The position numbers and the translations under genes were made by a program. This document shows positions 1 to 64,000 of a stretch of DNA of 64,000 nucleotides, one piece after another (the first letter of the stretch is position 1; the number at the start of each line of letters is the position of its first letter). The notes below the pieces were generated by a model that was given only the letters and a program-made list of their open reading frames with translations, ran no database searches and was not told the origin of the DNA. The stretch comes from an uncultured Pseudomonadota bacterium (lineage in GTDB: Bacteria > Myxococcota_A > UBA796 > SXON01): contig CAIQVJ010000041.1 of NCBI GenBank assembly GCA_903875225.1, positions 18,113 to 82,112 on the forward strand, in the 5' to 3' direction.

Positions 1-1017
1 TTCGACGCCGACTTCCTCCCGCCGCCGGAGTTCCTGGAGCGGACGGTGCCCCACCTCGTGGCTGGGGCGAGCATGGTGCAGGCGCGCTGGGGCCACCTGA
101 ACCGCGGCGAGAACGCGCTCACCCGGGCGCAGGCCGCCCTGCTCGACGGGCACTTCGTGGTGGAGCAGCCTGCCCGCCAGTCGATGGGCGCCTGGTTCAA
201 CTTCAACGGCACCGCAGGGGTGTGGGATCGCGAGGCGATCCAGGCCGCGGGCGGCTGGCAGCACGACACCCTCACGGAGGACCTCGACCTCTCCTACCGG
301 GCGCTCCTGAGCCGGGCCAGGTTCCTCTACCTCGAGGATCTGTGCGTCCCCGCCGAGGTCCCCGACAACCTGCCGGCGTTCCTCGCGCAGCAGCGGCGAT
401 GGGCGCGCGGCAGCGTGCAGACCGCACGAAAGCTCCTGGGGCGCATCCTCTCGGCCCGCCTGCCCGCTCGGGTGAAGGCGGAGGCCGTGGCCCACCTCTC
501 GGCGAACCTCGCCTGGCCGTTCTGCGTGCTCGTCGGCGTTCTGCTGCCCATCGTGGTGCTCACCCGCGGGAGCGCCACCCTGGGGCGGGTGTGGCTCGAT
601 CTGCCCGTGGTGGGGTTCTCGCTGTTGTGCAACGCTGCATTCTATCGGGCGGGCGGTGCCCGCTGGCGGGATCTTCCCCGCGTCCTCGCGCTGGGCGTGG
701 GCATCGGCCCCTCCCAGGCGGGGGCCACGCTTCTGGGGCTGTTGGGGTCCGGCGGAGAGTTCGTCCGCACCCCGAAGAACGGCGGTGGCGGTGGCAGCTA
801 TGCGGTCCGGCTCCCGGGCCTGCCGGTCGAGCCGCTGCTCGCCGCGTTGCACCTCGGGGTCGCATGTTGGGCCGTGGTGCACCACCACTTCGATACACTG
901 CCCTTCCTCGCATTGTTCGGGTTCGGGTATGGTTGGGTGGGAGTGGAGACACTTCGCACCCGTCCAGCCGGCCCGGTCGTAGCCCCCACCCCCCTCGAAG
1001 CCGTCGCAGGAAAGTAG
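1..1017 (+). CDS. Family-2 glycosyltransferase, processive cellulose-synthase-like type (C-terminal part; 5' end lies outside the window)
   Basis: Frame 1 is open from nt 1. The translation carries TED (LTEDLDLS) and QxxRW (QQRRWARG) motifs, followed by hydrophobic membrane segments. Stop is TAG at 1015-1017. Confidence 0.85.
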   Translation, partial: FDADFLPPPEFLERTVPHLVAGASMVQARWGHLNRGENALTRAQAALLDGHFVVEQPARQSMGAWFNFNGTAGVWDREAIQAAGGWQHDTLTEDLDLSYRALLSRARFLYLEDLCVPAEVPDNLPAFLAQQRRWARGSVQTARKLLGRILSARLPARVKAEAVAHLSANLAWPFCVLVGVLLPIVVLTRGSATLGRVWLDLPVVGFSLLCNAAFYRAGGARWRDLPRVLALGVGIGPSQAGATLLGLLGSGGEFVRTPKNGGGGGSYAVRLPGLPVEPLLAALHLGVACWAVVHHHFDTLPFLALFGFGYGWVGVETLRTRPAGPVVAPTPLEAVAGK

Positions 1018-1019
1018 CC

Positions 1020-2555
1020 ATGGATGTCACGCGCACCGTCAGTGAAGGCTACAAGATCTGGCTCTGCGGCGGTGCCGTACTCCTGGCGCTCGCCTGGGCA
1101 TGGATTCCGGCACGAGCCGCGCGCGGTCTCCTGACGGCGCTGTTGGCCATCAGCGCCGCCAACTACTGCCGGTTCGGGGTCAAGCTCCCGTTCGAACGAG
1201 TAGACAGCTACGACCTCATCCACTACTACCTGAACGCGAAGTACTTCGACGAGCTTGGGTACTACGATCTCTACCCGGCCTGCATCGTGGCGGACCACGA
1301 GGCGAAGGGTCCATTCTTTCCCGAGGGGAAGGCGTTCATGGACCAGGATGATCTGGGGCATCACCTGCGCCCGATCTCCGTGGCCATCGAGGAGGGGCAG
1401 AAGGTCAAGGCCGAGAAGTTCACGCCGGAGCGCTGGGCCCAGTTCAGCCACGACTTCCTGTTCCTGCAGCGCAACGTCGAGGGGCTGAGCGGGGAGCTCT
1501 GGCGGCAGCTGATCCAGGATCACGGGTTCAACGGCACGACCGTGTGGGTCCTCCAGGCGCTGCCGTTCGTGCAGTTGCCCGTCGAGTACATCAAGACCCT
1601 GGGGTACCTGGATTGCATCTGGCTCGGCGCAGCGCTCGCGGCCGTGGTCTGGGCGTGGGACGGCACAACGGCGCTGTGGGCCGCGCTGTTCCTGATGCTG
1701 ACGTACTCGTGCCGTTGGCCGACGATCTCCTGGGCATTGTTCCGATACGACTACGTGTCCCTGCTCGTGATCGCCATGGCCTGCCTGCGGAAGGGGCGAC
1801 CGGTGCTCGCCGGAATCCTGACGGGCTGGTCCACCACGCTGCGCATGTTTCCGGCGATGTGGCTCTTCGGACCCGGGGCCAAGGGGTTCATCGGCCTCGC
1901 CCAGCGCAAGGTGCACAAGTCGCTCCTGCGGCTCGCGCTGGGCTTCGCGATCGGCGTCGTGGCCTGGCAGGGCGCGGCGACCGTCGTGCTCGGTGTGGAC
2001 GCGGTGCGCACGCACTACGAGAACATGACCGACCACAACAAGTCGGAGAACCTCTCCTCCCGCCGGGCAGGGCTCGCGCTCGCGTTGCCGTTTCGGGGCG
2101 ACCTGCTGCCCAAGGCCCTCCCCGAATCGGAGAAGGAGGTCGTGGAGCAACAAAAGCCGATCCGGTACCTGGTCGCGGGGGTGTTCATGCTCTTGATGGG
2201 GTGGGGGCTGCGAAACCGGCGGGACGAGGAGGTGTTCTCCTATGGATTCCTGCCCTTCTTCATGCTGACGACCGCCAGCTACTATTACTACGTCACCCGG
2301 TGGACGCTCTGGGTGCTGCACGCCGGAGGGTTGTGCAAACCCGAGGTGGGCGAACAGCGCTGGCGCCACGCCGCCGGTCTGGCCATGCTCAGCGGGATCG
2401 AGCTCTTCTCGAACTGGTCCGAGGTGACCCACCCGGACCACCGCGTCTACCTGATCGGCTGGTTGGGGTGGTTGTTGTTCGGCTATGGCGTGGTCATGGC
2501 GGGCTGGTTGATCGTGGAGTCGCACCGCAAGCTGCCGGCGGCGGCTCCGACGTGA
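1020..2555 (+). CDS. Polytopic integral membrane protein of unknown function
   Basis: The ATG lies 3 nt after the upstream stop. The 511-aa product has many hydrophobic helices and no catalytic motif I recognise. Its stop overlaps the next start (GTGA). Confidence 0.8.
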   Translation: MDVTRTVSEGYKIWLCGGAVLLALAWAWIPARAARGLLTALLAISAANYCRFGVKLPFERVDSYDLIHYYLNAKYFDELGYYDLYPACIVADHEAKGPFFPEGKAFMDQDDLGHHLRPISVAIEEGQKVKAEKFTPERWAQFSHDFLFLQRNVEGLSGELWRQLIQDHGFNGTTVWVLQALPFVQLPVEYIKTLGYLDCIWLGAALAAVVWAWDGTTALWAALFLMLTYSCRWPTISWALFRYDYVSLLVIAMACLRKGRPVLAGILTGWSTTLRMFPAMWLFGPGAKGFIGLAQRKVHKSLLRLALGFAIGVVAWQGAATVVLGVDAVRTHYENMTDHNKSENLSSRRAGLALALPFRGDLLPKALPESEKEVVEQQKPIRYLVAGVFMLLMGWGLRNRRDEEVFSYGFLPFFMLTTASYYYYVTRWTLWVLHAGGLCKPEVGEQRWRHAAGLAMLSGIELFSNWSEVTHPDHRVYLIGWLGWLLFGYGVVMAGWLIVESHRKLPAAAPT

Positions 2556-5470
2556 TCGAGAAGGTCCGGCGGGTGATCCCGCCTACGGTCTGGGCACGTG
2601 CCCAGGCGTTGGCGGAGGCGGGGGCGGTGAGCCTCGCGCGGCGCACGCCGAAGGAGGAGGAGTGGCTGGTGACGATGCCGCCGCGAGCCGCCCCCTGGGA
2701 GGTCACGCTGTGGCCGGCCGAACAGGACTGGTACTGCGCGTGCGAGAGCCCGGGCTGCGTGCACCTCGGGGCGGTGGTGATCGCTCGCGGGAGCGGGCGG
2801 TTCGATCAGAAGGTCGCCGCCCGGGTGACCTGGCGGCTCACCCGCAGCCCGGAGGGGCTGCGCCTCGCGGTGGACGCACCGCGCAACGCTGTCTGGACCG
2901 ACGACGATCGGCTGGTGCAGCGGCTCGGGCGCGAGTGGCTGGGGAACGTCGCCGATCGCGGCGCGGCCGGTACGGGCCCCATCGTGCCGCGGGGGATCCT
3001 GCACGAGGTGCTCGGCGCGCTCGCGGGCCTGCCGCTCACGCTCGACGGTTCGCCGGTGACCGCCCAGGCCGAGCCTGTGGTTCCCCGCGCGATCGTGGAG
3101 GACCACGAGGGTGGTTTCCGCGTCCGGCTGGCGCGCGCGGATGGGATCGAGGAGGCCTTCCACAACGGCGTGGTGCGGCTCGGAACGGTCCTGCGCCCGT
3201 TCACGAACGGCGGGCTCGACGTGGAGCTCAAGAACCGGCTCAACAGCGGGATGGTGTTCCGGCCGAACGAGGTGGAGGAGCTCCTCACGCGCTTCCTCCC
3301 GCGGCTGGAAAAGCTCGTGCCCGTCGAGCGCCGGTCATCGAAGCTGCCGTCTGTGGTGCGCGTCCCGCCACGACTGGAGTGGGATGTGCGCTGTGGCGTC
3401 GAGGGGGGAGGGTCGATCGCGGTCACACCACGGATCGTCTACGGCGATCCCCCCGTGGCGCGTGTCGAGCGCGGGGCGCTGGTGCGCCTCGGCGGGGACA
3501 TTCCGGCGCGCGACCTCGTCGCCGAGCGGAAGCTCGAGGCCGAGCTCGGCGAGATGCGGATGGCGGCGGGTTCGGGGTCTGCACGCACCGGAGCCGAGGC
3601 TGCACGGTGGATCGAGGGCCTCAAGCCGCATGTTCGGGCCGAGATCCTGTCCAGGGCGCCCTGGTTCCGGATCGACCGGCGCAACGGTGACCCGGCCGTC
3701 ACCATCGGGGAAGATGGCCTCTCGGTGCGCATCGACGCAGGCGGCGCCGATCCCCGCGCGCTCCTCGCGGCCTGGCAGGAGCACCTCCCGCTCGTTCCGC
3801 TGCTCGACGGAGGCTTCCGGCCCGTTCCCCGCGACTGGCTGGACCGGTTCGGACCCGTGCTCGCTGAGCTGCTGGACGCCAGCGATCGGAACGGACGCGT
3901 GCCGAAGGACCGGGCGGCCGTCCTGATCGATGCGGCCGAGGCGCTCGCCCTCCCCATGCCCCCGGCGCTCGATGCGCTGCGCGCGCTCGCCGGCGACTTC
4001 GACGCGGTCCCGGCCGCACCGCTGCACCCGGGCTTCGTCGGCCACCTTCGTCCCTACCAGCAGCGCGGCCTCGACTGGCTCACGTGGCTCGGAGGGCTTG
4101 GGGAGCGCACCGGAGGGGTGCTCGCCGACGACATGGGCCTCGGCAAGACGATCCAGTGCCTCGCCGCGCTGCTCGACCGGCGTGGCGAGGGCCCGGCGCT
4201 CGTCGTGGCCCCGACCTCGGTGCTGCGGAACTGGGCGAGCGAAGCTGCGAAGTTTGCTCCCGAGCTGCGGGTGAACGTGTACCACGGGCCGAAGCGGGCG
4301 CTGGACCCGAGCGCCGACCTGACGGTCACCACGTGGGCGCTCCTCCGGCTGGACGTGGAGGCCCTGGTCGAGGGGTCCAGGCGCGGCGCCGGTCCGAACA
4401 CCCCTGCAAAGGAGGCCGGCGCCGCCTGGGGCACCGTGATCTTCGATGAGGCGCAGGCGATGAAGAACCCCGAGTCGCAGGCCGCGATCTCGGCGTCCAG
4501 GCTCCCGGCGCAGCTCAAGCTCTGCGTGACGGGCACGCCGGTCGAGAACCGCCTGGAAGAGCTCTGGTCGCTGTTTCACTGCGTACAGCCCGGGCTCCTC
4601 GGGAGCCGCACGGGGTTCCGCGACCGCTTCGGGACCCCCATCGCCAACGGGAGCAGGCGCTCGCGCGACGATCTACGTCGTCGGATCCGGCCGTTCGTGC
4701 TCCGGAGGTTGAAGTCGCAGGTGGCGAAGGACCTGCCGCAGCGCACGGATCGCGTGCTTCGCTGTGCGCTCTCCGCGGAGGAGCGCGCGCTCTACGACTC
4801 CGTGCGCTCGCTCACCCGCGCAGACGTCACAAAACTGCTCGGGGGTGGTCGCACGCTGCAGGTCATGGAGGTGCTGCTGCGCATGCGGCAGGCCGCCTGC
4901 CACACCGGGCTGCTCCCAGGGAAGGAGGCTGCCAGCAGCGCGAAGGTGGACGTTTTGATGGACGAGCTGGAGGAGATCCTGGACATCGACGAGGTGGCGT
5001 CGGGCGCGGCGGACTGGCCGCACAAGGTGCTGATCTTCAGCCAGTGGACGTCGATGCTCGATCGGGTGGAGCCCCACCTGCGCTCCCGCGGGATCCCGTT
5101 CGTACGCCTCGACGGCAGCACCACCGACCGCGCGGGGGTGGTGGCGAAGTTCCAGGCGGCGGACGGGCCGCCGGTGTTCCTCCTTTCCCTGACGGCGGGC
5201 GGGACCGGGCTCAACCTCGTCGCCGCCGACTACGTTTTCCTCCTTGACCCGTGGTGGAATCCGGCCGTGGAGGACCAGGCGACCGATCGCGCCCACCGGA
5301 TCGGACAGACCCGGCCGGTGGTCGCCACCCGGCTCGTGACCGAGGGCACCGTCGAGGAGCGCATCCTCGAGCTGCAGGCCCGCAAACGTCTGCTCGCATC
5401 TGCGGCGCTCGACGACGAGGCGCTGTCGTCGCAGCTCACCCGGGACGAGATCGCCGCGCTGTTCGATTGA
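2552..5470 (+). CDS. SNF2-family helicase/ATPase with N-terminal SWIM zinc finger
   Basis: SWIM motif CxCx4CxH (CACESPGCVH). SNF2 motif I LADDMGLGKT, motif II DEAQAMKN, and helicase-C motif QATDRAHRIGQ. The GTG start overlaps the upstream stop. Confidence 0.9.
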   Translation: MIEKVRRVIPPTVWARAQALAEAGAVSLARRTPKEEEWLVTMPPRAAPWEVTLWPAEQDWYCACESPGCVHLGAVVIARGSGRFDQKVAARVTWRLTRSPEGLRLAVDAPRNAVWTDDDRLVQRLGREWLGNVADRGAAGTGPIVPRGILHEVLGALAGLPLTLDGSPVTAQAEPVVPRAIVEDHEGGFRVRLARADGIEEAFHNGVVRLGTVLRPFTNGGLDVELKNRLNSGMVFRPNEVEELLTRFLPRLEKLVPVERRSSKLPSVVRVPPRLEWDVRCGVEGGGSIAVTPRIVYGDPPVARVERGALVRLGGDIPARDLVAERKLEAELGEMRMAAGSGSARTGAEAARWIEGLKPHVRAEILSRAPWFRIDRRNGDPAVTIGEDGLSVRIDAGGADPRALLAAWQEHLPLVPLLDGGFRPVPRDWLDRFGPVLAELLDASDRNGRVPKDRAAVLIDAAEALALPMPPALDALRALAGDFDAVPAAPLHPGFVGHLRPYQQRGLDWLTWLGGLGERTGGVLADDMGLGKTIQCLAALLDRRGEGPALVVAPTSVLRNWASEAAKFAPELRVNVYHGPKRALDPSADLTVTTWALLRLDVEALVEGSRRGAGPNTPAKEAGAAWGTVIFDEAQAMKNPESQAAISASRLPAQLKLCVTGTPVENRLEELWSLFHCVQPGLLGSRTGFRDRFGTPIANGSRRSRDDLRRRIRPFVLRRLKSQVAKDLPQRTDRVLRCALSAEERALYDSVRSLTRADVTKLLGGGRTLQVMEVLLRMRQAACHTGLLPGKEAASSAKVDVLMDELEEILDIDEVASGAADWPHKVLIFSQWTSMLDRVEPHLRSRGIPFVRLDGSTTDRAGVVAKFQAADGPPVFLLSLTAGGTGLNLVAADYVFLLDPWWNPAVEDQATDRAHRIGQTRPVVATRLVTEGTVEERILELQARKRLLASAALDDEALSSQLTRDEIAALFD

Positions 5471-5540
5471 CGCGTGGTGACAGGTGGCGGATAGCGTCCG
5501 ACCCCCTCCACCGTTACGGCAACTTCTTCGCAGGATCCGC

Positions 5541-6644
5541 ATGCCATCTTTGTCGCGAGCCGCGTGCGTCCTGCTGATCACCGGCTGCACGGGGGTGGTT
5601 GACGACCCAGAGGTCACGGGCGACGCCACCCTGGCCGTCACCGCGCTCTCCCCGGACGAGGTCGTGGCCGAGATCTCGCTGCCCGTCGACGGGACGCTCG
5701 CCTGCGGGGCGGCCTCGCGCACTGTGGTGGCGGGAACCTGGACAGTGTACCTGGCCGTGCTCGAGCCGGGCGCCGACGTGACGTGCACTGCCAGCTGCTC
5801 CGCACCCGACGGGGACAAGCAGGCGACGGCCGACGTCGTGATGCCCGCGGTCAGGAGCGCGGGCAAGGTCGTGTTCGACAACTCGCACGGCGAGCAGGCG
5901 GGGAACGCGGACTGGGTGATCGACGACGACGACCCCTCTCCTTCCCCCTCGAGCCCGAGCGGCCCGGACTCGTGGACCGGGGCCTACTCGTCGTTCGGGT
6001 ACGGGCTCTGGCTCGACGGCTACACGCTCTCGACGAACACGCGGTGGATCAGCCCGGACACCCTCGCCGATGCTCAGGTGCTGGTGCTCCCCGAGCCCAA
6101 CACCGCCCTCGATGCAGACGAGATGGACGCCATCGTGGCGTTCGTTGCGCGCGGCGGGGGCGTGGTGCTGATCACCGACCACCACCTCTCGGACCGCGAC
6201 TTCGACGGCGTGGACTCCACCAACGTGGCCGACTCGCTGTTCGCGGCGCTCGGGGTCGGGACGCGCCAGGCCTCAGATGCCTCGGATGTCGGCACCGAGT
6301 ACAACTACACCGCATCCGCGGGCGACCCTGCGGATCCGGTCCTGCATGGGCGGAACGGCGACGTCACCCAGGTGGACTTCTACGACGCCTCGGCCTTCAC
6401 GCTCTCGGGCCTGCCGGGCGATCGGCCGGTGCTCTGGCTCGGTCCGAACGCCGGAGATGACAGCAAGGGCGCGCGGGTCGTGGCTACCTATGCAGGCGCC
6501 GGCCGCGTGCTCTCCATCGGCGACTCGGCGCCTGCCGACGATGGCACCGGAGACCCCTACGACGATCTCTTCGCCTCGTGGAACGAAGCGGATGACGCTG
6601 CGCTCTACCTGAACGCCGTCGACTGGGCAGCCGGCGTGAGGTGA
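5541..6644 (+). CDS. Secreted lipoprotein, function unknown (weak resemblance to the ThuA/DUF4350 fold)
   Basis: ATG at 5541 gives MPSLSRAACVLLITGC, a signal peptide with lipobox LITGC. GC3 is high. The C-terminal half shares a D-rich pattern with the C-terminus of the convergent gene 6652-8670. Confidence 0.75.
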   Translation: MPSLSRAACVLLITGCTGVVDDPEVTGDATLAVTALSPDEVVAEISLPVDGTLACGAASRTVVAGTWTVYLAVLEPGADVTCTASCSAPDGDKQATADVVMPAVRSAGKVVFDNSHGEQAGNADWVIDDDDPSPSPSSPSGPDSWTGAYSSFGYGLWLDGYTLSTNTRWISPDTLADAQVLVLPEPNTALDADEMDAIVAFVARGGGVVLITDHHLSDRDFDGVDSTNVADSLFAALGVGTRQASDASDVGTEYNYTASAGDPADPVLHGRNGDVTQVDFYDASAFTLSGLPGDRPVLWLGPNAGDDSKGARVVATYAGAGRVLSIGDSAPADDGTGDPYDDLFASWNEADDAALYLNAVDWAAGVR

Positions 6645-6651
6645 GGCGCGG

Positions 6652-8670
6652 TCACCCGAGCCAGGTCAGGAGGTCGCCGATGGCGGCGGCCCTGTCCGGC
6701 TGGTCCAGCGTCTCGATCGCAAACCCGATGACGACCACCTTCTGGTGCCAGCCCACCGCTGCGCCCCCTCCGGTGGCGTAGGTCCACAGGACGTCGTCGC
6801 CGTCGAGCACGTCGGGGAAGTCCTCCGGGTAGGTCACCCCCATCGTCCAGCCCTCGACCCCTGTCGTGCCGGCGTCGTCCGAGACGTAGGTGGCGTGCAG
6901 CGTGCTCTTGAGCCAGGACCCGGTCGCATACCCGACCTCGCTGCCGCTCACGACGAAGGTGCCCCCCGCGCTCACGTAGTCCTCGATCACGTTGCGTTCG
7001 CGATCCTCGAACGTGCGGTCGGCCGTCGACTCGTCGCCGAGCAGCCAGAGCACGTGGTCATAGTCGCCCAGCGCCACGTCGCCCTCGGCCACGGCCTCGT
7101 TCGAGGCGACGCTCCAGGTGGCGCCGTTCGCGCCGAGGGCCGAGCCCATGCGCGCGGCGAAGTCGTGGGTGGGAGCGGTCCAGCTCCCGCCGAAGATCCG
7201 GTCGAACCCATCCACGATCAGCCATTGATCCCCGCTGGTGCCATACGCGTCCGAGGGGGCGGCGTCCGGCTCGTCCGCGCGGACGCGCAGGAAGGGGTGG
7301 GGCGTGACGCTGGCGGTGGCCCGGGTGGTGGTGGTCAACACCGACCAGGTGTTCCCATCGTCGGAGCCTTCGACCACTGCCCGAAAGTCGCCGTCGGAGC
7401 GCCACGTGACTGTGGCCTGGCCGGCGGTCTCCAGCGTGGAGAGGAGCTCGGGGGCGGCCGTCGGGCGGCGGGGGATCCCCGAGGCCACGAGCCAGCGCGC
7501 GTAGCTGCGATCGTCGGAGAGCGTGTCTCCGTGGGCGGAGTCGATGAAGCCGATGGTGACCGGGCCGTGGCGGAGGACGTCGTCGGTGAACGCGGTGTTC
7601 ACGTCCACTCCGGCGTTCCGCAGGGTGGTGGCGAGCGCGAGGTTGTTGTCGTCGGTGCCGCCGCCCGAGGTGTAGCTGGAGCGGAGCACGCCGCCGTCCT
7701 CCGCGAAGGCTGCGAACGTGCTCTCCTCTCCGTAGACGGAGTCGAAGAGGTGCACGGCCGTGATCGGCAGGCCGCCGACCTCGATCGCGTTCGCAGTCCC
7801 GCTGTAGCCCCCGGAATGCGAGGTGAGCACGACCGGCCCCACGACCGGCCGGGAGACGACGCCGTCGCGGTAGAGCACCGAGAGCGCGTCCCGGACGAGG
7901 TGCGCGAGGCCGTCGGCGGTGTCCAGGCGCCCGAAGTCGCCGTCGGAGGCCTCCACGGGGCCCTGCGGCAGGATGAGGATGGCGTCCCGGCCGGAGAGCG
8001 ACACCTGCGCGTGCAGCCCCTGGTAGTCGTCGACCTCGTCGATCGTCGCGTTGAACCCGTGAAAGTGGCTCACCACCCCGATGTCGCCGCGGTCCGAGAG
8101 TCCCTTTGGGACGCAGATCTTCACCGAGGAGTCCGTGTAGGGCGCGCTGCCGTACGGGAACGGAGCCGAGGGGAGGTCGAGCGTCGTGCAGCTGCCCCAG
8201 TCGTCGCTCTCCCAGGTGGACGCCGCCGGGATCGCAGGGTCGCCCACGACCGAGGCGAGGTCGATGGGGAGCGCCTGATCGCCGGCGGAGACGGTCAGGG
8301 TGCCCGAGGTGATCCCCGGGGTCGAGGTCGCGCTGGTCGAGGTGAGCGTGCCGACACGAGACTCGCCGGGCGACATCGGGCTCGTGTCGAGGTCGACGGT
8401 GAACGGGCCGTCGACGTGGACCGACAGATCCCCGGGTGACCCGGTGTCGCCGACGGCGGTGAGGGTGAACGGAGCGCTGGGAGCAGGCTGGCCGACGGTG
8501 ACGTAGGGGAGCGGGAGGACGCTCGGACCGGTCAGCGTGAACGGGATGGGAGCGGTGTCGCTGTCGGACGTGTCGGTGCCGGAGGTGTCGGTGTCGTCGC
8601 GGCCGGGGCGGGAGCGGCTGGAGTCGCCGGTGCCCGAGGTGCACGCCGAGAGGAGCAGGAGCAGGGACAT
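6652..8670 (-). CDS. Large lipoprotein with esterase-like (SHSGG), FN3-like and ThuA/DUF4350-like regions
   Basis: MSLLLLLSAC lipobox, followed by an acidic DTDTSGTDTSDSDT tether. VLTSHSGGY resembles a GxSxG nucleophile elbow. The 672-aa ORF has high GC3. Confidence 0.75.
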   Translation of the reverse strand: MSLLLLLSACTSGTGDSSRSRPGRDDTDTSGTDTSDSDTAPIPFTLTGPSVLPLPYVTVGQPAPSAPFTLTAVGDTGSPGDLSVHVDGPFTVDLDTSPMSPGESRVGTLTSTSATSTPGITSGTLTVSAGDQALPIDLASVVGDPAIPAASTWESDDWGSCTTLDLPSAPFPYGSAPYTDSSVKICVPKGLSDRGDIGVVSHFHGFNATIDEVDDYQGLHAQVSLSGRDAILILPQGPVEASDGDFGRLDTADGLAHLVRDALSVLYRDGVVSRPVVGPVVLTSHSGGYSGTANAIEVGGLPITAVHLFDSVYGEESTFAAFAEDGGVLRSSYTSGGGTDDNNLALATTLRNAGVDVNTAFTDDVLRHGPVTIGFIDSAHGDTLSDDRSYARWLVASGIPRRPTAAPELLSTLETAGQATVTWRSDGDFRAVVEGSDDGNTWSVLTTTTRATASVTPHPFLRVRADEPDAAPSDAYGTSGDQWLIVDGFDRIFGGSWTAPTHDFAARMGSALGANGATWSVASNEAVAEGDVALGDYDHVLWLLGDESTADRTFEDRERNVIEDYVSAGGTFVVSGSEVGYATGSWLKSTLHATYVSDDAGTTGVEGWTMGVTYPEDFPDVLDGDDVLWTYATGGGAAVGWHQKVVVIGFAIETLDQPDRAAAIGDLLTWLG

Positions 8671-8752
8671 CCGGGGGCGCTAACGCGTGCCCGACGGTCC
8701 GGGCCGGGTCGGCCGCGCCCGGCGGTGATAGCGCGGCGGCGAGGTTCCAAGC

Positions 8753-9442
8753 ATGGCGAGCAGACCGAAGGCCCTCCTGAGCTGGAGCAGCGGCAAGGAC
8801 AGCGCATGGACGCTGCATGTGCTCCGGCAGCAGGCTGAATTCGACGTCGTGGGGCTCCTCACCACCGTGAACGGCGTGCACGATCGGGTCGCCATGCACG
8901 CGGTGCGTCGGACGCTCCTGGAGACCCAGGCCGCTGCAGCGGGCCTCCCACTGTGGGTCGTCTCCATCCCGAGTCCGTGCTCGAACGAGGAGTACGAGTC
9001 TGCAATGCGGGCCACGGTCGAGCGGGCCGCGGCCGAGGGGATCGAGGTGATGGCCTTCGGCGACCTGTACCTGGAGGACATTCGCCGTTACCGCGAGAAG
9101 AACCTGGCCGGGACCGGCCTGCGTCCGGTGTTCCCGCTCTGGCTCCGACCCACGGACGTGCTCGCCCGCGAGATGATCGACGGCGGCCTGCAGGCCCGGA
9201 TCACCTGCGTGGATCCGCGCAAGCTCCCGGCCACGTTCGCTGGACGAGCCTTCGATGCCTCCTTCCTCACAGACCTTCCGAAGGACGTGGATCCCTGCGG
9301 CGAGAACGGGGAGTTCCACTCCTTCGTCTGGGCCGGCCCGATGTTCCGCAGTCCCGTCGACATCGCGCTCGGCGAGGTCGTGACCCGCGACGGCTTCGTG
9401 TTCGCCGATCTGGTCCCGCTCCCCGTCGAGCAGGCACCCTGA
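8753..9442 (+). CDS. Dph6/MJ0570-like ATP pyrophosphatase (adenine nucleotide alpha-hydrolase superfamily)
   Basis: PP-loop SWSSGKDS near the N-terminus, and a GENGEFHSF motif typical of the diphthamide-synthase-like ATP-binding domain. Confidence 0.75.
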   Translation: MASRPKALLSWSSGKDSAWTLHVLRQQAEFDVVGLLTTVNGVHDRVAMHAVRRTLLETQAAAAGLPLWVVSIPSPCSNEEYESAMRATVERAAAEGIEVMAFGDLYLEDIRRYREKNLAGTGLRPVFPLWLRPTDVLAREMIDGGLQARITCVDPRKLPATFAGRAFDASFLTDLPKDVDPCGENGEFHSFVWAGPMFRSPVDIALGEVVTRDGFVFADLVPLPVEQAP

Positions 9443-9449
9443 CCCTCGG

Positions 9450-12044
<2,595 letters not shown>

Positions 12045-12176
12045 CTGGTTCCTTGTTCGGCGCGGTGGGGGTTCGGTACTTCCGAGTGAGAAGCTAGCCA
12101 CCAGTCTGCTGGCCGGGTACCCCGACGGGCTACCCTGCCTGTCAGGAAGGCCGGATCGCGACGAAGCGAGGGAGGG

Positions 12177-13898
12177 CTACCGCCCGAACGGGATGGTGAT
12201 GCTCAGCATCACGCCCTTCGTGCGCGTGTCGTACTCGGCCACGACGGGGATCCCCTTGTATTGAACCCCAAGCTGCGGATTCAGGGTGTTCTGTCCTGTC
12301 CCGAAGTCCTTCTTGTAGTGCGCGCCGGCGATCCAGGAGGTGTTCTCGTCGATCGGGCGAGCGGCCTGGACCGAGGTGTCGAGTTGGCTGGTGTTCTGTC
12401 CACCCCACGTGACCGCAGACTGCCACCGCACGTAGGTGCCGCGTAGCTCCTGCTCCACGAGGAGGCCGAACTTGCTCTGGTCGATGTCGGACTTGTAGCG
12501 GTAGTCCAGAAGATAGCTACGGAATTCACTCTTGCTCTTGAACCCGTAGAAGGCGCCCACCTCCCACAGCTTGGCATCTCCGGACTTGAACAGGAGATCG
12601 CCCCCGTATTGGGTCTCGCCGTCGGTCTTCTTGACCGAGCCGGAGAGCTGGTTGTTGCCGTTGCTCGCAAAGGTGGCATCGAGCTTCGCGGTGAGATCCG
12701 CCCGTGTGTAGCTCATCCCGACCTTGAGCTTGTCGGTCTCGGACATCCCGAAGGGCGTCTTGGTCGATTCGTGGGAGACGCCGACGTACCCGGACTTCGT
12801 GGCGCCGCCCGACGTCTCCTCGTGGGAGACGGTCTCGGAGAGGCTTCCGCTTCCATCGCTGTTCGTCTTCGAGGTCTTGTCGATCGTCAGCCCGCTGTCG
12901 GAGTACACGCTGCCCAGTCCGACGGAGAACACGCCGGTCCCGGCGTTGTACTCGAAGTCCCTGGTGTCGGTGATGTTGCCCTTCCTGCTCACGAGCTTCA
13001 CGCCGCCGATCGTGCCTTCGCCGCGCTTCTCGTTCACGCCCGCCGAGAGCTTGCCCGCGCCGGTGTCCATCACGCCGTTGAGCCCTGCGAAGGTCAAGCC
13101 CTTGCCGTCGAAGGTCGCATCGGCCTTCAAGGACCTGCCCTCACCGTTCATGGTGAGGTTGGCGTTCGCCGTGGTGCCCTTCTCGTCATGGCCCGCGCTC
13201 ACCGCGGCCAGCAGCGGCCCGCTCTCGTACGACAGCTTCGCCCGCACGCTCTGCAGCGACATCGCACGGATCTTGCCGAGCTTTGCCTCCACTTCGGCCG
13301 AGAGGCCCTTCCCCAGCGAGAACTTCTGCTTGAGCGTGGGGATGGCGACGTTCGCGAGGACGGCGCCGGCAGCAGCCAGCAGGGCGGTGAGCACGATGGT
13401 GCGCGGGTGCGCCCCCACCCACTGCGTGAGCGAGGCCGAGAGCCCCGCCCCGTTCTTCGCCATCCACTCGTCCACCAGGGGGTCGAGCTTGTCCTTGAGC
13501 AGCGTGCCCAGCGTCGTGAGCGCCTTGGGATCCGCAGTGACTCCGTCGAGGCTGCCAAGCTGCCCCACGATGCCTTCCAGCGCGCCGTCCACCGCCTTCC
13601 GGGCCGTCGCCGACAACTTGTCGTACGCGAGTTGCGGCGCCACCGCCTTGTACAATTCGCTGCCGAGGAACTCTCCGAGCGCTGCTTCGTAGTTCGACAG
13701 CCCGGCGTCTCCGGCATCCGCGCCCGGTCCGGCTTTCTCGTCTGCCTGCCCCGGCGCGGCTGTCGTGAGCGGGTCGAGGGCCCCCTGGGCGGCGTCGTTG
13801 CCGCGCACCTGGGCCACGGCGGGCGTGGCGACATCGGGCGCGGGCGCTGCAACGGTTGGCGCGGCGGAATTCGCAGACTGACGCTGAAGTCCGGCCAT
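12177..13898 (-). CDS. Hypothetical protein: helical N-terminal region, one hydrophobic helix, then a Gly/Ser/Thr/Lys-rich beta-type C-terminal half
   Basis: 573-aa ORF with good GC3. It has no N-terminal signal peptide. An internal hydrophobic helix is IVLTALLAAAGAVLANVAI. The C-terminus has alternating beta-like strands and ends ...SITIPFGR. Confidence 0.7.
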   Translation of the reverse strand: MAGLQRQSANSAAPTVAAPAPDVATPAVAQVRGNDAAQGALDPLTTAAPGQADEKAGPGADAGDAGLSNYEAALGEFLGSELYKAVAPQLAYDKLSATARKAVDGALEGIVGQLGSLDGVTADPKALTTLGTLLKDKLDPLVDEWMAKNGAGLSASLTQWVGAHPRTIVLTALLAAAGAVLANVAIPTLKQKFSLGKGLSAEVEAKLGKIRAMSLQSVRAKLSYESGPLLAAVSAGHDEKGTTANANLTMNGEGRSLKADATFDGKGLTFAGLNGVMDTGAGKLSAGVNEKRGEGTIGGVKLVSRKGNITDTRDFEYNAGTGVFSVGLGSVYSDSGLTIDKTSKTNSDGSGSLSETVSHEETSGGATKSGYVGVSHESTKTPFGMSETDKLKVGMSYTRADLTAKLDATFASNGNNQLSGSVKKTDGETQYGGDLLFKSGDAKLWEVGAFYGFKSKSEFRSYLLDYRYKSDIDQSKFGLLVEQELRGTYVRWQSAVTWGGQNTSQLDTSVQAARPIDENTSWIAGAHYKKDFGTGQNTLNPQLGVQYKGIPVVAEYDTRTKGVMLSITIPFGR

Positions 13899-13919
13899 GG
13901 GCAGCCCTCGGAGGGGTCG

Positions 13920-13948
13920 AGTATACCGGATCGCATCGCCGGTGTCCT
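13920..13948 (-). promoter_or_regulatory. Candidate sigma-70-type promoter for 12177-13898 (AGGACA-N17-TATACT)
   Basis: On the minus strand the -35 AGGACA lies at 13948-13943 and the -10 TATACT at 13925-13920, with a 17-nt spacer. A GAGGG Shine-Dalgarno precedes the ATG at 13898. Confidence 0.35.
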
Positions 13949-13992
13949 GTTTGCGGCGAGACGGGGCCGGTCACCACCATCCGTCTTTCTGT

Positions 13993-14009
13993 ACTGAACA
14001 TCTGTGCAA
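13993..14009 (-). promoter_or_regulatory. LexA (SOS) box-like motif upstream of the tandem uvrA-like gene
   Basis: The minus strand reads TTGCACAGATGTTCAGT, which matches 13 of 17 positions of the Myxococcus xanthus LexA consensus CTRHAMRYBYGTTCAGS. It lies 30 nt upstream of the ATG at 14039. Confidence 0.4.
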
Positions 14010-14038
14010 AACGCCAGGGGTCGCGTTACCGGCGCCCG

Positions 14039-17000
14039 ATGGCTGACCGTCTCACCGTCCGCAACGCCCGCGAGCACAATCTGCGGGGGATTTCCCTCGA
14101 CCTTCCTCGCGACTCCCTCGTCGTGATCACCGGTGTCTCCGGCTCCGGCAAGTCCTCGCTCGCGTTCGACACCATCTACCAGGAGGGTCAGCGCCGGTTC
14201 ATGGAATCGCTCTCCCCCTATGCGCGGCAGTTCCTCGGCCAGATGGAGCGCCCGAAGGTGGATCGCGTGGAGGGGCTCTCCCCCACGCTCTCGATCGACC
14301 AGAAGACGGTGAACCGCAACCCCCGATCGACGGTGGGGACGGTCACCGAGGTGTACGACCACCTGCGGCTCCTGTTCGCGCGTCTGGGCACGCCGCACTG
14401 CCCGAAGTGCGACCGCACGATCTCCCGCCAGAGCCCGGGCGAGCTTGCGGACCGCTGGCTCCGGGACCATGCTGGGGAGCGCATCCTGGTGCTCGCGCCG
14501 ATGGTGCGCGACCGCAAGGGCGAGTACCGCGAGGAGTGGGACCACTGGCGCAAGGAGGGCTGGCTCCGGGCCCGGGTGGACGGCGAGGTGCGCCTGATCG
14601 AGGAGCCGCTCGAGATCGCGCGGTACGAGAAGCACACGCTCGAACTGGTGGTGGACCGCCTCGTGTGCCTCACCCAGGATCGAGCCCGGCTGGTGGAGTC
14701 GATCGAGCGCGCATTGCGGCTCGCGGAGGGCGTCGTCTGCCTGCTCGTCCCCGCGCACGGGGACAAGCCCGAGCAGCACTCCGTGCACGCGGTCGACCGG
14801 GCCTGCCCCGAGCATGGGATCTCGGTCTCCGAGCTCGAGCCCCGGCTGTTTTCGTTCAATGCGCCGCAGGGGGCCTGCCCCACGTGCACCGGGATCGGCG
14901 AGGTGGTCACGGTTCGCGGGCTGACGATGCCTGCTCCGTCGGACAGTGACCCTGCAGCGCGACGAACATGCCCGGACTGCAGTGGGCGGCGGTTGAACCC
15001 GGTCGCGCTGGCCGTGGAGTTTCGTGGCCAGCACATCGACGAGGCCGCACGCATGAGCGTGAGGGACGCCAACGTGTTCTTCTCGTCCGTGGTGCTGGAG
15101 GGCTCGGAGATCCTGCTCGGGGAGGGGATCGTCAAGGAGATCCGCGACCGGATGCGGTTCCTCGATCAGGTGGGCCTGGGCTACCTGACGTTGGACCGCC
15201 GGGCCAACACGCTCTCCGGCGGTGAGGCACAGCGCATCCGGCTCGCCGCGTGTGTCGGCAGCGGACTGCAGGGGGTGACCTACGTACTGGACGAGCCCAG
15301 CATCGGGCTGCACCCGCGGGACAATCGTCGTCTGTTGGGCGCGTTGGGCGTGTTGAGGGACCAGGGGAACACGCTGCTCATCGTGGAGCACGACCGCGAG
15401 ACGATGGAGATGGCCGATCACCTCGTCGACATCGGGCCCGGAGCGGGGATCCTCGGCGGCTGGCTGATGGGCTCCGGCCCACCTGGCAGCTTTCTCACGG
15501 TCGACTCGCCTACGGCCCGGTACCTGCGGGGCGAGGAGGTGATCCCCATGCCTCTACGCCTGCGCACCGCCACGACCGTCGGTCGGGGGGAGCTGCAGAT
15601 CAAGGGCGCGCGGATGCACAACCTGCGCGGCCAGGCGGTGAAGATCCCCCTCGGGTGCCTCACCGTGCTCACCGGGGTCTCGGGCTCCGGCAAGTCGACC
15701 CTGATGTTCGACGTGCTGCAGGCCCACCTCGAAGGCAGGGCCACGGAGGCCTGCGGCGTGCTGACGACGACGGGGCTGATGCCGGACAAGGTCATCGAGA
15801 TCGCGCAGACGCCGATCGGGCGCACGCCGCGCTCCAACCCGGGTACCTACTCGGGGACGTGGGACCTGATCCGGGACCTCTACGCCGAGCTCCCCGAGTC
15901 ACGCGCTCGCGGCTACAAGAAGGGCCAGTTCAGCTTCAACGTCGCGGGCGGGCGCTGCGACACGTGTGAGGGTGCCGGAGTTCGCACCATCGCCATGCAT
16001 TTTCTCGCAGACGTCGAGATCCCGTGCGAGACCTGCAACTCCCGGCGGTTCAACGCCCAGACGCTCGAGATCCTCTACCGCGGGAAGTCCATCGCGGACG
16101 TGCTGGAGATGCAGATCGCCGAGGCCGTCGAGTTCTGGTCCAACAACCCGAAGATCCACCGGATCCTCTCGACGCTCCACCAGGTCGGCCTCGGGTACAT
16201 CACCCTCGGGCAGCGCGCGACCACGCTCTCGGGCGGGGAGGCCCAGCGCCTCAAGCTGGCGACGGAGCTCCAGCGCCCGGCCACGGGGAACACGGTGTAC
16301 CTGCTCGACGAGCCGACCACCGGGCTGCACTTCTCCGACGTGCGCGTGCTGATCGGCGCGCTCCAGTTGCTCGTCGACGCCGGCAACACGATGGTGGTGA
16401 TCGAGCACAACACCGACGTGGTCAAGGTGGCCGACCACCTGATCGAAGTAGGTCCGGAGGGCGGGGTGGCGGGGGGCCACATCCTCGCGATGGGTCCGCC
16501 CGCGAAGGTGGCCAGGACCGATACGCCGACGGGCATCGTGCTGCGCGCCCTGCCGGAGTTCGGCGGCCAGCCCGTGGGGTTCGCGGCCGAGCGGCCCGGT
16601 CCGGCCCGCCTCGCACCCAGCCACGACCTGGTGATCCGCGGGGCTCGCTGCCACAACCTGCGTGGCGTGAACGTCACCATCCCGCGCGGCAGGATGACGG
16701 TGATCACCGGACCCTCCGGTTCGGGAAAGACGTCGCTCGCCTTCGACACGATCTTCGCCGAGGGCCAGCGGCGCTACGTCGAGAGCCTGTCGACCTACGC
16801 GCGCCGGTTCCTCGGCAGGCTCGAGCGGGCGCCCATCGACAGCATCTCCGGGCTTGCCCCCGCCATCGCGATCGACCAGCGCACGTCTGGCGGCAGCGGG
16901 CGCAGCACCGTCGCCACGGTCACCGAGCTTCAGGACCATTTCCGGTTGCTCTGGGCAAACCTCGGGGTCCCGCATTGCCCCACCTGCGACCGCGTGATCC

Positions 17001-19069
17001 ACGCGCGCCCGCCGGTGCAGGCCGCCGAGTACATCGCTTCGGCGACGCCCGGCCCCGGCTGGCTCCTGTGTGCGCTGTCCGAGCCCCAGCCCGCGGCCGA
17101 CCTCCGAAAGGCCGGCTTCGCGCGAGGATACGACGGTCGAAAGGGAGACTACGAGCTCACGGATCAGCCGAAGGTGACCACCCTGGTGCTGGATCGGCTG
17201 GACCCTGCGACGGTCGAGCGCAGCCGCCTCGTCGAAGCCATCACCACCGCCTACCGCTACGGCGCGAATCGCGCGTGGTTCCAGCCGCGCGGGGCCGGCA
17301 GGGGGGCTCACCCCGACCCCCTGCCCGTCAGCGCGCTTGCCCGTTGCCCCGAGCACGGCCTCGTCCACAAGTCGCTGCTCACGCCGCGGCACTTCAGCTT
17401 CAACCACTACCTCGGCGCCTGCACGACGTGCGACGGCATGGGCCGCATCGAGATCAAGGGGCAGATCTGGCTCTGCAAGAAGTGCTCAGGATCGAGGCTG
17501 AAGCCGGAGATCATGGCGGTCCGCTTCGGGGGCGGGAGGTCGGCCCCTGCGGGCCTCCACACGGTCTCGGCGTGCACGGTCTCCGAGGCCCGGGGCTGGT
17601 TCGACGGCCTGGAGCTTGCGCCCAACGATGCGCTGGTCGCCGCGCAGCCGTTGCGGGAGATCCGGGCTCGACTGCGGTTCCTGGAGGATGTGGGCGTCGG
17701 GTACCTGAACCTGGATCGAGGCGGAAACACGGTCTCCGGCGGTGAGGCCCAGCGGATCCGTCTGGCCACCCAGCTTGGGGGTGGGCTCACCGGCGTGATC
17801 TACGTGCTGGACGAGCCCACCGTGGGGCTGCACCCGCGGGACACGGCGCGCCTGCTCGGCACGCTCGAAGGGCTCCGCGCGCTCGACAACACGCTGGTGA
17901 TCGTCGAGCACGACCCGGAGACCATCCGCCGGGCGGACCACGTGATCGATCTCGGACCGGAGGCCGGCGAGCGCGGCGGCCAGGTGCTCGCAGAAGGCCC
18001 CCCCATGTCCCTGCCCTCGTCGAGCGCTACCGGCCCCTGGCTGCGCGGCGAGCGCACGATCCCGTTGCCAGCCTTCCGACGGCCGGGCGGGCCCCCGATC
18101 CAGATCCGGAAGGCGAATCGACACAGCCTCGTGAACGTGGATGTGGACATTCCGACAGGCGCTTTCACCGTGGTGACAGGCGTGAGCGGATCCGGGAAGA
18201 GCACCCTGATCCTCGACCTGATGGTGGGGAAGCTGACCGGGGACGTCCGCCCGGTCGAGGTGACGATTCCCCAGCCCGACCCGCGGACCGTGCTGCAGCT
18301 CCAGGTGATCGACCAGACGCCGATCGGCCGGAGTCCGCGCTCCTCGGCCGCCACCTATGTGGGCGTGATGGACCCGCTGCGAAAGTTGTTCGCCCAGACG
18401 CCCGTGGCGCGGGAGCGGGGTTGGAGCCACAGCTACTTCACGGCGAACGGAGGCGAGGGTGCCTGTTCCGTCTGCAAGGGGTACGGCTCCGAGCAGGTGG
18501 AGATGCACTTCCTCTCCAACGTGTGGGTGAAGTGCGAGACCTGTCACGGGCGACGCTTCGCGCCCGAGACGTTGGATGCCCGCTGGAAGGGCCTGTCGAT
18601 CGCCGACGTGCTGGACCTTCGGGTGGACGACGCGATCGAGATCTTTGCGCAGCACAGGGCGATCCGGAGGGCGCTGGAGGGTTTGAACGCCGTTGGTCTT
18701 GGCTACGTGCGGTTGGGTCAGCCCGCGACGGACCTCTCGGGCGGAGAGGCGCAGCGGGTGAAGCTGGCGCTTGGTCTCGCGGATCGGTCCAACCCGACGA
18801 TCTACGTGCTCGACGAGCCCACCACCGGACGGCACTTGAGCGACATCGCGCGCCTCGTCACGGTGCTCGATCGCCTGGTGGATCACGGCCACACCGTCAT
18901 CGTCGTCGAGCACCACGTGGACATCATGCGGCACGCCGACCTGCTGATCGACATGGGCCCCGAGGCCGGACCGGGCGGGGGCCGGATCGTGGTCACGGGG
19001 ACGCCGGAGGAGGTCGCCCGGCACCCCACGAGCCATACGGCGGCGGCGCTGCGCGCGAGCGGGCTCTGA
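14039..19069 (+). CDS. Tandem-duplicated UvrA-like ABC ATPase (two UvrA units, four nucleotide-binding modules, in one polypeptide)
   Basis: ATG at 14039 gives MADRLTVRNAREHNLRGISL. There are four Walker A loops (GVSGSGKSS, GVSGSGKST, GPSGSGKTS, GVSGSGKST) and four (L/V)SGGEAQR signatures. The second unit starts near nt 16619 (SHDLVIRGARCHNLRG). Confidence 0.9.
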   Translation: MADRLTVRNAREHNLRGISLDLPRDSLVVITGVSGSGKSSLAFDTIYQEGQRRFMESLSPYARQFLGQMERPKVDRVEGLSPTLSIDQKTVNRNPRSTVGTVTEVYDHLRLLFARLGTPHCPKCDRTISRQSPGELADRWLRDHAGERILVLAPMVRDRKGEYREEWDHWRKEGWLRARVDGEVRLIEEPLEIARYEKHTLELVVDRLVCLTQDRARLVESIERALRLAEGVVCLLVPAHGDKPEQHSVHAVDRACPEHGISVSELEPRLFSFNAPQGACPTCTGIGEVVTVRGLTMPAPSDSDPAARRTCPDCSGRRLNPVALAVEFRGQHIDEAARMSVRDANVFFSSVVLEGSEILLGEGIVKEIRDRMRFLDQVGLGYLTLDRRANTLSGGEAQRIRLAACVGSGLQGVTYVLDEPSIGLHPRDNRRLLGALGVLRDQGNTLLIVEHDRETMEMADHLVDIGPGAGILGGWLMGSGPPGSFLTVDSPTARYLRGEEVIPMPLRLRTATTVGRGELQIKGARMHNLRGQAVKIPLGCLTVLTGVSGSGKSTLMFDVLQAHLEGRATEACGVLTTTGLMPDKVIEIAQTPIGRTPRSNPGTYSGTWDLIRDLYAELPESRARGYKKGQFSFNVAGGRCDTCEGAGVRTIAMHFLADVEIPCETCNSRRFNAQTLEILYRGKSIADVLEMQIAEAVEFWSNNPKIHRILSTLHQVGLGYITLGQRATTLSGGEAQRLKLATELQRPATGNTVYLLDEPTTGLHFSDVRVLIGALQLLVDAGNTMVVIEHNTDVVKVADHLIEVGPEGGVAGGHILAMGPPAKVARTDTPTGIVLRALPEFGGQPVGFAAERPGPARLAPSHDLVIRGARCHNLRGVNVTIPRGRMTVITGPSGSGKTSLAFDTIFAEGQRRYVESLSTYARRFLGRLERAPIDSISGLAPAIAIDQRTSGGSGRSTVATVTELQDHFRLLWANLGVPHCPTCDRVIHARPPVQAAEYIASATPGPGWLLCALSEPQPAADLRKAGFARGYDGRKGDYELTDQPKVTTLVLDRLDPATVERSRLVEAITTAYRYGANRAWFQPRGAGRGAHPDPLPVSALARCPEHGLVHKSLLTPRHFSFNHYLGACTTCDGMGRIEIKGQIWLCKKCSGSRLKPEIMAVRFGGGRSAPAGLHTVSACTVSEARGWFDGLELAPNDALVAAQPLREIRARLRFLEDVGVGYLNLDRGGNTVSGGEAQRIRLATQLGGGLTGVIYVLDEPTVGLHPRDTARLLGTLEGLRALDNTLVIVEHDPETIRRADHVIDLGPEAGERGGQVLAEGPPMSLPSSSATGPWLRGERTIPLPAFRRPGGPPIQIRKANRHSLVNVDVDIPTGAFTVVTGVSGSGKSTLILDLMVGKLTGDVRPVEVTIPQPDPRTVLQLQVIDQTPIGRSPRSSAATYVGVMDPLRKLFAQTPVARERGWSHSYFTANGGEGACSVCKGYGSEQVEMHFLSNVWVKCETCHGRRFAPETLDARWKGLSIADVLDLRVDDAIEIFAQHRAIRRALEGLNAVGLGYVRLGQPATDLSGGEAQRVKLALGLADRSNPTIYVLDEPTTGRHLSDIARLVTVLDRLVDHGHTVIVVEHHVDIMRHADLLIDMGPEAGPGGGRIVVTGTPEEVARHPTSHTAAALRASGL

Positions 19070-19100
19070 CGATGCCGCCCTCGACGGAGCGCCAGCCCTG

Positions 19101-19119
19101 CAGCGCTCCCCGAGCGCTG
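19101..19119 (+). terminator. GC-rich hairpin downstream of the uvrA-like gene (possible terminator, no U-tract)
   Basis: CAGCGCTC-ccc-GAGCGCTG forms an 8-bp stem with a 3-nt loop, 32 nt after the stop. An overlapping alternative stem is GGAGCGC/GCGCTCC at 19086-19109. Confidence 0.3.
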
Positions 19120-19190
19120 GGTCTGCCGAACGTCCCGCCGATCGTGGCCCGGAACAAGCGGTTAGCGATTGGGCAGATGCCCGCAGCCCG

Positions 19191-21272
19191 ATGAAGCCCC
19201 GACGCCTCGGCCCGTACTCGTTGCTGCGCAGCCTGTTCGCTGCGCGCAAGGGTGACGTGCGGGCGATGGAGGACGTCTACCACCTGCGCGGCGTGATGAC
19301 GGTCGCCGCCATGGTGTTCGCGACCGTGGGACTCCCCGGGTTGATGCTCGTGTACTACGGCATCGTGGGCATCCGGTCGGACGAGCTTGCGCTCGCTGCA
19401 GACGTCCGGCGGAGGTCGGAGGCGGCGGCGGCGGAGTTCAAGGCCGACCTCGAGGCGACCTTCGTCCAGTTCCAGAACGCCGCGCTCTCCCGCCTCACGT
19501 CCGGGCAGTCGGTCTACACCGGGCAGCGCGAGCTCGAGGACTCGCTCCGCGTCGTGTTCCGGTTCGACGCCGACGGCAAGCTGGAGCCCCCGTTCCTGCC
19601 CAGCAGCGTCGATCAGCTCGAGGACCAGCAGTTCCTGCTCTTCGACACCTGGCAGGAGGCATCGGCTGCCGAGCGGGAGGGACGCTGGGATCGCGCGGCC
19701 GGCCTCTATGCCCAGGCCGCGCGCGTCACGCACTCCAGGCGGGATCGGGCCCGATGCCTGTACAACCGTGCACGGGCGCTCGACCGGGCAGGCCAGAGTC
19801 GGGAGGCCGAGGCGATCTGGCAGCAGGAGATCGAGGAGCTCGGCCGGGATCTGTACGGGTTCCGCATCGGGGATCTGGCCCGGCTCGAGCTCGCGGAGTC
19901 CCGCCTGAAGCGCGACCCGGCCGGCGGGCAGGAAGACCTTCGCGGCCTCGCGGACGCGCTGCTCACCGACAACTGGGAGATCGGGCGGGGGGGCGAGGCC
20001 GCCGTGGCGCGCCGCGCGATCGAGCTCCTGCCGAGCAGCGACTGGACCGCGCGCGCTCGTGGGCGGGTGGACGAGCGCTCCTCCCAGCTCTACTGGGCGG
20101 AGCGCCTGCAGCCCGAGCTCGACTCGCTCGGCGCGAAGGGGCGCTTGCTTCGCGCCGGCGCCGGTGACTTCGTCTACCTCAAGACCGATTCTGCCCTGTG
20201 GGCGATGACGTGGACGGACAGCGATCAGTACGCCTTCGGGCTGGAGTTCAACCGGTTGCTTGCGCGGGAGCGTTTGGCTGCGGCGGCTGTCGGCGGACCG
20301 GACGGCGACATTCGCGCCGCGTTGGTGGAACCATCGGCTTCGACCACGGCCGACGTGCTGGCCCGGGCGTCGCTCGCGCCCTGGTTGCCGGACTGGTCGG
20401 TGGCCGTGGGTGCGCGGGACCCCGAGGGACTGGCCGCCCAGCAGACCGACCAGCGGCGACGCGGGATCGGGGTCATCCTGATCTCCATCGCCATGATCGC
20501 GCTCGGGCTGGTCCTGTCGACCCGGTTCGTGCGTCGGGAGCTCGAAGCCGCGCGGGACAAGTCGGACTTCGCGGCGCATGTTTCGCATGAGCTGCGGTCG
20601 CCGATCACCCAGATCCGGCTCAAGGCCGAGGCGCTGCAGCTTGGCCTGGCGACAGACGACGTGGCGCGCACCCGGCACTACGACGTGATCGTGCGCGAGT
20701 CGGAACGGCTCTCCCGGCTCGTGGACAACATCCTCGATTTTGCGGCGATCGAGAAGGGGAAGAAGAAGTACACGTTCCGGATCGGAGACGTCGGGCTCAC
20801 CGTCGCCCGTTGTGTGGAGCAGGCTGGCGTGGCGATGGAGACCAAGGGCATGAAGATCGACTTCGAGCTGCCCGACGATCTCCCCGTGATCTGGCACGAC
20901 GCCGACGCCGTCTCGCAGGTGATGATCAACCTTCTGTCGAACGCAGCGAAGTACGGGCAGCAGGCCGCCTGGATCGGGGTGAAGGTCTACGTGCGCGAGG
21001 GCGCGACGGGTCCGGAGATCTGCGTGGACGTGAGCGACCGCGGTATCGGCATCGCCGGCACCGAGCAGAAGGCGGTGTTCGATCAATACTACCGGTCGAC
21101 GGACCCGCTCGCCCGGAGCAAGAAGGGCACGGGGATCGGGCTCACGATCGTGCGGTACATCATGGAGGCCCACGGCGGGCGCGTCGGGATAGAGTCTGCC
21201 CCGGGTGTCGGCTCCACCTTCACCCTGCACTTCCCGCTCTCGTTCGTTCCGCCCTCCGGCCAAGGAACCTGA
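19191..21272 (+). CDS. Sensor histidine kinase with a large periplasmic domain
   Basis: Two TM segments flank a region of about 370 aa. H-box SHELRSP, N box NLLSNAAKY, and G boxes DRGIGI and GTGIGL. No obvious HAMP domain. Confidence 0.9.
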   Translation: MKPRRLGPYSLLRSLFAARKGDVRAMEDVYHLRGVMTVAAMVFATVGLPGLMLVYYGIVGIRSDELALAADVRRRSEAAAAEFKADLEATFVQFQNAALSRLTSGQSVYTGQRELEDSLRVVFRFDADGKLEPPFLPSSVDQLEDQQFLLFDTWQEASAAEREGRWDRAAGLYAQAARVTHSRRDRARCLYNRARALDRAGQSREAEAIWQQEIEELGRDLYGFRIGDLARLELAESRLKRDPAGGQEDLRGLADALLTDNWEIGRGGEAAVARRAIELLPSSDWTARARGRVDERSSQLYWAERLQPELDSLGAKGRLLRAGAGDFVYLKTDSALWAMTWTDSDQYAFGLEFNRLLARERLAAAAVGGPDGDIRAALVEPSASTTADVLARASLAPWLPDWSVAVGARDPEGLAAQQTDQRRRGIGVILISIAMIALGLVLSTRFVRRELEAARDKSDFAAHVSHELRSPITQIRLKAEALQLGLATDDVARTRHYDVIVRESERLSRLVDNILDFAAIEKGKKKYTFRIGDVGLTVARCVEQAGVAMETKGMKIDFELPDDLPVIWHDADAVSQVMINLLSNAAKYGQQAAWIGVKVYVREGATGPEICVDVSDRGIGIAGTEQKAVFDQYYRSTDPLARSKKGTGIGLTIVRYIMEAHGGRVGIESAPGVGSTFTLHFPLSFVPPSGQGT

Positions 21273-21974
21273 ATGCCCCGCATCCTGTTCGTCGAAGACG
21301 AAGAAGACCTGCTCTCCTCGTTGATCGCCTATTTCACGCGCGAGGGCTTCGAGGTGTACCACGCGCGCGGCGGGAAGGCCGCGCTCGAGATCGTGGACTC
21401 CCGGCCCATCGACGTCGCGGTCTGCGACGTGATGCTGCATGAGGGCCCCGAGGGCCCGGACGGCATGGATGGGTTCCAGATCCTCTCCGAGCTGCGCAAG
21501 AAGGGGTTCTCCGGCCCGCTGATCTTCCTCACGGCTCGCACGTTGGAGACCGACAAGCTCCTCGCCTTCGATCTCGGGGCGGACGACTACCTCACCAAGC
21601 CGTTCTCCCTGCTGGAGCTGCGCGCGCGGGTGCAGGCGGTGCTCAAGCGCGCCGGGGGCGCCAAGAGCATCTACAAGTACGGCACCACCGAGGTGGATCT
21701 CGACAACTACCTGATCCGGCACCCCGACGCCGAGGAGCGCTTGTCGAACCGGGAGCAGGATCTGCTGCGCTACCTGATCGAGCACCGCGGCAAGGTCGTG
21801 GATCGCGAGGAGCTCCTCTCCGCGATCTGGAAGTACAGCGCCGGTGTGACCACCCGAACGGTGGACACGCACATCCTGAACGTGCGCAAGAAGCTGCGGG
21901 ACGACGCTGGGAAGCCCAAGTTCATCGAGACCTTCCACGGCATCGGCTACAAGTTCGTGGGGACCGAGAGCTGA
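21273..21974 (+). CDS. OmpR/PhoB-family response regulator
   Basis: Receiver domain (ILFVEDEED, VAVCDVML, LTKPF) and a winged-helix C-terminus (TVDTHILNVRKKL, GIGYKF). The ATG directly follows the kinase stop (TGAATG). Confidence 0.92.
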   Translation: MPRILFVEDEEDLLSSLIAYFTREGFEVYHARGGKAALEIVDSRPIDVAVCDVMLHEGPEGPDGMDGFQILSELRKKGFSGPLIFLTARTLETDKLLAFDLGADDYLTKPFSLLELRARVQAVLKRAGGAKSIYKYGTTEVDLDNYLIRHPDAEERLSNREQDLLRYLIEHRGKVVDREELLSAIWKYSAGVTTRTVDTHILNVRKKLRDDAGKPKFIETFHGIGYKFVGTES

Positions 21975-22804
21975 TGGGCCGAGGGCTGCGGGCGCTCGCA
22001 GTCTCGGGGCTCCTGCTCGGCTCCTCCGTGGCCCGTGCGGGTGCCGAGCGGAGCTGGGAGTCGCTCTATGATGCTCGCCTGGCGCAGGCCCTGGACGGAA
22101 CGCCCGCCGCCGCGGCGATCTACTGCAAGGACGTGCTCGACGACCTGCAGCCCACCGATCCGCTGCTCGGGCGGGCCTGGTACTTCCTCGGGCAGGCCCG
22201 GGCGGAGCAGGGTGACGCCCAGGGCGCGGCGGATGCCTGGGAGCAGGCTGCGAACGCCGCGATTCCGAGCCTGCCCGCGCGCGCCCTGCTGGCCCGGTTC
22301 GACGAGCTCGGCAAGCCGATGGAGGCCCTGCCGCGGGCGTGCACCTTCGACGACAGCCTGTGCGGGCTGCACCGCGTGTGGACCCGAAAAGGGGAGCCGG
22401 TGTTGCTGCCCTCGTCCGAGGGGCGCGTGCTCTCGTGGACCACCGAGGTGAAGGCGTCGTCGTCCGACAGCCGCGGGATCGCCGGCGGCGACGCGCTCGA
22501 AGCCGTGTTCCGAGCCCCTGCGACCGTGCACACCGTATCGTTCCGGGTGCGGGCTTCGGCGATCGTCAGCTACCTCCGCGTGGCCCTGGACGACGGTACG
22601 GGCGCACGTGTGCAGTCCGGGGTCGTGAACGTGCCCACGGACGCGTGGACGGAGGTCGAGCTGCCGGTGGACCAGTTCCGCCCGGCCGAGCAGGGCGGGT
22701 GGTCAGGGAAGGCGCGGCTGTTCCGGGTGGAGGACCTGACCGGCCTCCTGTCCGAGGACCGGGGGCCGAACGAGCTGTGGATCGATGATCTGGAGCTGAG
22801 GTAG
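21974..22804 (+). CDS. Secreted protein with a CBM/CIA30-like beta-sandwich C-terminal region
   Basis: Signal peptide MGRGLRALAVSGLLLGSSVARA. The ATG overlaps the regulator stop by 1 nt. The C-terminus (...LFRVEDLTG...ELWIDDLEL) looks like a carbohydrate-binding-module-type domain, but the match is weak. Confidence 0.7.
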   Translation: MGRGLRALAVSGLLLGSSVARAGAERSWESLYDARLAQALDGTPAAAAIYCKDVLDDLQPTDPLLGRAWYFLGQARAEQGDAQGAADAWEQAANAAIPSLPARALLARFDELGKPMEALPRACTFDDSLCGLHRVWTRKGEPVLLPSSEGRVLSWTTEVKASSSDSRGIAGGDALEAVFRAPATVHTVSFRVRASAIVSYLRVALDDGTGARVQSGVVNVPTDAWTEVELPVDQFRPAEQGGWSGKARLFRVEDLTGLLSEDRGPNELWIDDLELR

Positions 22805-22849
22805 CGTCGCGCCCGGCGCCTCCCGCTTCTTGATAGGCTCGCCGCCCCC

Positions 22850-23950
22850 ATGCCCCTGATCGTCCAGAAATACGGCGGAAGCTCCGTCGCCGACCTCACG
22901 AAGCTGCGGGCGGTGGCTGTGCGTGTGGCCGCGACGAGGGCCACGGGGGCCTCGGTCGTGGTGGTCGTCTCGGCGATGGGGAACACGACCAACGAGCTGC
23001 TGGGCCTGGCGCGCCAGGTGAGCGCCCACCCGGGCCGGCGCGAGCTCGACATGTTGATCAGCGTGGGGGAGCGGGTGAGCATGGCGCTCCTCGCCATGGC
23101 CCTCGGGGAGCTGGGCGTGCCGGCGCGTTCTTTCACGGGCAGCCAGAGCGGCATCGTCACCGACGAGCACCACGCGAACGCCCGGGTGGTGGAGGTGCGG
23201 CCGGACCGCGTGCGCGAGGCGCTCGACCGGGGGGAGGTGGCCATCGTCGCCGGGTTCCAGGGCGTGAGCCGGGCCCGGGAGGTCACGACGCTCGGGCGCG
23301 GGGGGAGCGACACCACCGCCGTCGTGCTGGCAGCCGCGCTGCGGGCGGACGAGTGTGAGATCTGCTCCGACGTGGACGGAATCTGGTCGGCGGACCCGCG
23401 TGCGGTCCCGGGGGCGAGGCGGATCGCCCGGCTCACGGTGGACGAGGCGCTGGCGCTCGCAACCAACGGCGCCAAGGTGCTGTACGAGGAGGCCGTCGCG
23501 TGGGCGAAGCGCGAGGGCGTCACGCTCCGCGCCTGCCAGACCGATGTGTCGGGGGGGGGCACGGTCATCTCGCCGGAGCCCGTGCCTGCCCGGATCGTCG
23601 CGGTCACGGCCGATACGCAGCTCGCCACCTGCGGCCTGGAGCATCTCGGGGATCTTCCCGCGGGCTGCCTTCGTGAGTCGTCTGCGGCGGGCCTGCTCCT
23701 CGACCGCCGCAACCTCCATGCCCCGTTGCCGTTCCTCCAGGATGCAGCCACCGTCGCAGTCGTCGGCAGTCGAGCGGGGGCGGATCCCACGCTCCTGCGC
23801 CGGATCCTGAGCGCGGCGGCGCCTGTCCTGACGTCGTCTGACACATGGCGCAGCGCCGGGGACGCGGTAGTCTTCATGGTGGAACCGACCCACGCCGCGC
23901 GCGTGGAGCGGGCCCTGCACGTCGCGCTGATCGAGAGCCCCCACCCATGA
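22850..23950 (+). CDS. ask: Aspartate kinase
   Basis: [25 protein letters not shown] and LGRGGSDTT motifs of the amino-acid kinase fold, with a short ACT-like C-terminus (366 aa). Confidence 0.9.
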
Positions 23951-24729
23951 TGCTGCGCCAGTTCCTGAACCCGCCGAACTGGTTCACGTCGGCGAGCCTG
24001 TTTTGCGGGCTCTACGCGATCCTGCTCGCCGGTCAGGCGCAGGGGGACCCGAACTACTTCTACAAGGCCGGGCTGATGATCTTCTACGCCGGGCTGTTCG
24101 ACATGCTCGACGGCCGGGTCGCACGGATGACAGGCACCGGGTCCGCTTTCGGGGTCCAGCTCGACTCGCTCGTCGACATCATCAGCTTCGGCGTCGCTCC
24201 CGCGTGCCTCGTGTACTTCTGGGCGCTGCCGGACGCCGGCCCGTTCGGGCTGTTCGTCTCCGGGTCGCTCATGTTGTGCGGGGCCTTTCGGCTCGCCCGG
24301 TTCAACGTGACCACCGACGGCAAGGCGCACAAGTACAGCCAGGGCCTGACGATCACGATGGGCGGGGGCACTGTCGGAGCGGTCGTGATGTGGCAGGCCG
24401 CCGCGGGTTGGGGCGCGCCCCAGAACCCGGTGCTCACCGTCCTCATGGTGCTCGCCGTCGCGTTCCTCGAGGTCTCCAGCGTGCCATACCGCACGATGAA
24501 GACCTTCAAGCTCTCCCCCCGCACGCTGGCCGGGATGGTCGTGGTGCTTGGTGTGTGCCTCGCGATCGGGGCGGTCTACAACATCTCGACGGTGCTCATG
24601 CTGCTCGGGGTGCTCCATGTCGCGAGCGGTCCGGTCGAGGCGCTCGTCACCTGGCCCGGCAAGCGCCGGGCGAGGCGGAAGCGTATGGAGCGGGGGGAGC
24701 CGGCGCAGGCAAAGAACGAGGACGATTAG
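23947..24729 (+). CDS. pssA: CDP-diacylglycerol--serine O-phosphatidyltransferase (CDP-alcohol phosphatidyltransferase family)
   Basis: Motif [26 protein letters not shown] (D-x2-DG-x2-AR...G-x3-D-x3-D) and multiple TM helices. The ATG overlaps the ask stop (ATGA). Confidence 0.85.
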
Positions 24730-24808
24730 CTCCGGGACAGTCAAAATGCCGACGCCGCGCCGCCCACGCTCGGGATATGGCGGCCGGCCCTTCCTCCGGA
24801 GTATTCCC

Positions 24809-25789
24809 ATGACCGCACCGATTCGCGTCTCTGTCACCGGCGCCGCTGGCAACATTGGCTACGCCCTGCTCTTCCGCCTCGCCGCCGGCGATTGTTACGG
24901 CAAGGACCAGCCGATCATCCTGCAGCTCCTCGAGATCGCGCCCGGGATGAAGGCGCTCGAGGGTGTGGTGATGGAGCTGCTCGACTCGGCGTTCCCGCTG
25001 CTCCACGGCGTCGAGATCTCCGACGATCCGAACAAGGCATTTTCCGGTATCAACCAGGCCTTCCTGGTCGGATCGCGGCCGCGCACGAAGGACATGAACC
25101 GCGCGGACCTGATCTCGGCGAATGGCCCGATCTTCACCGGGCAGGGCCGCGCGCTCAACGACAACGCGGCGGATGACGTCCGCGTCATCGTCGTCGGCAA
25201 CCCGTGCAACACCAACGCGCTCATCGCCGCACACTCGGCTCCGGGCATCCCGAAGGATCGCTTCCACGCGATGACCCGCCTCGACGAGAACCGCGCGAAG
25301 GCGCAGCTCGCGAAGAAGCTGAGCGCGTTGCCCGGCGAGGTCTCGAACCTCGGCATCTGGGGCAACCACTCCGACACGATGTACCCCGATTTCGCGCATG
25401 CCCGGGTTCGCGGCCAGGCCGTCACCGAGCAGGTCGGCCAGGACTGGCTCCAGGGCGACTTCCTCAAGACCGTGGCCACCCGCGGCAAGGCCATCATCGA
25501 GGCCCGTGGCGCCAGTTCGGCCGCCTCGGCCGCCTCGGCGGCGATCGATCACATGTCCACCCTGTGGCACGGCAACGCCAAGGGCGACTTCACGTCGATG
25601 GGCGTGTGGTCCGAGGGCCAGTACGGCGTTCCCAAGGGCCTGATCTTCAGCTTCCCCGTCACCTCCGGCGGTGGCAACTGGAGCATCGTCGAGGGGCTGG
25701 AGCATGACGAGTTCGCGAAGGCGAAGATCGCGGCCACCACCCAGGAGCTCCTCAACGAGCGCGAGACCGTCAAGGATCTCCTGAAGTAG
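24809..25789 (+). CDS. mdh: Malate dehydrogenase (NAD-dependent, LDH/MDH type 2)
   Basis: [10 protein letters not shown] dinucleotide fold, [19 protein letters not shown] and IWGNHS motifs. A GGAG Shine-Dalgarno lies 9 nt upstream of the ATG at 24809. Confidence 0.95.
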
Positions 25790-25795
25790 ATCCCG

Positions 25796-27532
25796 GTGCA
25801 GCCGCGACCGCCTGCCCAGGCCGCGGCTCCGCGGGGCCCCCGGGGTGAACACGGGGGGCCCAGGGTCGGTGGGTTGATCCTCGGGGTCCACGACGGCACC
25901 CACGACGCGAGCGCTGCCCTGGTCGCTGACGGGCGGCTCGTGGCAGCGTGCGCGGAGGAGCGCTTCACGAGGGTGAAGGGGCAGGGGGGCTGGCCGGGCT
26001 CGAGCATCGTCGCGTGCCTGGAACGCGCTGGCGCCCGTGCAGCGGACGTCGACGTCGTCACGTTTCCGGGGGTGGTGAACCCGAACCCGGGCCTCCGTGC
26101 GCTGCGGGGGGTGCAGGGCCGGTTCCGACTCGACGAGGGCGCGTTCTACGTCGACGTGCCCTCGACCGGTGCCCGGCTCGGTGAGTGGCTCCAGTTCGAC
26201 AGCCCTTTTCCGCGGCTCGCGGGAGACGGATGGCCAGGGCGCGTCCTCCGGGCGCCCCTCCGCGCCGTTCTCACCCGGCAGGCTCGGGCCGCGGGTTTTC
26301 AGGGAGAGGTCCGGGTGGAGGAGCACCACCTCTGCCACGCGGCGAGCGCCTACTGGACCTGCCCGTGGGACGAGGCGCTCGTGGTGATCGCCGACGGCGT
26401 AGGTGACGGTCTCGCGCTCTCGGCCTGGGTCGGGCGGCCCGACGGCCTTCACCGCATCGCGACGATGCCCTACCCCCACTCCTACGGGCTCCTGTTCGCG
26501 ACCTTGACCGCCTTTCTGGGGTTTCGCCCGTTCCGGCACGAAGGGAAGCTGGTGGGGCTCGCGGCCAGGGGGGACCCTTCGCGTATCCGCACGCGGTTCC
26601 CGTTCGAAGGTCCGCCCGAACAGCGACGGTTCACTCAGCACTTCGGCCGCAGGCTACGCCCCTGGCTCACGGGGCTGCAGCAGGAGCTGGACGCAGGCGC
26701 CACACGCGAGGACCTGTGCGCGTGGCTCCAGGTGAACCTGGAGTCTGAGCTGGGCGGTCTCATCCAGCACCTCGCGACCGTCACGGGGCTGCGCCGGTTC
26801 GCGTTGGCGGGCGGCGTCTTCGCCAATGTGCGCTTGAACCAGCGGATCGCGGCGCTCGGCGCCATCTTCGTGCACCCCAACATGGGGGATGGCGGGCTTG
26901 CAGCGGGCGCGGCGCTGGCTCGGGGGGCGCGTCGCGAAGCGCTGGCCCACGCGTTCCTCGGCCCCGAGTGCACCACGACGCTCGGTGCCCCGGTTCCGGA
27001 CGTGGCCCGCGACATCGCGGAGGCCCTCGCTCGGGACCGGCTCGTGGGGCGATGGGAGGGCGCGATGGAGTATGGCCCACGGGCGCTCGGCCACCGTTCG
27101 ATCCTGGCGCCGGCCCACGACCCCGCTGTCACCGTGCGGCTCAACCGCGCGCTCGACCGCAGCGAGTTCATGCCTTTCGCCCCCCTGCTCCTGGCCGAGG
27201 ACGCCGACCGCTGGGTCGACGGGCTCGGGAACTCCCGCGAGGCGGCCCGGTTCATGGCGGTGACCGTCCAGGCCCGCCCCGAGCTGCAGCGCCTCTGCCC
27301 GGCGGTCGTTCACGTCGACGGCTCCCTGCGCCCCCAGCTGGTCGACGACACCACCCCGGTCCTGCAGCGCGCGCTCCGGCTGTACCGCGCACGCACCGGT
27401 GTGCCCGCTGTCATCAACACGAGCTTCAACCTTCACGAAGAACCCATCGTCGCTTCCGCCGAGGACGCCTTGCGTACGGGACGGGCGGCGGGGCTCGACC
27501 TGTTGACGTTCAACGACCGCGTGCTCGACTGA
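25796..27532 (+). CDS. Carbamoyltransferase (NodU/CmcH family)
   Basis: N-terminus ILGVHDGTHDASAALVADGRLVAACAEERFTRVKG and C-terminus NTSFNLHEEPIV are typical of the family. The start may be TTG at 25874 (MILGVHDG) rather than GTG at 25796. Confidence 0.85.
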   Translation: MQPRPPAQAAAPRGPRGEHGGPRVGGLILGVHDGTHDASAALVADGRLVAACAEERFTRVKGQGGWPGSSIVACLERAGARAADVDVVTFPGVVNPNPGLRALRGVQGRFRLDEGAFYVDVPSTGARLGEWLQFDSPFPRLAGDGWPGRVLRAPLRAVLTRQARAAGFQGEVRVEEHHLCHAASAYWTCPWDEALVVIADGVGDGLALSAWVGRPDGLHRIATMPYPHSYGLLFATLTAFLGFRPFRHEGKLVGLAARGDPSRIRTRFPFEGPPEQRRFTQHFGRRLRPWLTGLQQELDAGATREDLCAWLQVNLESELGGLIQHLATVTGLRRFALAGGVFANVRLNQRIAALGAIFVHPNMGDGGLAAGAALARGARREALAHAFLGPECTTTLGAPVPDVARDIAEALARDRLVGRWEGAMEYGPRALGHRSILAPAHDPAVTVRLNRALDRSEFMPFAPLLLAEDADRWVDGLGNSREAARFMAVTVQARPELQRLCPAVVHVDGSLRPQLVDDTTPVLQRALRLYRARTGVPAVINTSFNLHEEPIVASAEDALRTGRAAGLDLLTFNDRVLD

Positions 27533-27574
27533 CATGACCTGACACTTCGGGCCTCCTCCGAAGTAGTATGGGTC

Positions 27575-29092
27575 ATGCCCAGGCTGGCCCTCATCTTCCC
27601 GCGTGTGCGGTACCCGTCGGGTGACTACCCGCTCGGCATCGCGATGCTCGCGGCGATCGTGCGGGAGCGGCTCGGGTGGGAGGTCGTCGTGTGTGACACC
27701 ACGTTCGATCCGCGTCTGGAGCGCATCGGAGAGTTCCTCGACCGGGAGGCGCCTGACTACGTTGGCGTGGGAATCTCCACACTCATGCTGGGAGAAGGCC
27801 TGGCGGCGGCCCGGATGGCCTCGGAGCGTTGTTCTTCGAATGGCGAACCGGTCCGCGTGTTCATGGGTGGGCCCCACGTGACCGTGGCGCCCGAGGCCAT
27901 CCTCGCGGAGCCCTATGTGGACGCGGTGGTGCTCGGTGAAGGTGAGGAGAGCACTGTCGCGCTGCTGGAGAGCTGGGATCGCGGTGATGTCGCTCCGGTG
28001 GCCGGCGTGTGGCGCAAGCTCGGCGGTCAGGTGCAGCGCAGTGAGCGCCGCGCAGCCGTGAGGGTGCTCGACGACCTGCCGCTGCCGGCGTGGGATCTCG
28101 TCGACATGGAGGCCTACATCGCGGCCTGGGGCCAGCTGGACTGCTTTCGGCCGGGGCTGCGCGGGGTGAACATCATCGCCAGCCGCGGCTGTCCGTACGA
28201 GTGTACGTTCTGCCAGCCGGTGCTGGATGTCATGTTCGGGAAGAAGCTCCGGGCGCGCACGCCCGAGCACGTCGTCCGCGAGGTCGTCGAACTGCACAGA
28301 CGCTACCGGATCGAAGGCTTCTGGTTCACGGACGACACCTTCACCACGAACCGTCGGTGGGTGACCGAGTTCTGCCGCCTGCTGACGAGCACGGGCCTGG
28401 AGCTCTACTGGGGCTGCACCACCCGAGCCAACCTCATCGCGCCCGAACTGATGGCGACGATGGCGGGTGCCGGGTTGCGCAGGGTCGGCATCGGGATGGA
28501 GAGCGCCGTGGAGCGGATCCGGGAGGGGGTGTACAAGAAGGCCGTGACCGCCGAGGCGATCACCCACACCGTGGAGGTGGCGCGGGCGCATGGTGTGCAC
28601 ACGCTCCTGTTCCTGATGCTCGGCGCTCCCGGGGAGACGCGGCGGGAGATGCTGCAGACCATCGAGGCGGCCACGCGTCTGCCCGCGGATGAAGCGAGTT
28701 TTTCCCTCTTCGTCCCGATTCCCGGCACCGACCTGCACCAGGATATGCTGGACCGCGGCTACACGATGTCCTCGGACTACACGGACTACGACTACTACGC
28801 GCGCCAGCCGTTCCAACACGAACTCTCGCGGCGCGAGCTTCGACTGATCCAGCGATGGGCCTACCTGCGCTTCTACGCGCATCCGCTGCGCTGGACCTCG
28901 GTGAGCCGCAGTGTGAGCACCCGGGGTGGCGCACGTTCGATGGGCCGGAAGTTGCTTCGCATCGTGCCGCACGGCATGGCACCCCGGCAGCCGGGCGCGG
29001 ATGTCCGCACCTCGGCCGCGGCGCGCATCGTCCGCGAGCGTCCTGTCGGGGTACGGAGCCACGAGGCGGATCTCCTTCACGAGGCTGGGTAG
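27575..29092 (+). CDS. B12-binding-domain radical SAM protein
   Basis: N-terminal cobalamin-binding-like domain (LGIAMLAA..., GVGISTLM) and a radical SAM cluster CPYECTFC (CxxxCxxC). Confidence 0.85.
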   Translation: MPRLALIFPRVRYPSGDYPLGIAMLAAIVRERLGWEVVVCDTTFDPRLERIGEFLDREAPDYVGVGISTLMLGEGLAAARMASERCSSNGEPVRVFMGGPHVTVAPEAILAEPYVDAVVLGEGEESTVALLESWDRGDVAPVAGVWRKLGGQVQRSERRAAVRVLDDLPLPAWDLVDMEAYIAAWGQLDCFRPGLRGVNIIASRGCPYECTFCQPVLDVMFGKKLRARTPEHVVREVVELHRRYRIEGFWFTDDTFTTNRRWVTEFCRLLTSTGLELYWGCTTRANLIAPELMATMAGAGLRRVGIGMESAVERIREGVYKKAVTAEAITHTVEVARAHGVHTLLFLMLGAPGETRREMLQTIEAATRLPADEASFSLFVPIPGTDLHQDMLDRGYTMSSDYTDYDYYARQPFQHELSRRELRLIQRWAYLRFYAHPLRWTSVSRSVSTRGGARSMGRKLLRIVPHGMAPRQPGADVRTSAAARIVRERPVGVRSHEADLLHEAG

Positions 29093-30058
29093 ATGCTACT
29101 CTGGATCGGGCTTTGCAGCGCGGCGACCGTCGCCGTGGTGGACTTCCAGGCGTGGGGCGTGAGCCACGACGATGCGGATCTGGCGACTGAGGGCGTGCGC
29201 GCTGCTCTTCTCAGCGCCGGGGTGCTCGACTCGCTGCCCGGCTCCGACATCTCGGACGGCGTCTCCGCCTCGACCGAGTCGGACCTGCGCTCTGCACGCG
29301 CGCACGCGGCCGAGGCCCGGCGGCTCTACCTGTCCGGGGACTATGCAGGCGCCGTCAGTGCAGCATCCGAGGCAGTCCAGGAGCACGCGACGGCGCTCTC
29401 CGACGTGGGGCGTCGCCCCGAGTTCGCCGACGCCTGGTACACGCTCGGCGTCGCCAACGTGAAGCTGCAGCGCAACATCGACGCGTCCGACGCGTTCCTG
29501 CATGTCGGTGCCTTGTACCCACATTATCTCGAGGAGCGCGCGACGAACGTCCCGCCTGCGGCGACCGCCCTGCTCTCGGCCGCGCAGCGGGAGGCCGCAC
29601 GCCCCCAGATCGACGCCGAGGAGATCGCCCGGGTCCGGTCGCTCTTGCGCGTCGACTGGGTGGTCACCGGCGCCGTGACCGAGGAGGGCGAGATCGTCGC
29701 GCAGGTGTGGGGCCCGGGCACGTCGGGCGAGGTTCGGGTCCGCGCGGAGCTCAAGGGGTACTTCCTGCCCGTCCCGGTGCCCGAGATCAGTGACGTGTAC
29801 GGCAGGATCGCTGCCGACATCGGCCGGAAGGCGGTGCTGGTCCAGAGCGTGGCCGTCCAGGCGGATGTGGATCAGCCCGCTGGCGAGGATGAGCCTGCCG
29901 CACCCCGGCGCCGTCCGATCACATCCCAGTGGTGGTTCTGGGCGGGTGCAGGCGCCATCGCAGGAGGGGGCGTGCTCGTGGGCTACTCCCTGTGGCAGCC
30001 TGACCCCGTGCAGGTCCCCGGCGAGGACACCTGGAGCGTCGAGGTGACGGGATTCTAG
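29093..30058 (+). CDS. Secreted, C-terminally membrane-anchored protein with a TPR-like helical region
   Basis: The ATG immediately follows the radical SAM stop. It has an N-terminal signal-like segment and a C-terminal TM helix WWFWAGAGAIAGGGVLVGYSLW. Confidence 0.7.
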   Translation: MLLWIGLCSAATVAVVDFQAWGVSHDDADLATEGVRAALLSAGVLDSLPGSDISDGVSASTESDLRSARAHAAEARRLYLSGDYAGAVSAASEAVQEHATALSDVGRRPEFADAWYTLGVANVKLQRNIDASDAFLHVGALYPHYLEERATNVPPAATALLSAAQREAARPQIDAEEIARVRSLLRVDWVVTGAVTEEGEIVAQVWGPGTSGEVRVRAELKGYFLPVPVPEISDVYGRIAADIGRKAVLVQSVAVQADVDQPAGEDEPAAPRRRPITSQWWFWAGAGAIAGGGVLVGYSLWQPDPVQVPGEDTWSVEVTGF

Positions 30059-30101
30059 GCAGATCGGATCCCGATCCGGGAATACGACCGGGCCCAGGTT
30101 G

Positions 30102-30130
30102 TTGACAAATTCCCGGTCTCGCCGTAGAAA
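30102..30130 (+). promoter_or_regulatory. Near-consensus sigma-70 promoter (TTGACA-N17-TAGAAA) upstream of the zinc-ribbon/AgmX-type gene
   Basis: TTGACA at 30102-30107, a 17-nt spacer, and TAGAAA at 30125-30130. The ATG is at 30170. Confidence 0.45.
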
Positions 30131-30169
30131 CCTAGGTTGCCCGGCCCATCGGCCGGTCCGAGGAATGGC

Positions 30170-31804
30170 ATGCGCGTCGTTTGCGACAATTGTGGTGCAT
30201 CTTACAAGATTCCTGACAGCAAGCTCACCCGTGAGGTGAACAAGGCGACCTGTCGGAAGTGTGGTCATGCCATCTACATCCGCCGATCCGGGGCGGATGG
30301 GTTGAACGAGGCGCCACTTTCACCAGCCGACGAGCGCACGGCGATCAAGTCCGTCGCGGATCTCGATCGGCCGACAGCGGTCCAGCATGACGCCTCGGGC
30401 GGGGACTCGACGATCCCCCGGGACGAGCCGATGATGGCCGAGCCGGCGCCGATGCTGCGCGGCTCGGGCGTGACGATCCTGCCGGTCGACGCCCGGGGCT
30501 CCAACGGCGCTTCGAACGGTCATGTGCCGTTCGGGCAGGCGGATCGTGATCGGCCCACGATCGCATCCCAGCCGGAGCGGGCGCCTTCTCGCCCCCCGGG
30601 CCGGTCGATGCCGCCCCCCATGTCCGTCCCCGAGGCGCAGCCCGCGCCCCAGCCTGCACCTGCGCTGGCGCCGGCGCCGATCTCTCCGCAACAGGCGCGC
30701 AATTCCCTGCCGCCGCTCGCGTCGCCCTCGCGGCCCGCGGCGCTCTCGACCCCGAGCGCGTTCGACCCCTCCTCGGACCTGAGTGTCGCGCTGCTGAGCA
30801 GCATGGTGGCGATCCTCGGTGTGGCGGTGCTCGTGGCGTCCAACCTCGTGGTGAGCACGTGGGCCGGCGCGGTGGGCGCCTTCCTGGCGCTGTTCGGCAT
30901 CCTCGTCGTCGTCCTGGTGTTGCTCACCGGCGGGCGGGGCGCGCGCAAGGCGAGCCTGTTCATGGCGGCCATCGGCGCTTTCGTGATCGCGCTGTTCGGC
31001 GCGGCGGCCACGGCCGCCGGCGGTTGGGCCCTGAACGGGTCCATCCCGGCTCCCCCGGCTCCTCCCATCGCCGCCGCTGCGCCCGAGGCCCCGCCCAAGC
31101 CCGACGCCGCCGCCGCCACCATGGCCGACGTCGCGCCGGCGCCACCGGCGGCTGACCCGACCACGCCTCCCGTAGCTGACGCCGCCGCTCCCGCGCCGGC
31201 TGTCGCCGACGCTGTCGCCCCGACCCCGCCCGCTCCGCCCGCCCCGGCCCCCGTCGTGGCGCCTGCGCCGGCTCCCGCGCCTACGCCCGTCTCCCGCACG
31301 AACGCGAGCCCGGAGCGCATCCCCGCGTCGTCGTCGTCCTCCTCCTCCAGCAGCTCGGACGCCGCGCGCGCCGCGGCCGCGGCCAAGGCCGCCGCGGATG
31401 CCCGCGCTGCTGCAGACGCGAAGGCGGCCGCGGATGCCCGCGCCAAGGCCAAGGCCGATGCCGCGGCCAGGGCCGCTGCGTCGACGGCTTCGAGCTCATC
31501 CGCCCCGACGGCGTCATCCTCCGCCTCGGCGATCAGCCTGCAGGTGGTCGACGTGATGCTGCGCTCCAACAAGGGTGTCAAGACCTGCTTCATCAACGAG
31601 ATGCACGACAACGGCGGCAGCGTGCCGAAGGGCGTGAAGGTCAAGCTCACCATCGACCCTTCCGGCAAGGTCTCCAAGGCCTCCACACAGGGCGACTACA
31701 ACGGGACCCCCTTCGACTCCTGCCTCGGCAGCGCGATCAAGGCGATCACGTTCCCGCCCTACGAGGGCGACCCCGTCTCGCTCACGTACCCCTTCCAGAC
31801 GTGA
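30170..31804 (+). CDS. MJ0042-type zinc-ribbon protein with TM segments, Ala/Pro-rich spacer and AgmX/PglI-type C-terminal domain
   Basis: [16 protein letters not shown]...ATCRKCGH zinc ribbon. Hydrophobic segments around aa 210-300. The C-terminus (VKTCFINE...[18 protein letters not shown]) is typical of the myxobacterial AgmX/PglI domain. Confidence 0.8.
31326..31476 (+). repeat. Low-complexity coding repeat (Ser10 run followed by AAADA[RK] repeats)
   Basis: A (TCG/TCC/AGC)10 run is followed by two near-identical copies of GC(C/G)GCCGCGGATGCCCGCGC, encoding [10 protein letters not shown]...[30 protein letters not shown]. Confidence 0.6.
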
Positions 31805-32004
31805 GCCTCATGGGGAGGGCCGCCTGGCGGCGCTCCCCGTCCCGCCGCACGATCGGCCCCAGAGTGGATCGACCGCGGCGAGTTGGCGTGTCCCCTGGGG
31901 AGTTCGCCCCGGGCCACACCTCCGCTGTCCCGCCCCGGTTGGGGCACCCTGTCGACACCTCGCCACTCGCGGCATACCCGCCGCCGCTCACTCCCGGAAC
32001 CGCT

Positions 32005-33822
32005 TTGTCTGCAATCATCCCGATCCGAAATATCGCCATCATCGCCCACGTCGACCATGGCAAGACCACGCTCGTAGACGGGCTGCTCAAGCAGGCCGGC
32101 ACCTGGCGCAGCAACGAACACGTCATCGACCGCGTCATGGACTCGATGGATCTGGAGCGTGAGCGCGGCATCACCATCATGGCGAAGGTCGCCTCCGTCC
32201 ACTACAAGGGCGTCAAGATCAACATCGTCGACACACCAGGGCACGCGGACTTCGGCGGCGAGGTCGAGCGCACCCTGAAGATGGTCGACGGCGCGATGCT
32301 GCTCGTGGACGCCTCCGAAGGTCCGCTCCCCCAGACGCGTTTCGTGCTCCGTAAGGCGCTCGAGGCCGGCCTCTCGATCATGGTGTGCATCAACAAGATC
32401 GACCGGCCCGACGCCCGCATCCCCGAGGTGATGAACGAGGTGTACGACCTGTTCATCGATCTCGGCGCGACCGAGGAGCAGATCGACTTCCCGGTCATCT
32501 ACGCCTGCGCGCGCGATGGCTGGTGTACCCGGGATCCCGAGGTCAAGGGCCCCGACTTCCAGCCGCTGTTCGACACGATCGTCGACCGCATCCGCCCTCC
32601 CAAGGCCGATCCCGATCACTCGCTCCAGCTCCTGATCACCCAGCTCGACTACGACAACTTCCTCGGCCGCATCGCGATCGGGCGGCTGTTCAACGGCGTG
32701 TTGCGCGAGAAGACCGACCTCCTGCTCTACGGCGAGAACGGCCCGCGCAAGGTCCGGGTCAACCAGCTCTTCACCTTCGAAGGCATGAAGCGCATCCCGG
32801 CCTCGATGGTCGAGTCGGGCGACTCCTGCGCCATCGCGGGCATCCCCGAGATCAACATCGGGGACACCATCACCCTGGTCGACAATCCGAGCCCCCTGCC
32901 GCGGCTCACGGTCGACGAGCCCACGATCGGCATGACGTTCTCGTCGAACAACTCGCCGTTCTCGGGCCGCGAGGGGAAATACGTCACGGCCCGCCAGATC
33001 CGCGAGCGCCTCGAGAAGGAGATGCTCACCAACGTGGCCCTCCGGCTCGAAGACACGGGCAGCTCCGAGACGATGCGCGTGTTCGGCCGCGGCGAGCTGT
33101 AGCTCGCGATCCTCATCGAACAGATGAGGCGTGAAGGCTACGAGATGAGCGTCTCGAAGCCCGAGGTCAAGATCCGCGAGGAAGGCGGCCGCAAGCTGGA
33201 GCCCTACGAGGACGCCCAGCTCGACTTCCCCGAGTCCTTCATGGGTGTCGTCACCCAGAAGATGGCGCTGCGAAAGGGCCGGATGACCGAGATGAAGTCC
33301 GACGGCTCCGGGCGCGTTCGGCTCAACTTCCGCGTTCCTGCTCGGGGCCTCATCGGGTTCCGTGGCGAGTACCTGAACGACACCCGGGGAATGGGACTGC
33401 TCAACACGATCTTCGACGGCTGGGACGACTGGGCCGGGTTCATCCAGGCGCGGATCCAGGGCTCGCTCATCAGCGACCGCACGGGCAAGGCCACGACCTA
33501 CGCGATCTGGCACCTCCAGCCGCGTGGTCGGCTGTTCATCAGCCCCGGCTGCGAGGTCTACGAAGGCATGATCGTCGGTGAAAATGCTCGTGAGAACGAC
33601 ATGATCATCAACGTCGTCCGTGAGAAGCACCTCACCAACGTGCGCGCGTCCGGCGCCGACGAGAAGCAGATCCTCGTCCCGCCGATCCAGGTCACGCTGG
33701 AGAAGGCCCTGGAGTACCTCTCCGAGGATGAGCTGGTCGAGGTCACGCCGGGCAGCATCCGCATGCGCAAGAAGCAGTTGCAGGGCAACCTGCGGTCGCT
33801 GGTTCGGACCGAGCGGGACTGA
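32005..33822 (+). pseudogene. typA: Translational GTPase TypA/BipA interrupted by one in-frame TAG
   Basis: G1 [10 protein letters not shown]3 DTPGH and G4 NKID motifs. Both ORFs (31801-33102 and 33124-33822) are in the same frame. The sequence reads ...[20 protein letters not shown] where homologues have GRGEL(H/Q)L. The proposed start is TTG at 32005 ([16 protein letters not shown]) and is uncertain. Confidence 0.85.
33100..33102 (+). other. In-frame amber stop codon inside typA
   Basis: The codon series is GGC GAG CTG TAG CTC GCG ATC. A single C-to-T change of CAG (Gln) would produce it. Confidence 0.9.
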
Positions 33823-33834
33823 GGCCAAGGTGGC

Positions 33835-33860
33835 GGCCTCGCCCCCATCGGGGTGAGGCC
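33835..33860. terminator. Strong GC-rich hairpin between convergent genes (candidate bidirectional terminator)
   Basis: GGCCTCGCCCC-catc-GGGGTGAGGCC forms an 11-bp stem with one G-U pair. It sits between the typA stop (33822) and the stop of the minus-strand gene (33897). Confidence 0.5.
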
Positions 33861-33896
33861 AGCCCCGCCGCAGAACGGCCGTGCGCCCCGCAGCCG

Positions 33897-34370
33897 TCAG
33901 GGCGCTGCGAGCTTCTGCTGCAGCCGCTCGAACACCGCGGCATCCTCGCGCCCGCGCACGGCGTCGCGCCCGCGCTGCACGATGTCCCACTGGCGTTTAT
34001 CGAGCGTGGTGCCCAGCTCCACCCCCACCTCCATCAGCGCGACGTTGAGCTGGTGGCGCTCGTTTCGGAGCGCGAGCACGCGCTGACGGGCTGCCCTAAG
34101 GGCTTCGACGTGCGGCGTGATCGCCGCGCGGGTCGCCGGGTCGAGGTCCATGCCCTCGAGCAGGTCGGCGACCGCTGTCGCCTCCTCGCCGCCGCGACCG
34201 GCCGGCTGGGACCGATCGGATCGCAGCGCCTTCTCGTACTCCAACGAGACGGGCACGAACAGCGGCAGGGTCTCGTGCGTCGGTCGCTCGACGAAAAGCA
34301 GGCTCGCCAGCACGCAGTTGCCGATGACGAGCAGCGCGCAGATCGCCCAGAGTGCGCGGCTCGGGGTCAT
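33897..34370 (-). CDS. Small membrane-anchored or periplasmic helical protein
   Basis: ATG at 34370 gives MTPSRALWAICALLVIGNCVLASLLF, followed by helical repeats. It overlaps the upstream stop by 4 nt (ATGA). Confidence 0.65.
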   Translation of the reverse strand: MTPSRALWAICALLVIGNCVLASLLFVERPTHETLPLFVPVSLEYEKALRSDRSQPAGRGGEEATAVADLLEGMDLDPATRAAITPHVEALRAARQRVLALRNERHQLNVALMEVGVELGTTLDKRQWDIVQRGRDAVRGREDAAVFERLQQKLAAP

Positions 34371-34909
34371 GGCGTCCCTGAACGATCGGGGGGGCGACCG
34401 GGCGGCGGGCCGCGCTGCGCCGGGGGCTGGGACTGCGTGGTCGCGCGCACCCGCTCGGCCTGTTCCGGCGGCAGGAGGTTGGCGATCGCGGTGATCTCGG
34501 TCTGGATCTCCGCCTCGCCATCCAGCGCTTCCACCTGAACCTCGTGGATCCGTGTGTGGTCGGCCTGCGCGCCATCCAGGATGGCCTTGACCCGAGCAGC
34601 CTGCGCGGGGGTGAGCGGCGCGCCTTCGGCGTCGAGCGCCTCCACGCCACGCAGCAGCGCGTCGAGCGAGAGCGTGCTCCCGAGCCACGCGTAGGCGGTC
34701 TGCATGTCGCGGGCGTCCGCCTGGTGCCGCACGTCCGCCACCAGGGCCTGGGCCTCCTCGCGGTCGAGCGGGTTGCCGCCGGGCACGACGTCCACCATGG
34801 GCGTCATCACGTAGATCGTGTGGTTCTCGGACGCCTCGCGCCACACGGCCACGCCCAGCCCCACCTGCGAGAGCACGAGCAGCGAGGCGAGCAGCGCCGG
34901 CGCCTTCAC
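34367..34909 (-). CDS. Periplasmic helical protein, Spy/CpxP-like (LTxxQ motif)
   Basis: Signal peptide MKAPALLASLLVLSQVGLGVA. LTPAQ motif within APLTPAQAARVKAIL. The GTG start overlaps the hydrolase stop (GTGA). Confidence 0.6.
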   Translation of the reverse strand: MKAPALLASLLVLSQVGLGVAVWREASENHTIYVMTPMVDVVPGGNPLDREEAQALVADVRHQADARDMQTAYAWLGSTLSLDALLRGVEALDAEGAPLTPAQAARVKAILDGAQADHTRIHEVQVEALDGEAEIQTEITAIANLLPPEQAERVRATTQSQPPAQRGPPPGRPPDRSGTP

Positions 34910-35721
34910 AGCGCCGCCCAGAACCGGCGTACGGTCGTGTTCACGGTGTCGGCGGCCTCCACGTTGAGCCCGTGCCCCACGCCCTGGAGCACGCTGGTCT
35001 GGGCCCAGGGCATCCAGCGCTCGAGCAGCCGCAGGTTGAGCGGGCGCACGCAGACGTCGGCGGTGCCGTGCATCAGCAGCGTGGGGATCGCGTGCAGGAG
35101 CCCAAGCTCGCGCCCGGTGCGATGCCCGGAGACTGCTGCCACCTGCGCGCGAAAGCCTCTCGTCGACTGCGGATCCCCGAGCGCGCCGGTCATCATGCGC
35201 GTGCGCAGCTGATCGCGGTGCTCGGCCAGGAAGCGGGGCGAGTACAGGAGGCGCGACACGTGGTGGAACCGGGCCTCTGGCGTACGGGCGGTCTGCAGCG
35301 CGAGGAACCGCGCGATCGTGGTCGGCGGGGGGGCGGCGGCCAGCCCGCCGCCGTGCGTCGCGAGCAACGTGAGGGAGCGCACACGCTCCGGGTTCCGGAG
35401 GGCGAGCCGCTGTGCGATCATGCCGCCCATGGAAATGCCGACGACGTGGGCGCGACCCACGCCGAGCGTGTCCAGCAGGGCGACGGCGTCGTCCGCCATC
35501 TGTGCGGTGCTGTAGGGCCCCGGCGGGGTGTCGCTCTCGCCGCTGCCCCGGTTGTCGAAGCGGATGCAGGTGCCCACCTGCTTCCAGTCGCTCACCTGCA
35601 GCTCCCAGCCCGCGCGGTTCACCCCCAGCCCCATGATCAGGAGCACGGGCGGACCGCTCCCCTCGACGTCGTAGGCGAGCTTCAGGCCCGGGCCCGCGGC
35701 TGTACGTACGGTCGTGAACAT
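34906..35721 (-). CDS. Alpha/beta-fold hydrolase
   Basis: ATG at 35721 (MFTTVRT). HG-type oxyanion region LLIMGLG, nucleophile elbow GISMGG, and C-terminal MHGTADV...GHG. Confidence 0.85.
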   Translation of the reverse strand: MFTTVRTAAGPGLKLAYDVEGSGPPVLLIMGLGVNRAGWELQVSDWKQVGTCIRFDNRGSGESDTPPGPYSTAQMADDAVALLDTLGVGRAHVVGISMGGMIAQRLALRNPERVRSLTLLATHGGGLAAAPPPTTIARFLALQTARTPEARFHHVSRLLYSPRFLAEHRDQLRTRMMTGALGDPQSTRGFRAQVAAVSGHRTGRELGLLHAIPTLLMHGTADVCVRPLNLRLLERWMPWAQTSVLQGVGHGLNVEAADTVNTTVRRFWAAL

Positions 35722-35746
35722 TCGCGAATGTACTCCGCGCGCGGAG
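35718..35746. promoter_or_regulatory. Two adjacent perfect 14-bp palindromes at the start of the hydrolase gene (candidate operator)
   Basis: ACATTCGCGAATGT at 35718-35731 overlaps the ATG. CTCCGCGCGCGGAG follows at 35733-35746. Confidence 0.3.
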
Positions 35747-35976
35747 ACCGGGCGGCGGGATCTATGTTCGATAGCGCGAGATCTACGAGGCGACACGCGT
35801 GGGCTCGGCCGAGCGAGGCTGCGCTATTCTGCTGTCGCGAGACAGGCGGAGAGGGCCTGATCCAGGGCGTCGGCCCCCGCCGGGCTGCAGTCGCCGGCCA
35901 GGTACGCCCTGGTGCGGCATCCAGGGGTGTATGGCACGGCCCTTGCTTTCGGTCGGTGCACACCCCGGAAATCCCG

Positions 35977-36906
35977 ATGTTCACGCTGCTGCTCGCCTTC
36001 TCCACCCTCGCAAGCGCCCAGACCACGGGCATCCTCGGGGTGCGCTACACGGATGGTTCGGTCGCCACCTGGGCGGTGACCGACGAGGGCGAGGTCACCC
36101 GGCTCGGCTCCGGGATCGCGGTCCCGACCGCGCAGGGCTGGGCCGTCGTCGACCGGATGACCATGAGCCGGGCGCCGGACGCCACCGAGGACGTGCTGCG
36201 CATCGGGCCCGCCGGTCACCTCCCCGCGCTCCCCGGCCCCTGCGCGGGCGACGACGTGGACAACGTTCGGACCGAGACGCCCGACGCCAGCTACTCCGAC
36301 AGCATCACGATCCTTTCGGTCAGCCCCACGCTGCTGACCTACGAGGTCTCGGGCAACGCCTGGACCGGCGGCGCGCACCCGGGCGCCTGGGACGACGTCT
36401 ACGCGGTCGCCATCCCGTCCGGCACGGCCGTGGCGTTCGGCGACGTGTTCAAGGGGCAGGACGCCGCGTTCATGATGGCATCCAACGCGAGGTCGGCGAC
36501 CATGACCGCCGAGGAACGCTGGTGCTTCGAGGGCGACGCGAGCGAGTGGGCGCTCGTGCGCTCCGGCGGGCACTGGGTCGCCCGGGGACGGTTCGCGTAC
36601 GGACCGCAGGCGTGCCGCGGTGCCTCGCTCGACTTCACCGTTCCCATCGCAATCCCGGCGTCGGTGACGGGCCCGGACAGGCTCGTGGACAGGCTCCCCG
36701 CGGGAGCAATCGACGAGGTGCAGAGCCCCGACGGGTTGATCGACGTGCTCGTGACCCCCGCCGGGCTGACGATCTCCGCCCCCGACGAAGAGGGCCTCGT
36801 CATCGCCAGGGCCGGCGCGCAGATCGTCATGGCCCAGTGGGCGACGGGGGATGCCGCGGTGCGGTGGCCGATGGAGGCGATGCTGGCGCTGGAGGCGCCT
36901 CGTTAG
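35977..36906 (+). CDS. Secreted DUF3298/RsiV-like protein
   Basis: Signal peptide MFTLLLAFSTLASA. The TGGAHP motif (SGNAWTGGAHPGAW) is characteristic of the DUF3298 / PdaC-RsiV C-terminal fold. Confidence 0.7.
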   Translation: MFTLLLAFSTLASAQTTGILGVRYTDGSVATWAVTDEGEVTRLGSGIAVPTAQGWAVVDRMTMSRAPDATEDVLRIGPAGHLPALPGPCAGDDVDNVRTETPDASYSDSITILSVSPTLLTYEVSGNAWTGGAHPGAWDDVYAVAIPSGTAVAFGDVFKGQDAAFMMASNARSATMTAEERWCFEGDASEWALVRSGGHWVARGRFAYGPQACRGASLDFTVPIAIPASVTGPDRLVDRLPAGAIDEVQSPDGLIDVLVTPAGLTISAPDEEGLVIARAGAQIVMAQWATGDAAVRWPMEAMLALEAPR

Positions 36907-37389
36907 CTACCGCTGGAAGTCGCGCCCCTTGACCGTCTTGCGGCCGTCCGCCCGTGCAACGCGAATCGCGGCGTCCGCATGCGCCCGCACGATGTCCGAG
37001 AGCGCATCGAGCACGTCCGCGGAGGTGTTCATGTCCGCCTTGTCCGCGATGTACTGCTTGAGTCGCGAGGCGACGATCAGGATGTCGTCGGTGACGGGCT
37101 CGGGCGGGGCCGAGGGCACGATCCGGCGCCGGGCCTCGCCGGCCGGCTCGCTCGCCTGCGGGCTCGTGGCCTTGACCGTGACGAGGGTGGACTCCTCGCG
37201 CGGCGCCCGCTCCTCCTCGCACCACGCGTCGCGGTGGTTCATCACCGGCACGTGCGCGTCCCAGCAGCCCGGGCAGCAGAAGACGAGGCCGGTCCGCGCG
37301 CGGTTGCACGTCGAGACCGAGCACACCTGGTAGAGCTGGCCGTGCGCGATGGGCTTCTTGCAGGAGCTACAGAGTCGCCAGGTGCTCAT
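36907..37389 (-). CDS. ZZ-type zinc finger fused to a histone-fold domain (bacterial histone-like protein)
   Basis: N-terminal Cys/His cluster C7-x2-C10...C23-x4-C28...C38C39-x2-C42-x3-H46-x5-H52. The C-terminus SRLKQYIADKADMNTSADVLDALSDIVRAHADAAIRVARADGRKTVKGRDF resembles archaeal HMfB ...EAIKLARHAGRKTIKAEDI. Confidence 0.8.
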   Translation of the reverse strand: MSTWRLCSSCKKPIAHGQLYQVCSVSTCNRARTGLVFCCPGCWDAHVPVMNHRDAWCEEERAPREESTLVTVKATSPQASEPAGEARRRIVPSAPPEPVTDDILIVASRLKQYIADKADMNTSADVLDALSDIVRAHADAAIRVARADGRKTVKGRDFQR

Positions 37390-37427
37390 TCTCGCGCCAT
37401 AACCGGCGCCCACCCGCGAATGGGGGC

Positions 37428-38096
37428 CTACTGCGACGAAGGCGCGCCACCGGAGTCGTGCGCGCCCGCGTGCCCGCTGCCGTGCTCGCCCATCTGGTCG
37501 CTGCCCGTGTCCCTGCCCGTGTCGTCCCCATCGTCCGGATCCTCGCAGTCCTCGCAGGCCAGCGAGCCCTCGGCCTCCTCGGCTTCGTCCAGCCAGGAGT
37601 CGCCATCGTCGTCCTTGTACAGGGCTGTCCCTGCCTCGAGGAGCACGGCGATCTCGGAGTCCGAACCGGTCTGCCAGGTGGCGGCATCGACCCAGTTCGC
37701 CGCCCCGAAGCGCAGGACGAGCGAGCCGTTGGTGGAGAACGAACCTACGACCACCACGCTCGATACCGGCACGGTGCGCTCTACACCGGCGGCGGTGAGA
37801 GCGATGCCGCCCGGAAACTTGAACGTCAATGCGGTCCACTCGCCCGGCGGGGGCTGGATCGACGTGTCGGAGAGCAGGTTGAGGGTGGCGTCCGTCGCCA
37901 GCGTACAGGTGGTGTCCGCGCCGGTCAGCCAGACCGTGGAGGCATCCCCCGTGGCCGAGGTGAAGTCGACGCCGTCGCCGTTGGCCAGCTGCAGGGCCAG
38001 GACCGTCGGGTTCCCTACCGCGATGCCCTGGTCGGGCTGCGGGATGCACCCCATGACGCCGAACACCGAGAGCGCGAGGAGCCGACCCTGAATCAT
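37428..38096 (-). CDS. Lipoprotein with acidic C-terminal tail
   Basis: MIQGRLLALSVFGVMGC lipobox. The ATG overlaps the upstream stop (ATGA). C-terminus is DDDGDSWLDEAEEAEG...DPDDGDDTGRDTGSD. Confidence 0.75.
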   Translation of the reverse strand: MIQGRLLALSVFGVMGCIPQPDQGIAVGNPTVLALQLANGDGVDFTSATGDASTVWLTGADTTCTLATDATLNLLSDTSIQPPPGEWTALTFKFPGGIALTAAGVERTVPVSSVVVVGSFSTNGSLVLRFGAANWVDAATWQTGSDSEIAVLLEAGTALYKDDDGDSWLDEAEEAEGSLACEDCEDPDDGDDTGRDTGSDQMGEHGSGHAGAHDSGGAPSSQ

Positions 38097-38932
38097 TCCG
38101 AGGGCATCGTAAGCGGAAACAGGTTGAGGTTCACCTGGTACACGACCTGCCGCTGTCCGGCTGCCCCGTCGCAGCGCTCGAGGAGTCGCTCCTGGAACAG
38201 GTCGATCTCCCGCTTCAACTCGGGGAGCAACGCGGGCGCGACCGAGACTGTGAGCGCCGAGAAGTGTCGTTCAGGAGCAGCGATTCGCAGGAGCGCCTCC
38301 CGAGCCCTGTCCAGCATCGCCACGTGGTAGCTCACCGCTGCCATGCTCGCGACCTCATGCGGGGTCGCGAAGCTGCCCGGCACCGAGACGGTCCTGCCCT
38401 CGCGCTCCTCGAGCATGCCGAGCGCCCGGAGCACTTCGAGCCCCTGGGCCGCCTGCTCCGGGGTGATGGCGGGACGCAGTCGCGGGGCGAGCCACTCCGG
38501 ATCCGCCTTGAAGCCGGTGCAGGACCCGTACTCGTGGATCGCGGCGATGTACCAGCGGGTGAGCACCTGCAGGGACTCGTTCCCGAGGCGCACGGCCTCC
38601 CGGAAGCGCACCGTGGCCCGGACCCGCTCCTCGGCCGCCGCGCGCTGGGCGGGACTGTCGGAGTGCTCGGCGGCGACGAGCGCAGTGAAGTACTCGCCGG
38701 ACTCGAAGTCGAGGTTCAGCGCCTTCAGGAACCCCTCGGTGGTGGTGGCCGTGAGGTTGCGCTGGCCGTCGATCACCGCCAGCAGCAGGCTCGGCGACGA
38801 GATCCCTGCGCGCCGCGCGAACACCCGGTTGCTGTACCGGGGGTACACGGTCTTGATCCACGCGAACCACGCCGCGAGGAACGTGCGGTAGGACGAAAAC
38901 CGGTAGATGTCGGGCTGGGGGGCGGGGGGCAT
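38093..38932 (-). CDS. TIGR02147/DUF4423-family putative HTH regulator
   Basis: DIYRFSSYRTFLAAWFAWIKTVYPRYSNRVFARRAGISSPSLLLAVIDGQRNL is the typical N-terminal HTH region of this family, which is abundant in Myxococcota and Bdellovibrionota. Confidence 0.75.
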   Translation of the reverse strand: MPPAPQPDIYRFSSYRTFLAAWFAWIKTVYPRYSNRVFARRAGISSPSLLLAVIDGQRNLTATTTEGFLKALNLDFESGEYFTALVAAEHSDSPAQRAAAEERVRATVRFREAVRLGNESLQVLTRWYIAAIHEYGSCTGFKADPEWLAPRLRPAITPEQAAQGLEVLRALGMLEEREGRTVSVPGSFATPHEVASMAAVSYHVAMLDRAREALLRIAAPERHFSALTVSVAPALLPELKREIDLFQERLLERCDGAAGQRQVVYQVNLNLFPLTMPSE

Positions 38933-39012
38933 GATTCAGAGTATGGCTGGGTTTTTGGCGCTCGATCCGGGGCCCGGACGATTTGGACCCGGTGCGAGTA
39001 CGATCGGGGGCG

Positions 39013-39636
39013 CTACCAGCTGGCGGTGGCGTGGAGCGTGTTCGACCGGTTGCCGGCGGCGTCCAGGACGTACATGTTCACGTCGTAGGTCGAGCTGGTG
39101 TCGAGCCCGTCCAGACCGAACATGAGCTCGGTGCCCCAGGTCACGCAGATGAAGGCGCTCCCCCCGCAATCGAACCCATCGACGATCGGAAGGTCGACGT
39201 CGGGCGGGCCACCCCCGGTTCGGTTGTCGACGAAGGTGGCGAACAGTTCGCCGCCGCCGAGGTCGCCCTGCGGGTCGGTGGCCGCCACGTTGATCATCGA
39301 CTGCGAGGAGCTCAGGTAGTAGGTCCCGAGCGAGATCAGGGTCGCGCCGTTCGGGTCACCGTCGGTGTCCGCATCGGAGTCCGAATCGGCGTCGGTGTCC
39401 GTGTCCGCATCGGAGTCGGAATCGGCGTCGGTGTCGGTGTCGGCATCCGAGTCGGAGTCGGCGTCGGTGTCGGCGTCCGAGTCCGTGTCGGCATCCCCGT
39501 CGGTGGCCGTGTCGTCTCCGTACACGATCCGCACGCAGCTGCCATCTTCGGTCTTGCCATAGCCTGTGGCGCACGGCTCCTCGGTGCAGCCGAGCGGGAG
39601 CAACAGGAACAGGAATGGCAGCAGGGGGCGGATCAT
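39013..39636 (-). CDS. Lipoprotein with a long Asp-Thr/Ser repeat tether
   Basis: ATG at 39636 with AAGGAG 7 nt upstream. MIRPLLPFLFLLLPLGC lipobox. It has about 50 aa of (D[AST])n repeat followed by a globular C-terminal domain. Confidence 0.8.
   Translation of the reverse strand: MIRPLLPFLFLLLPLGCTEEPCATGYGKTEDGSCVRIVYGDDTATDGDADTDSDADTDADSDSDADTDTDADSDSDADTDTDADSDSDADTDGDPNGATLISLGTYYLSSSQSMINVAATDPQGDLGGGELFATFVDNRTGGGPPDVDLPIVDGFDCGGSAFICVTWGTELMFGLDGLDTSSTYDVNMYVLDAAGNRSNTLHATASW
39355..39517 (-). repeat. Hexanucleotide-periodic coding tandem repeat with 30-36-nt superunits, encoding DADTDSDADTD...
   Basis: Units begin GTCGGTGTC at 39361, 39391, 39427 and 39463. All six frames stay open across it, which produces shadow ORFs. 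Confidence 0.85.
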
Positions 39637-39742
39637 CGGGCGTCTCCTTCGTTGAGAGGACTTGTCCATCCGGCGGGGGCCAGGAGGCCGCACCGGGAGG
39701 GGAAGTGTAGCATGATGGTCGGGCGGGGCTGACCCGGGGCGC

Positions 39743-41353
39743 TCACGGCGGCGCGATGGCGGGACCCGGGGAGACGAATCCCCAGTATCCCTGCTCCCGC
39801 ATCTTGCGGATCTCGTCGGGACCGAGGGCTTCGCGCGGCGCGCCAGCCATCGTCTGGGACTGGCCCGCCCGCGTGGCGAGCAGCACGCGGAGCATTCCGA
39901 CGGCGCGGCTGGGATCCTGCAGCGCGATGTTGCGGGTCTCGTCGGGATCGTGGACGAGGTCGTAGAGCTCGATCAGCGTGTCTTCGGGCGACGCGCCCGT
40001 TGGCGCGTCCCCATGGAGCTTCACGTTGGCGAGGCCCGTCGCATCGCCGGCGCAGTCGGGGAGGGCGACGTCGGCGGGGCCGTGGTTGGCGACGAAGTCG
40101 GGCAGGGGGATCTTCAACCCGTCGGCGTCGCCCGCTGGCATCCAGTTCCGGTCCTGGCGCTGCCGCCCGTCACGCAGGATCAGCTTGTGGCCGTCGGCGC
40201 GCAACGCCATGTGGCAGGCATCCGTGAGGCTGAACACCGGGCGCTCGACATAGGTCGCTTCGCCGGGACCCATCAGGGAGGAGAGCGACTCGCCGTCCAT
40301 GGTCTGGTCGGCGGGGATGCCCGCGCGCTCCAGCAGCGTGGGCGCGAGGTCGACTCCCTGCACGACTGTGCGGACCACCCTCCCGCTGGAGCCGCTCCGG
40401 CGGGGGTCGACGATCACCAGGGGTACGCGGATCGTGCTGTCGTACAGGAGGCCATGTCCACCGTAGGTGTGGTGGAAGAAGTCCTGGCCGTGATCGGAGG
40501 TGAGCACGACGATGGTCCGGTCCGCGACGCCCGTGGCGTCGAGGGTCTCGAGGATCTCTCCCACGGAGGCGTCGTAGAGGTGCAGGATCCCCTCGTAGTG
40601 CGCGACCATCGCCTGACGCGCTGCAGATTCGGTCAGCCGGTGCTGAAAACTCTCGTAGATCGCCGGGTAGTCCGATCCGATGGCCTGGGTGTGCGGGGTG
40701 TCGTAGGGGTACTTGGGCTGCAGGAACGCCCAGGGGTGGTTCAGGTCGATCTCGTGGATGTACCCAAAAAAGGGCTCCCGAGCCTGATCCTCGAGCCAGT
40801 GCACCACATCTCCGGTCGGAGGCTTCTTCCCCGTCTTCTTCTCCACCGAGACGAGGTCGAATCCGCGCGAGTTGGCCTCGCTCCCCGGGCCCGGGAGCGT
40901 GCCGCCGAAGAACGCAGCCGTGGAGTAGCCGTACAGCGCCAGGATGCCGGGCAGCTCGCGGCCGCCCCGGGGGCGCCCGCCCTGCAACTCGATGGCCACC
41001 GGCAGCCGGCCGCCGAGGATGCTGCCCAGCGCGGGCAGGGTCCAGCCCGAGTGGCTGATGGCGCTCGTGAACTGCACGCCGCGGTGGGTCAGGGCATCGA
41101 TGTTGGGCGTGATCGGGGAGCCATCGCGGGTGAGGCCGAGGTACTCCGGCGACAGCGAGTCGATGTCGATCACCAGGATGTTTGGTCGGAGCTCTCCGTC
41201 CGGCCCGAACGCGACGGCTGGCGGGCGGTTGGCGCGCCACCACACCGCAAGGCCGAGCAGCACGAGGCAGAGCACACCGACTCCCGCGCGCACGAGCGAG
41301 CGTCGCTTCATGGGGTTCGGGGCGGGGTGCATGAGCGATCCGGCAGAGAGCAC
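39743..41353 (-). CDS. Sulfatase-like hydrolase/transferase (alkaline-phosphatase superfamily), membrane-anchored
   Basis: NILVIDIDSL metal-site Asp, ISHSGWTLPALGSILGG, and VVLTSDHGQDFFHH. The N-terminal anchor is KRRSLVRAGVGVLCLVLLGLAVWW. Alternative ATG starts lie at 41332 and 41311. Confidence 0.8.
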   Translation of the reverse strand: MLSAGSLMHPAPNPMKRRSLVRAGVGVLCLVLLGLAVWWRANRPPAVAFGPDGELRPNILVIDIDSLSPEYLGLTRDGSPITPNIDALTHRGVQFTSAISHSGWTLPALGSILGGRLPVAIELQGGRPRGGRELPGILALYGYSTAAFFGGTLPGPGSEANSRGFDLVSVEKKTGKKPPTGDVVHWLEDQAREPFFGYIHEIDLNHPWAFLQPKYPYDTPHTQAIGSDYPAIYESFQHRLTESAARQAMVAHYEGILHLYDASVGEILETLDATGVADRTIVVLTSDHGQDFFHHTYGGHGLLYDSTIRVPLVIVDPRRSGSSGRVVRTVVQGVDLAPTLLERAGIPADQTMDGESLSSLMGPGEATYVERPVFSLTDACHMALRADGHKLILRDGRQRQDRNWMPAGDADGLKIPLPDFVANHGPADVALPDCAGDATGLANVKLHGDAPTGASPEDTLIELYDLVHDPDETRNIALQDPSRAVGMLRVLLATRAGQSQTMAGAPREALGPDEIRKMREQGYWGFVSPGPAIAPP

Positions 41354-41401
41354 ACCCGCCCAGCGTATACCTTCGTGGGCGGGCCCGGCAATCCGCTCGA
41401 C

Positions 41402-42451
41402 CTATGGAACGCGCGTCGCCTCGGCTTGCGCCCGGGATCGGGGCGGTGCCGGCTTCGTCGGACCGCTCCCCGGCACGTCTTCGCACCGGGGCTGGGTACG
41501 GAGCCCGCCGGGGTCGGATCCGGTCGTCAACCGCTCCGCGAGGATCTCGGCGAGCACGCGATACCCCGACTCGCTGGGGTGGGTGTGGTCCTCAAAACCC
41601 CAGCACGCGCTCGACGCGAGCCTCGCTCCGGTCACCCGGACGCCGAGGGGGGTGAGCGCGTCGGAGAACCGGCTGTAGGGGACCACCGGATCCCCGGCGA
41701 TGGCCTGGTCCCGGGTGGCCGGCCACATGCCCAGCACGACGTCGAGACCGGCGGCACGCGCCTCTTTCGCCAGGGTCATCGTGTCGTCCAGGGCTGTCCC
41801 CCACGTCGCGTCGTCGAAGTCGCGCAGGCCCGAGCGGGTGTACGGGATCACCAGGCGGCGCAGGCCAAGGTAGAGGTACAGGTTGAGATAGGGTGCGCCC
41901 CCGCCGAGCCACACAGCACGTTCAGCCCCAACGGCCTTCTGCCGGCCGATGTTCTTCGGGGCGCCCAACACCAGTCCGTCCAACTGCCAACGGTCCCGCA
42001 ACGCACGCCAACGCACCAGCATGTCGTACGCGCCACCGCCAGGCACGCCGGCGTCCAGCACCTCCACGGGCTTGTGCAGGCTGGAGGCGAGGATCGTCTC
42101 CAACTGTGCCTCCAGGGTCAGGGATTGGTCCGTGGTCTGCCCCCAGATCCAACTGTCTCCAAGCGCCAGGTACCGGACCGTGCCGGCCGGACGTTCCCTG
42201 GGAAACTCCTTGTCCGCTCGCAACCCAGCGGCGTTCATCCGATAGCGCCAATAGTTGGGGCCGTCGGGGACCACGTCCTGGGCCAGCGGACGGGGAAGGT
42301 AGGTCTTCTTGTCCGAGTCGAGCATGAGCACGCTGTTCGGTCGCTCGTAGGAGAACAACAGCTCCTCCGGGGGCACCATGGCACGCAACACCGCCTCCAG
42401 CGCGGCGAGCACGGCGATTGCGAAGGCCAGGGCCTGGAGTCGACGACGCAT
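41402..42451 (-). CDS. SGNH/GDSL-family hydrolase with N-terminal membrane anchor
   Basis: Block I is YLALGDSWIWG and the block V-like region is DHTHPSESGYRVLA. The N-terminal hydrophobic segment is LQALAFAIAVLAALEAVL. Confidence 0.75.
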   Translation of the reverse strand: MRRRLQALAFAIAVLAALEAVLRAMVPPEELLFSYERPNSVLMLDSDKKTYLPRPLAQDVVPDGPNYWRYRMNAAGLRADKEFPRERPAGTVRYLALGDSWIWGQTTDQSLTLEAQLETILASSLHKPVEVLDAGVPGGGAYDMLVRWRALRDRWQLDGLVLGAPKNIGRQKAVGAERAVWLGGGAPYLNLYLYLGLRRLVIPYTRSGLRDFDDATWGTALDDTMTLAKEARAAGLDVVLGMWPATRDQAIAGDPVVPYSRFSDALTPLGVRVTGARLASSACWGFEDHTHPSESGYRVLAEILAERLTTGSDPGGLRTQPRCEDVPGSGPTKPAPPRSRAQAEATRVP

Positions 42452-42460
42452 CGTGGGCCC

Positions 42461-44221
42461 CTATCGCTTCCCGAGCACCAGCACCGTCACCCCCGTCCCA
42501 TCGTCGAAGTGCTGGTCGGTGACCGTGACGTCTGCGAACGCGGTGCGTATCAGGTCCACGCCGATGGTCGTGTAGATCTTCTCGTCGATCGCGACGAAGC
42601 CGAGGCCCTGCTCCACGAGGGTCGCGGCCACGCGCCTGCGGCGCTCCGGCTCGTCGGTCGCCTGCGCCGGGATCGGCTCCCCGATCGTCTGGGGGTTCGC
42701 GATGTCGTCCAGGGCGTGGAGCACCCGGTCGGTGTCGGGAGCGAACGCGTTGCGCCGCACCACGGTGCGCAGTCCGTCGGGCCAGTAGGTGCTGGCGCGG
42801 TGACACAGGACCTGGAACCAGAGCTCGTCGGCGCTCCGGATGTTCGGCGAGATGTCGGCGAACACCGGCAGTTGACTACGGTCCTCGGTCTCCCGCGCGC
42901 CCCGGAAGCGGGGCAGGAACAACACCGCGCCGCGCTCCCCGGATCCGGCGACGAACTGCGTGAAAGCCGGTGACGGCGGGGAGAAGTGCGGGAGGTTGGC
43001 GCGGAACTCGGTGAGCGTCTCGGTGTGGTGCACGGCGGCGATGCAGAACGGGACCACGAGCAGCCAGCGCATCCACTCCCGCGGCAACGCGGCGACGCCG
43101 ATCGCTCCAGCGATCGCCACCGCCTGCGCTGCCGGAACCAGCCAGCGCCGCGGAAAACGCACGATGGGGGGTGGGAAGTGGGTGTTGAACCAGATGATCC
43201 CCTCTCCGAGCCACAGCCCGGGTCGGCCGAGCCACGTCTGCAGCATCGGGGTGTTCTCCGGATGCGTGCCCAGCCCCCAGGCCAGGGCCAGCACGCCGAT
43301 GCACACCCAGGGAAGCGCCTTCTTCCAGCGCAGCGCGGCGCAGGCGAGCAGGGCGACGAGCACCCGCCAGGGGATGAACCCCGTCCCGAGCGTGTAGTCC
43401 CAGTGGCCGAGGGTGCGGCGGGTCTCCCAGCGCTTCCAGACCTCCAGCGTGATGGAGTTTCCCGGCGCGTTGCTCTGCGGCGCCGTCAGGGGAATTCCCC
43501 AATACAGCCCGAGCAGCAAGAGGCCGAAGGCCAGCAGGGACAGGACCATGGGGCCCTGCCGCTGCCACCGCCTCCACTCGAACACGAGCGGTACGAACGG
43601 CGCGCAGAAGATCGCGTGGTACGGGCTGTCGAGCGCGACCACGCCGAGCAGTCCCCCCGCCGCGAGCGCCCAGCCGCGATGCGCCGTGGGGTGCGATCCG
43701 TGCAGGCGGCCTGCCGAGTAGAGGGCACCGAGCGCCGTCGGGACCGCCCACCACGCGACGAACTCCGGCGTGCCGTCGCTGAGCGCGTGGAACAGCATCG
43801 GCTGGATGAGCATCATCGTCCCAGCGAGGAGGGCCGCGGCGGGGCTGTCCGTGATCCGCCAGGCCAGGAACGCCGAGCCGAGGCCGGCCGCCGCCCAGAG
43901 GCTGACGACCCAGATGTTGAAGCCGAGCACCGGCCCGAACAGCCCCACCAACGGGGCGCCGAGGATCATCGAGAACTGCGGCAGGAGCACGATCTTGACG
44001 CCGACGGGAAACGCCATCCGGCCGGTCCAGAACGGCGGGGTGGGGAGGGACTCCCAGGCGTGGTCGAGCCCCCACACCGCGCGGATGATGTCGGTCTGGG
44101 GGGCGCCGAGGAGCTCCCCCTGCGAGAGCGAGGGCCACACGTACCAGACCACCAGCAGCACCAGCGCCACAACCACAAGCGCAAGCTGGATCCGTTGGGG
44201 CGTTGAGGGGGTGTCGGCCAC
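42461..44221 (-). CDS. Polytopic membrane protein (glycosyltransferase-C / YfhO-like architecture, unassigned)
   Basis: GTG start. The 586-aa product has more than 10 hydrophobic helices in the first ~400 aa, then a soluble C-terminal domain of about 170 aa. Confidence 0.75.
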   Translation of the reverse strand: MADTPSTPQRIQLALVVVALVLLVVWYVWPSLSQGELLGAPQTDIIRAVWGLDHAWESLPTPPFWTGRMAFPVGVKIVLLPQFSMILGAPLVGLFGPVLGFNIWVVSLWAAAGLGSAFLAWRITDSPAAALLAGTMMLIQPMLFHALSDGTPEFVAWWAVPTALGALYSAGRLHGSHPTAHRGWALAAGGLLGVVALDSPYHAIFCAPFVPLVFEWRRWQRQGPMVLSLLAFGLLLLGLYWGIPLTAPQSNAPGNSITLEVWKRWETRRTLGHWDYTLGTGFIPWRVLVALLACAALRWKKALPWVCIGVLALAWGLGTHPENTPMLQTWLGRPGLWLGEGIIWFNTHFPPPIVRFPRRWLVPAAQAVAIAGAIGVAALPREWMRWLLVVPFCIAAVHHTETLTEFRANLPHFSPPSPAFTQFVAGSGERGAVLFLPRFRGARETEDRSQLPVFADISPNIRSADELWFQVLCHRASTYWPDGLRTVVRRNAFAPDTDRVLHALDDIANPQTIGEPIPAQATDEPERRRRVAATLVEQGLGFVAIDEKIYTTIGVDLIRTAFADVTVTDQHFDDGTGVTVLVLGKR

Positions 44222-44262
44222 AGGCGCACCTATCCCGGCCCCCGCTCCCGCCGCGATACGTC

Positions 44263-46578
44263 CTATCTGGGTGGTGAGGGTTCCCGGGGCGTACCACCCC
44301 GGTCCGGCGGTCCGCGCGGCGTTCCCCCGGGCGGCGGCCCTTTCCCGGGAGGCCCGTGCGGGCCGTGTCCGTGCGGTGGGCCCGCCGGCCGGTCACGCGG
44401 CGGTGGGGCTCTCCCGTCCATCAGCTCCTCCCCGAGGATCTGGCGAACGGTGAGGCCATCGCGGGCGAAAGCGACGAGCCGGGCGAGCTCCGCGCGGTCG
44501 ACATCGCCGAGTTGCCAGCGCCCGGGGGCCGGAGCGGGGGCTGGCGACCGGAGGAGCGCGTTCTGTGCTGCGACCGACGCCACCGTGCTCGGGCTCCATC
44601 CCGAGACCGCGCTCACGGCGGCGTCCCAGCGCCCCCTGTCGGCCGCAGCGACGCCCACCGCCTCGTCCAGCACCTGGATCAACGTGCGCGCACGGTCGGG
44701 CTCCCGGGTCGCCCAGGGCACGCTCAGCATCAGCACCGAACGGAACTCGCGCTCCACCAGCAATCGCACGCCGCCGCGATGCAGCCAGTCCTCCACCCAC
44801 GGGTCCCAACTCACCACCGCCTCGACCTCCCCCCGCTCCAGCGCGGGCAGGAGCGCGTCGGTCTCGAGCGGCACAACTGTGGCGTTCAGGCCCCTGCCCC
44901 AGGTCTCCCAATCCATCGCGGGCGTCGAGCCTCGCGCCAATCCAACCCTGGCGCCGGTGAGCCCGGCCAACGTCGTCGGCCCGTTCGCCCGCACCACCAC
45001 GGCGATGCGGCCGAGCTCTCCCGGGGTCGCCACCACCCGCACGTCCGGGCGCGACTCCAACATCCGGAGCGCCGGCAGCTCGCACGAGAAGAACGCGTCG
45101 AGCTTGCCCGCCGCGACGTCGTCCCCCTGCGTCTTCCCCGAGGTGTACTCCGTGAGCTCGAGATCGAGCCCGGCGCGTCGGGCGATCTCCGGCATGGCGC
45201 TCAGGACGGCGCCGATGTGGGCGTGGACGGGAGTGAAGGACGAATACCCGAAGCGCAGCGTGGCCTCGGTGCGCGCCGGGGGCGGACCCCCGATCGGCAT
45301 GCGCCCGGTGTAGCCGGGCCACCGGTCATGCAGCGCGTCGGCGACGATCTGGGCGATCCGGAGGTGGCCCGTGGGGTTGGGGTGGAACACGTGGCCGTCG
45401 CAGAACAGGTCCTGCTCCCGGGAGCGCGACCACCAGTCGTCGATGTCGATCAGCGGGAACCCGAGGTCCTTCGCCGCCCGCGCGGCGGCCTCGCGGTAGG
45501 TGGGATCCACGTAGCGGGCCACGAGATCGGGCTGCGTGCGGTTGATCGGCATGTTCATCCACGCAAAATCCGGGCTGATCGCCTGGAGCGTGCGCAGGTT
45601 CGCCACGAAGTCCGCGATCGGCACGCGAGGTGTGAGCCCGCTCATCTCGTCATCGGGCAGCTTTCCGTAGAGCGGGTCCGTGCCCGCGGCTCGTCCGGTG
45701 AACTGTCGGGTGTTCTCGCGAAGGAGCGAGAGCGTGACTTCCCGCGCCAGCAGGTAGACCTCGGACTGGAAAAGCACCCTCTGGATGCTGCGACTGGGTC
45801 CGGGTGCGGTGACCCTGGCCTTGTCCGTCAGGTACTCGGGCCCCGGATCGTTGTTGAATCCCGCGATCACGAGGTCGGGATGGTACGCGAGCCCCACGTC
45901 CTGCAGCCAGGTGATGCCCTCCACCGTCGTCCAACCCGGGCACGCGCCGTTGATGATGTGGACGGGTTTGGAGGTCTTGTCCTGGAGGAGCTTCTCGAGT
46001 TGGTACTCCCAGGTCTCGCTTCCTTCTACACCGTGTCCGAAGTTGGAGGAGTCCCCCAGCACGAACACGCGGTACTCGCTCTCGGGCCCGCCGGGCTTCT
46101 CGCGCGGCACGGTCACCTCGCGGAGGCCATCTGCATTGGTATTGAGCTTTCCTCCACCCGTGAGGTTGTCGAAGTCGACGAGGTCTGGACGCACCACCCA
46201 CTGCTGAACGGGGTCGGGTCGAAAGTAGGTGACCATGTCCAGCGCGAGGTAGGCGCGGATCACGCCTTCTGCCACCAGGAGGCTCCCGAACATCGCGACG
46301 AAGGGTTGCCAGCGCCGGGTCGTGCGCCACCCGGCGAGCGTGAATGCGTAGACCGTCGCCGTCACGCAGGCGGCCACCGCGAACAGCACCATCGCGTTCT
46401 CGGGGGCGTAGGGCGAGGCCGGGTCGATCAACGGCCCCTTCTTCCAGCCCGGGTAGACGGTCAGGTGGAACAGCCACGCCACGCCGAGGATCGCAGCATC
46501 TGCAGCAGCGAGCAGGATGGCACCGAAGGCGAGCCGACGCGGGGAGCGGTTCACGGCGGGTTGATCATGCGCTGCCAT
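44263..46578 (-). CDS. Membrane-anchored fusion of an SGNH hydrolase domain and an NMT1/SsuA-like solute-binding-protein domain, with a Pro/Gly-rich tail
   Basis: ATG at 46578 (MAAHDQ). TM helices, then SGNH block I RVFVLGDSSNFGHG and block V DGHVFHPNPTGHLRIA. An SBP-like region follows (LRFGYSSFTPVHAHIG...VVSWDPWVEDW). The tail is PPHGHGPHGPPGKGPPPGG. Confidence 0.8.
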   Translation of the reverse strand: MAAHDQPAVNRSPRRLAFGAILLAAADAAILGVAWLFHLTVYPGWKKGPLIDPASPYAPENAMVLFAVAACVTATVYAFTLAGWRTTRRWQPFVAMFGSLLVAEGVIRAYLALDMVTYFRPDPVQQWVVRPDLVDFDNLTGGGKLNTNADGLREVTVPREKPGGPESEYRVFVLGDSSNFGHGVEGSETWEYQLEKLLQDKTSKPVHIINGACPGWTTVEGITWLQDVGLAYHPDLVIAGFNNDPGPEYLTDKARVTAPGPSRSIQRVLFQSEVYLLAREVTLSLLRENTRQFTGRAAGTDPLYGKLPDDEMSGLTPRVPIADFVANLRTLQAISPDFAWMNMPINRTQPDLVARYVDPTYREAAARAAKDLGFPLIDIDDWWSRSREQDLFCDGHVFHPNPTGHLRIAQIVADALHDRWPGYTGRMPIGGPPPARTEATLRFGYSSFTPVHAHIGAVLSAMPEIARRAGLDLELTEYTSGKTQGDDVAAGKLDAFFSCELPALRMLESRPDVRVVATPGELGRIAVVVRANGPTTLAGLTGARVGLARGSTPAMDWETWGRGLNATVVPLETDALLPALERGEVEAVVSWDPWVEDWLHRGGVRLLVEREFRSVLMLSVPWATREPDRARTLIQVLDEAVGVAAADRGRWDAAVSAVSGWSPSTVASVAAQNALLRSPAPAPAPGRWQLGDVDRAELARLVAFARDGLTVRQILGEELMDGRAPPPRDRPAGPPHGHGPHGPPGKGPPPGGTPRGPPDRGGTPREPSPPR

Positions 46579-46685
46579 CTTGCGCGGTCGACGAGCGCCG
46601 GTCAAGCGCGCTCCACAGCGCCGGTGGCGCTCCGGCGGCGTCCGGTCCGCGGTCCGTCCCGCTGAAGTAAAGAACCGTCACGCGC

Positions 46686-46715
46686 TTGACGCGGGAGCCG
46701 CGCCGTATCTACACT
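46686..46715 (+). promoter_or_regulatory. Candidate sigma-70 promoter (TTGACG-N18-TACACT) upstream of the DUF465 gene
   Basis: TTGACG at 46686-46691 and TACACT at 46710-46715. A GGAG Shine-Dalgarno precedes the ATG at 46740. Confidence 0.3.
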
Positions 46716-46739
46716 CAGCGGGCACCCTGGAGTGTGTTC

Positions 46740-46955
46740 ATGGAGTCTTCCGAGATCGAGCTCATCCACCATCTCTCCGCCAAGAATGACGAGTTGCGGC
46801 ACCTGTATTCGCAGCACCAGAAGTACGAGGGTCAGCTCTCCAGGCTCACCGTCCGGTACCCGAGCGAGTCCGAGCTGAGGGAGATCGCGCGGGTGAAACG
46901 CCTCAAGCTGCGGGGCAAGGATCGGATCCAGCAGATCCTGGCGTCCAGCCGGTAG
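46740..46955 (+). CDS. DUF465 (YdcH-like) small coiled-coil protein
   Basis: MESSEIELIHHLSAKNDELRHLYSQHQKYEGQLSRL...LREIARVKRLKLRGKD fits the DUF465 pattern. The product is 71 aa. Confidence 0.75.
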   Translation: MESSEIELIHHLSAKNDELRHLYSQHQKYEGQLSRLTVRYPSESELREIARVKRLKLRGKDRIQQILASSR

Positions 46956-47030
46956 TCCACACCCCGGGGGGCGGGGGCTGGGTCATGCGGCGGACGATGC
47001 GATGGCCGTGCATCGCAATACGTTCGACGC

Positions 47031-48668
47031 ATGGCCTCCATTGCAGTTCCCGATCCCTCGTCCACCCGTGAAGCCTTCGCCGACTGGCGCGCCCGCGTCG
47101 CACGCGACTGGCTCGCCGACGACCCGCATTTCGTTTCGCTCGTCCCGGATTTTCCGGAGCTTCGGCCCTTCGCCGCCCGCTGTGCGACCGAGGTCAACGC
47201 CTGGACGAAGAACACCAATCGCGACGAGCACCTGCCTCGGCTCGAGCGGTTCGACCCGGACGGCCACCGCACCGAGGCCATCGTGCATCACCCCGACCAC
47301 ATGCGCATCGGGGAGGCGATCTGGGGCGCCGACCTGCTCGGACGCTACCGGCAACCCGGCCATGAGCGGGAGACGTTCGGGCTGCTTTACCTGCTCTCGC
47401 AGAACGGAGAGGGGGGGTGGTGCTGCCCGATGGCGTGCACCGCCGGGATGATCAAGGTCTGCCAGCAGGCGTCGGACCTGCCGGCGGGCTGGCTGGACCG
47501 CCTGCTCGACGCGGACTTTGGCAAGATGCTCTTTGCGAGCCAGTTCCTGACCGAGATCCAGGGGGGATCCGACGTGGGCGCGAACGCCGTCGTGGCGCGA
47601 CCTGCGGAGGGCGAAGCCGGCGCTGCGGGCTGGTGGGCGCTCACGGGGGAGAAGTGGTTCTGCTCCGTGATCGACGCGAACCTGTTCCTGGTCACGGCGC
47701 GCCCGTCCGGGGCGACCGGTGGGACCGCCGGACTCCAGGCGTTCGTCGTGCCACGGGCCCTGCCGGGCCTCGATCCGCGCGACCCGTCGAGTGAACCGAA
47801 CCGGTACGCTGTGAGACGGCTCAAGTGGAAGTTGGGCACGCGGTCGATGGCGTCGGCCGAGATCGACCTGGAGGGGGCGCTGGGTTGGCCGGTGGCGGAC
47901 TTCGCACGCACGGTCGAGATCGTGCTGAACACGTCCCGGCACTACAACGCCGTCTGCGCTGCGGGGATCCTGCAGCGGGCGTGGCGCGAGGCGGACGGCT
48001 GGGCCCGGACGCGGGTGGCGTTCGGTCGTCCGATCGTGGAGTTCCCGGGGGTCGCACGCTCGTTGGCGAAGCTTCGCTGCGAGGCCCACGCCGCGCGATC
48101 ACTCACCTTCGACCTGGCGAAGATCGGAGACGAGCTGGCGGTGGGCCCGGACGTGGCGCTCGCGACCGCATGGCGCATGCTCGTGAACCTGAACAAGATC
48201 TGGACTGCGCTCACCTGTCCGGCGGGCGTGCGCGACGCGATGGAGGTGGTCGGGGGAAACGCCACGATCGAGGAGTTCACCATCCTGCCGAGGCTGTTGC
48301 GTGACAGCCTGGTCCTGGAGGCGTGGGAGGGCGCGCACGGGGTGTTGTGCGCCCAGCTTTTGAAGGACGCTAAGAAGGGCATGCACCTGCCGATGTTCGC
48401 GTACCTCCGCAGCGTCGCCCCGGCAGGCTCGGTCGCCTCGATCGACGCTTTGGCCGCGTTGTGGGACAGCACGCTCGCGCGGCCGGACCGGGAGGTTGTC
48501 TGGCGTGATCTGGTGGAGCAGAGCCGGGCTCCGGTGCAGGCGATGCTGATGCGCGCGCAGGGGGTCGAGAGCGCCGTGGTGGAGCATTTCGTGAACCTCC
48601 ACGACCGCGCCTGGGACCCGTTGCAGGATCCGCGGCTCGACGCCCGCCTGCGGGCGGTCATTCGTTGA
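47031..48668 (+). CDS. AidB-like acyl-CoA dehydrogenase family protein
   Basis: FLTEIQGGSDVGAN and LTGEKWFCSVIDANLFLVTAR motifs. The 545-aa length is typical of the AidB subgroup. Confidence 0.8.
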   Translation: MASIAVPDPSSTREAFADWRARVARDWLADDPHFVSLVPDFPELRPFAARCATEVNAWTKNTNRDEHLPRLERFDPDGHRTEAIVHHPDHMRIGEAIWGADLLGRYRQPGHERETFGLLYLLSQNGEGGWCCPMACTAGMIKVCQQASDLPAGWLDRLLDADFGKMLFASQFLTEIQGGSDVGANAVVARPAEGEAGAAGWWALTGEKWFCSVIDANLFLVTARPSGATGGTAGLQAFVVPRALPGLDPRDPSSEPNRYAVRRLKWKLGTRSMASAEIDLEGALGWPVADFARTVEIVLNTSRHYNAVCAAGILQRAWREADGWARTRVAFGRPIVEFPGVARSLAKLRCEAHAARSLTFDLAKIGDELAVGPDVALATAWRMLVNLNKIWTALTCPAGVRDAMEVVGGNATIEEFTILPRLLRDSLVLEAWEGAHGVLCAQLLKDAKKGMHLPMFAYLRSVAPAGSVASIDALAALWDSTLARPDREVVWRDLVEQSRAPVQAMLMRAQGVESAVVEHFVNLHDRAWDPLQDPRLDARLRAVIR

Positions 48669-49444
48669 GCGAGCCGACAGCGGTCGCGGCGGATCCAGAG
48701 GCGCTCCCTGTCCGGGCCCCCGGGCTGGGTGATCGGACCGAGGTGGTTGCGCCTGGCGCCCGGAAGCGCGTGTTCATCGAGCTCACGGCGCTCTGGCTGG
48801 TCACGCTCCTGGCGATCCGGGGGGTGGTCGTCGTGCAGGCGATGGGCCTGCCGGATTGGACGCTCGCGCTGGTCCCCTTCCTGTTCATCTACGCCCCGGT
48901 CGGGCTGTGCCGACTCCGCGGCGTGGACAGCTACGCGTACCGGCTGGCGATCCCGGACTTCAACGATCGGGCGGCGTGGACGGAGGCGGCGGTGATCGTC
49001 GGCAAGCTGGTGGCCGTCATCGTCGTGCCGTGGGTCGTGGGCTACCACCTCTACCAGACCCGGCTGTTCCATTTCCACCCGCACTGGCGCATCCCCCATG
49101 ACGCATGGTTGCTGGCCCCCTACCACCTGTTCTTCGTCGCGCTCCCTGAGGAGTTCTTCTACCGGGGGTACTTCCAGACGCGGCTGAACGAGGTGTTTCC
49201 CCGAAAGTTCATGCTGTTCGGGACCCCCTTCGGCTACGCGATCCCGCTCGCCTGTCTCTACTTTGCGTTCGGACACTCGCTCGTGACGTTCCAGTGGTGG
49301 CATTTCGCCACCTTCTTCCCGGGCCTGGCGTTCGCCCTGCTGCGGGAGCGGACGGGGAGCCCGCTGGCGGGCGCGCTGTTTCACGCGTGGTGCAACGTCT
49401 GCGTCGTCTTCCTGGACACGGCCTACGGCCTACGGCCGGTTTAG
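48665..49444 (+). CDS. CPBP-family intramembrane glutamic endopeptidase (CAAX protease/Abi family)
   Basis: Motif 1 is PEEFFYRGY (EExxxR), motif 2 is FAFGHS (FxxxH), and motif 3 is LFHAWCN (HxxxN). The TTG start overlaps the aidB-like stop. Confidence 0.8.
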   Translation: MSEPTAVAADPEALPVRAPGLGDRTEVVAPGARKRVFIELTALWLVTLLAIRGVVVVQAMGLPDWTLALVPFLFIYAPVGLCRLRGVDSYAYRLAIPDFNDRAAWTEAAVIVGKLVAVIVVPWVVGYHLYQTRLFHFHPHWRIPHDAWLLAPYHLFFVALPEEFFYRGYFQTRLNEVFPRKFMLFGTPFGYAIPLACLYFAFGHSLVTFQWWHFATFFPGLAFALLRERTGSPLAGALFHAWCNVCVVFLDTAYGLRPV

Positions 49445-49452
49445 GGACCGAA

Positions 49453-49881
49453 CTACTGCCAGAACCCGACGGCGAGCCGGGCTCCGAACAGCGCGAGGCT
49501 CACGGGGATGGTGAGCCACAACGCCTGGCGTGCGCCCAACCCCGGGCGGTGGCGGAGCCCGAACCACACCGCGAAGCCCAGGGCAGGCGTGAGCAGCACG
49601 TTCCCTGCGACGAGCAGCAGAGCGAGGTTCCTGTCGAAGTTGAACGGCTCGACGCGCGCCGCGCCGGCCAGCACACGTCCGGCCTCCTCCACCCGCGCCC
49701 GTCCCGGGCGGAACGGCTCGCCAGCAGCGATCCGCCGCTGGACCTCCTGGAGGTCGGGCTCCGCGAGCATGCGCGTGGACGCGATCACGCTCAGCGCCCG
49801 CTGGGGACCTGTCGGCACGAGGCCACAACTCGCGCACCGGCCCAGGGCGAGCTCCTTTTCGCCGCCGCACTGGATGCACAC
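49453..49881 (-). CDS. Small membrane protein with N-terminal zinc ribbon
   Basis: CIQCGG...CASCG (CxxC-x10-CxxC), then two TM helices at the C-terminus. The start is GTG at 49881 or TTG at 49893, just after the upstream TAG at 49898-49900. Confidence 0.55.
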   Translation of the reverse strand: MCIQCGGEKELALGRCASCGLVPTGPQRALSVIASTRMLAEPDLQEVQRRIAAGEPFRPGRARVEEAGRVLAGAARVEPFNFDRNLALLLVAGNVLLTPALGFAVWFGLRHRPGLGARQALWLTIPVSLALFGARLAVGFWQ

Positions 49882-49897
49882 CGCCTGTGGCAACGAT

Positions 49898-52096
49898 CTA
49901 CCCGAGCGCCCGGAGCGCGCGTACACCGATGTCGCCCTGGCCGTTCGCCCAGGCGGCGAGGGCCTCGCGCACGAGGCCGCGGCCGTCCTTCCCATAGGCG
50001 CGCAGGTTCTGGTCGATCCACGTCTGCAGGCCCGGGTCGTTGAGCAGGAGGACCAGGCCCGGTACGAACGTCTCCGCAAAGTCCCGCTTCTGCTCGATGG
50101 CGACGAGATCCGAGACGAGCAGCGCCCAGTCGGGGAGCTGGATGTCCACGCGTGCGAGCATGACCTGGGTGAACGCGCGTGCGAGCGCCTTCGCGGCGGC
50201 CGTCACCCGGGGGATCGCGTCGTCCACGGGTTCACCGGGCTCGCCGCAGAACTCGACGTAGATCTTGTTCTTGGGCTCGGTTCCGGAGGGGCGCAGGAGG
50301 ATCCGGGCCCGTTCTCCGAACTGGAACACCAGGACGTCGCGGCTCGCGGCGTCCGTCCCACTCTTGATGACGCCGAGCGGGCCTGCGGGGTCCGCGCGGT
50401 CGGCGAAGGAGGTGACCTCAAGGCCGCCGATCGTGGTCGGGGGGTTGGCGCGGATGCTGGCCTGGATCCGATCGATGGTGGCCTTGCCGGCGGCCCCGCG
50501 CATCACCGTGGAGACGAGCTCGTTCTGCACATAGCCATGGCGCTCCCAGATCGCCCGCAGCGCCCCGTACAGCGTCCTCGGGACGCCGTCGGAGAAGCGG
50601 CCTGCGGCCTCGTCGACCGCCATCTCCGCGAGCAGGCGTGCGGCCCCCGCCGCGTCCTTGTCGCGCATCGCCGTGGTGACCAGCACGCCGTGGGATTCCT
50701 CGACGCCGAGCGCAAAGTCCTCCAACTTCCCCTGGAGTCCGGCAAACCGCCCGCTGGCTTCGAGCTGGTGGATGCCGTCGCCGATGTACTTGAAGCCCAC
50801 CATCAGGTGGTTCACGCTGCGGTACCCCCAGTTCTCGGCGACCCGGCGCACGAGATCGGTGGTCACCTCGGTCTTCATCACGATGCGTTCGGCGCCACCG
50901 GACTGGTTGCGCCCGATGTGCTCGGCGCAGAGCACCCCGATCTCGTTTCCGCTGAAGAACCGGAACCCCCCGCCGATCGTCTCGCGCGCCCAGAGCCCGA
51001 TCCGGTCCGCATCGGGATCGCAGGCCATCACGAGGTCGGCACCCAGCTCCTCGGCGAGCTTGACAGCCACCGCCATGCTCGGGCGAACCTCGGGGTTCGG
51101 AGCGCGGAACGGAACATTGGGGAAGGCGCCGTCGTGGCTCGCCTGCGTGGGCTCGAGCGTCACGCGGTATCCGGCGGCACGCAGGACCTCGACGACCGTG
51201 GTGTCGCCGGTGCCGTGGAGCGCCGTGAACACCACGTGCAGGGCCGCTCGATCGGTGGCCGGAGCGCGGGAGTAGCTGGGGCCCTGGTTCACGGCGATGT
51301 ACGCGTCGTGGATGTCGGGCGTGTAGGCGTGCACGAACGATCCGGCGGCTTCGAAGGGCGTCATCGACACCTCTCCGACGCGGTCCACCTCGTTGGCCAT
51401 CGTCTCGTCGTTGGGGGGCACCTCCTGGCCGCCGAGCGCGTTGTAGAACTTGCCACCGTTGTCGTCGGGCGGGTTGTGGGACGCCGAGATGTTGAGCCCC
51501 CCGTCCGCCCCGAGAAACCGGATCGCGAACGAGAGCTCCGGGGTGCTCACGAACGTGGTGCTCTCCCGGGGGAGGATCGTGGTGTGCACGCCGTTGGCCG
51601 CGTACACGCCGCAGGCGAGCTCGGCAAAATCGCGGCTGGAGAGCCCCATGCAGGCGTTTGATGCGTCGATGCCGGCGTAGGTCCCGCCGGCGTCCAGGTA
51701 GCGACGCACGTCGTAGGCGACGACGATGTGGAGGGGGCGGGCCCCAAAGTCGCGGGCCGGGTCGGCGGCCTGGACGCGGCCGCGGAGCCAGGTCGCGTGC
51801 CCCTGGACGCTCGCGCCGAGGGTCCACGGGTTGTAGCGGTTGGGGCCGATCCCGACCGGGCCGCGGCGCCCGCCGGTGCCGAACGGAAGCACCTGGTAGA
51901 AGCTGTCCAGCAGCAGATCCCAGCGCTTGCCCGCGATGAGCGCGCGGATCATCGGCTGGTAGGGCGCAAAGCTCGACTCTGTGAACCAGCGGCGCAGGTG
52001 GGTGAGGGCCTGCACCCTCGTCTCCTCCCGTACGGAGAGCGAGGCGAAGGCGGTTTGCACGGCGGCGAGGGGATCGGTGGCGTCGGTCGGTGGCAT
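49898..52096 (-). CDS. Alpha-D-phosphohexomutase family protein (phosphoglucomutase/phosphomannomutase-like), extended form
   Basis: Active-site loop ISASHNPPDDNG and Mg loop ACDPDADRIG. At 732 aa it has N- and C-terminal extensions relative to typical 450-550-aa enzymes. Confidence 0.88.
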   Translation of the reverse strand: MPPTDATDPLAAVQTAFASLSVREETRVQALTHLRRWFTESSFAPYQPMIRALIAGKRWDLLLDSFYQVLPFGTGGRRGPVGIGPNRYNPWTLGASVQGHATWLRGRVQAADPARDFGARPLHIVVAYDVRRYLDAGGTYAGIDASNACMGLSSRDFAELACGVYAANGVHTTILPRESTTFVSTPELSFAIRFLGADGGLNISASHNPPDDNGGKFYNALGGQEVPPNDETMANEVDRVGEVSMTPFEAAGSFVHAYTPDIHDAYIAVNQGPSYSRAPATDRAALHVVFTALHGTGDTTVVEVLRAAGYRVTLEPTQASHDGAFPNVPFRAPNPEVRPSMAVAVKLAEELGADLVMACDPDADRIGLWARETIGGGFRFFSGNEIGVLCAEHIGRNQSGGAERIVMKTEVTTDLVRRVAENWGYRSVNHLMVGFKYIGDGIHQLEASGRFAGLQGKLEDFALGVEESHGVLVTTAMRDKDAAGAARLLAEMAVDEAAGRFSDGVPRTLYGALRAIWERHGYVQNELVSTVMRGAAGKATIDRIQASIRANPPTTIGGLEVTSFADRADPAGPLGVIKSGTDAASRDVLVFQFGERARILLRPSGTEPKNKIYVEFCGEPGEPVDDAIPRVTAAAKALARAFTQVMLARVDIQLPDWALLVSDLVAIEQKRDFAETFVPGLVLLLNDPGLQTWIDQNLRAYGKDGRGLVREALAAWANGQGDIGVRALRALG

Positions 52097-52179
52097 CGGC
52101 GGAATCTATTCACTCCCGGGGGGGCGACAGGGGTTGATTGAAATCCCGGGTGCGCGGTCCTTGCCGCTCGGCGAAATTA

Positions 52180-52196
52180 CTATACACTTGTTCAAT
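52180..52196 (+). promoter_or_regulatory. LexA (SOS) box-like motif abutting the dinB start codon
   Basis: CTATACACTTGTTCAAT matches 15 of 17 positions of the M. xanthus LexA consensus CTRHAMRYBYGTTCAGS. Its last two bases are the AT of the dinB ATG. Confidence 0.55.
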
Positions 52197-53418
52197 GCCC
52201 CTTGCGCCGCGACTCGGCTGCCTGGACCTCGACACGTTCTTCGTGTCGGTGGAGCGGCTGCTCGATCCGTCGCTCGTGGGACGCCCGGTGATCGTGGGTG
52301 GCCGCAAGGGGGATCGCGGCGTGGTCACGTCGTGCAGCTACGAGGTGCGCCCGCTGGGCGTCCACTCGGGAATGAGCCTCGTCGACGCTGTGCGGCTCGC
52401 TCCCGACGCGATCTTCGTGCCCACCCGCCGCGACACCTACGGGGGGCATGCGGCCCGCGTGAAGGCCATCGTCGAGCGCTGGTGCCCGGTGGTGCGGACC
52501 GCGAGCATCGACGAATTCTACCTGGACTTCCACGGCTGCGACGGTCTGTACGCCACGGCCGGGGACGTGGACGGAGACGCCACGATCGAGCGGACCGTGC
52601 GCGAGATGCGCGACGCCATCCAGGTGGAGACCGGTCTGCCGTCGAGCGTCGGGCTGGGGATCTCCCGCGCCATCGCCAAGATGGCGAGCGGGCGGGCCAA
52701 GCCCGCAGGGGTGTTGATGGTCCGCGCGGGGGAGGAGTGGCGCTTCGTCGAGGGCCTGCCGGTTCGCAAGCTCCCCGGCATCGGACCGGTCGCGGAGGCC
52801 GAGCTGCAACGCGCGGGAATAGCGACGCTGGGCCAACTCTCGGCGGTCCCCGATGGCCCGAGCCGCGTCGCGGGCATGGCCTCCCGCCTGCGCGAGGCGC
52901 TCCGTCCGTCCGGCCCGCTTCCCGAGCACGACCGGCCGGCTTTTCAAGAGCACGACGAGACCACCGACGGCAGCCTCTCCAACGAGCGTACTTTTTTTGC
53001 CGCGCTGGGGGACGAGACGACCGTGCTCGACGCCTTGAGGTCGCTCGTGGAGCGGGTGACCTGGCGCCTGCGCCGCCGCAGCGGCGAGGCGAGAACCATC
53101 ACCTTGAAGCTTCGCTACTCCGATTTCAGCACGATCACGCGGGGACGGACCGGCCCGCCGACCAACGGGGAGGACGAGGTCTGGAGGGTGGCGAGGCAGC
53201 TCCTGCTGGGCAGTTGGTCGAGGCGGCGTCGGGTGCGACTGCTTGGAGTCCAGCTCTCCAACCTCGTGCCTGCGGGCACGCAGCTTGCCCTGTTTCCTCC
53301 GGCTCGTCCGCGCGCTGGCAGCGCGATCGACGCGGTGCGCGCGCGCTTTGGCTACGACGCGATCCGCATGGGGGCGGTCGTCGCGCCGCGCGAGGAGCCG
53401 GAGGCGGGGCCGCGCTGA
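52195..53418 (+). CDS. dinB: DNA polymerase IV (Y-family)
   Basis: LDLDTFFVSVE, SIDEFYLDF and LPVRKLPGIG motifs. The product is 407 aa. Confidence 0.92.
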   Translation: MPLAPRLGCLDLDTFFVSVERLLDPSLVGRPVIVGGRKGDRGVVTSCSYEVRPLGVHSGMSLVDAVRLAPDAIFVPTRRDTYGGHAARVKAIVERWCPVVRTASIDEFYLDFHGCDGLYATAGDVDGDATIERTVREMRDAIQVETGLPSSVGLGISRAIAKMASGRAKPAGVLMVRAGEEWRFVEGLPVRKLPGIGPVAEAELQRAGIATLGQLSAVPDGPSRVAGMASRLREALRPSGPLPEHDRPAFQEHDETTDGSLSNERTFFAALGDETTVLDALRSLVERVTWRLRRRSGEARTITLKLRYSDFSTITRGRTGPPTNGEDEVWRVARQLLLGSWSRRRRVRLLGVQLSNLVPAGTQLALFPPARPRAGSAIDAVRARFGYDAIRMGAVVAPREEPEAGPR

Positions 53419-53428
53419 CCGGAGCGCC

Positions 53429-54433
53429 CTACGGGCACACCAGCCGGTCGTCCACGTGCATTCCGCCGCTCCAGGTCACGTCGAGCCTCTGCGCTGCGAC
53501 GCTCCCGGCGATGTAGCCGGAGTTGATGCTCACCGCGGCGTCGGGAGCGACCACGGTGGCGGTGAGCTGGCCGCTCGTCGCCACCTGCAGGGGGCCGGCG
53601 CCCGTCATCCAGATGCGCACCGCCGCGGGATCGTCCCCGTGGACCACGCCGCTCCAGTCCACGGTGAGGGCGCCATCGACGTAGAGATCGAGGTGGTCGC
53701 CGGGTGCCACGTCGATCGTCCCGCTGTTGATCGTCGCGTCTCCGAGCACGTGGATGACCACATCTGCGTTCACGTCCAACCGCCCCGAGGTGGCGAGCGA
53801 GAGCATGTCGACCGTCAGATCCGACGACACGGTCTTGTGGTCGCTCCACTCCACGACGAGGTCCCCGGAGCTTGCTGGCAGGCCGCCAGGCAGGGCGACC
53901 GCAGGCATCGCCAACGGACGGGTGAGCGTGCCTGTCGTACCGGTCACCTGCCCTGACCAGCTCAGGCACAGCACGGTGGTGGGGTCGCCAGCGGTCCAGA
54001 GGTCCCCATGCAGGATGGCGCTGTTCAGATCGGCCGCACAGGCGGCTGTGGCGCCGAGGCCGACCGTGGCCGCGGAGCCGGCGCTTCCATTGGAGTACGC
54101 TCCCAGGCTGCTGTCGTAGCTGTCGATCACGCCGCTGGTCGCCATCGTGAGGCCGGCGCCCAGGGTCACCCCGAAGGTCACGCAGCCGCTGGGGGGGCTG
54201 CCCGTGTCGGTGTCCGAGTCTGCATCGGTGTCCGAATCGGCGTCGGTGTCCGAATCGGTGTCGGTGTCCGAATCGGTGTCTGCATCGGAGTCTGCATCGG
54301 AGTCTGCATCGGCGTCGGTGTCCGCGTCGCCGTCGTGGACCGGTGACCCACCGCCGTCCCCGAGCCGGACCTTCACGGTGTCGCATCCGACGAGCGTGGA
54401 GAGCAGGACGGTGAGGAAAACGGTGCAACGCAT
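53429..54433 (-). CDS. Lipoprotein with an Asp-Thr/Ser repeat tether and a beta-rich C-terminal domain
   Basis: MRCTVFLTVLLSTLVGC lipobox, then DGDADTDADADSDADSDADTDSDTDTDSDTDADSDTDADSDTDTG. The C-terminal 250 aa are rich in G/T/S/V strands. Confidence 0.8.
   Translation of the reverse strand: MRCTVFLTVLLSTLVGCDTVKVRLGDGGGSPVHDGDADTDADADSDADSDADTDSDTDTDSDTDADSDTDADSDTDTGSPPSGCVTFGVTLGAGLTMATSGVIDSYDSSLGAYSNGSAGSAATVGLGATAACAADLNSAILHGDLWTAGDPTTVLCLSWSGQVTGTTGTLTRPLAMPAVALPGGLPASSGDLVVEWSDHKTVSSDLTVDMLSLATSGRLDVNADVVIHVLGDATINSGTIDVAPGDHLDLYVDGALTVDWSGVVHGDDPAAVRIWMTGAGPLQVATSGQLTATVVAPDAAVSINSGYIAGSVAAQRLDVTWSGGMHVDDRLVCP
54203..54334 (-). repeat. Hexanucleotide-periodic coding tandem repeat encoding (D[AST])n
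   Basis: It includes three copies of the 12-nt unit TCTGCATCGGAG/C (54280-54315) and repeated GTGTCCGAATCGG units. The sequence family is the same as the repeat at 39355-39517. Confidence 0.85.
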
Positions 54434-54439
54434 AGGCGG

Positions 54440-54468
54440 ATTGTGCGCTGCGGGGGCGCCCGGGTCAA
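54440..54468 (-). promoter_or_regulatory. Candidate sigma-70 promoter (TTGACC-N17-CACAAT) for the 53429-54433 lipoprotein gene
   Basis: On the minus strand the -35 lies at 54468-54463 and the -10 at 54445-54440. The -10 ends 6 nt before the ATG, which implies a leaderless or very short leader transcript. Confidence 0.3.
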
Positions 54469-54505
54469 GCCGGCGCGCCGTCGTCCGACGTTCCTTGCCC
54501 GGGGG

Positions 54506-56092
54506 CTAGGCGACCGCGATGGCCAGGTCATGCGCCGAGATGTCGATGACCGTCGGCCGCTTGCCCAGGGCCGCGAGCAGGGAGCCGCGCTGGGCGAGCA
54601 CGCTCCCGGCCGCCTCCGCGGCCAGGGGCGGGCACACCCCGAAGCCCTGCACCAGATCGCAGTTGTCGGCCGTGAGCAGGGCGAGCTGTTCGGCGATCTC
54701 GACACCCTCGGCCACCACCTCGAGCCCGAGCGCGTGGGACAGCGTGACGATCGCGTCTACGATGGCGACGTCGGAGCGATCGCAGCGGTCGAGCGGGAGG
54801 AACGACCGGTCGATCTTGAGGCGATCGAAGGGGAACAGGCGCAGGTAGGCCAGTGAGGAGTACCCCGTGCCGAAGTCGTCGAGCGCCAGGGTCACCCCCA
54901 TGTCCTTGAGTGCTGCGAGCATGGTGCGCGCCTGCTCAGGGTCGCGCATCGCGATGCTCTCCGTGACCTCCAGCTCCAGGAGGTGAGGGGGGAGGTGCGT
55001 GTCGTCGAGGACCCGGCGGACGAGCGCCGGCAGGTTGCCGTCCTGGAACTGTCGAGCGGAGAGATTGACGGCGACCCGGGCCTCCGGGAGGGAGCGGCCG
55101 TGCCACTCCATCGCCTGTCCACAGGCGGCCCGCAGCACGAACTCACCGATGGCGACGATCAAGCCGCTCTCCTCGGCCACAGGCACGAAGCGCGAGGGGG
55201 GCACGCTCCCTTCGGGCGGGTCCCAGCGCAGGAGCGCCTCCAGCCCCACGAGACGGCCGCTCGCGATCCGGACCTGTGGCTGGTAGTGCAGCGAGAGCTC
55301 CCCTCGTTCGAGCGCATGCGTGAGCCGCGAGCGGATGTCCGCGATGCGGACGACCTCGTCGTGCATCGAGCGATCGAATGCCCGGATTGCGTCGCGGCCG
55401 GCGTGTTTGGATTGGTACATCGCGAGGTCGGCGTGCTTGACCAGGGTGGTCGCATCCGCGCCGTCGCCCGGGTAGACCGCCACCCCCACGCTCGCAGTCA
55501 CGCGCACCTCGCGCCCGTCGAGCCGGAACGGCTCCCGCAGGGCCCCGAGCAGCACCTCGCACAAGGTCCGTGCCTGCCCGGCGTCCGAGAGCCCCGGGAG
55601 GAGCACGAGGAATTCGTCGCCGCCCTGCCGCGCGACCGAGTCGGTCTCCCGGAGTGCGCCCTGGATGCGTCTCGCCACGTCCACGAGCAGGAGGTCGGCG
55701 ACGTCGTGCCCGAAGGTGTCGTTCACCAGCTTGAAGTGGTCCAGGTCCACGAACACCACCCCGGCACAGCCCCCGCATCGGGCCGTCTGGCGGAGCGCCT
55801 GACTCAGGCGGTCCTGGAAGAGCAGCCGGTTCGGGAGGCCGGTCAGCGCGTCGTGGTAGGCGTGATGACGGTCACGCGCCCCGGCCAGCTCTCGTTCCGT
55901 GACGTCGCGAGCCACGACGCAGAGCATCTCGCGGCCTCGCCAGGCCATGCCCGAGGCGCCAAGCTCCACCTGGATCGGCCGTCCATCCCGCGCTGATGCG
56001 GTGTTTCCACCTCGGTCGAACAAGGCGCTCCTGCGCACCGGCAGGGCGCTCGTGCCGGTGTGCACCATCACACTACAGTGTGCCAAAGGCAC
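54506..56092 (-). CDS. Diguanylate cyclase/phosphodiesterase (partial PAS - GGDEF - EAL)
   Basis: GGDEF site is RQGGDEF and EAL site is LEALLRW...DDFGTGYSS. The ORF begins (GTG 56092) inside what reads as the C-terminal half of a PAS fold (...RDGRPIQVELGASGMAWRGREMLCVVARDVTERE). Confidence 0.85.
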   Translation of the reverse strand: MPLAHCSVMVHTGTSALPVRRSALFDRGGNTASARDGRPIQVELGASGMAWRGREMLCVVARDVTERELAGARDRHHAYHDALTGLPNRLLFQDRLSQALRQTARCGGCAGVVFVDLDHFKLVNDTFGHDVADLLLVDVARRIQGALRETDSVARQGGDEFLVLLPGLSDAGQARTLCEVLLGALREPFRLDGREVRVTASVGVAVYPGDGADATTLVKHADLAMYQSKHAGRDAIRAFDRSMHDEVVRIADIRSRLTHALERGELSLHYQPQVRIASGRLVGLEALLRWDPPEGSVPPSRFVPVAEESGLIVAIGEFVLRAACGQAMEWHGRSLPEARVAVNLSARQFQDGNLPALVRRVLDDTHLPPHLLELEVTESIAMRDPEQARTMLAALKDMGVTLALDDFGTGYSSLAYLRLFPFDRLKIDRSFLPLDRCDRSDVAIVDAIVTLSHALGLEVVAEGVEIAEQLALLTADNCDLVQGFGVCPPLAAEAAGSVLAQRGSLLAALGKRPTVIDISAHDLAIAVA

Positions 56093-56438
56093 CCGGATCA
56101 GCCCTCGCCGCGTCCGAGGCCGCGCCAGCGACCTCGGGGGGAGCGTTGGGTGTGATCCGGGTCGAGGAGCTCCGACTGGCTGCCCGCACGGCTGCGCGCG
56201 TCAGCTGAGCGCGGGCCAGCTCTTCGGCGAGCCCCTCGAGCGGGACGTCGAACAGATCGCCGAACACATCGATCTCGACTTCGGATCTGCCGCTGGAGCT
56301 GCGCGCCCCGAATCGGGCGTTCGCCGACGGCCGCTCGTAGCCCTCGCGGCTGCTCCAGATGAGGATCAGGTCACCCTCGGCGGGGAGCTCCAGCCTGGCG
56401 TCGAATGGAGTGGCACAAGAGGAACCTGGAGTTGGCAT
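56073..56438 (-). CDS. Upstream ORF; probably the displaced N-terminal part of the PAS-GGDEF-EAL gene (different frame, 20-nt overlap)
   Basis: GC3 is about 85% after the first ~10 codons. ATG at 56438 lies behind a sigma-54-type promoter. It ends at 56073, overlapping the start of the downstream ORF out of frame. Confidence 0.55.
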   Translation of the reverse strand: MPTPGSSCATPFDARLELPAEGDLILIWSSREGYERPSANARFGARSSSGRSEVEIDVFGDLFDVPLEGLAEELARAQLTRAAVRAASRSSSTRITPNAPPEVAGAASDAARADPGAFGTL

Positions 56439-56494
56439 GGCTGTACACCCTTACGCAATCAACCTGATGAAGTTCTGCTACTGCTGCAAACACC

Positions 56495-56510
56495 TGCAAC
56501 TCTCGTTCCA
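56495..56510 (-). promoter_or_regulatory. Sigma-54 (-24/-12) promoter
   Basis: The minus strand reads TGGAACGAGAGTTGCA against the consensus TGGCACG-N4-TTGCW, with correct GG/GC spacing and one mismatch. It lies about 57 nt upstream of the ATG at 56438. Confidence 0.55.
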
Positions 56511-56572
56511 AAGAGACGGGGCACGGCGCACCCGACCCGGGCCGCGATCCCCGGGACCGATGGAAGCCGCGG

Positions 56573-56981
56573 GTGCCGCGGGGGACACTGGCCACCTCGC
56601 TCACGCTCAAGTCCGAGACCCCGCTCGAGGACGGTGTCCTGCTCCGAAAGTACCGGACCGGGTCTCCCTCGACCGACCTCTGGGTGCTCGTGATCGACCT
56701 GCACCCGGGTCGGCCCCGGTGCGGCGATGGCACGTCTGACGAGGGAGAGGCCTGACTGCGACGGCCAGGTCGACGAGCAGCCGGCGGACACGGCCTCTGG
56801 AGACACTGCGGCCGAGGACTCCACCGTGCAGGACTCCACGCCCGGTGCGCCCGACGCCCGGGTGGACCGCACCGAGGTCGGAGACTGTGGGTGCTCCTCG
56901 GGACGCGCAGGAGGCGGGCTTCTGGCGGCCGTGGCGCTCGCGCTCGGACGGCTGCGCCGTCGCGCCGTCCGGGCGCGCTGA
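56573..56981 (+). pseudogene. Gene remnant ending in a MYXO-CTERM-like sorting tail (two coding frames, no signal peptide)
   Basis: Frame 2 (56573-56755) and frame 3 (56727-56981) both show more than 80% GC3. The tail DCGCSSGRAGGGLLAAVALALGRLRRRAVRAR has a Cys motif, a hydrophobic helix and an Arg cluster. Confidence 0.45.
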
Positions 56982-57003
56982 GCGCCGCCCGAGCGCCCGG
57001 CGG

Positions 57004-58770
57004 CTACTCCTGGAGGGTGCGGGCGGTCGTCTGCACCCGCATCTCGCCGAAGTCCACGGCGCCGGCCATCAGCCAGTCGTCATAGGCGCCGTCCTCGGTC
57101 TGGACTGCGGTGACCTCGACCGTGGCCTCTGCCTTCCCGAACTCGGTGAAGCCGTTGGGGAGGGTCCCCGACCAGGCGCCGCTCGGCAGGTACAGGTCGT
57201 GGATGTTGTGATGCGTGTCGGCGAACCGCACGCGGACGATCGCGGCATCGGTGTCGGTGGTGGCTCCGAAGCTGCTGGTGGAGGGGTCCCAGAGGTCGAT
57301 CGACGCGACGTCCTGGAGCTCCGGCAGGGTGACCGAGCCGTCCGATGCGACGCCGCCGAAGCTCGCCGAGGTGGCGCCGCCCGAGCCGACGCCCCCGACC
57401 TCGGCATAGGCCATCACGCCGCTGCCCACCGAGTCGACCACGGATCCGGTCGGGACCGTGGAGATCATCGCGGTGGTGGTGCCGGAGGTGATGCCGGTGA
57501 CCATCCAGCCGTCGTCCGCGTTCTCGTCAGCGGCGAACACCAGCATCGACTCGTCGCCGCGAAACCCGAGGCTCAATGCGGGGAGTCCAACGGAGGTGAA
57601 GCTGGAGAAGGGGATTGCCGGAGCGAGGTCGAGCTCGGTCTGGGTGTCGGAGACCGCGGAGGCGCCCGTGCTCTCCCCCCAGGTCATCGTGGGCATGTGG
57701 GTGACCAGGAGGTTCAGCGCATCCGCTGCGCTGCCGGTGCTGGCGGAGACGTCCGAGAACTTCAGCGGCCCTGAGAACCCCCAGCAGCCCGCCGCGCCCG
57801 GCCAGGTGTTCGCGTAGTAGTCGTCCGCGCTGCCCTCGACGATCAGGTTCGAGGGGAGGCCGACGGTCACGCCGAACACGGTCACGTCGCGGTCGGCGGC
57901 GAACAGGTCGTCGGTGTTGAGCAGCGCCAGCGGGTAGGCCATGCTCGGCGCGACGAGGCCGACGGTGACCTCGTCCCAGGCGGCGTCTGCGACGCCGGTG
58001 AAGTCCACGTTCCCGTGCAGCGTGGCGTCTGCGCCGCCAGAGTCGAGCGGGTCGAGGTACACCGTGACGTTGCGTGCAGTCACGTTCGCGTACGTGACGA
58101 TCGACATGGAGCTGTCGGTGTACACGGTCACGGTGGCGGGGGCGCCGTCGGTCACCAGCGCGGAGGCGAGTCCGGTGCTGTCCGACCGCACGGTGCCGAG
58201 ATCGGTCTTGACCTTGGCCTGATCGATCGGCAGGCCCGTCGAGGCGTCGAAGACGTACACGCTCATGATGTCGTCGTCGCGCACCTCGACGTTCACGAGC
58301 GTGTCGAGCCCGCCGAGGCTCGCATGCAGCGTGGTCGTTCCGACTGCGACGCCGATGACCGCGCCGCTCGCGTCGACGGTGGCGATGGTGTCGTCGTCGG
58401 AGATCCAGCTCACTCCCGTCGCATCACCGCGGGATCCGTCGCTCTGGGTCGCGACGGCGCGCTCGGTCCAGGTGGCGCCCACGTCGACGACGATCGCCGC
58501 CGGGTACACGTCGAGCGCGAGCAGGGTGGGCTCCACCGCGGTGTCGCCTGTCTCGCCGGTGTCGGCCGTCTCGATGTTCGAGTCCCCGGTCTCGACGGTG
58601 GAGTCCCCGGTCTCGACGGAGTCCTGGGTGTCGACCGTGGAGTCGCCCGTGTCGCCGGTGTCGTGGTAGACGTAGCCGGTGTCGGTGTCGCCCGTCTCCT
58701 GGGTGTACTTGCTGGAGCAGCCGAAGAGCGCGACGGGCAGGGTGAGAGCGAGGAGCAGGGTGGACTTCAT
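57004..58770 (-). CDS. Lipoprotein with a Thr/Asp/Gly repeat tether and a bacterial Ig-like (Big_2-type) domain
   Basis: MKSTLLLALTLPVALFGC lipobox. GVSWISDDDTIATVDASGAVIGVAVGTTTLHASLGG is a typical Big_2 signature. The product is 588 aa. Confidence 0.8.
   Translation of the reverse strand: MKSTLLLALTLPVALFGCSSKYTQETGDTDTGYVYHDTGDTGDSTVDTQDSVETGDSTVETGDSNIETADTGETGDTAVEPTLLALDVYPAAIVVDVGATWTERAVATQSDGSRGDATGVSWISDDDTIATVDASGAVIGVAVGTTTLHASLGGLDTLVNVEVRDDDIMSVYVFDASTGLPIDQAKVKTDLGTVRSDSTGLASALVTDGAPATVTVYTDSSMSIVTYANVTARNVTVYLDPLDSGGADATLHGNVDFTGVADAAWDEVTVGLVAPSMAYPLALLNTDDLFAADRDVTVFGVTVGLPSNLIVEGSADDYYANTWPGAAGCWGFSGPLKFSDVSASTGSAADALNLLVTHMPTMTWGESTGASAVSDTQTELDLAPAIPFSSFTSVGLPALSLGFRGDESMLVFAADENADDGWMVTGITSGTTTAMISTVPTGSVVDSVGSGVMAYAEVGGVGSGGATSASFGGVASDGSVTLPELQDVASIDLWDPSTSSFGATTDTDAAIVRVRFADTHHNIHDLYLPSGAWSGTLPNGFTEFGKAEATVEVTAVQTEDGAYDDWLMAGAVDFGEMRVQTTARTLQE
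58539..58700 (-). repeat. Coding tandem repeats encoding (ETGDST/DTGDTG)n, including a 21-nt direct duplication
   Basis: GAGTCCCCGGTCTCGACGGTG at 58580-58600 is followed by GAGTCCCCGGTCTCGACGGAG at 58601-58621. The flanking sequence has GTGTCGCC(C/G)GT periodicity. Confidence 0.8.
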
Positions 58771-58791
58771 GGTCAGATCTCGGGGTGCGAG

Positions 58792-59196
58792 TCAGGGAAC
58801 CCGGAACCGGGCGAAGAACGGGGCGACTACCTCGCCGGAGAGGGATGTGCATCCCAGATCGGTCTCCGAGGTCGCGCCACGCACGGTGAGCGCGTAATCG
58901 TAGCCGTGATGCAGCGGAATGTCGTGCTCTAATTGGATCTTCTCGTCCACCGAGCTGAACGTCGAGGTGGTCTCCACCGTGAACAACACGGCGTCGTTTT
59001 CATCGATGGCGTCGAGTCGCACCTGGCCCGAGCCGCAGTTCTCCTCGCTGGCCGCCTCGGAGAAGCGCACCTCGGGGATGGCCGCCTCGATCACGTCCTG
59101 CTCGCCGTCTTCGGGGGAGGAGCCGACGACGTGGAACCCGAGGCCGGTGTCGAGCACGGGGTCGATGGCGCAGGCGAGGAGGAGGGGGATCACCAC
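58792..59196 (-). CDS. Small lipoprotein with an SbsA-type Ig-like domain
   Basis: The short signal MVIPLLLAC uses a GTG start that overlaps the upstream stop by 7 nt. VVGSSPEDGEQDVIEAAIPEVRFSEA resembles the N-terminus of Big_5/SbsA_Ig domains. Confidence 0.6.
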   Translation of the reverse strand: MVIPLLLACAIDPVLDTGLGFHVVGSSPEDGEQDVIEAAIPEVRFSEAASEENCGSGQVRLDAIDENDAVLFTVETTSTFSSVDEKIQLEHDIPLHHGYDYALTVRGATSETDLGCTSLSGEVVAPFFARFRVP

Positions 59197-59588
59197 GTCT
59201 CCCCCGTGAACCGCGTGCCCAGCACCCAGCTTGCCTCGTCCGCGGTCGTGGTCGTGCCCTCTGCGACGCAGTCGTCCGCCCTGTCGTCCTGCTCGACCTC
59301 GGCCCAGGGGGTGGCCTCGTCCAGGTCGATGGGTCCGGCACCGCCGATCACCTCGCCGGTGTCGGTGATGAAGGCGAGCGTGATCGTCGCAGTGTGATCG
59401 GTGTGCAGGCCGGCGAACAGGACGCGGCCGTTGCCTGCGCCCTCCGAGAGCTCACCGCTGCCCTCGACGCACATGTGGATGGTCTCGGCCTCCGCCGGCA
59501 CAGCGCCGATCACGTCGATCTCGAGATCGACGGGGCGGTAGGCGACGGAGCCGCAGCCGAGGAGCACGGCGAGCGGGATCAGCGACAC
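59190..59588 (-). CDS. Small lipoprotein, function unknown
   Basis: The GTG start gives MSLIPLAVLLGC with a lipobox. The 132-aa ORF has high GC3. Confidence 0.65.
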   Translation of the reverse strand: MSLIPLAVLLGCGSVAYRPVDLEIDVIGAVPAEAETIHMCVEGSGELSEGAGNGRVLFAGLHTDHTATITLAFITDTGEVIGGAGPIDLDEATPWAEVEQDDRADDCVAEGTTTTADEASWVLGTRFTGETW

Positions 59589-59592
59589 CGGG

Positions 59593-60219
59593 TCAGCCGC
59601 CCGTGTCCCAGTTGTAGTCGGAGAGCGTCCACTGCTCGTACCCGGTGGTGGTCATCCACGCGGCCCCGTAGCGGGTGACGAACCAGTAGTCGCCGGCGAA
59701 CTTCGGCCCGACGTTGTCGTCGCCATCGCCGTCGTCGATGCGGATGTGCGCACAACCGGTCCAGTCGAGCCCGCCCCAGAGCACCGGGCAATCCTCGGGG
59801 CCGAAGAACGTGCTGGTGTACGTGGTGCCGCCGGTCTCCGTCGTCACGCTGGTGTCCGAGTGCATGTACGCGTCGGACACGTTGATCGGGGGGTCGAAGA
59901 CGGTGAAGTCCGCGGTGCCGTCGGCCCAGGCCTCGATCTGGATGGGCGACTGCGACTGGGTGGACCACTTGACGGCGTACAGCAGGGTGCCGTCCTCCAT
60001 CGCGTACTCGAAGGTCGCGATCTCACGCCCGTCCACGTTCTCGGTGGGCTCGACCTTGTGCACCAGCAGGTGCCAGGGCACGCCCGCGGTGTCTGCATTG
60101 ACGTACGTGGCGTCGCGGCTGCCATCGAACGGAAAGTACTCGATCATCGACGTTCCCTTGAACGTCGCGCCCCCGCCGTCGCAGGCCAGGAGGGAGAGGA
60201 GGAGGGTCGCAGTGAACAT
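59593..60219 (-). CDS. Lipoprotein, function unknown
   Basis: ATG at 60219 gives MFTATLLLSLLAC with a lipobox. The 208-aa product is rich in aromatic residues and Asp. Confidence 0.7.
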   Translation of the reverse strand: MFTATLLLSLLACDGGGATFKGTSMIEYFPFDGSRDATYVNADTAGVPWHLLVHKVEPTENVDGREIATFEYAMEDGTLLYAVKWSTQSQSPIQIEAWADGTADFTVFDPPINVSDAYMHSDTSVTTETGGTTYTSTFFGPEDCPVLWGGLDWTGCAHIRIDDGDGDDNVGPKFAGDYWFVTRYGAAWMTTTGYEQWTLSDYNWDTGG

Positions 60220-60397
60220 GGGCACCTTGCAGATCCGTAAGGGATACCACCGGATCGGGGTCGCTGGCAAGCCCGGAGCCTGCTTCGCGGGGCGCGGGGG
60301 GCCCGCCGGCGATCCCTTCGGGCAGGCGGCTCCTCGCCCGGCGCGGGGGACGGCGGCGTTCCCTCGGTGTTAGCGCCACGTCCGAACAGGATCGACC

Positions 60398-61723
60398 GTG
60401 CCCACCGTCTACATCAAGACCTTCGGCTGCCAGATGAACGACTACGACAGCGGCAAGATGCGCGCGCAGCTTGCAGCCGACGGGTTCACGCCGGCCGAGG
60501 AGCCCGAAGACGCAGACCTGGTGATCGTGAACACCTGCTCCATCCGGGAAAAGCCGGAGCAGAAGCTGCACAGCTTCCTCGGGACCGTGCTGCCGCAGAA
60601 AAAGGTGCGCCCGGTGACGGTCGCGATCGCGGGGTGCGTCGCGCAGATGGCGGGCAAGGAGCTGTATGCGAAATATCCGAAGGTGGACCTTGTGTTCGGC
60701 CCGGATGCGGTGCACCGCGTGCGCGAGATGGTCGCCGAGTCGAAGGTGCGGCGGGTGCTCGACGTGGACTTCTTCGGCGAGGACACCTACCCCTTCCCCA
60801 CAGACGTGGATCCGCGGTCCGATGGAGTGGCCGGCTTCGTCACGATCCAGAAGGGGTGCGACAACAAGTGCACCTTCTGCATCGTGCCGAGCACCCGCGG
60901 CATCGAGGTGAGTCGTCCCGCGGGCGAGGTCGTGGACGAGGTGCGGGCGCTCGTGGATCGTGGGGTGACCGAGGTGACCCTCATCGGGCAGAACGTGAAC
61001 TCCTACGGGCTCAAGGCAACCTCTGCGGGCAACCCCCAGCCGACGTTCGCCGAGCTGCTGCGGAGCGTCCACGAGGTGCCTGGGCTGGAGATCCTGCGCT
61101 ACACGACCTCGCACCCGCGCGACGTGGGTGACGATCTGGTGGCCTGCTACCGCGACCTGCCGAAACTGGCCGACCACCTGCATCTCCCGGTGCAGTCCGG
61201 CTCGAACCGCGTGTTGCGCCGCATGAAGCGGTTCTACACCCGCGAGGTCTACCTCGACGTCGTGTCCCGCCTGCGCGCCGCCCGCCCCTCCCTGGTGCTC
61301 ACCACCGACGTGATCTCGGGCTTCCCGGGCGAGACCGACGCCGACTTCGACGAGACGCTCACCCTGCTCGAGACCGTGCGTTTCCAGGGTTCGTTCAGCT
61401 TCATCTTCTCGCCGCGCCCGGGCACTCCGGCGCTCCGGCTCCTGGAGGAGGTGGTGCCGCACGGGGTCGCGAGCGAGCGCCTGCAGCGGTTCCAGGCCAT
61501 TCAGCGAAAAATCCAGGTCGAAGAGCACAAGAAGCTCGTGGGGGAGACGCTGCGGGTGCTCGTGGACGGGCCGTCCGCCCACGACGAGGGCGTGATGTGC
61601 GGCCGCACCTCGTCGTTCAAGACGGTGAACTTCCCGGCCCTGGACGGCGTAGCGCGTGGGTCCTGGGTGAACGTCGTGGTCGGGGCCGCGTACGCGAACA
61701 CGCTGCGGGGCACGCTCGCCTGA
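60398..61723 (+). CDS. miaB: tRNA-2-methylthio-N6-dimethylallyladenosine synthase
   Basis: UPF0004 Cys residues (TFGCQMN, VNTCSIRE), radical SAM cluster CDNKCTFC, and a TRAM-like C-terminus. GTG start. Confidence 0.92.
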   Translation: MPTVYIKTFGCQMNDYDSGKMRAQLAADGFTPAEEPEDADLVIVNTCSIREKPEQKLHSFLGTVLPQKKVRPVTVAIAGCVAQMAGKELYAKYPKVDLVFGPDAVHRVREMVAESKVRRVLDVDFFGEDTYPFPTDVDPRSDGVAGFVTIQKGCDNKCTFCIVPSTRGIEVSRPAGEVVDEVRALVDRGVTEVTLIGQNVNSYGLKATSAGNPQPTFAELLRSVHEVPGLEILRYTTSHPRDVGDDLVACYRDLPKLADHLHLPVQSGSNRVLRRMKRFYTREVYLDVVSRLRAARPSLVLTTDVISGFPGETDADFDETLTLLETVRFQGSFSFIFSPRPGTPALRLLEEVVPHGVASERLQRFQAIQRKIQVEEHKKLVGETLRVLVDGPSAHDEGVMCGRTSSFKTVNFPALDGVARGSWVNVVVGAAYANTLRGTLA

Positions 61724-61728
61724 CGAAC

Positions 61729-61742
61729 GGGCCTCGAGGCCC
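61729..61742. terminator. Perfect 14-bp GC-rich palindrome between convergent miaB and purA (candidate bidirectional terminator)
   Basis: GGGCCTCGAGGCCC folds as a 5-bp stem with a 4-nt loop. It occupies most of the 24-nt gap between the two stops. Confidence 0.35.
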
Positions 61743-61747
61743 CGGGA

Positions 61748-64000
<2,253 letters not shown>

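What the first reader, a model, noticed from the sequence alone, without database searches (positions are those of the whole stretch)
14039..19069. Covalent tandem of two UvrA-like units (four ABC modules), both lacking the insertion domain
One uninterrupted 1676-codon ORF holds two complete UvrA-like units (aa 1-860 and 861-1676). It has four Walker A loops and four (L/V)SGGEAQR signatures. In each unit, the zinc-module pair that normally brackets the ~110-aa insertion (DNA-binding) domain encloses only 27 aa (CPTC...CPDC) or 14 aa (CTTC...CKKC). The segment at the position of the UvrB-binding domain is retained (~120-135 aa). Canonical UvrA is about 940 aa and works as a dimer, so this would be a pre-formed pseudo-dimer. 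It differs from the class II paralogues (DrrC/UvrA2 type), which lack the UvrB-binding domain. It may act in damage or drug-adduct recognition rather than classical NER.
Basis: partly seen in the sequence, partly recalled or inferred. Interest (0 to 1): 0.7.

Follow-up and report, generated by a model that had tools for sequence, protein, structure and literature searches.

The report
Double UvrA lacking both insertion domains
This is a real 1676-residue gene that fuses two UvrA DNA-damage-sensor units, from an old and widespread family of double UvrAs; its branch has lost the DNA-clamping insertion domain from both halves and keeps a recognisable UvrB-docking domain only in the first half.

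Summary
Window 14039-19069 (+) is one uninterrupted 1676-codon ORF with two UvrA units, four Walker A loops, four (L/V)SGGEAQR signatures and no insertion domain (ID) in either unit. Independent assemblies cover the junction without indels.

It is not a one-off. About 31 database clusters share this ID-/ID- layout. They sit inside a much larger family of double UvrAs that also has ID+/ID+ forms (about 1900 aa) and ID+/ID- forms (about 1780 aa). In a tree of the separated halves, all N-units form one clade (99%) and all C-units another (96%). So there was one old fusion, followed by ID losses.

The C-unit keeps the fold there but has lost the conserved motif.

Both halves are under purifying selection (dN/dS 0.13). 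The neighbourhood is housekeeping, with no biosynthetic cluster. An 18-nt element upstream recurs only in front of a dinB-like polymerase gene and resembles the Myxococcus LexA box.

Best reading: a damage-inducible, asymmetric intramolecular "UvrA dimer" that recruits one UvrB. I could not test whether a canonical uvrA coexists in the same genome. Verdict: a new variant of a known kind, of moderate interest.

The parts
14039..19069 (+). Tandem uvrA ORF: 1676 codons plus stop
   Evidence: Uninterrupted translation. NCBIfam UvrA equivalog NF001503 scores 2010.7 bits over 4 stretches. An identical protein, P0001, lies on an ENA lake-metagenome scaffold.
14039..16543 (+). N-unit (aa 1-835): class-I-like UvrA without the insertion domain
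   Evidence: NF001503 1129.9 bits and TIGR00630 1109.5 bits. Aligns to solved UvrAs with a 118-aa gap at the ID. AF2 model pLDDT 88.9, best fold match 3uwx_A/2r6f_A with TMq 0.85-0.87.
14429..14743 (+). N-unit UvrB-binding domain (aa 131-235)
   Evidence: PF17760 UvrA_inter E 1.2e-29 to 9.5e-33. Also hits the isolated UvrA interaction-domain structures 4dfc_B and 3fpn_A. Retains 0.82 of the positions conserved in single UvrAs, including APxVRDRKGEY. dN/dS 0.107.
14876..14980 (+). N-unit zinc module 2 (CPTC 280 ... CPDC 311) with a 27-aa loop where the ~120-aa insertion domain normally sits
   Evidence: No PF17755 hit. The model shows a beta-hairpin, E288-292 and E295-298.
16544..16627 (+). Inter-unit linker (aa 836-863)
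   Evidence: The stretch from the TxTG motif to the first C-unit strand, which contains this linker, is 33-37 aa in all 29 ID-/ID- relatives measured, with a conserved LPEFGG. It is the least constrained part of the protein (dN/dS 0.43) and has low pLDDT. Gap-free in independent contigs.
16628..19066 (+). C-unit (aa 864-1676): diverged UvrA unit without the insertion domain
   Evidence: NF001503 887.5 bits and TIGR00630 859.3 bits. Alignment to 2r6f has a 118-aa gap at the ID. AF2 pLDDT 89.4, pTM 0.83. 45% identical to the N-unit.
16988..17344 (+). C-unit domain at the UvrB-binding-domain position (aa 984-1102): fold kept, signature lost
   Evidence: PF17760 is only sub-threshold (E 0.023, 15 bits, last third of the model). 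The PxVRGRKG loop is deleted and only 0.48 of canonical conserved positions are kept. The fold is confidently predicted (pLDDT 92-97) and superposes on full-length UvrA. dN/dS 0.20.
17420..17485 (+). C-unit zinc module 2 (CTTC 1128 ... CKKC 1146) with a 14-aa loop in place of the insertion domain
   Evidence: No PF17755 hit.
13992..14009 (+). Candidate SOS (LexA) box TACTGAACATCTGTGCAA, 30 nt upstream of the ATG
   Evidence: Conserved in the otherwise diverged upstream region of the 83%-identical relative. There is only one other copy in 64 kb at up to 3 mismatches, with 0.05 matches expected by chance. A window offset by 5 nt (13997-14013) matches the published M. xanthus SOS box 14/17 on the forward pattern, and the relative's site matches 15/17 (motif quoted in PMC9705874).
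52178..52195 (+). Second copy of the element (TACTATACACTTGTTCAA), abutting the start of a Y-family polymerase gene
   Evidence: Positions 52180-52196 match the M. xanthus SOS box 15/17.
52195..53418 (+). dinB-like Y-family DNA polymerase (407 aa), probably co-regulated
   Evidence: PF00817 IMS 3.2e-36, PF11799 4.9e-25, PF11798 2.5e-5.

Best explanation
The gene encodes a member of an old, widespread family of covalently duplicated class-I-type UvrA proteins ("double UvrAs"). It belongs to a sub-lineage, seen so far only in metagenome-derived sequences, some labelled Myxococcota or Deltaproteobacteria, that has lost the insertion (DNA-clamping) domain from both units.

Shown:
- One ancient fusion underlies all the double UvrAs sampled. 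ID loss came later: the C-unit ID was lost at least twice independently, and in this lineage the N-unit ID as well.
- All four ATPase sites and all zinc modules are invariant across the family.
- Both halves are under purifying selection.
- The two halves have specialised. The N-unit keeps a canonical UvrB-binding domain. The C-unit keeps only the fold of that domain.

Inferred:
- The two units fold back on each other to form the equivalent of the UvrA2 dimer within one chain.
- This pseudo-dimer binds DNA through the signature-II / Zn3-hairpin surfaces, without ID clamps.
- It recruits a single UvrB through the N-unit, giving a built-in UvrA2B1-like asymmetric sensor that hands damage to UvrB/UvrC.
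- The gene is induced by DNA damage through a LexA-type box that it shares with a dinB-like polymerase gene.
For: - Identity and architecture.
- Real fusion: independent contigs cover the junction, and over 100 full-length clusters exist.
- Three architectures among the top 120 homologues: ID+/ID+ at least 67, ID+/ID- 10, ID-/ID- about 31, and none ID-/ID+.
- Neighbour-joining tree of 118 units on 757 core columns: N-units 99% bootstrap, C-units 96%, the ID-/ID- N-unit and C-unit clades 100% each, and the ID-less C-units not monophyletic.
- Catalytic residues are invariant in 40 aligned tandems.
- UvrB-binding domain asymmetry holds in all three architectures.
- Both unit models are confident and are closest to class I UvrA from the UvrA-UvrB complex, 3uwx_A.
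- dN/dS against the 83% relative: 0.13 overall, 0.11 for the N-unit UvrB-binding domain, 0.20 for the C-unit domain at that position, 0.43 for the linker. Three of the four SNPs in run X3 are synonymous, and the fourth lies in the linker.
- The context is housekeeping and syntenic, with no biosynthetic cluster.
- SOS-like box shared with dinB. uvrA is damage-induced and LexA-repressed in M. xanthus.
- A UvrA2UvrB1-DNA complex has been seen by cryo-EM (PMC11985968).
- Single-unit ID-less UvrAs with strong UvrB-binding domains are common in CPR bacteria, so an ID-less UvrA is a recurrent and viable design.
Against: - The intramolecular dimer was not modelled, because the protein is too long for the structure tool.
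- No uvrB or uvrC lies nearby, and UvrB binding is untested.
- Recent structures give the IDs an essential role in clamping and melting DNA, so an ID-less sensor may discriminate damage poorly or work differently.
- Tandem N-units are further from single UvrAs (Kimura distance 0.72-0.74) than single UvrAs of different phyla are from each other (0.61). An ID+/ID+ relative in a 9.4-Mb genome sits among accessory-looking genes such as LysR and AbiEii. Both facts fit an accessory paralogue whose job may not be bulk NER.
- The SOS-box match is partial (14-15 of 17). It was not found upstream of two more distant ID-/ID- relatives or of two ID+/ID+ relatives.
- No RNA data were available.
Confidence: 0.55

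Rival explanations
1. It is an accessory, UvrB-independent DNA-binding ATPase, functionally like the class IIa proteins DrrC and Ecm16. It would recognise or displace particular adducts or intercalators, or protect DNA. A separate canonical uvrA elsewhere in the genome would carry out NER.
For: - The loss of both IDs and the degeneration of one UvrB-binding domain show relaxed canonical constraints.
- The tandem clade is divergent from single UvrAs.
- Some relatives lie in accessory-looking neighbourhoods.
- One ID+/ID+ relative is labelled Cognaticolwellia. To my knowledge, not tested here, members of that group carry a canonical uvrA.
- Class IIa proteins act without the NER machinery (PMC9328131).
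Against: - The N-unit UvrB-binding domain is strongly conserved and under purifying selection (PF17760 1e-30, dN/dS 0.107). That is hard to explain if UvrB is never bound.
- There is no biosynthetic or efflux cluster nearby.
- Class II proteins have the opposite domain content: ID kept, UvrB-binding domain lost.
- The candidate SOS box is shared with dinB.
Confidence: 0.25
2. It is the organism's only UvrA. This would mean that neither the insertion domains nor two UvrB-binding domains are needed for nucleotide excision repair in this lineage.
For: - It sits in a housekeeping, syntenic position.
- The N-unit scores almost at the equivalog cutoff despite lacking 118 aa (1129.9 against 1147).
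- It carries an SOS-like box, as expected for the uvrA of a LexA regulon.
- CPR bacteria with very small genomes carry only-ID-less-looking single UvrAs.
Against: - This could not be tested. The source is a metagenome scaffold, and no tool allowed a scan of the rest of the genome or of the relatives' MAGs.
- The tandem clade is divergent and phyletically patchy: Myxococcota, Planctomycetota, and Alpha- and Gammaproteobacteria labels. That pattern is more typical of a paralogue.
Confidence: 0.3
3. It is an artefact: two adjacent uvrA-like genes joined by an assembly or base-calling error at the junction.
For: The window does contain at least one base-level error or rare allele: an in-frame TAG in typA/bipA at 33100 that four independent runs read as CAG.
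Against: - Gap-free, stop-free independent contigs cover the junction in three runs.
- The same fusion is found at full length in more than 100 clusters from many assemblies and sources.
- The linker length is conserved at 33-37 aa.
Confidence: 0.01

Closest known systems
Class I UvrA (canonical excinuclease ABC subunit A; NCBIfam NF001503 / TIGR00630; structures 2R6F, 3UWX, 3PIH, 3ZQJ, 9GXK)
   Same: Each unit has the full UvrA core: two ABC modules with intact Walker A/B, signature and H-loop, three zinc modules and the Zn3 hairpin. The N-unit also has a canonical UvrB-binding domain. The best sequence and fold matches of both units are class I UvrAs.
   Different: Two units sit in one chain instead of forming a homodimer. 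There is no insertion domain in either unit. The C-unit UvrB-binding domain is degenerate. The fourth ligand of Zn1 is His (CPEH) in both units.
ID+/ID+ and ID+/ID- double UvrAs (about 1860-1990 aa and about 1780 aa) in Myxococcota, Planctomycetota and Proteobacteria MAGs and genomes. Pipelines annotate them as plain "excinuclease ABC subunit UvrA".
   Same: They share the same ancient fusion: N-units and C-units are each monophyletic. They share the same asymmetry, with a canonical UvrB-binding domain in the N-unit and a degenerate one in the C-unit, and the same linker motif.
   Different: They keep one or both insertion domains (PF17755; zinc module 2 loop 120-125 aa). The window's lineage has lost both.
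Class II UvrA (D. radiodurans UvrA2, DrrC, Ecm16; 2VF7, 7SH1) and the ~1600-aa tandems built from class-II-like units seen. I recall, but could not verify in the held literature, that duplicated UvrAs were termed "class III" by Goosen and Moolenaar (2008).
   Same: They are UvrA-derived ABC ATPases with reduced domain content. The tandem class-II-like proteins have a similar total length.
   Different: Their domain content is the opposite. Class II lacks the UvrB-binding domain and Zn1 and keeps the ID (zinc module 2 loop about 134 aa). The fold matches of both units are weaker to 2vf7 and 7sh1 than to class I.
Chlamydia-type double-length UvrA (NCBIfam NF001885, PRK00635, 1809-position model)
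   Same: It is a double-length UvrA that a curated model recognises as an "excinuclease ABC subunit A".
   Different: The window protein scores 1155.7 against a cutoff of 3054. Both of its units align best to the first half of that model. So it is not a member, and probably not the same fusion event.
Single-unit ID-less UvrAs of Patescibacteria (CPR) and some Bdellovibrionales and Planctomycetaceae MAGs (826-900 aa)
   Same: They have the same deletion: a 13-aa loop between the CxxC pairs of zinc module 2. They also keep a strong UvrB-binding domain.
   Different: They are single units that presumably homodimerise. The loss is independent, because they do not group with the tandem clade.

Membership tests
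UvrA class I (canonical) | Two ABC ATPase modules per unit, with Walker A, Walker B, signature and H-loop | tested here: met
   All four sites are present, and the catalytic residues are invariant across 40 tandem sequences.
UvrA class I (canonical) | UvrB-binding domain (Pfam PF17760) | tested here: inconclusive
   The N-unit meets it, with E 1e-30. The C-unit does not: E 0.023, 15 bits against a cutoff of 23.3, and the conserved PxVRGRKG loop is deleted, although the fold is kept.
UvrA class I (canonical) | Insertion / DNA-binding domain (Pfam PF17755) between the CxxC pairs of zinc module 2 | tested here: not met
   There is no PF17755 hit. The loops are 27 and 14 aa. About 118 residues of 9gxk and 2r6f are unmatched.
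UvrA class I (canonical) | A single unit of about 940 aa that acts as a homodimer | tested here: not met
   It is a 1676-aa chain with two units. The oligomeric state cannot be tested here.
UvrA class I (canonical) | Score above the curated NCBIfam equivalog cutoffs | tested here: inconclusive
   The whole protein passes NF001503 (2010.7 against 1147) only because it is double. The N-unit alone scores 1129.9 and the C-unit alone 887.5, both below the cutoff. Both units pass TIGR00630, with 1109.5 and 859.3 against 729.8.
UvrA class I (canonical) | Loads UvrB onto damaged DNA and supports UvrC incision | not testable with these tools
   This needs biochemistry or genetics.
Class II UvrA (UvrA2 / DrrC / Ecm16) | [quoted passage not shown] | tested here: not met
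   Both units have Zn1 (CPKC...CPEH and CPTC...CPEH) and a 119-131-aa domain between the Zn1 ligands. The N-unit domain is a strong PF17760 match.
Class II UvrA (UvrA2 / DrrC / Ecm16) | Retains the insertion domain | tested here: not met
   No ID in either unit.
Double (tandem) class-I-type UvrA clade defined here | Two UvrA units in one ORF. The N-unit groups with other N-units and the C-unit with other C-units. | tested here: met
   Neighbour-joining bootstrap is 99% for all N-units and 96% for all C-units. The ID-/ID- subclades are at 100%.
Double (tandem) class-I-type UvrA clade defined here | Asymmetry: canonical UvrB-binding domain in the N-unit, degenerate one in the C-unit | tested here: met
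   The same pattern is seen in ID+/ID+, ID+/ID- and ID-/ID- representatives.
Chlamydia-type double UvrA (NF001885) | Score above the curated cutoff of 3054 bits | tested here: not met
   1155.7 bits.
LexA (SOS) regulon | A LexA box in the promoter region that is bound by LexA | tested here: inconclusive
   The 18-nt element at 13992-14009 is conserved in a relative and is shared only with the dinB-like gene. It matches the M. xanthus box 14-15 of 17. Binding is not testable here.

The most novel reading that the evidence does not exclude
In this lineage the ID-less double UvrA is the only NER damage sensor. That would make it a natural, covalently asymmetric "UvrA2" with one UvrB-docking site and no DNA-clamping insertion domains. 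It would show that the IDs are dispensable for damage recognition in vivo and that a UvrA2B1 stoichiometry is sufficient for lesion hand-off. It would also provide a single-chain system in which the four ATPase sites and the two halves can be mutated independently.
Probability: 0.2. Interest if true: 0.7.

Novelty: new variant of a known kind. Interest (0 to 1): 0.45.

Why it matters
UvrA normally works as a symmetric homodimer. That symmetry makes two questions hard to answer. Which protomer and which of the four ATP sites does what? And does the damage sensor carry one UvrB or two (UvrA2B1 against UvrA2B2), a point that reviews and 2025 cryo-EM papers still describe as open?

A natural single-chain UvrA breaks the symmetry genetically, because its halves have diverged and only one keeps the UvrB-binding signature. 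Each site can then be mutated separately.

The loss of both insertion domains is at odds with the view that the IDs are essential DNA clamps. This loss is seen here and, independently, in many CPR single UvrAs. It suggests that damage sensing can rest on the signature-II / Zn3 surface alone.

If instead the protein turns out to be an accessory paralogue, it is still an uncharacterised, widespread and SOS-linked branch of the UvrA family.

Tried and rejected
1. Full-length AlphaFold model of the intramolecular dimer. This was impossible because 1676 aa exceeds the 1200-aa limit, so the two units were folded separately.

2. Search for a canonical uvrA in the same genome. The window holds no other UvrA-like ORF (tblastn). 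The source is a metagenome scaffold, and no tool can scan the relatives' MAGs as a whole.

3. The single genome-contig scan. No close ID-/ID- relative appeared, so co-occurrence could not be assessed.

4. Transcript evidence. No RNA run holds the gene.

5. Literature on duplicated or "class III" UvrA. Six full-text searches that bear on it and several papers found only class I, IIa and IIb descriptions. Timmins et al. 2009 is not held. The "class III" label therefore rests on my memory only.

6. A full match to the M. xanthus SOS box CTRHAMRYBYGTTCAGS. Only 14-15 of 17 positions match. Matches of 14/17 or better occur 17 times in the window and 15/17 three times, so the consensus match alone is weak. 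The argument rests on conservation and on the dinB co-occurrence.

7. Drug self-resistance context. No polyketide, NRPS or efflux genes flank the gene in the window or in relatives.

8. Names and organisms from cluster members. These were mostly absent.
Full report
**1. Observation**

Window 14039-19069 (+) is one open frame of 1676 codons plus a stop. A longer frame starts at a TTG at 13856, but the ATG at 14039 matches the N-termini of the relatives.

The frame holds:
- Four Walker A loops, at aa 32, 546, 891 and 1381.
- Four (L/V)SGGEAQR signatures, at 392, 730, 1232 and 1566.
- Four Walker B motifs and four H-loops.

Each half on its own is a strong UvrA match. The N-unit scores 1129.9 bits on NF001503 and 1109.5 on TIGR00630. 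The C-unit scores 887.5 and 859.3. The halves are 45% identical to each other.

The two CxxC pairs of zinc module 2 are 27 aa apart in the N-unit and 14 aa apart in the C-unit. Pfam finds no UvrA_DNA-bind (PF17755) domain in either unit. Alignments to solved UvrAs leave about 118 reference residues unmatched in each unit, exactly at the insertion domain.

**2. The fusion is real**

The window matches an ENA lake-water metagenome scaffold. Logan contigs from three other runs cover 16300-16900 or 16300-16801 with no indel or stop. Run X3 differs at four bases. Three of these are synonymous, and the fourth (Q844E) lies in the linker.

This check was needed because the window is not error-free elsewhere. 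typA/bipA carries an in-frame TAG at 33100 that four independent runs read as CAG.

**3. It belongs to a large family**

The word-indexed search returned 120 full-length double UvrAs. I parsed the zinc module 2 loop in each half. Three architectures appear:

| Architecture | Clusters | Length |
|---|---|---|
| ID+/ID+ | at least 67 | 1860-1990 aa |
| ID+/ID- | 10 | about 1780 aa |
| ID-/ID- | about 31 | 1630-1714 aa |

The ID-/ID- group is 60-100% identical to the window protein over its whole length. No ID-/ID+ form was seen in this set.

The exhaustive search of 50%-identity representatives lists about 120 clusters longer than 1500 aa among the top 150 hits. These include a different kind of tandem of about 1600 aa, built from class-II-like units that keep a 134-aa ID and have no UvrB-binding domain.

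NCBIfam also holds a curated 1809-position double-UvrA model, NF001885. The window protein does not reach its cutoff (1155.7 against 3054), and both of its units align best to the first half of that model.

Source labels on relatives are Myxococcota, Deltaproteobacteria, Pseudomonadota, Alphaproteobacteria and Cognaticolwellia, plus Planctomycetota.

**4. History of the family**

I split 46 tandems into halves, added 26 single UvrAs, and built a neighbour-joining tree on 757 well-occupied core columns with 100 bootstraps.
- All N-units form one clade (99%) and all C-units another (96%).
- The ID-/ID- N-units and C-units are each monophyletic (100%).
- The ID-less C-units of the ID+/ID- and ID-/ID- groups do not group together (0%).

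So one old duplication-fusion gave rise to all of these proteins. The C-unit ID was then lost at least twice, and the N-unit ID was lost in the window's lineage.

C-units are further from single UvrAs (Kimura distance 0.83-0.87) than N-units are (0.72-0.74). Both are further from single UvrAs than single UvrAs of different phyla are from each other (0.61).

**5. The two halves are not equivalent**

PF17760 (the UvrB interaction domain) hits the N-unit at about 1e-30. The corresponding C-unit segment reaches only E 0.023 (15 bits, last third of the model). The same holds for C-units of ID+/ID+ and ID+/ID- relatives.

I then looked at columns that are conserved in at least 85% of single UvrAs.
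- N-units keep 0.82-0.89 of the UvrB-binding-domain residues.
- C-units keep only 0.39-0.48. They have deleted the P-x-V-R-G-R-K-G loop.
- In every other region, C-units keep 0.78-0.98.

AlphaFold2 models of both units are confident: N-unit pLDDT 88.9, C-unit 89.4. The C-unit segment is well ordered, with pLDDT 92-97. The whole C-unit superposes better on full-length Bst UvrA (TMq 0.88-0.89) than on UvrAs lacking that domain (about 0.70). So the fold survives but the UvrB-binding signature does not.

Several residues of the C-unit domain are invariant within the tandem family, and its dN/dS is 0.20. It is therefore still constrained, perhaps for a structural role or a new one.

**6. Constraint**

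Against the 83%-identical relative (L084), dN/dS values are as follows:

| Region | dN/dS |
|---|---|
| Whole protein | 0.13 |
| N-terminal parts of the two cores (aa 1-120 and 864-980) | 0.05-0.06 |
| Remaining core segments (aa 260-835 and 1103-1670) | 0.14 |
| N-unit UvrB-binding domain | 0.107 |
| C-unit domain at that position | 0.20 |
| Linker | 0.43 |

The catalytic Lys, Asp-Glu and His residues, the signature residues of all four sites and the zinc ligands are invariant in 40 aligned tandems. The stretch from the TxTG motif to the first C-unit strand, which contains the linker, is held at 33-37 aa with a conserved LPEFGG motif.

**7. Context and regulation**

The neighbours are an SNF2 helicase, ClpB, a conserved unknown gene transcribed divergently, a histidine kinase with its response regulator, an amino-acid kinase, malate/lactate dehydrogenase and others. 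This order is largely kept in the 83% relative. More distant relatives sit in other but equally unremarkable contexts. There is no uvrB or uvrC, no biosynthetic cluster and no efflux pump.

Thirty nucleotides upstream of the ATG lies TACTGAACATCTGTGCAA (13992-14009). It is conserved in the relative's otherwise diverged upstream region. At up to 3 mismatches the window holds only one other copy, where 0.05 matches are expected by chance. That copy, at 52178-52195, abuts the start codon of a 407-aa Y-family polymerase (IMS, 3e-36).

The elements match the published M. xanthus SOS box CTRHAMRYBYGTTCAGS at 14-15 of 17 positions (motif quoted in PMC9705874). In M. xanthus, uvrA is damage-induced and LexA-repressed. 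This is suggestive of SOS control, but it is not proof.

**8. Mechanism**

What is shown is a double, asymmetric, fully ATPase-competent UvrA without IDs, under purifying selection.

What is inferred is this. The two units pair within one chain as the two protomers of UvrA2 do. DNA is held by the signature-II and Zn3-hairpin surfaces. One UvrB is recruited through the N-unit, and the lesion is handed over as in NER.

A UvrA2UvrB1-DNA complex has been observed for M. tuberculosis. The A2B1 against A2B2 question is still described as open.

One point argues against efficient classical NER. The same recent structures assign the IDs an essential DNA-clamping and DNA-melting role.

Against that point, many Patescibacteria (CPR) MAGs encode single-unit UvrAs with a 13-aa loop instead of the ID and a strong UvrB-binding domain. 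So do some Bdellovibrionales, Planctomycetaceae and "Gammaproteobacteria"-labelled MAGs. ID-less UvrAs are therefore a recurrent natural design.

**9. What remains open**

I could not determine whether this organism also has a canonical uvrA. My estimate is about 0.3 that this is the sole UvrA and about 0.7 that it is a paralogue beside a canonical one. In the paralogue case it could still be UvrB-dependent.

The intramolecular dimer, UvrB binding and LexA binding are all untested.

**10. Comparison and novelty**

The protein works most like class I UvrA. It is not a member in the strict sense, because it has no ID, it is a tandem, and one UvrB-binding domain is degenerate. It is not class II, which has the opposite domain content. 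It is not the Chlamydia-type double UvrA either.

Double UvrAs are present by the hundreds of clusters in databases under the plain name "excinuclease ABC subunit UvrA". From memory only, they were noted as a separate class in a 2008 review. The held literature contains no description of them or of ID-less forms.

The ID-/ID- sub-lineage and the family-wide asymmetry in the UvrB-binding domain appear to be undescribed. I rate this as a new variant of a known kind, of moderate interest.

Noticed in passing
window 33100-33102 (typA/bipA, 31801-33822 +): An in-frame TAG splits the typA/bipA gene into two ORFs ([17 protein letters not shown]). Logan contigs of four independent lake-water runs all read C at 33100, giving CAG (Gln). 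The stop is therefore a consensus error or a rare allele in this assembly, not a population feature.
   Followed up: yes
window 13992-14009 and 52178-52195; L084 about -49; L085 about -31: An 18-nt element, TACTGAACATCTGTGCAA / TACTATACACTTGTTCAA, occurs only upstream of the tandem uvrA and directly in front of a dinB-like Y-family polymerase gene (52195-53418). It resembles the M. xanthus LexA box at 14-15 of 17 positions. It is a candidate SOS box for this uncultured lineage.
   Followed up: partly
loci L002, L005-L008, L010, L012, L013, L017, L023, L028, L035, L044, L052, L056 and others (genome-contig scan): Single-unit UvrAs of 826-900 aa have only a 13-aa loop in place of the insertion domain and keep a strong UvrB-binding domain (PF17760 1.8e-28 in L002). 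They are common in Patescibacteria/CPR MAGs. They also occur in Bdellovibrionales, Planctomycetaceae and "uncultured Gammaproteobacteria" MAGs. In small-genome CPR bacteria they are probably the only UvrA.
   Followed up: partly
loci L022, L026, L042 (loops of 54-72 aa) and L058, L059 (about 106 aa): Some Bacteroidales UvrAs have intermediate-length inserts between the zinc module 2 cysteine pairs. This suggests partial truncations of the insertion domain.
   Followed up: no
proteins P0187, P0195, P0198, P0201, P0215, P0236-P0264: A separate group of ~1600-aa double UvrAs is built from class-II-like units, with a 134-aa ID and no UvrB-binding domain in either unit. This is a second, different kind of tandem UvrA. 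Other mixed layouts also exist, for example P0147, which looks ID-/ID+.
   Followed up: partly
window 47031-48668 (+): An AidB-like acyl-CoA dehydrogenase (PF18158 AidB_N plus Acyl-CoA_dh domains) lies 3.5 kb upstream of the dinB-like gene. It is another protein family linked to the DNA-damage/alkylation response in the same stretch.
   Followed up: no
window aa 256-259 and 1103-1106 of the ORF (nt 14804-14815 and 17345-17356): In both units, and in all 40 aligned tandems, the fourth ligand of zinc module 1 is His (CPEH), where Bst and C. thermocellum UvrA have Cys (CPYC / CTEC).
   Followed up: no
window 12177-13898 (-): A 573-aa protein with no Pfam match is transcribed divergently from the tandem uvrA. 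The pairing is conserved in the 83% relative (569 aa in L084). It shares the 140-bp intergenic region that holds the candidate SOS box.
   Followed up: no

Follow-up and report, generated by a model that had tools for sequence, protein, structure and literature searches.

The reading frame at 36907-37389 (minus strand) of a 64-kb stretch of DNA, here called the window, raised the question of whether a bacterial gene joins a ZZ-type zinc finger to a truncated histone fold, as an earlier note on this DNA had proposed, and what such a protein might do. Bacterial histones have been recognised recently, and only the stand-alone ones (HBb, HLp) have been studied so far.

The coding sequence consists of 160 codons and a TAG stop, with the ATG start at 37389. 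GC content at codon positions 1, 2 and 3 was 65%, 53% and 95%, respectively, in a window with 69.6% GC, and a database search with the 160-aa protein returned 750 homologues at E ≤ 1e-3. The reading frame proposed earlier is thus a real gene, and a chance open reading frame or a wrong frame was ruled out by the third-position GC together with the homology. Most of the homologues were 145-185 aa long and aligned end to end with the window protein, and their N-termini all lay near the same M-x-x-W, indicating that the in-frame upstream extension (to 38049) lies outside the gene. Conservation was counted over 118 aligned relatives. The gene at 36907-37389 encodes a ZZ-like zinc domain joined to a shortened histone fold. 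A second histone gene was sought in the 64-kb window, and none was found.

This architecture is identical to that of the 'ZZ histones' defined by Schwab et al. 2024 (Nat Commun, PMC11390915), whose example is Haliangium ochraceum D0LYE7, and the window protein is almost certainly a member of the family. Like D0LYE7 and Bd3044, it has an N-terminal C4 plus C2H2 domain, a disordered linker and a C-terminal HBb-like alpha3 fold, and its C4 plus C2H2 ligand spacing matches the Haliangium numbering given in that paper. In full-length alignments it showed 50% identity to a copy on the Bdellovibrio bacteriovorus chromosome (L077; residues 4-159) and 46% identity to a Haliangium sp. copy (L084). The former is presumably Bd3044, because Bd3044 is the longer second histone of B. 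bacteriovorus, which according to Hocher et al. 2023 cannot readily replace Bd0055. Compared with other ZZ histones, the window copy has two extra non-conserved cysteines, C39 and C57, and carries V144 where about half of the family has Arg, and nothing essential differs. It is a typical copy of the family and represents no new kind of system.

According to Schwab et al. 2024 (PMC11390915), the B. bacteriovorus ZZ histone is expressed at a very low level and is of very low abundance, and a 2025 preprint placed the peak of bd3044 expression late in growth phase. Such expression data for Bd3044 were all that we found in the literature to 2026, and our searches turned up no ZZ histone that had been studied biochemically or genetically; the earlier statement that these fusions had been catalogued yet remained uncharacterised was therefore correct.

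A scan of one genome per GTDB species revealed at least 574 loci encoding such proteins. Most of the 80 matches listed carried names of Bdellovibrionota or Myxococcota lineages, including a complete B. bacteriovorus chromosome and a Haliangium MAG, and the nearest named relatives of both the window ZZ histone and the TypA protein of the same window were Myxococcota/Myxococcales MAGs. The window copy itself belongs to an uncultured, Myxococcota-like bacterium. Among the bacterial histones, the ZZ histones are the one family in which an accessory domain is built in, and the carriers are predatory and social bacteria, among them the culturable B. bacteriovorus and Haliangium. The interest lies in an experimentally untouched family rather than in this locus. 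New here are the spread over at least 574 reference species, the near-exclusive pairing of the zinc domain with the histone fold, the lack of a conserved neighbour and the relatives with tandem folds.

The histone fold

The alpha3-truncated histone fold spans residues 101-158 (36916-37089, minus strand). In an AlphaFold2 model built on an alignment of the relatives of the window protein, pLDDT over this region was 87-96, and DSSP assigned residues 107-118 to alpha1, 125-147 to alpha2 and 155-158 to a one-turn alpha3, with the chain ending at residue 160. The C-terminal peptide quoted in the earlier note was found in the translation as residues 107-160; it is 54 aa long rather than about 65 aa, and it does not begin at helix 2 but holds the whole fold, from alpha1 through L1, alpha2 and L2 to the single turn of alpha3.

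A phmmer search of PDB sequences matched residues 102-158 to Bdellovibrio HBb, that is Bd0055 (8fvx, 8cmp), with an E-value of 4.6e-9, and the family profile built from the 118 relatives reached 3.7e-17 against the same protein. With the single sequence, Leptospira HLp matched at 5.6e-5, Thermococcus HTkC at 8.5e-4 and HMfB at 0.31. Foldseek against the PDB placed the HBb structures 8fvx, 9ezz and 9f0e on top (TMt 0.87-0.93, rmsd 0.8-1.0 Å, 41% identity), followed by HLp (TMt 0.91), with HMfB far behind at a TMt of 0.59. In the curated libraries only sub-threshold matches were obtained, namely Pfam CBFD_NFYB_HMF (E 0.087) and NCBIfam archaea_histone (E 0.0016). The structure and profile searches that had been suggested as a check recovered the histone fold with HBb as best match, which bears out the proposed alpha3-truncated, Bd0055-type histone. 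Over its C-terminal 58 residues the window protein thus has a complete alpha3-truncated fold, nearest to that of Bdellovibrio HBb.

The loop-2 residues R150-K151-T152 (36934-36942, minus strand) lie in an RxTxxxxD motif that ends at D157 and reads R150-K-T152-V-K-G-R-D157 in this protein, and R150, T152 and D157 were each invariant (118/118). The earlier note had recognised the RKT motif but let the protein stop right after it; eight residues follow, and they contain the Asp of the RD clamp (R150/D157) and one helical turn. R150, K151, T152 and D157 correspond to R51, K52, T53 and D58 of HBb, and the extra Asp, D148 (HBb D49), is D or E in 113 of the 118 relatives. The dimer-interface positions L110, L130, V134 and F158 were hydrophobic throughout, and the position of the HBb interface residue L38 was variable in the family (118 relatives).

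The HBb residues that touch DNA in the HBb-DNA crystal structures are listed in Hu et al. 2024 (PMC11317129), and all contacts of the histone fold are with the phosphate backbone. We transferred these contacts onto the phmmer alignment with an offset of 99. In alpha1, HBb S9, K10 and K12 became S108 (116/118), R109 (R or K in 118/118) and K111 (117/118); between L1 and alpha2, T23, S24 and A25 became T122 (99/118), S123 (109/118) and A124 (87/118); and in the L2-alpha3 region, K52, T53 and R57 became K151 (K or R in 111/118), T152 (118/118) and R156 (116/118). The sole contact position that differed was HBb T8, which is A107 in the window protein.

The window protein thus shares with HBb (8fvx, 8cmp, 9ezz, 9f0e) the fold, the one-turn alpha3, the RD clamp with its extra Asp, the KT loop and nearly all DNA-contact residues at 41% identity. 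HBb, however, is a stand-alone protein of about 64 aa that is highly abundant and apparently essential, whereas the window protein adds a 100-aa N-terminal extension, and the Bdellovibrio ZZ orthologue is lowly expressed and cannot readily compensate for HBb loss (Hocher et al.). HBb-type 'bacterial dimer' histones are stand-alone proteins of about 60-65 aa, and the window protein has 160 aa; because of its 100-aa zinc domain and linker, it was filed under the ZZ histones, the sister group of the 'bacterial dimer' subfamily.

The same truncated fold is found in the Leptospira face-to-face (FtF) histone HLp (9qt0-2), which forms DNA-wrapping tetramers via an Arg/Asn pair (Schwab et al. 2024, PMC11390915). 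In our own mapping on the phmmer alignment, this pair corresponds to V144/D148 in the window protein, and the Asn position is D or E in 113 of the 118 relatives; the FtF tetramer type was ruled out by these residues. With archaeal HMfB (1a7w), the core of the histone fold and the RKT and RD-clamp motifs are shared, but the similarity is far lower. In HMfB alpha3 is full-length and alpha2 is longer, and these helices support tetramer and hypernucleosome contacts. Nucleosomal histones are defined by a full-length alpha3 and a four-helix-bundle dimer-dimer interface, and alpha3 of the window protein is a single turn.

Seven relatives (P0128, P0142, P0170, P0202, P0229, P0230 and P0252) carried a single zinc domain and, C-terminal to it, a tandem pair of alpha3 histone folds separated by 7-20 aa, and one such protein was complete inside an NCBI MAG contig (L085:102-926). 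The RKT loop was degenerate in the second fold of some of them. Judged from their sequences, these proteins appear to be natural single-chain pseudodimers. They are absent from the main text of Schwab et al. 2024 (PMC11390915).

The zinc domain and the linker

The N-terminal domain comprises residues 1-63 (37201-37389, minus strand) and is predicted to be a two-zinc, ZZ-like cross-brace. Eight putative ligands, C7, C10, C23, C28, C38, C42, H46 and H52, were invariant in 118 of 118 relatives. The Cys/His spacing quoted in the earlier note (C7-x2-C10, C23-x4-C28, C38C39-x2-C42-x3-H46-x5-H52) was correct; within this cluster, however, C39 is kept in only 6 of the 118 relatives, and the third pair is C38-x3-C42. 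The other extra cysteine, C57, was also poorly kept (44/118). From the cross-brace order, site 1 would be formed by C7/C10/C38/C42 and site 2 by C23/C28/H46/H52. W43, W56, F37, V25, S26 and P63 were also invariant.

In the full AlphaFold2 model the pLDDT of the zinc domain was 94-98, and its mean was 87.5 when the domain was modelled separately. The model showed two beta-hairpin knuckles and a helix at residues 40-50, and a compact ZZ/MYND-like module is thus confidently predicted. Among the relatives, mean pairwise identity reached 67% in the zinc domain and 63% in the histone fold and was 25% in the linker, and the net charge of the zinc domain averaged +4.3 (range +1 to +8) across the family.

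The relationship of this domain to the ZZ fingers was examined with structure and profile searches. The best matches of Foldseek in the PDB were ZZ domains, namely p62 (5yph/6miu), BIG (9lgr), p300/CBP and KCMF1, and MYND domains (ZMYND8/11, SMYD) came after them with similar scores. None of these was significant: over all matches E ranged from 0.28 to 10, with TM 0.4-0.6 (best 0.45-0.61) and rmsd 3.5-5 Å, and for the top ZZ matches 5yph, 6miu and 9lgr E was 0.28-1, with TM 0.45-0.61 and rmsd 3.5-4.7 Å. Foldseek against viral structures gave no significant match. On the sequence side, Pfam ZZ (PF00569) did not match the window protein or 38 relatives at E ≤ 10, a search of PDB sequences with the zinc-domain profile found no ZZ chain and nothing relevant, and hhalign of this profile with the p62 ZZ, the sequence of which was checked against the PDB, gave a probability of 3.5%. 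Other curated families were also considered, and Pfam and NCBIfam returned only sub-threshold noise (zf-FCS/MYM, VATC, C1_2, zf_VAL1_N). Likewise, no significant similarity to any known DNA-reading finger was detected by profile, Pfam or Foldseek searches. The earlier 'ZZ-type' label is therefore supported at the level of the fold: the cross-brace ligand pattern is there and ZZ domains are the best, if non-significant (E ≥ 0.28), structural matches, but no profile match was obtained and the ZZ pocket is absent. 'ZZ-type' is a fair name in this sense and is the established one in publications, and the domain lies outside the curated ZZ family.

Eukaryotic ZZ domains (p62/SQSTM1, HERC2, p300/CBP, ZZZ3, KCMF1, BIG) and MYND domains have the same eight-ligand cross-brace order, and their ligand spacing differs from that of the window protein (C-x4-C, C-x3-C, H-x5-H). 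In the short hhalign alignment with p62 (probability 3.5%), S8 and K11 stood opposite D129 and N132, which we take to be pocket residues of the p62 ZZ structures. After the fourth Cys the window protein reads N29-R30-x-R32, without an acidic residue. By alignment, the acidic pocket that receives peptide N-termini in eukaryotic ZZ readers thus appears to be absent, being replaced by Ser, Lys and Arg in a domain that is basic. Schwab et al. 2024 (PMC11390915) also described the ZZ peptide pocket as not conserved in ZZ histones. Reading of peptide N-termini by this domain should not be assumed.

In the Haliangium sp. copy (L084:3424-3969), numbered from its Met, the ligands are C20, C23, C36, C41, C51, C55, H59 and H65, and position 53 is Val. 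Schwab et al. 2024 (PMC11390915) gave the fourth C4 ligand of D0LYE7 as C53 (HMM C43). If D0LYE7 is numbered like this copy, its fourth C4 ligand is probably C55 (HMM C45).

A profile of the zinc domain only, searched against 1.84 billion representatives, retrieved 305 clusters. Among the 149 examined, 66 had a histone fold and 83 had none, and nearly all of the latter 'ZZ-only' clusters were contig-end fragments, frameshifts or chimeras. This result indicated that the zinc domain is essentially confined to fusions with this histone fold. Two proteins, P0137 and P0148, combined a ZZ-like domain with unrelated C-terminal regions, that of P0137 ending in sequence resembling a type II secretion pseudopilin; either chimeric assembly or a rare alternative architecture may explain them.

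The two domains are connected by a disordered Pro/Ala/Glu-rich linker, residues 64-100 (37090-37200, minus strand), with pLDDT 51-65 and low identity, and its length varied from 21 to 66 aa across the family. Within it, a basic motif, R87-R88-R89-I90-V91 (37117-37131, minus strand), was conserved: position 87 was R or K in 95, R88 was kept in 96 and R89 in 108 of the 118 relatives, followed by two hydrophobic positions (I/V-V). The RRR motif lies 12.9±3.2 aa ahead of alpha1 and 23±10 aa past the zinc domain. Its constrained spacing to alpha1 suggests that it works together with the histone fold, as a short basic tail.

Proposed mechanism and competing readings

The best explanation overall, and a likely one, is that the ZZ histone is a dimeric, DNA-bending nucleoid protein of low abundance, and we regard an HBb-like mechanism of DNA bending as reasonably probable. 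The conserved HBb contact residues and the natural tandem-fold relatives support dimer formation and DNA binding and bending indirectly. By analogy with HBb, two chains would pair through their antiparallel alpha2 helices in a handshake, and the dimer would bend the DNA, touching its phosphates across the minor groove irrespective of sequence. The contacts would be made by S108/R109/K111 of alpha1, T122/S123/A124 of L1-alpha2 and K151/T152/R156 of L2-alpha3, and the RRR motif, as a short basic tail, could add DNA contacts beside alpha1. The two basic zinc modules would hang from the dimer as accessory binding modules; since they appear to lack the acidic pocket, their ligand is more probably nucleic acid or a partner of acidic character than the basic N-terminus of a peptide. 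The low expression of the Bdellovibrio orthologue points to a role that is probably specialised, in regulation or in the local architecture of DNA, and not to the packing of bulk chromatin. Points against this explanation are the Ala at the position of HBb T8, the variability at the HBb interface residue L38, a zinc domain with neither a curated family nor a significant structural match, the lack of a conserved neighbour that would hint at function, and the caution of Schwab et al. 2024 that histone-fold proteins do not all organise genomes.

The low abundance of the Bdellovibrio orthologue, unlike HBb, would also fit a sequence- or structure-selective regulator of the eukaryotic NF-Y kind, in which the dimer bends DNA non-specifically and the zinc modules, the RRR arm or both read certain sequences or bridge a second duplex, at a restricted set of sites. 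Such a regulator would account for a zinc domain that is consistently basic (+4.3) and conserved as strongly as the histone fold, for an RRR motif at a fixed distance from alpha1, and for the weak Pfam and NCBIfam matches, which fall in CBF/NF-Y/archaeal-histone models; moreover, the RKT of the second fold can be degenerate in the doublets, which could be a trait of asymmetric specific binders. We consider this reading unlikely, however, because no evidence of any target sequence and no conserved neighbouring target gene or operon (85 loci) was found, the histone-fold contacts of HBb are all with the phosphate backbone, and the zinc domain has no significant similarity to a known DNA-reading finger. 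If true, Myxococcota and Bdellovibrionota would have a switch of gene regulation or DNA architecture that is built on a histone, not a packaging protein.

Alternatively, the histone fold might serve only as a dimerisation scaffold that does not bind DNA, as in TAF- or DUF1931-like proteins, while the zinc domain brings in a protein partner. As Schwab et al. 2024 (PMC11390915) cautioned, genome organisation may not be the task of every prokaryotic histone-fold protein, and some may have roles outside chromatin; the nearest folds of the zinc domain, eukaryotic ZZ and MYND, are peptide-binding modules. An adaptor of this kind is nevertheless quite improbable, as all HBb DNA-contact positions but one are conserved, several of them invariantly in the 118 relatives, in contrast to DUF1931 proteins, which lack these residues; in addition, both domains and the linker motif are basic, and the acidic pocket in which ZZ readers bind peptides is missing. 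A redox- or zinc-responsive nucleoid protein, whose DNA binding would change upon oxidation or zinc loss as in the zinc-thiolate switches Hsp33 and RsrA, would suit the six invariant Cys in two putative zinc sites and the aerobic predatory or soil lineages of the carriers, but it is very improbable, since no specific evidence for it was found, cross-brace zinc sites are usually structural, and no conserved redox genes neighbour the gene at 85 loci.

Direct handles for a first experimental study of the family are the exclusive zinc domain, which is basic and appears to lack the reader pocket, the RRR motif at its fixed distance ahead of alpha1, the natural single-chain doublets and the lack of an operon partner.

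Neighbouring genes

Upstream of the ZZ histone gene, at a distance of 38 bp, lies a gene for a 222-aa lipoprotein-like protein (37428-38096, minus strand) with an acidic, His/Gly-rich tail, and it overlaps by 4 bases with a DUF4423 (PF14394) gene at 38093-38932 (minus strand). These three genes may be co-transcribed. Their arrangement was common only to contigs of the same organism, and across 85 loci no neighbouring family occurred in more than 10. Promoter-like, terminator-like, Rfam and tRNA scans found nothing near the ZZ histone gene or in the window.

On its other side, the stop of the ZZ histone gene abuts the stop of a convergent plus-strand gene (ending at 36906) at 36904-36909, with zero intergenic bases and no terminator-like hairpin. 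The convergent gene encodes a 309-aa secreted protein without an assigned family. Further upstream, at 39013-39693 (minus strand), a predicted secreted or lipoprotein-like protein of 226 aa (207 aa as called in the near-identical ENA contig L001) contains a long Asp-rich low-complexity run (…DADTDSDADTDADSDSDADTDTDADSD…).

The gene for the translational GTPase TypA/BipA (typA/bipA, 31888-33822, plus strand) has an in-frame TAG at 33100-33102 ('GRGEL*LAILIE'). At this position contig L001 has CAG (Gln), a single C-to-T difference, and the TAG may reflect variation between strains, a nonsense allele or an error in the assembly.
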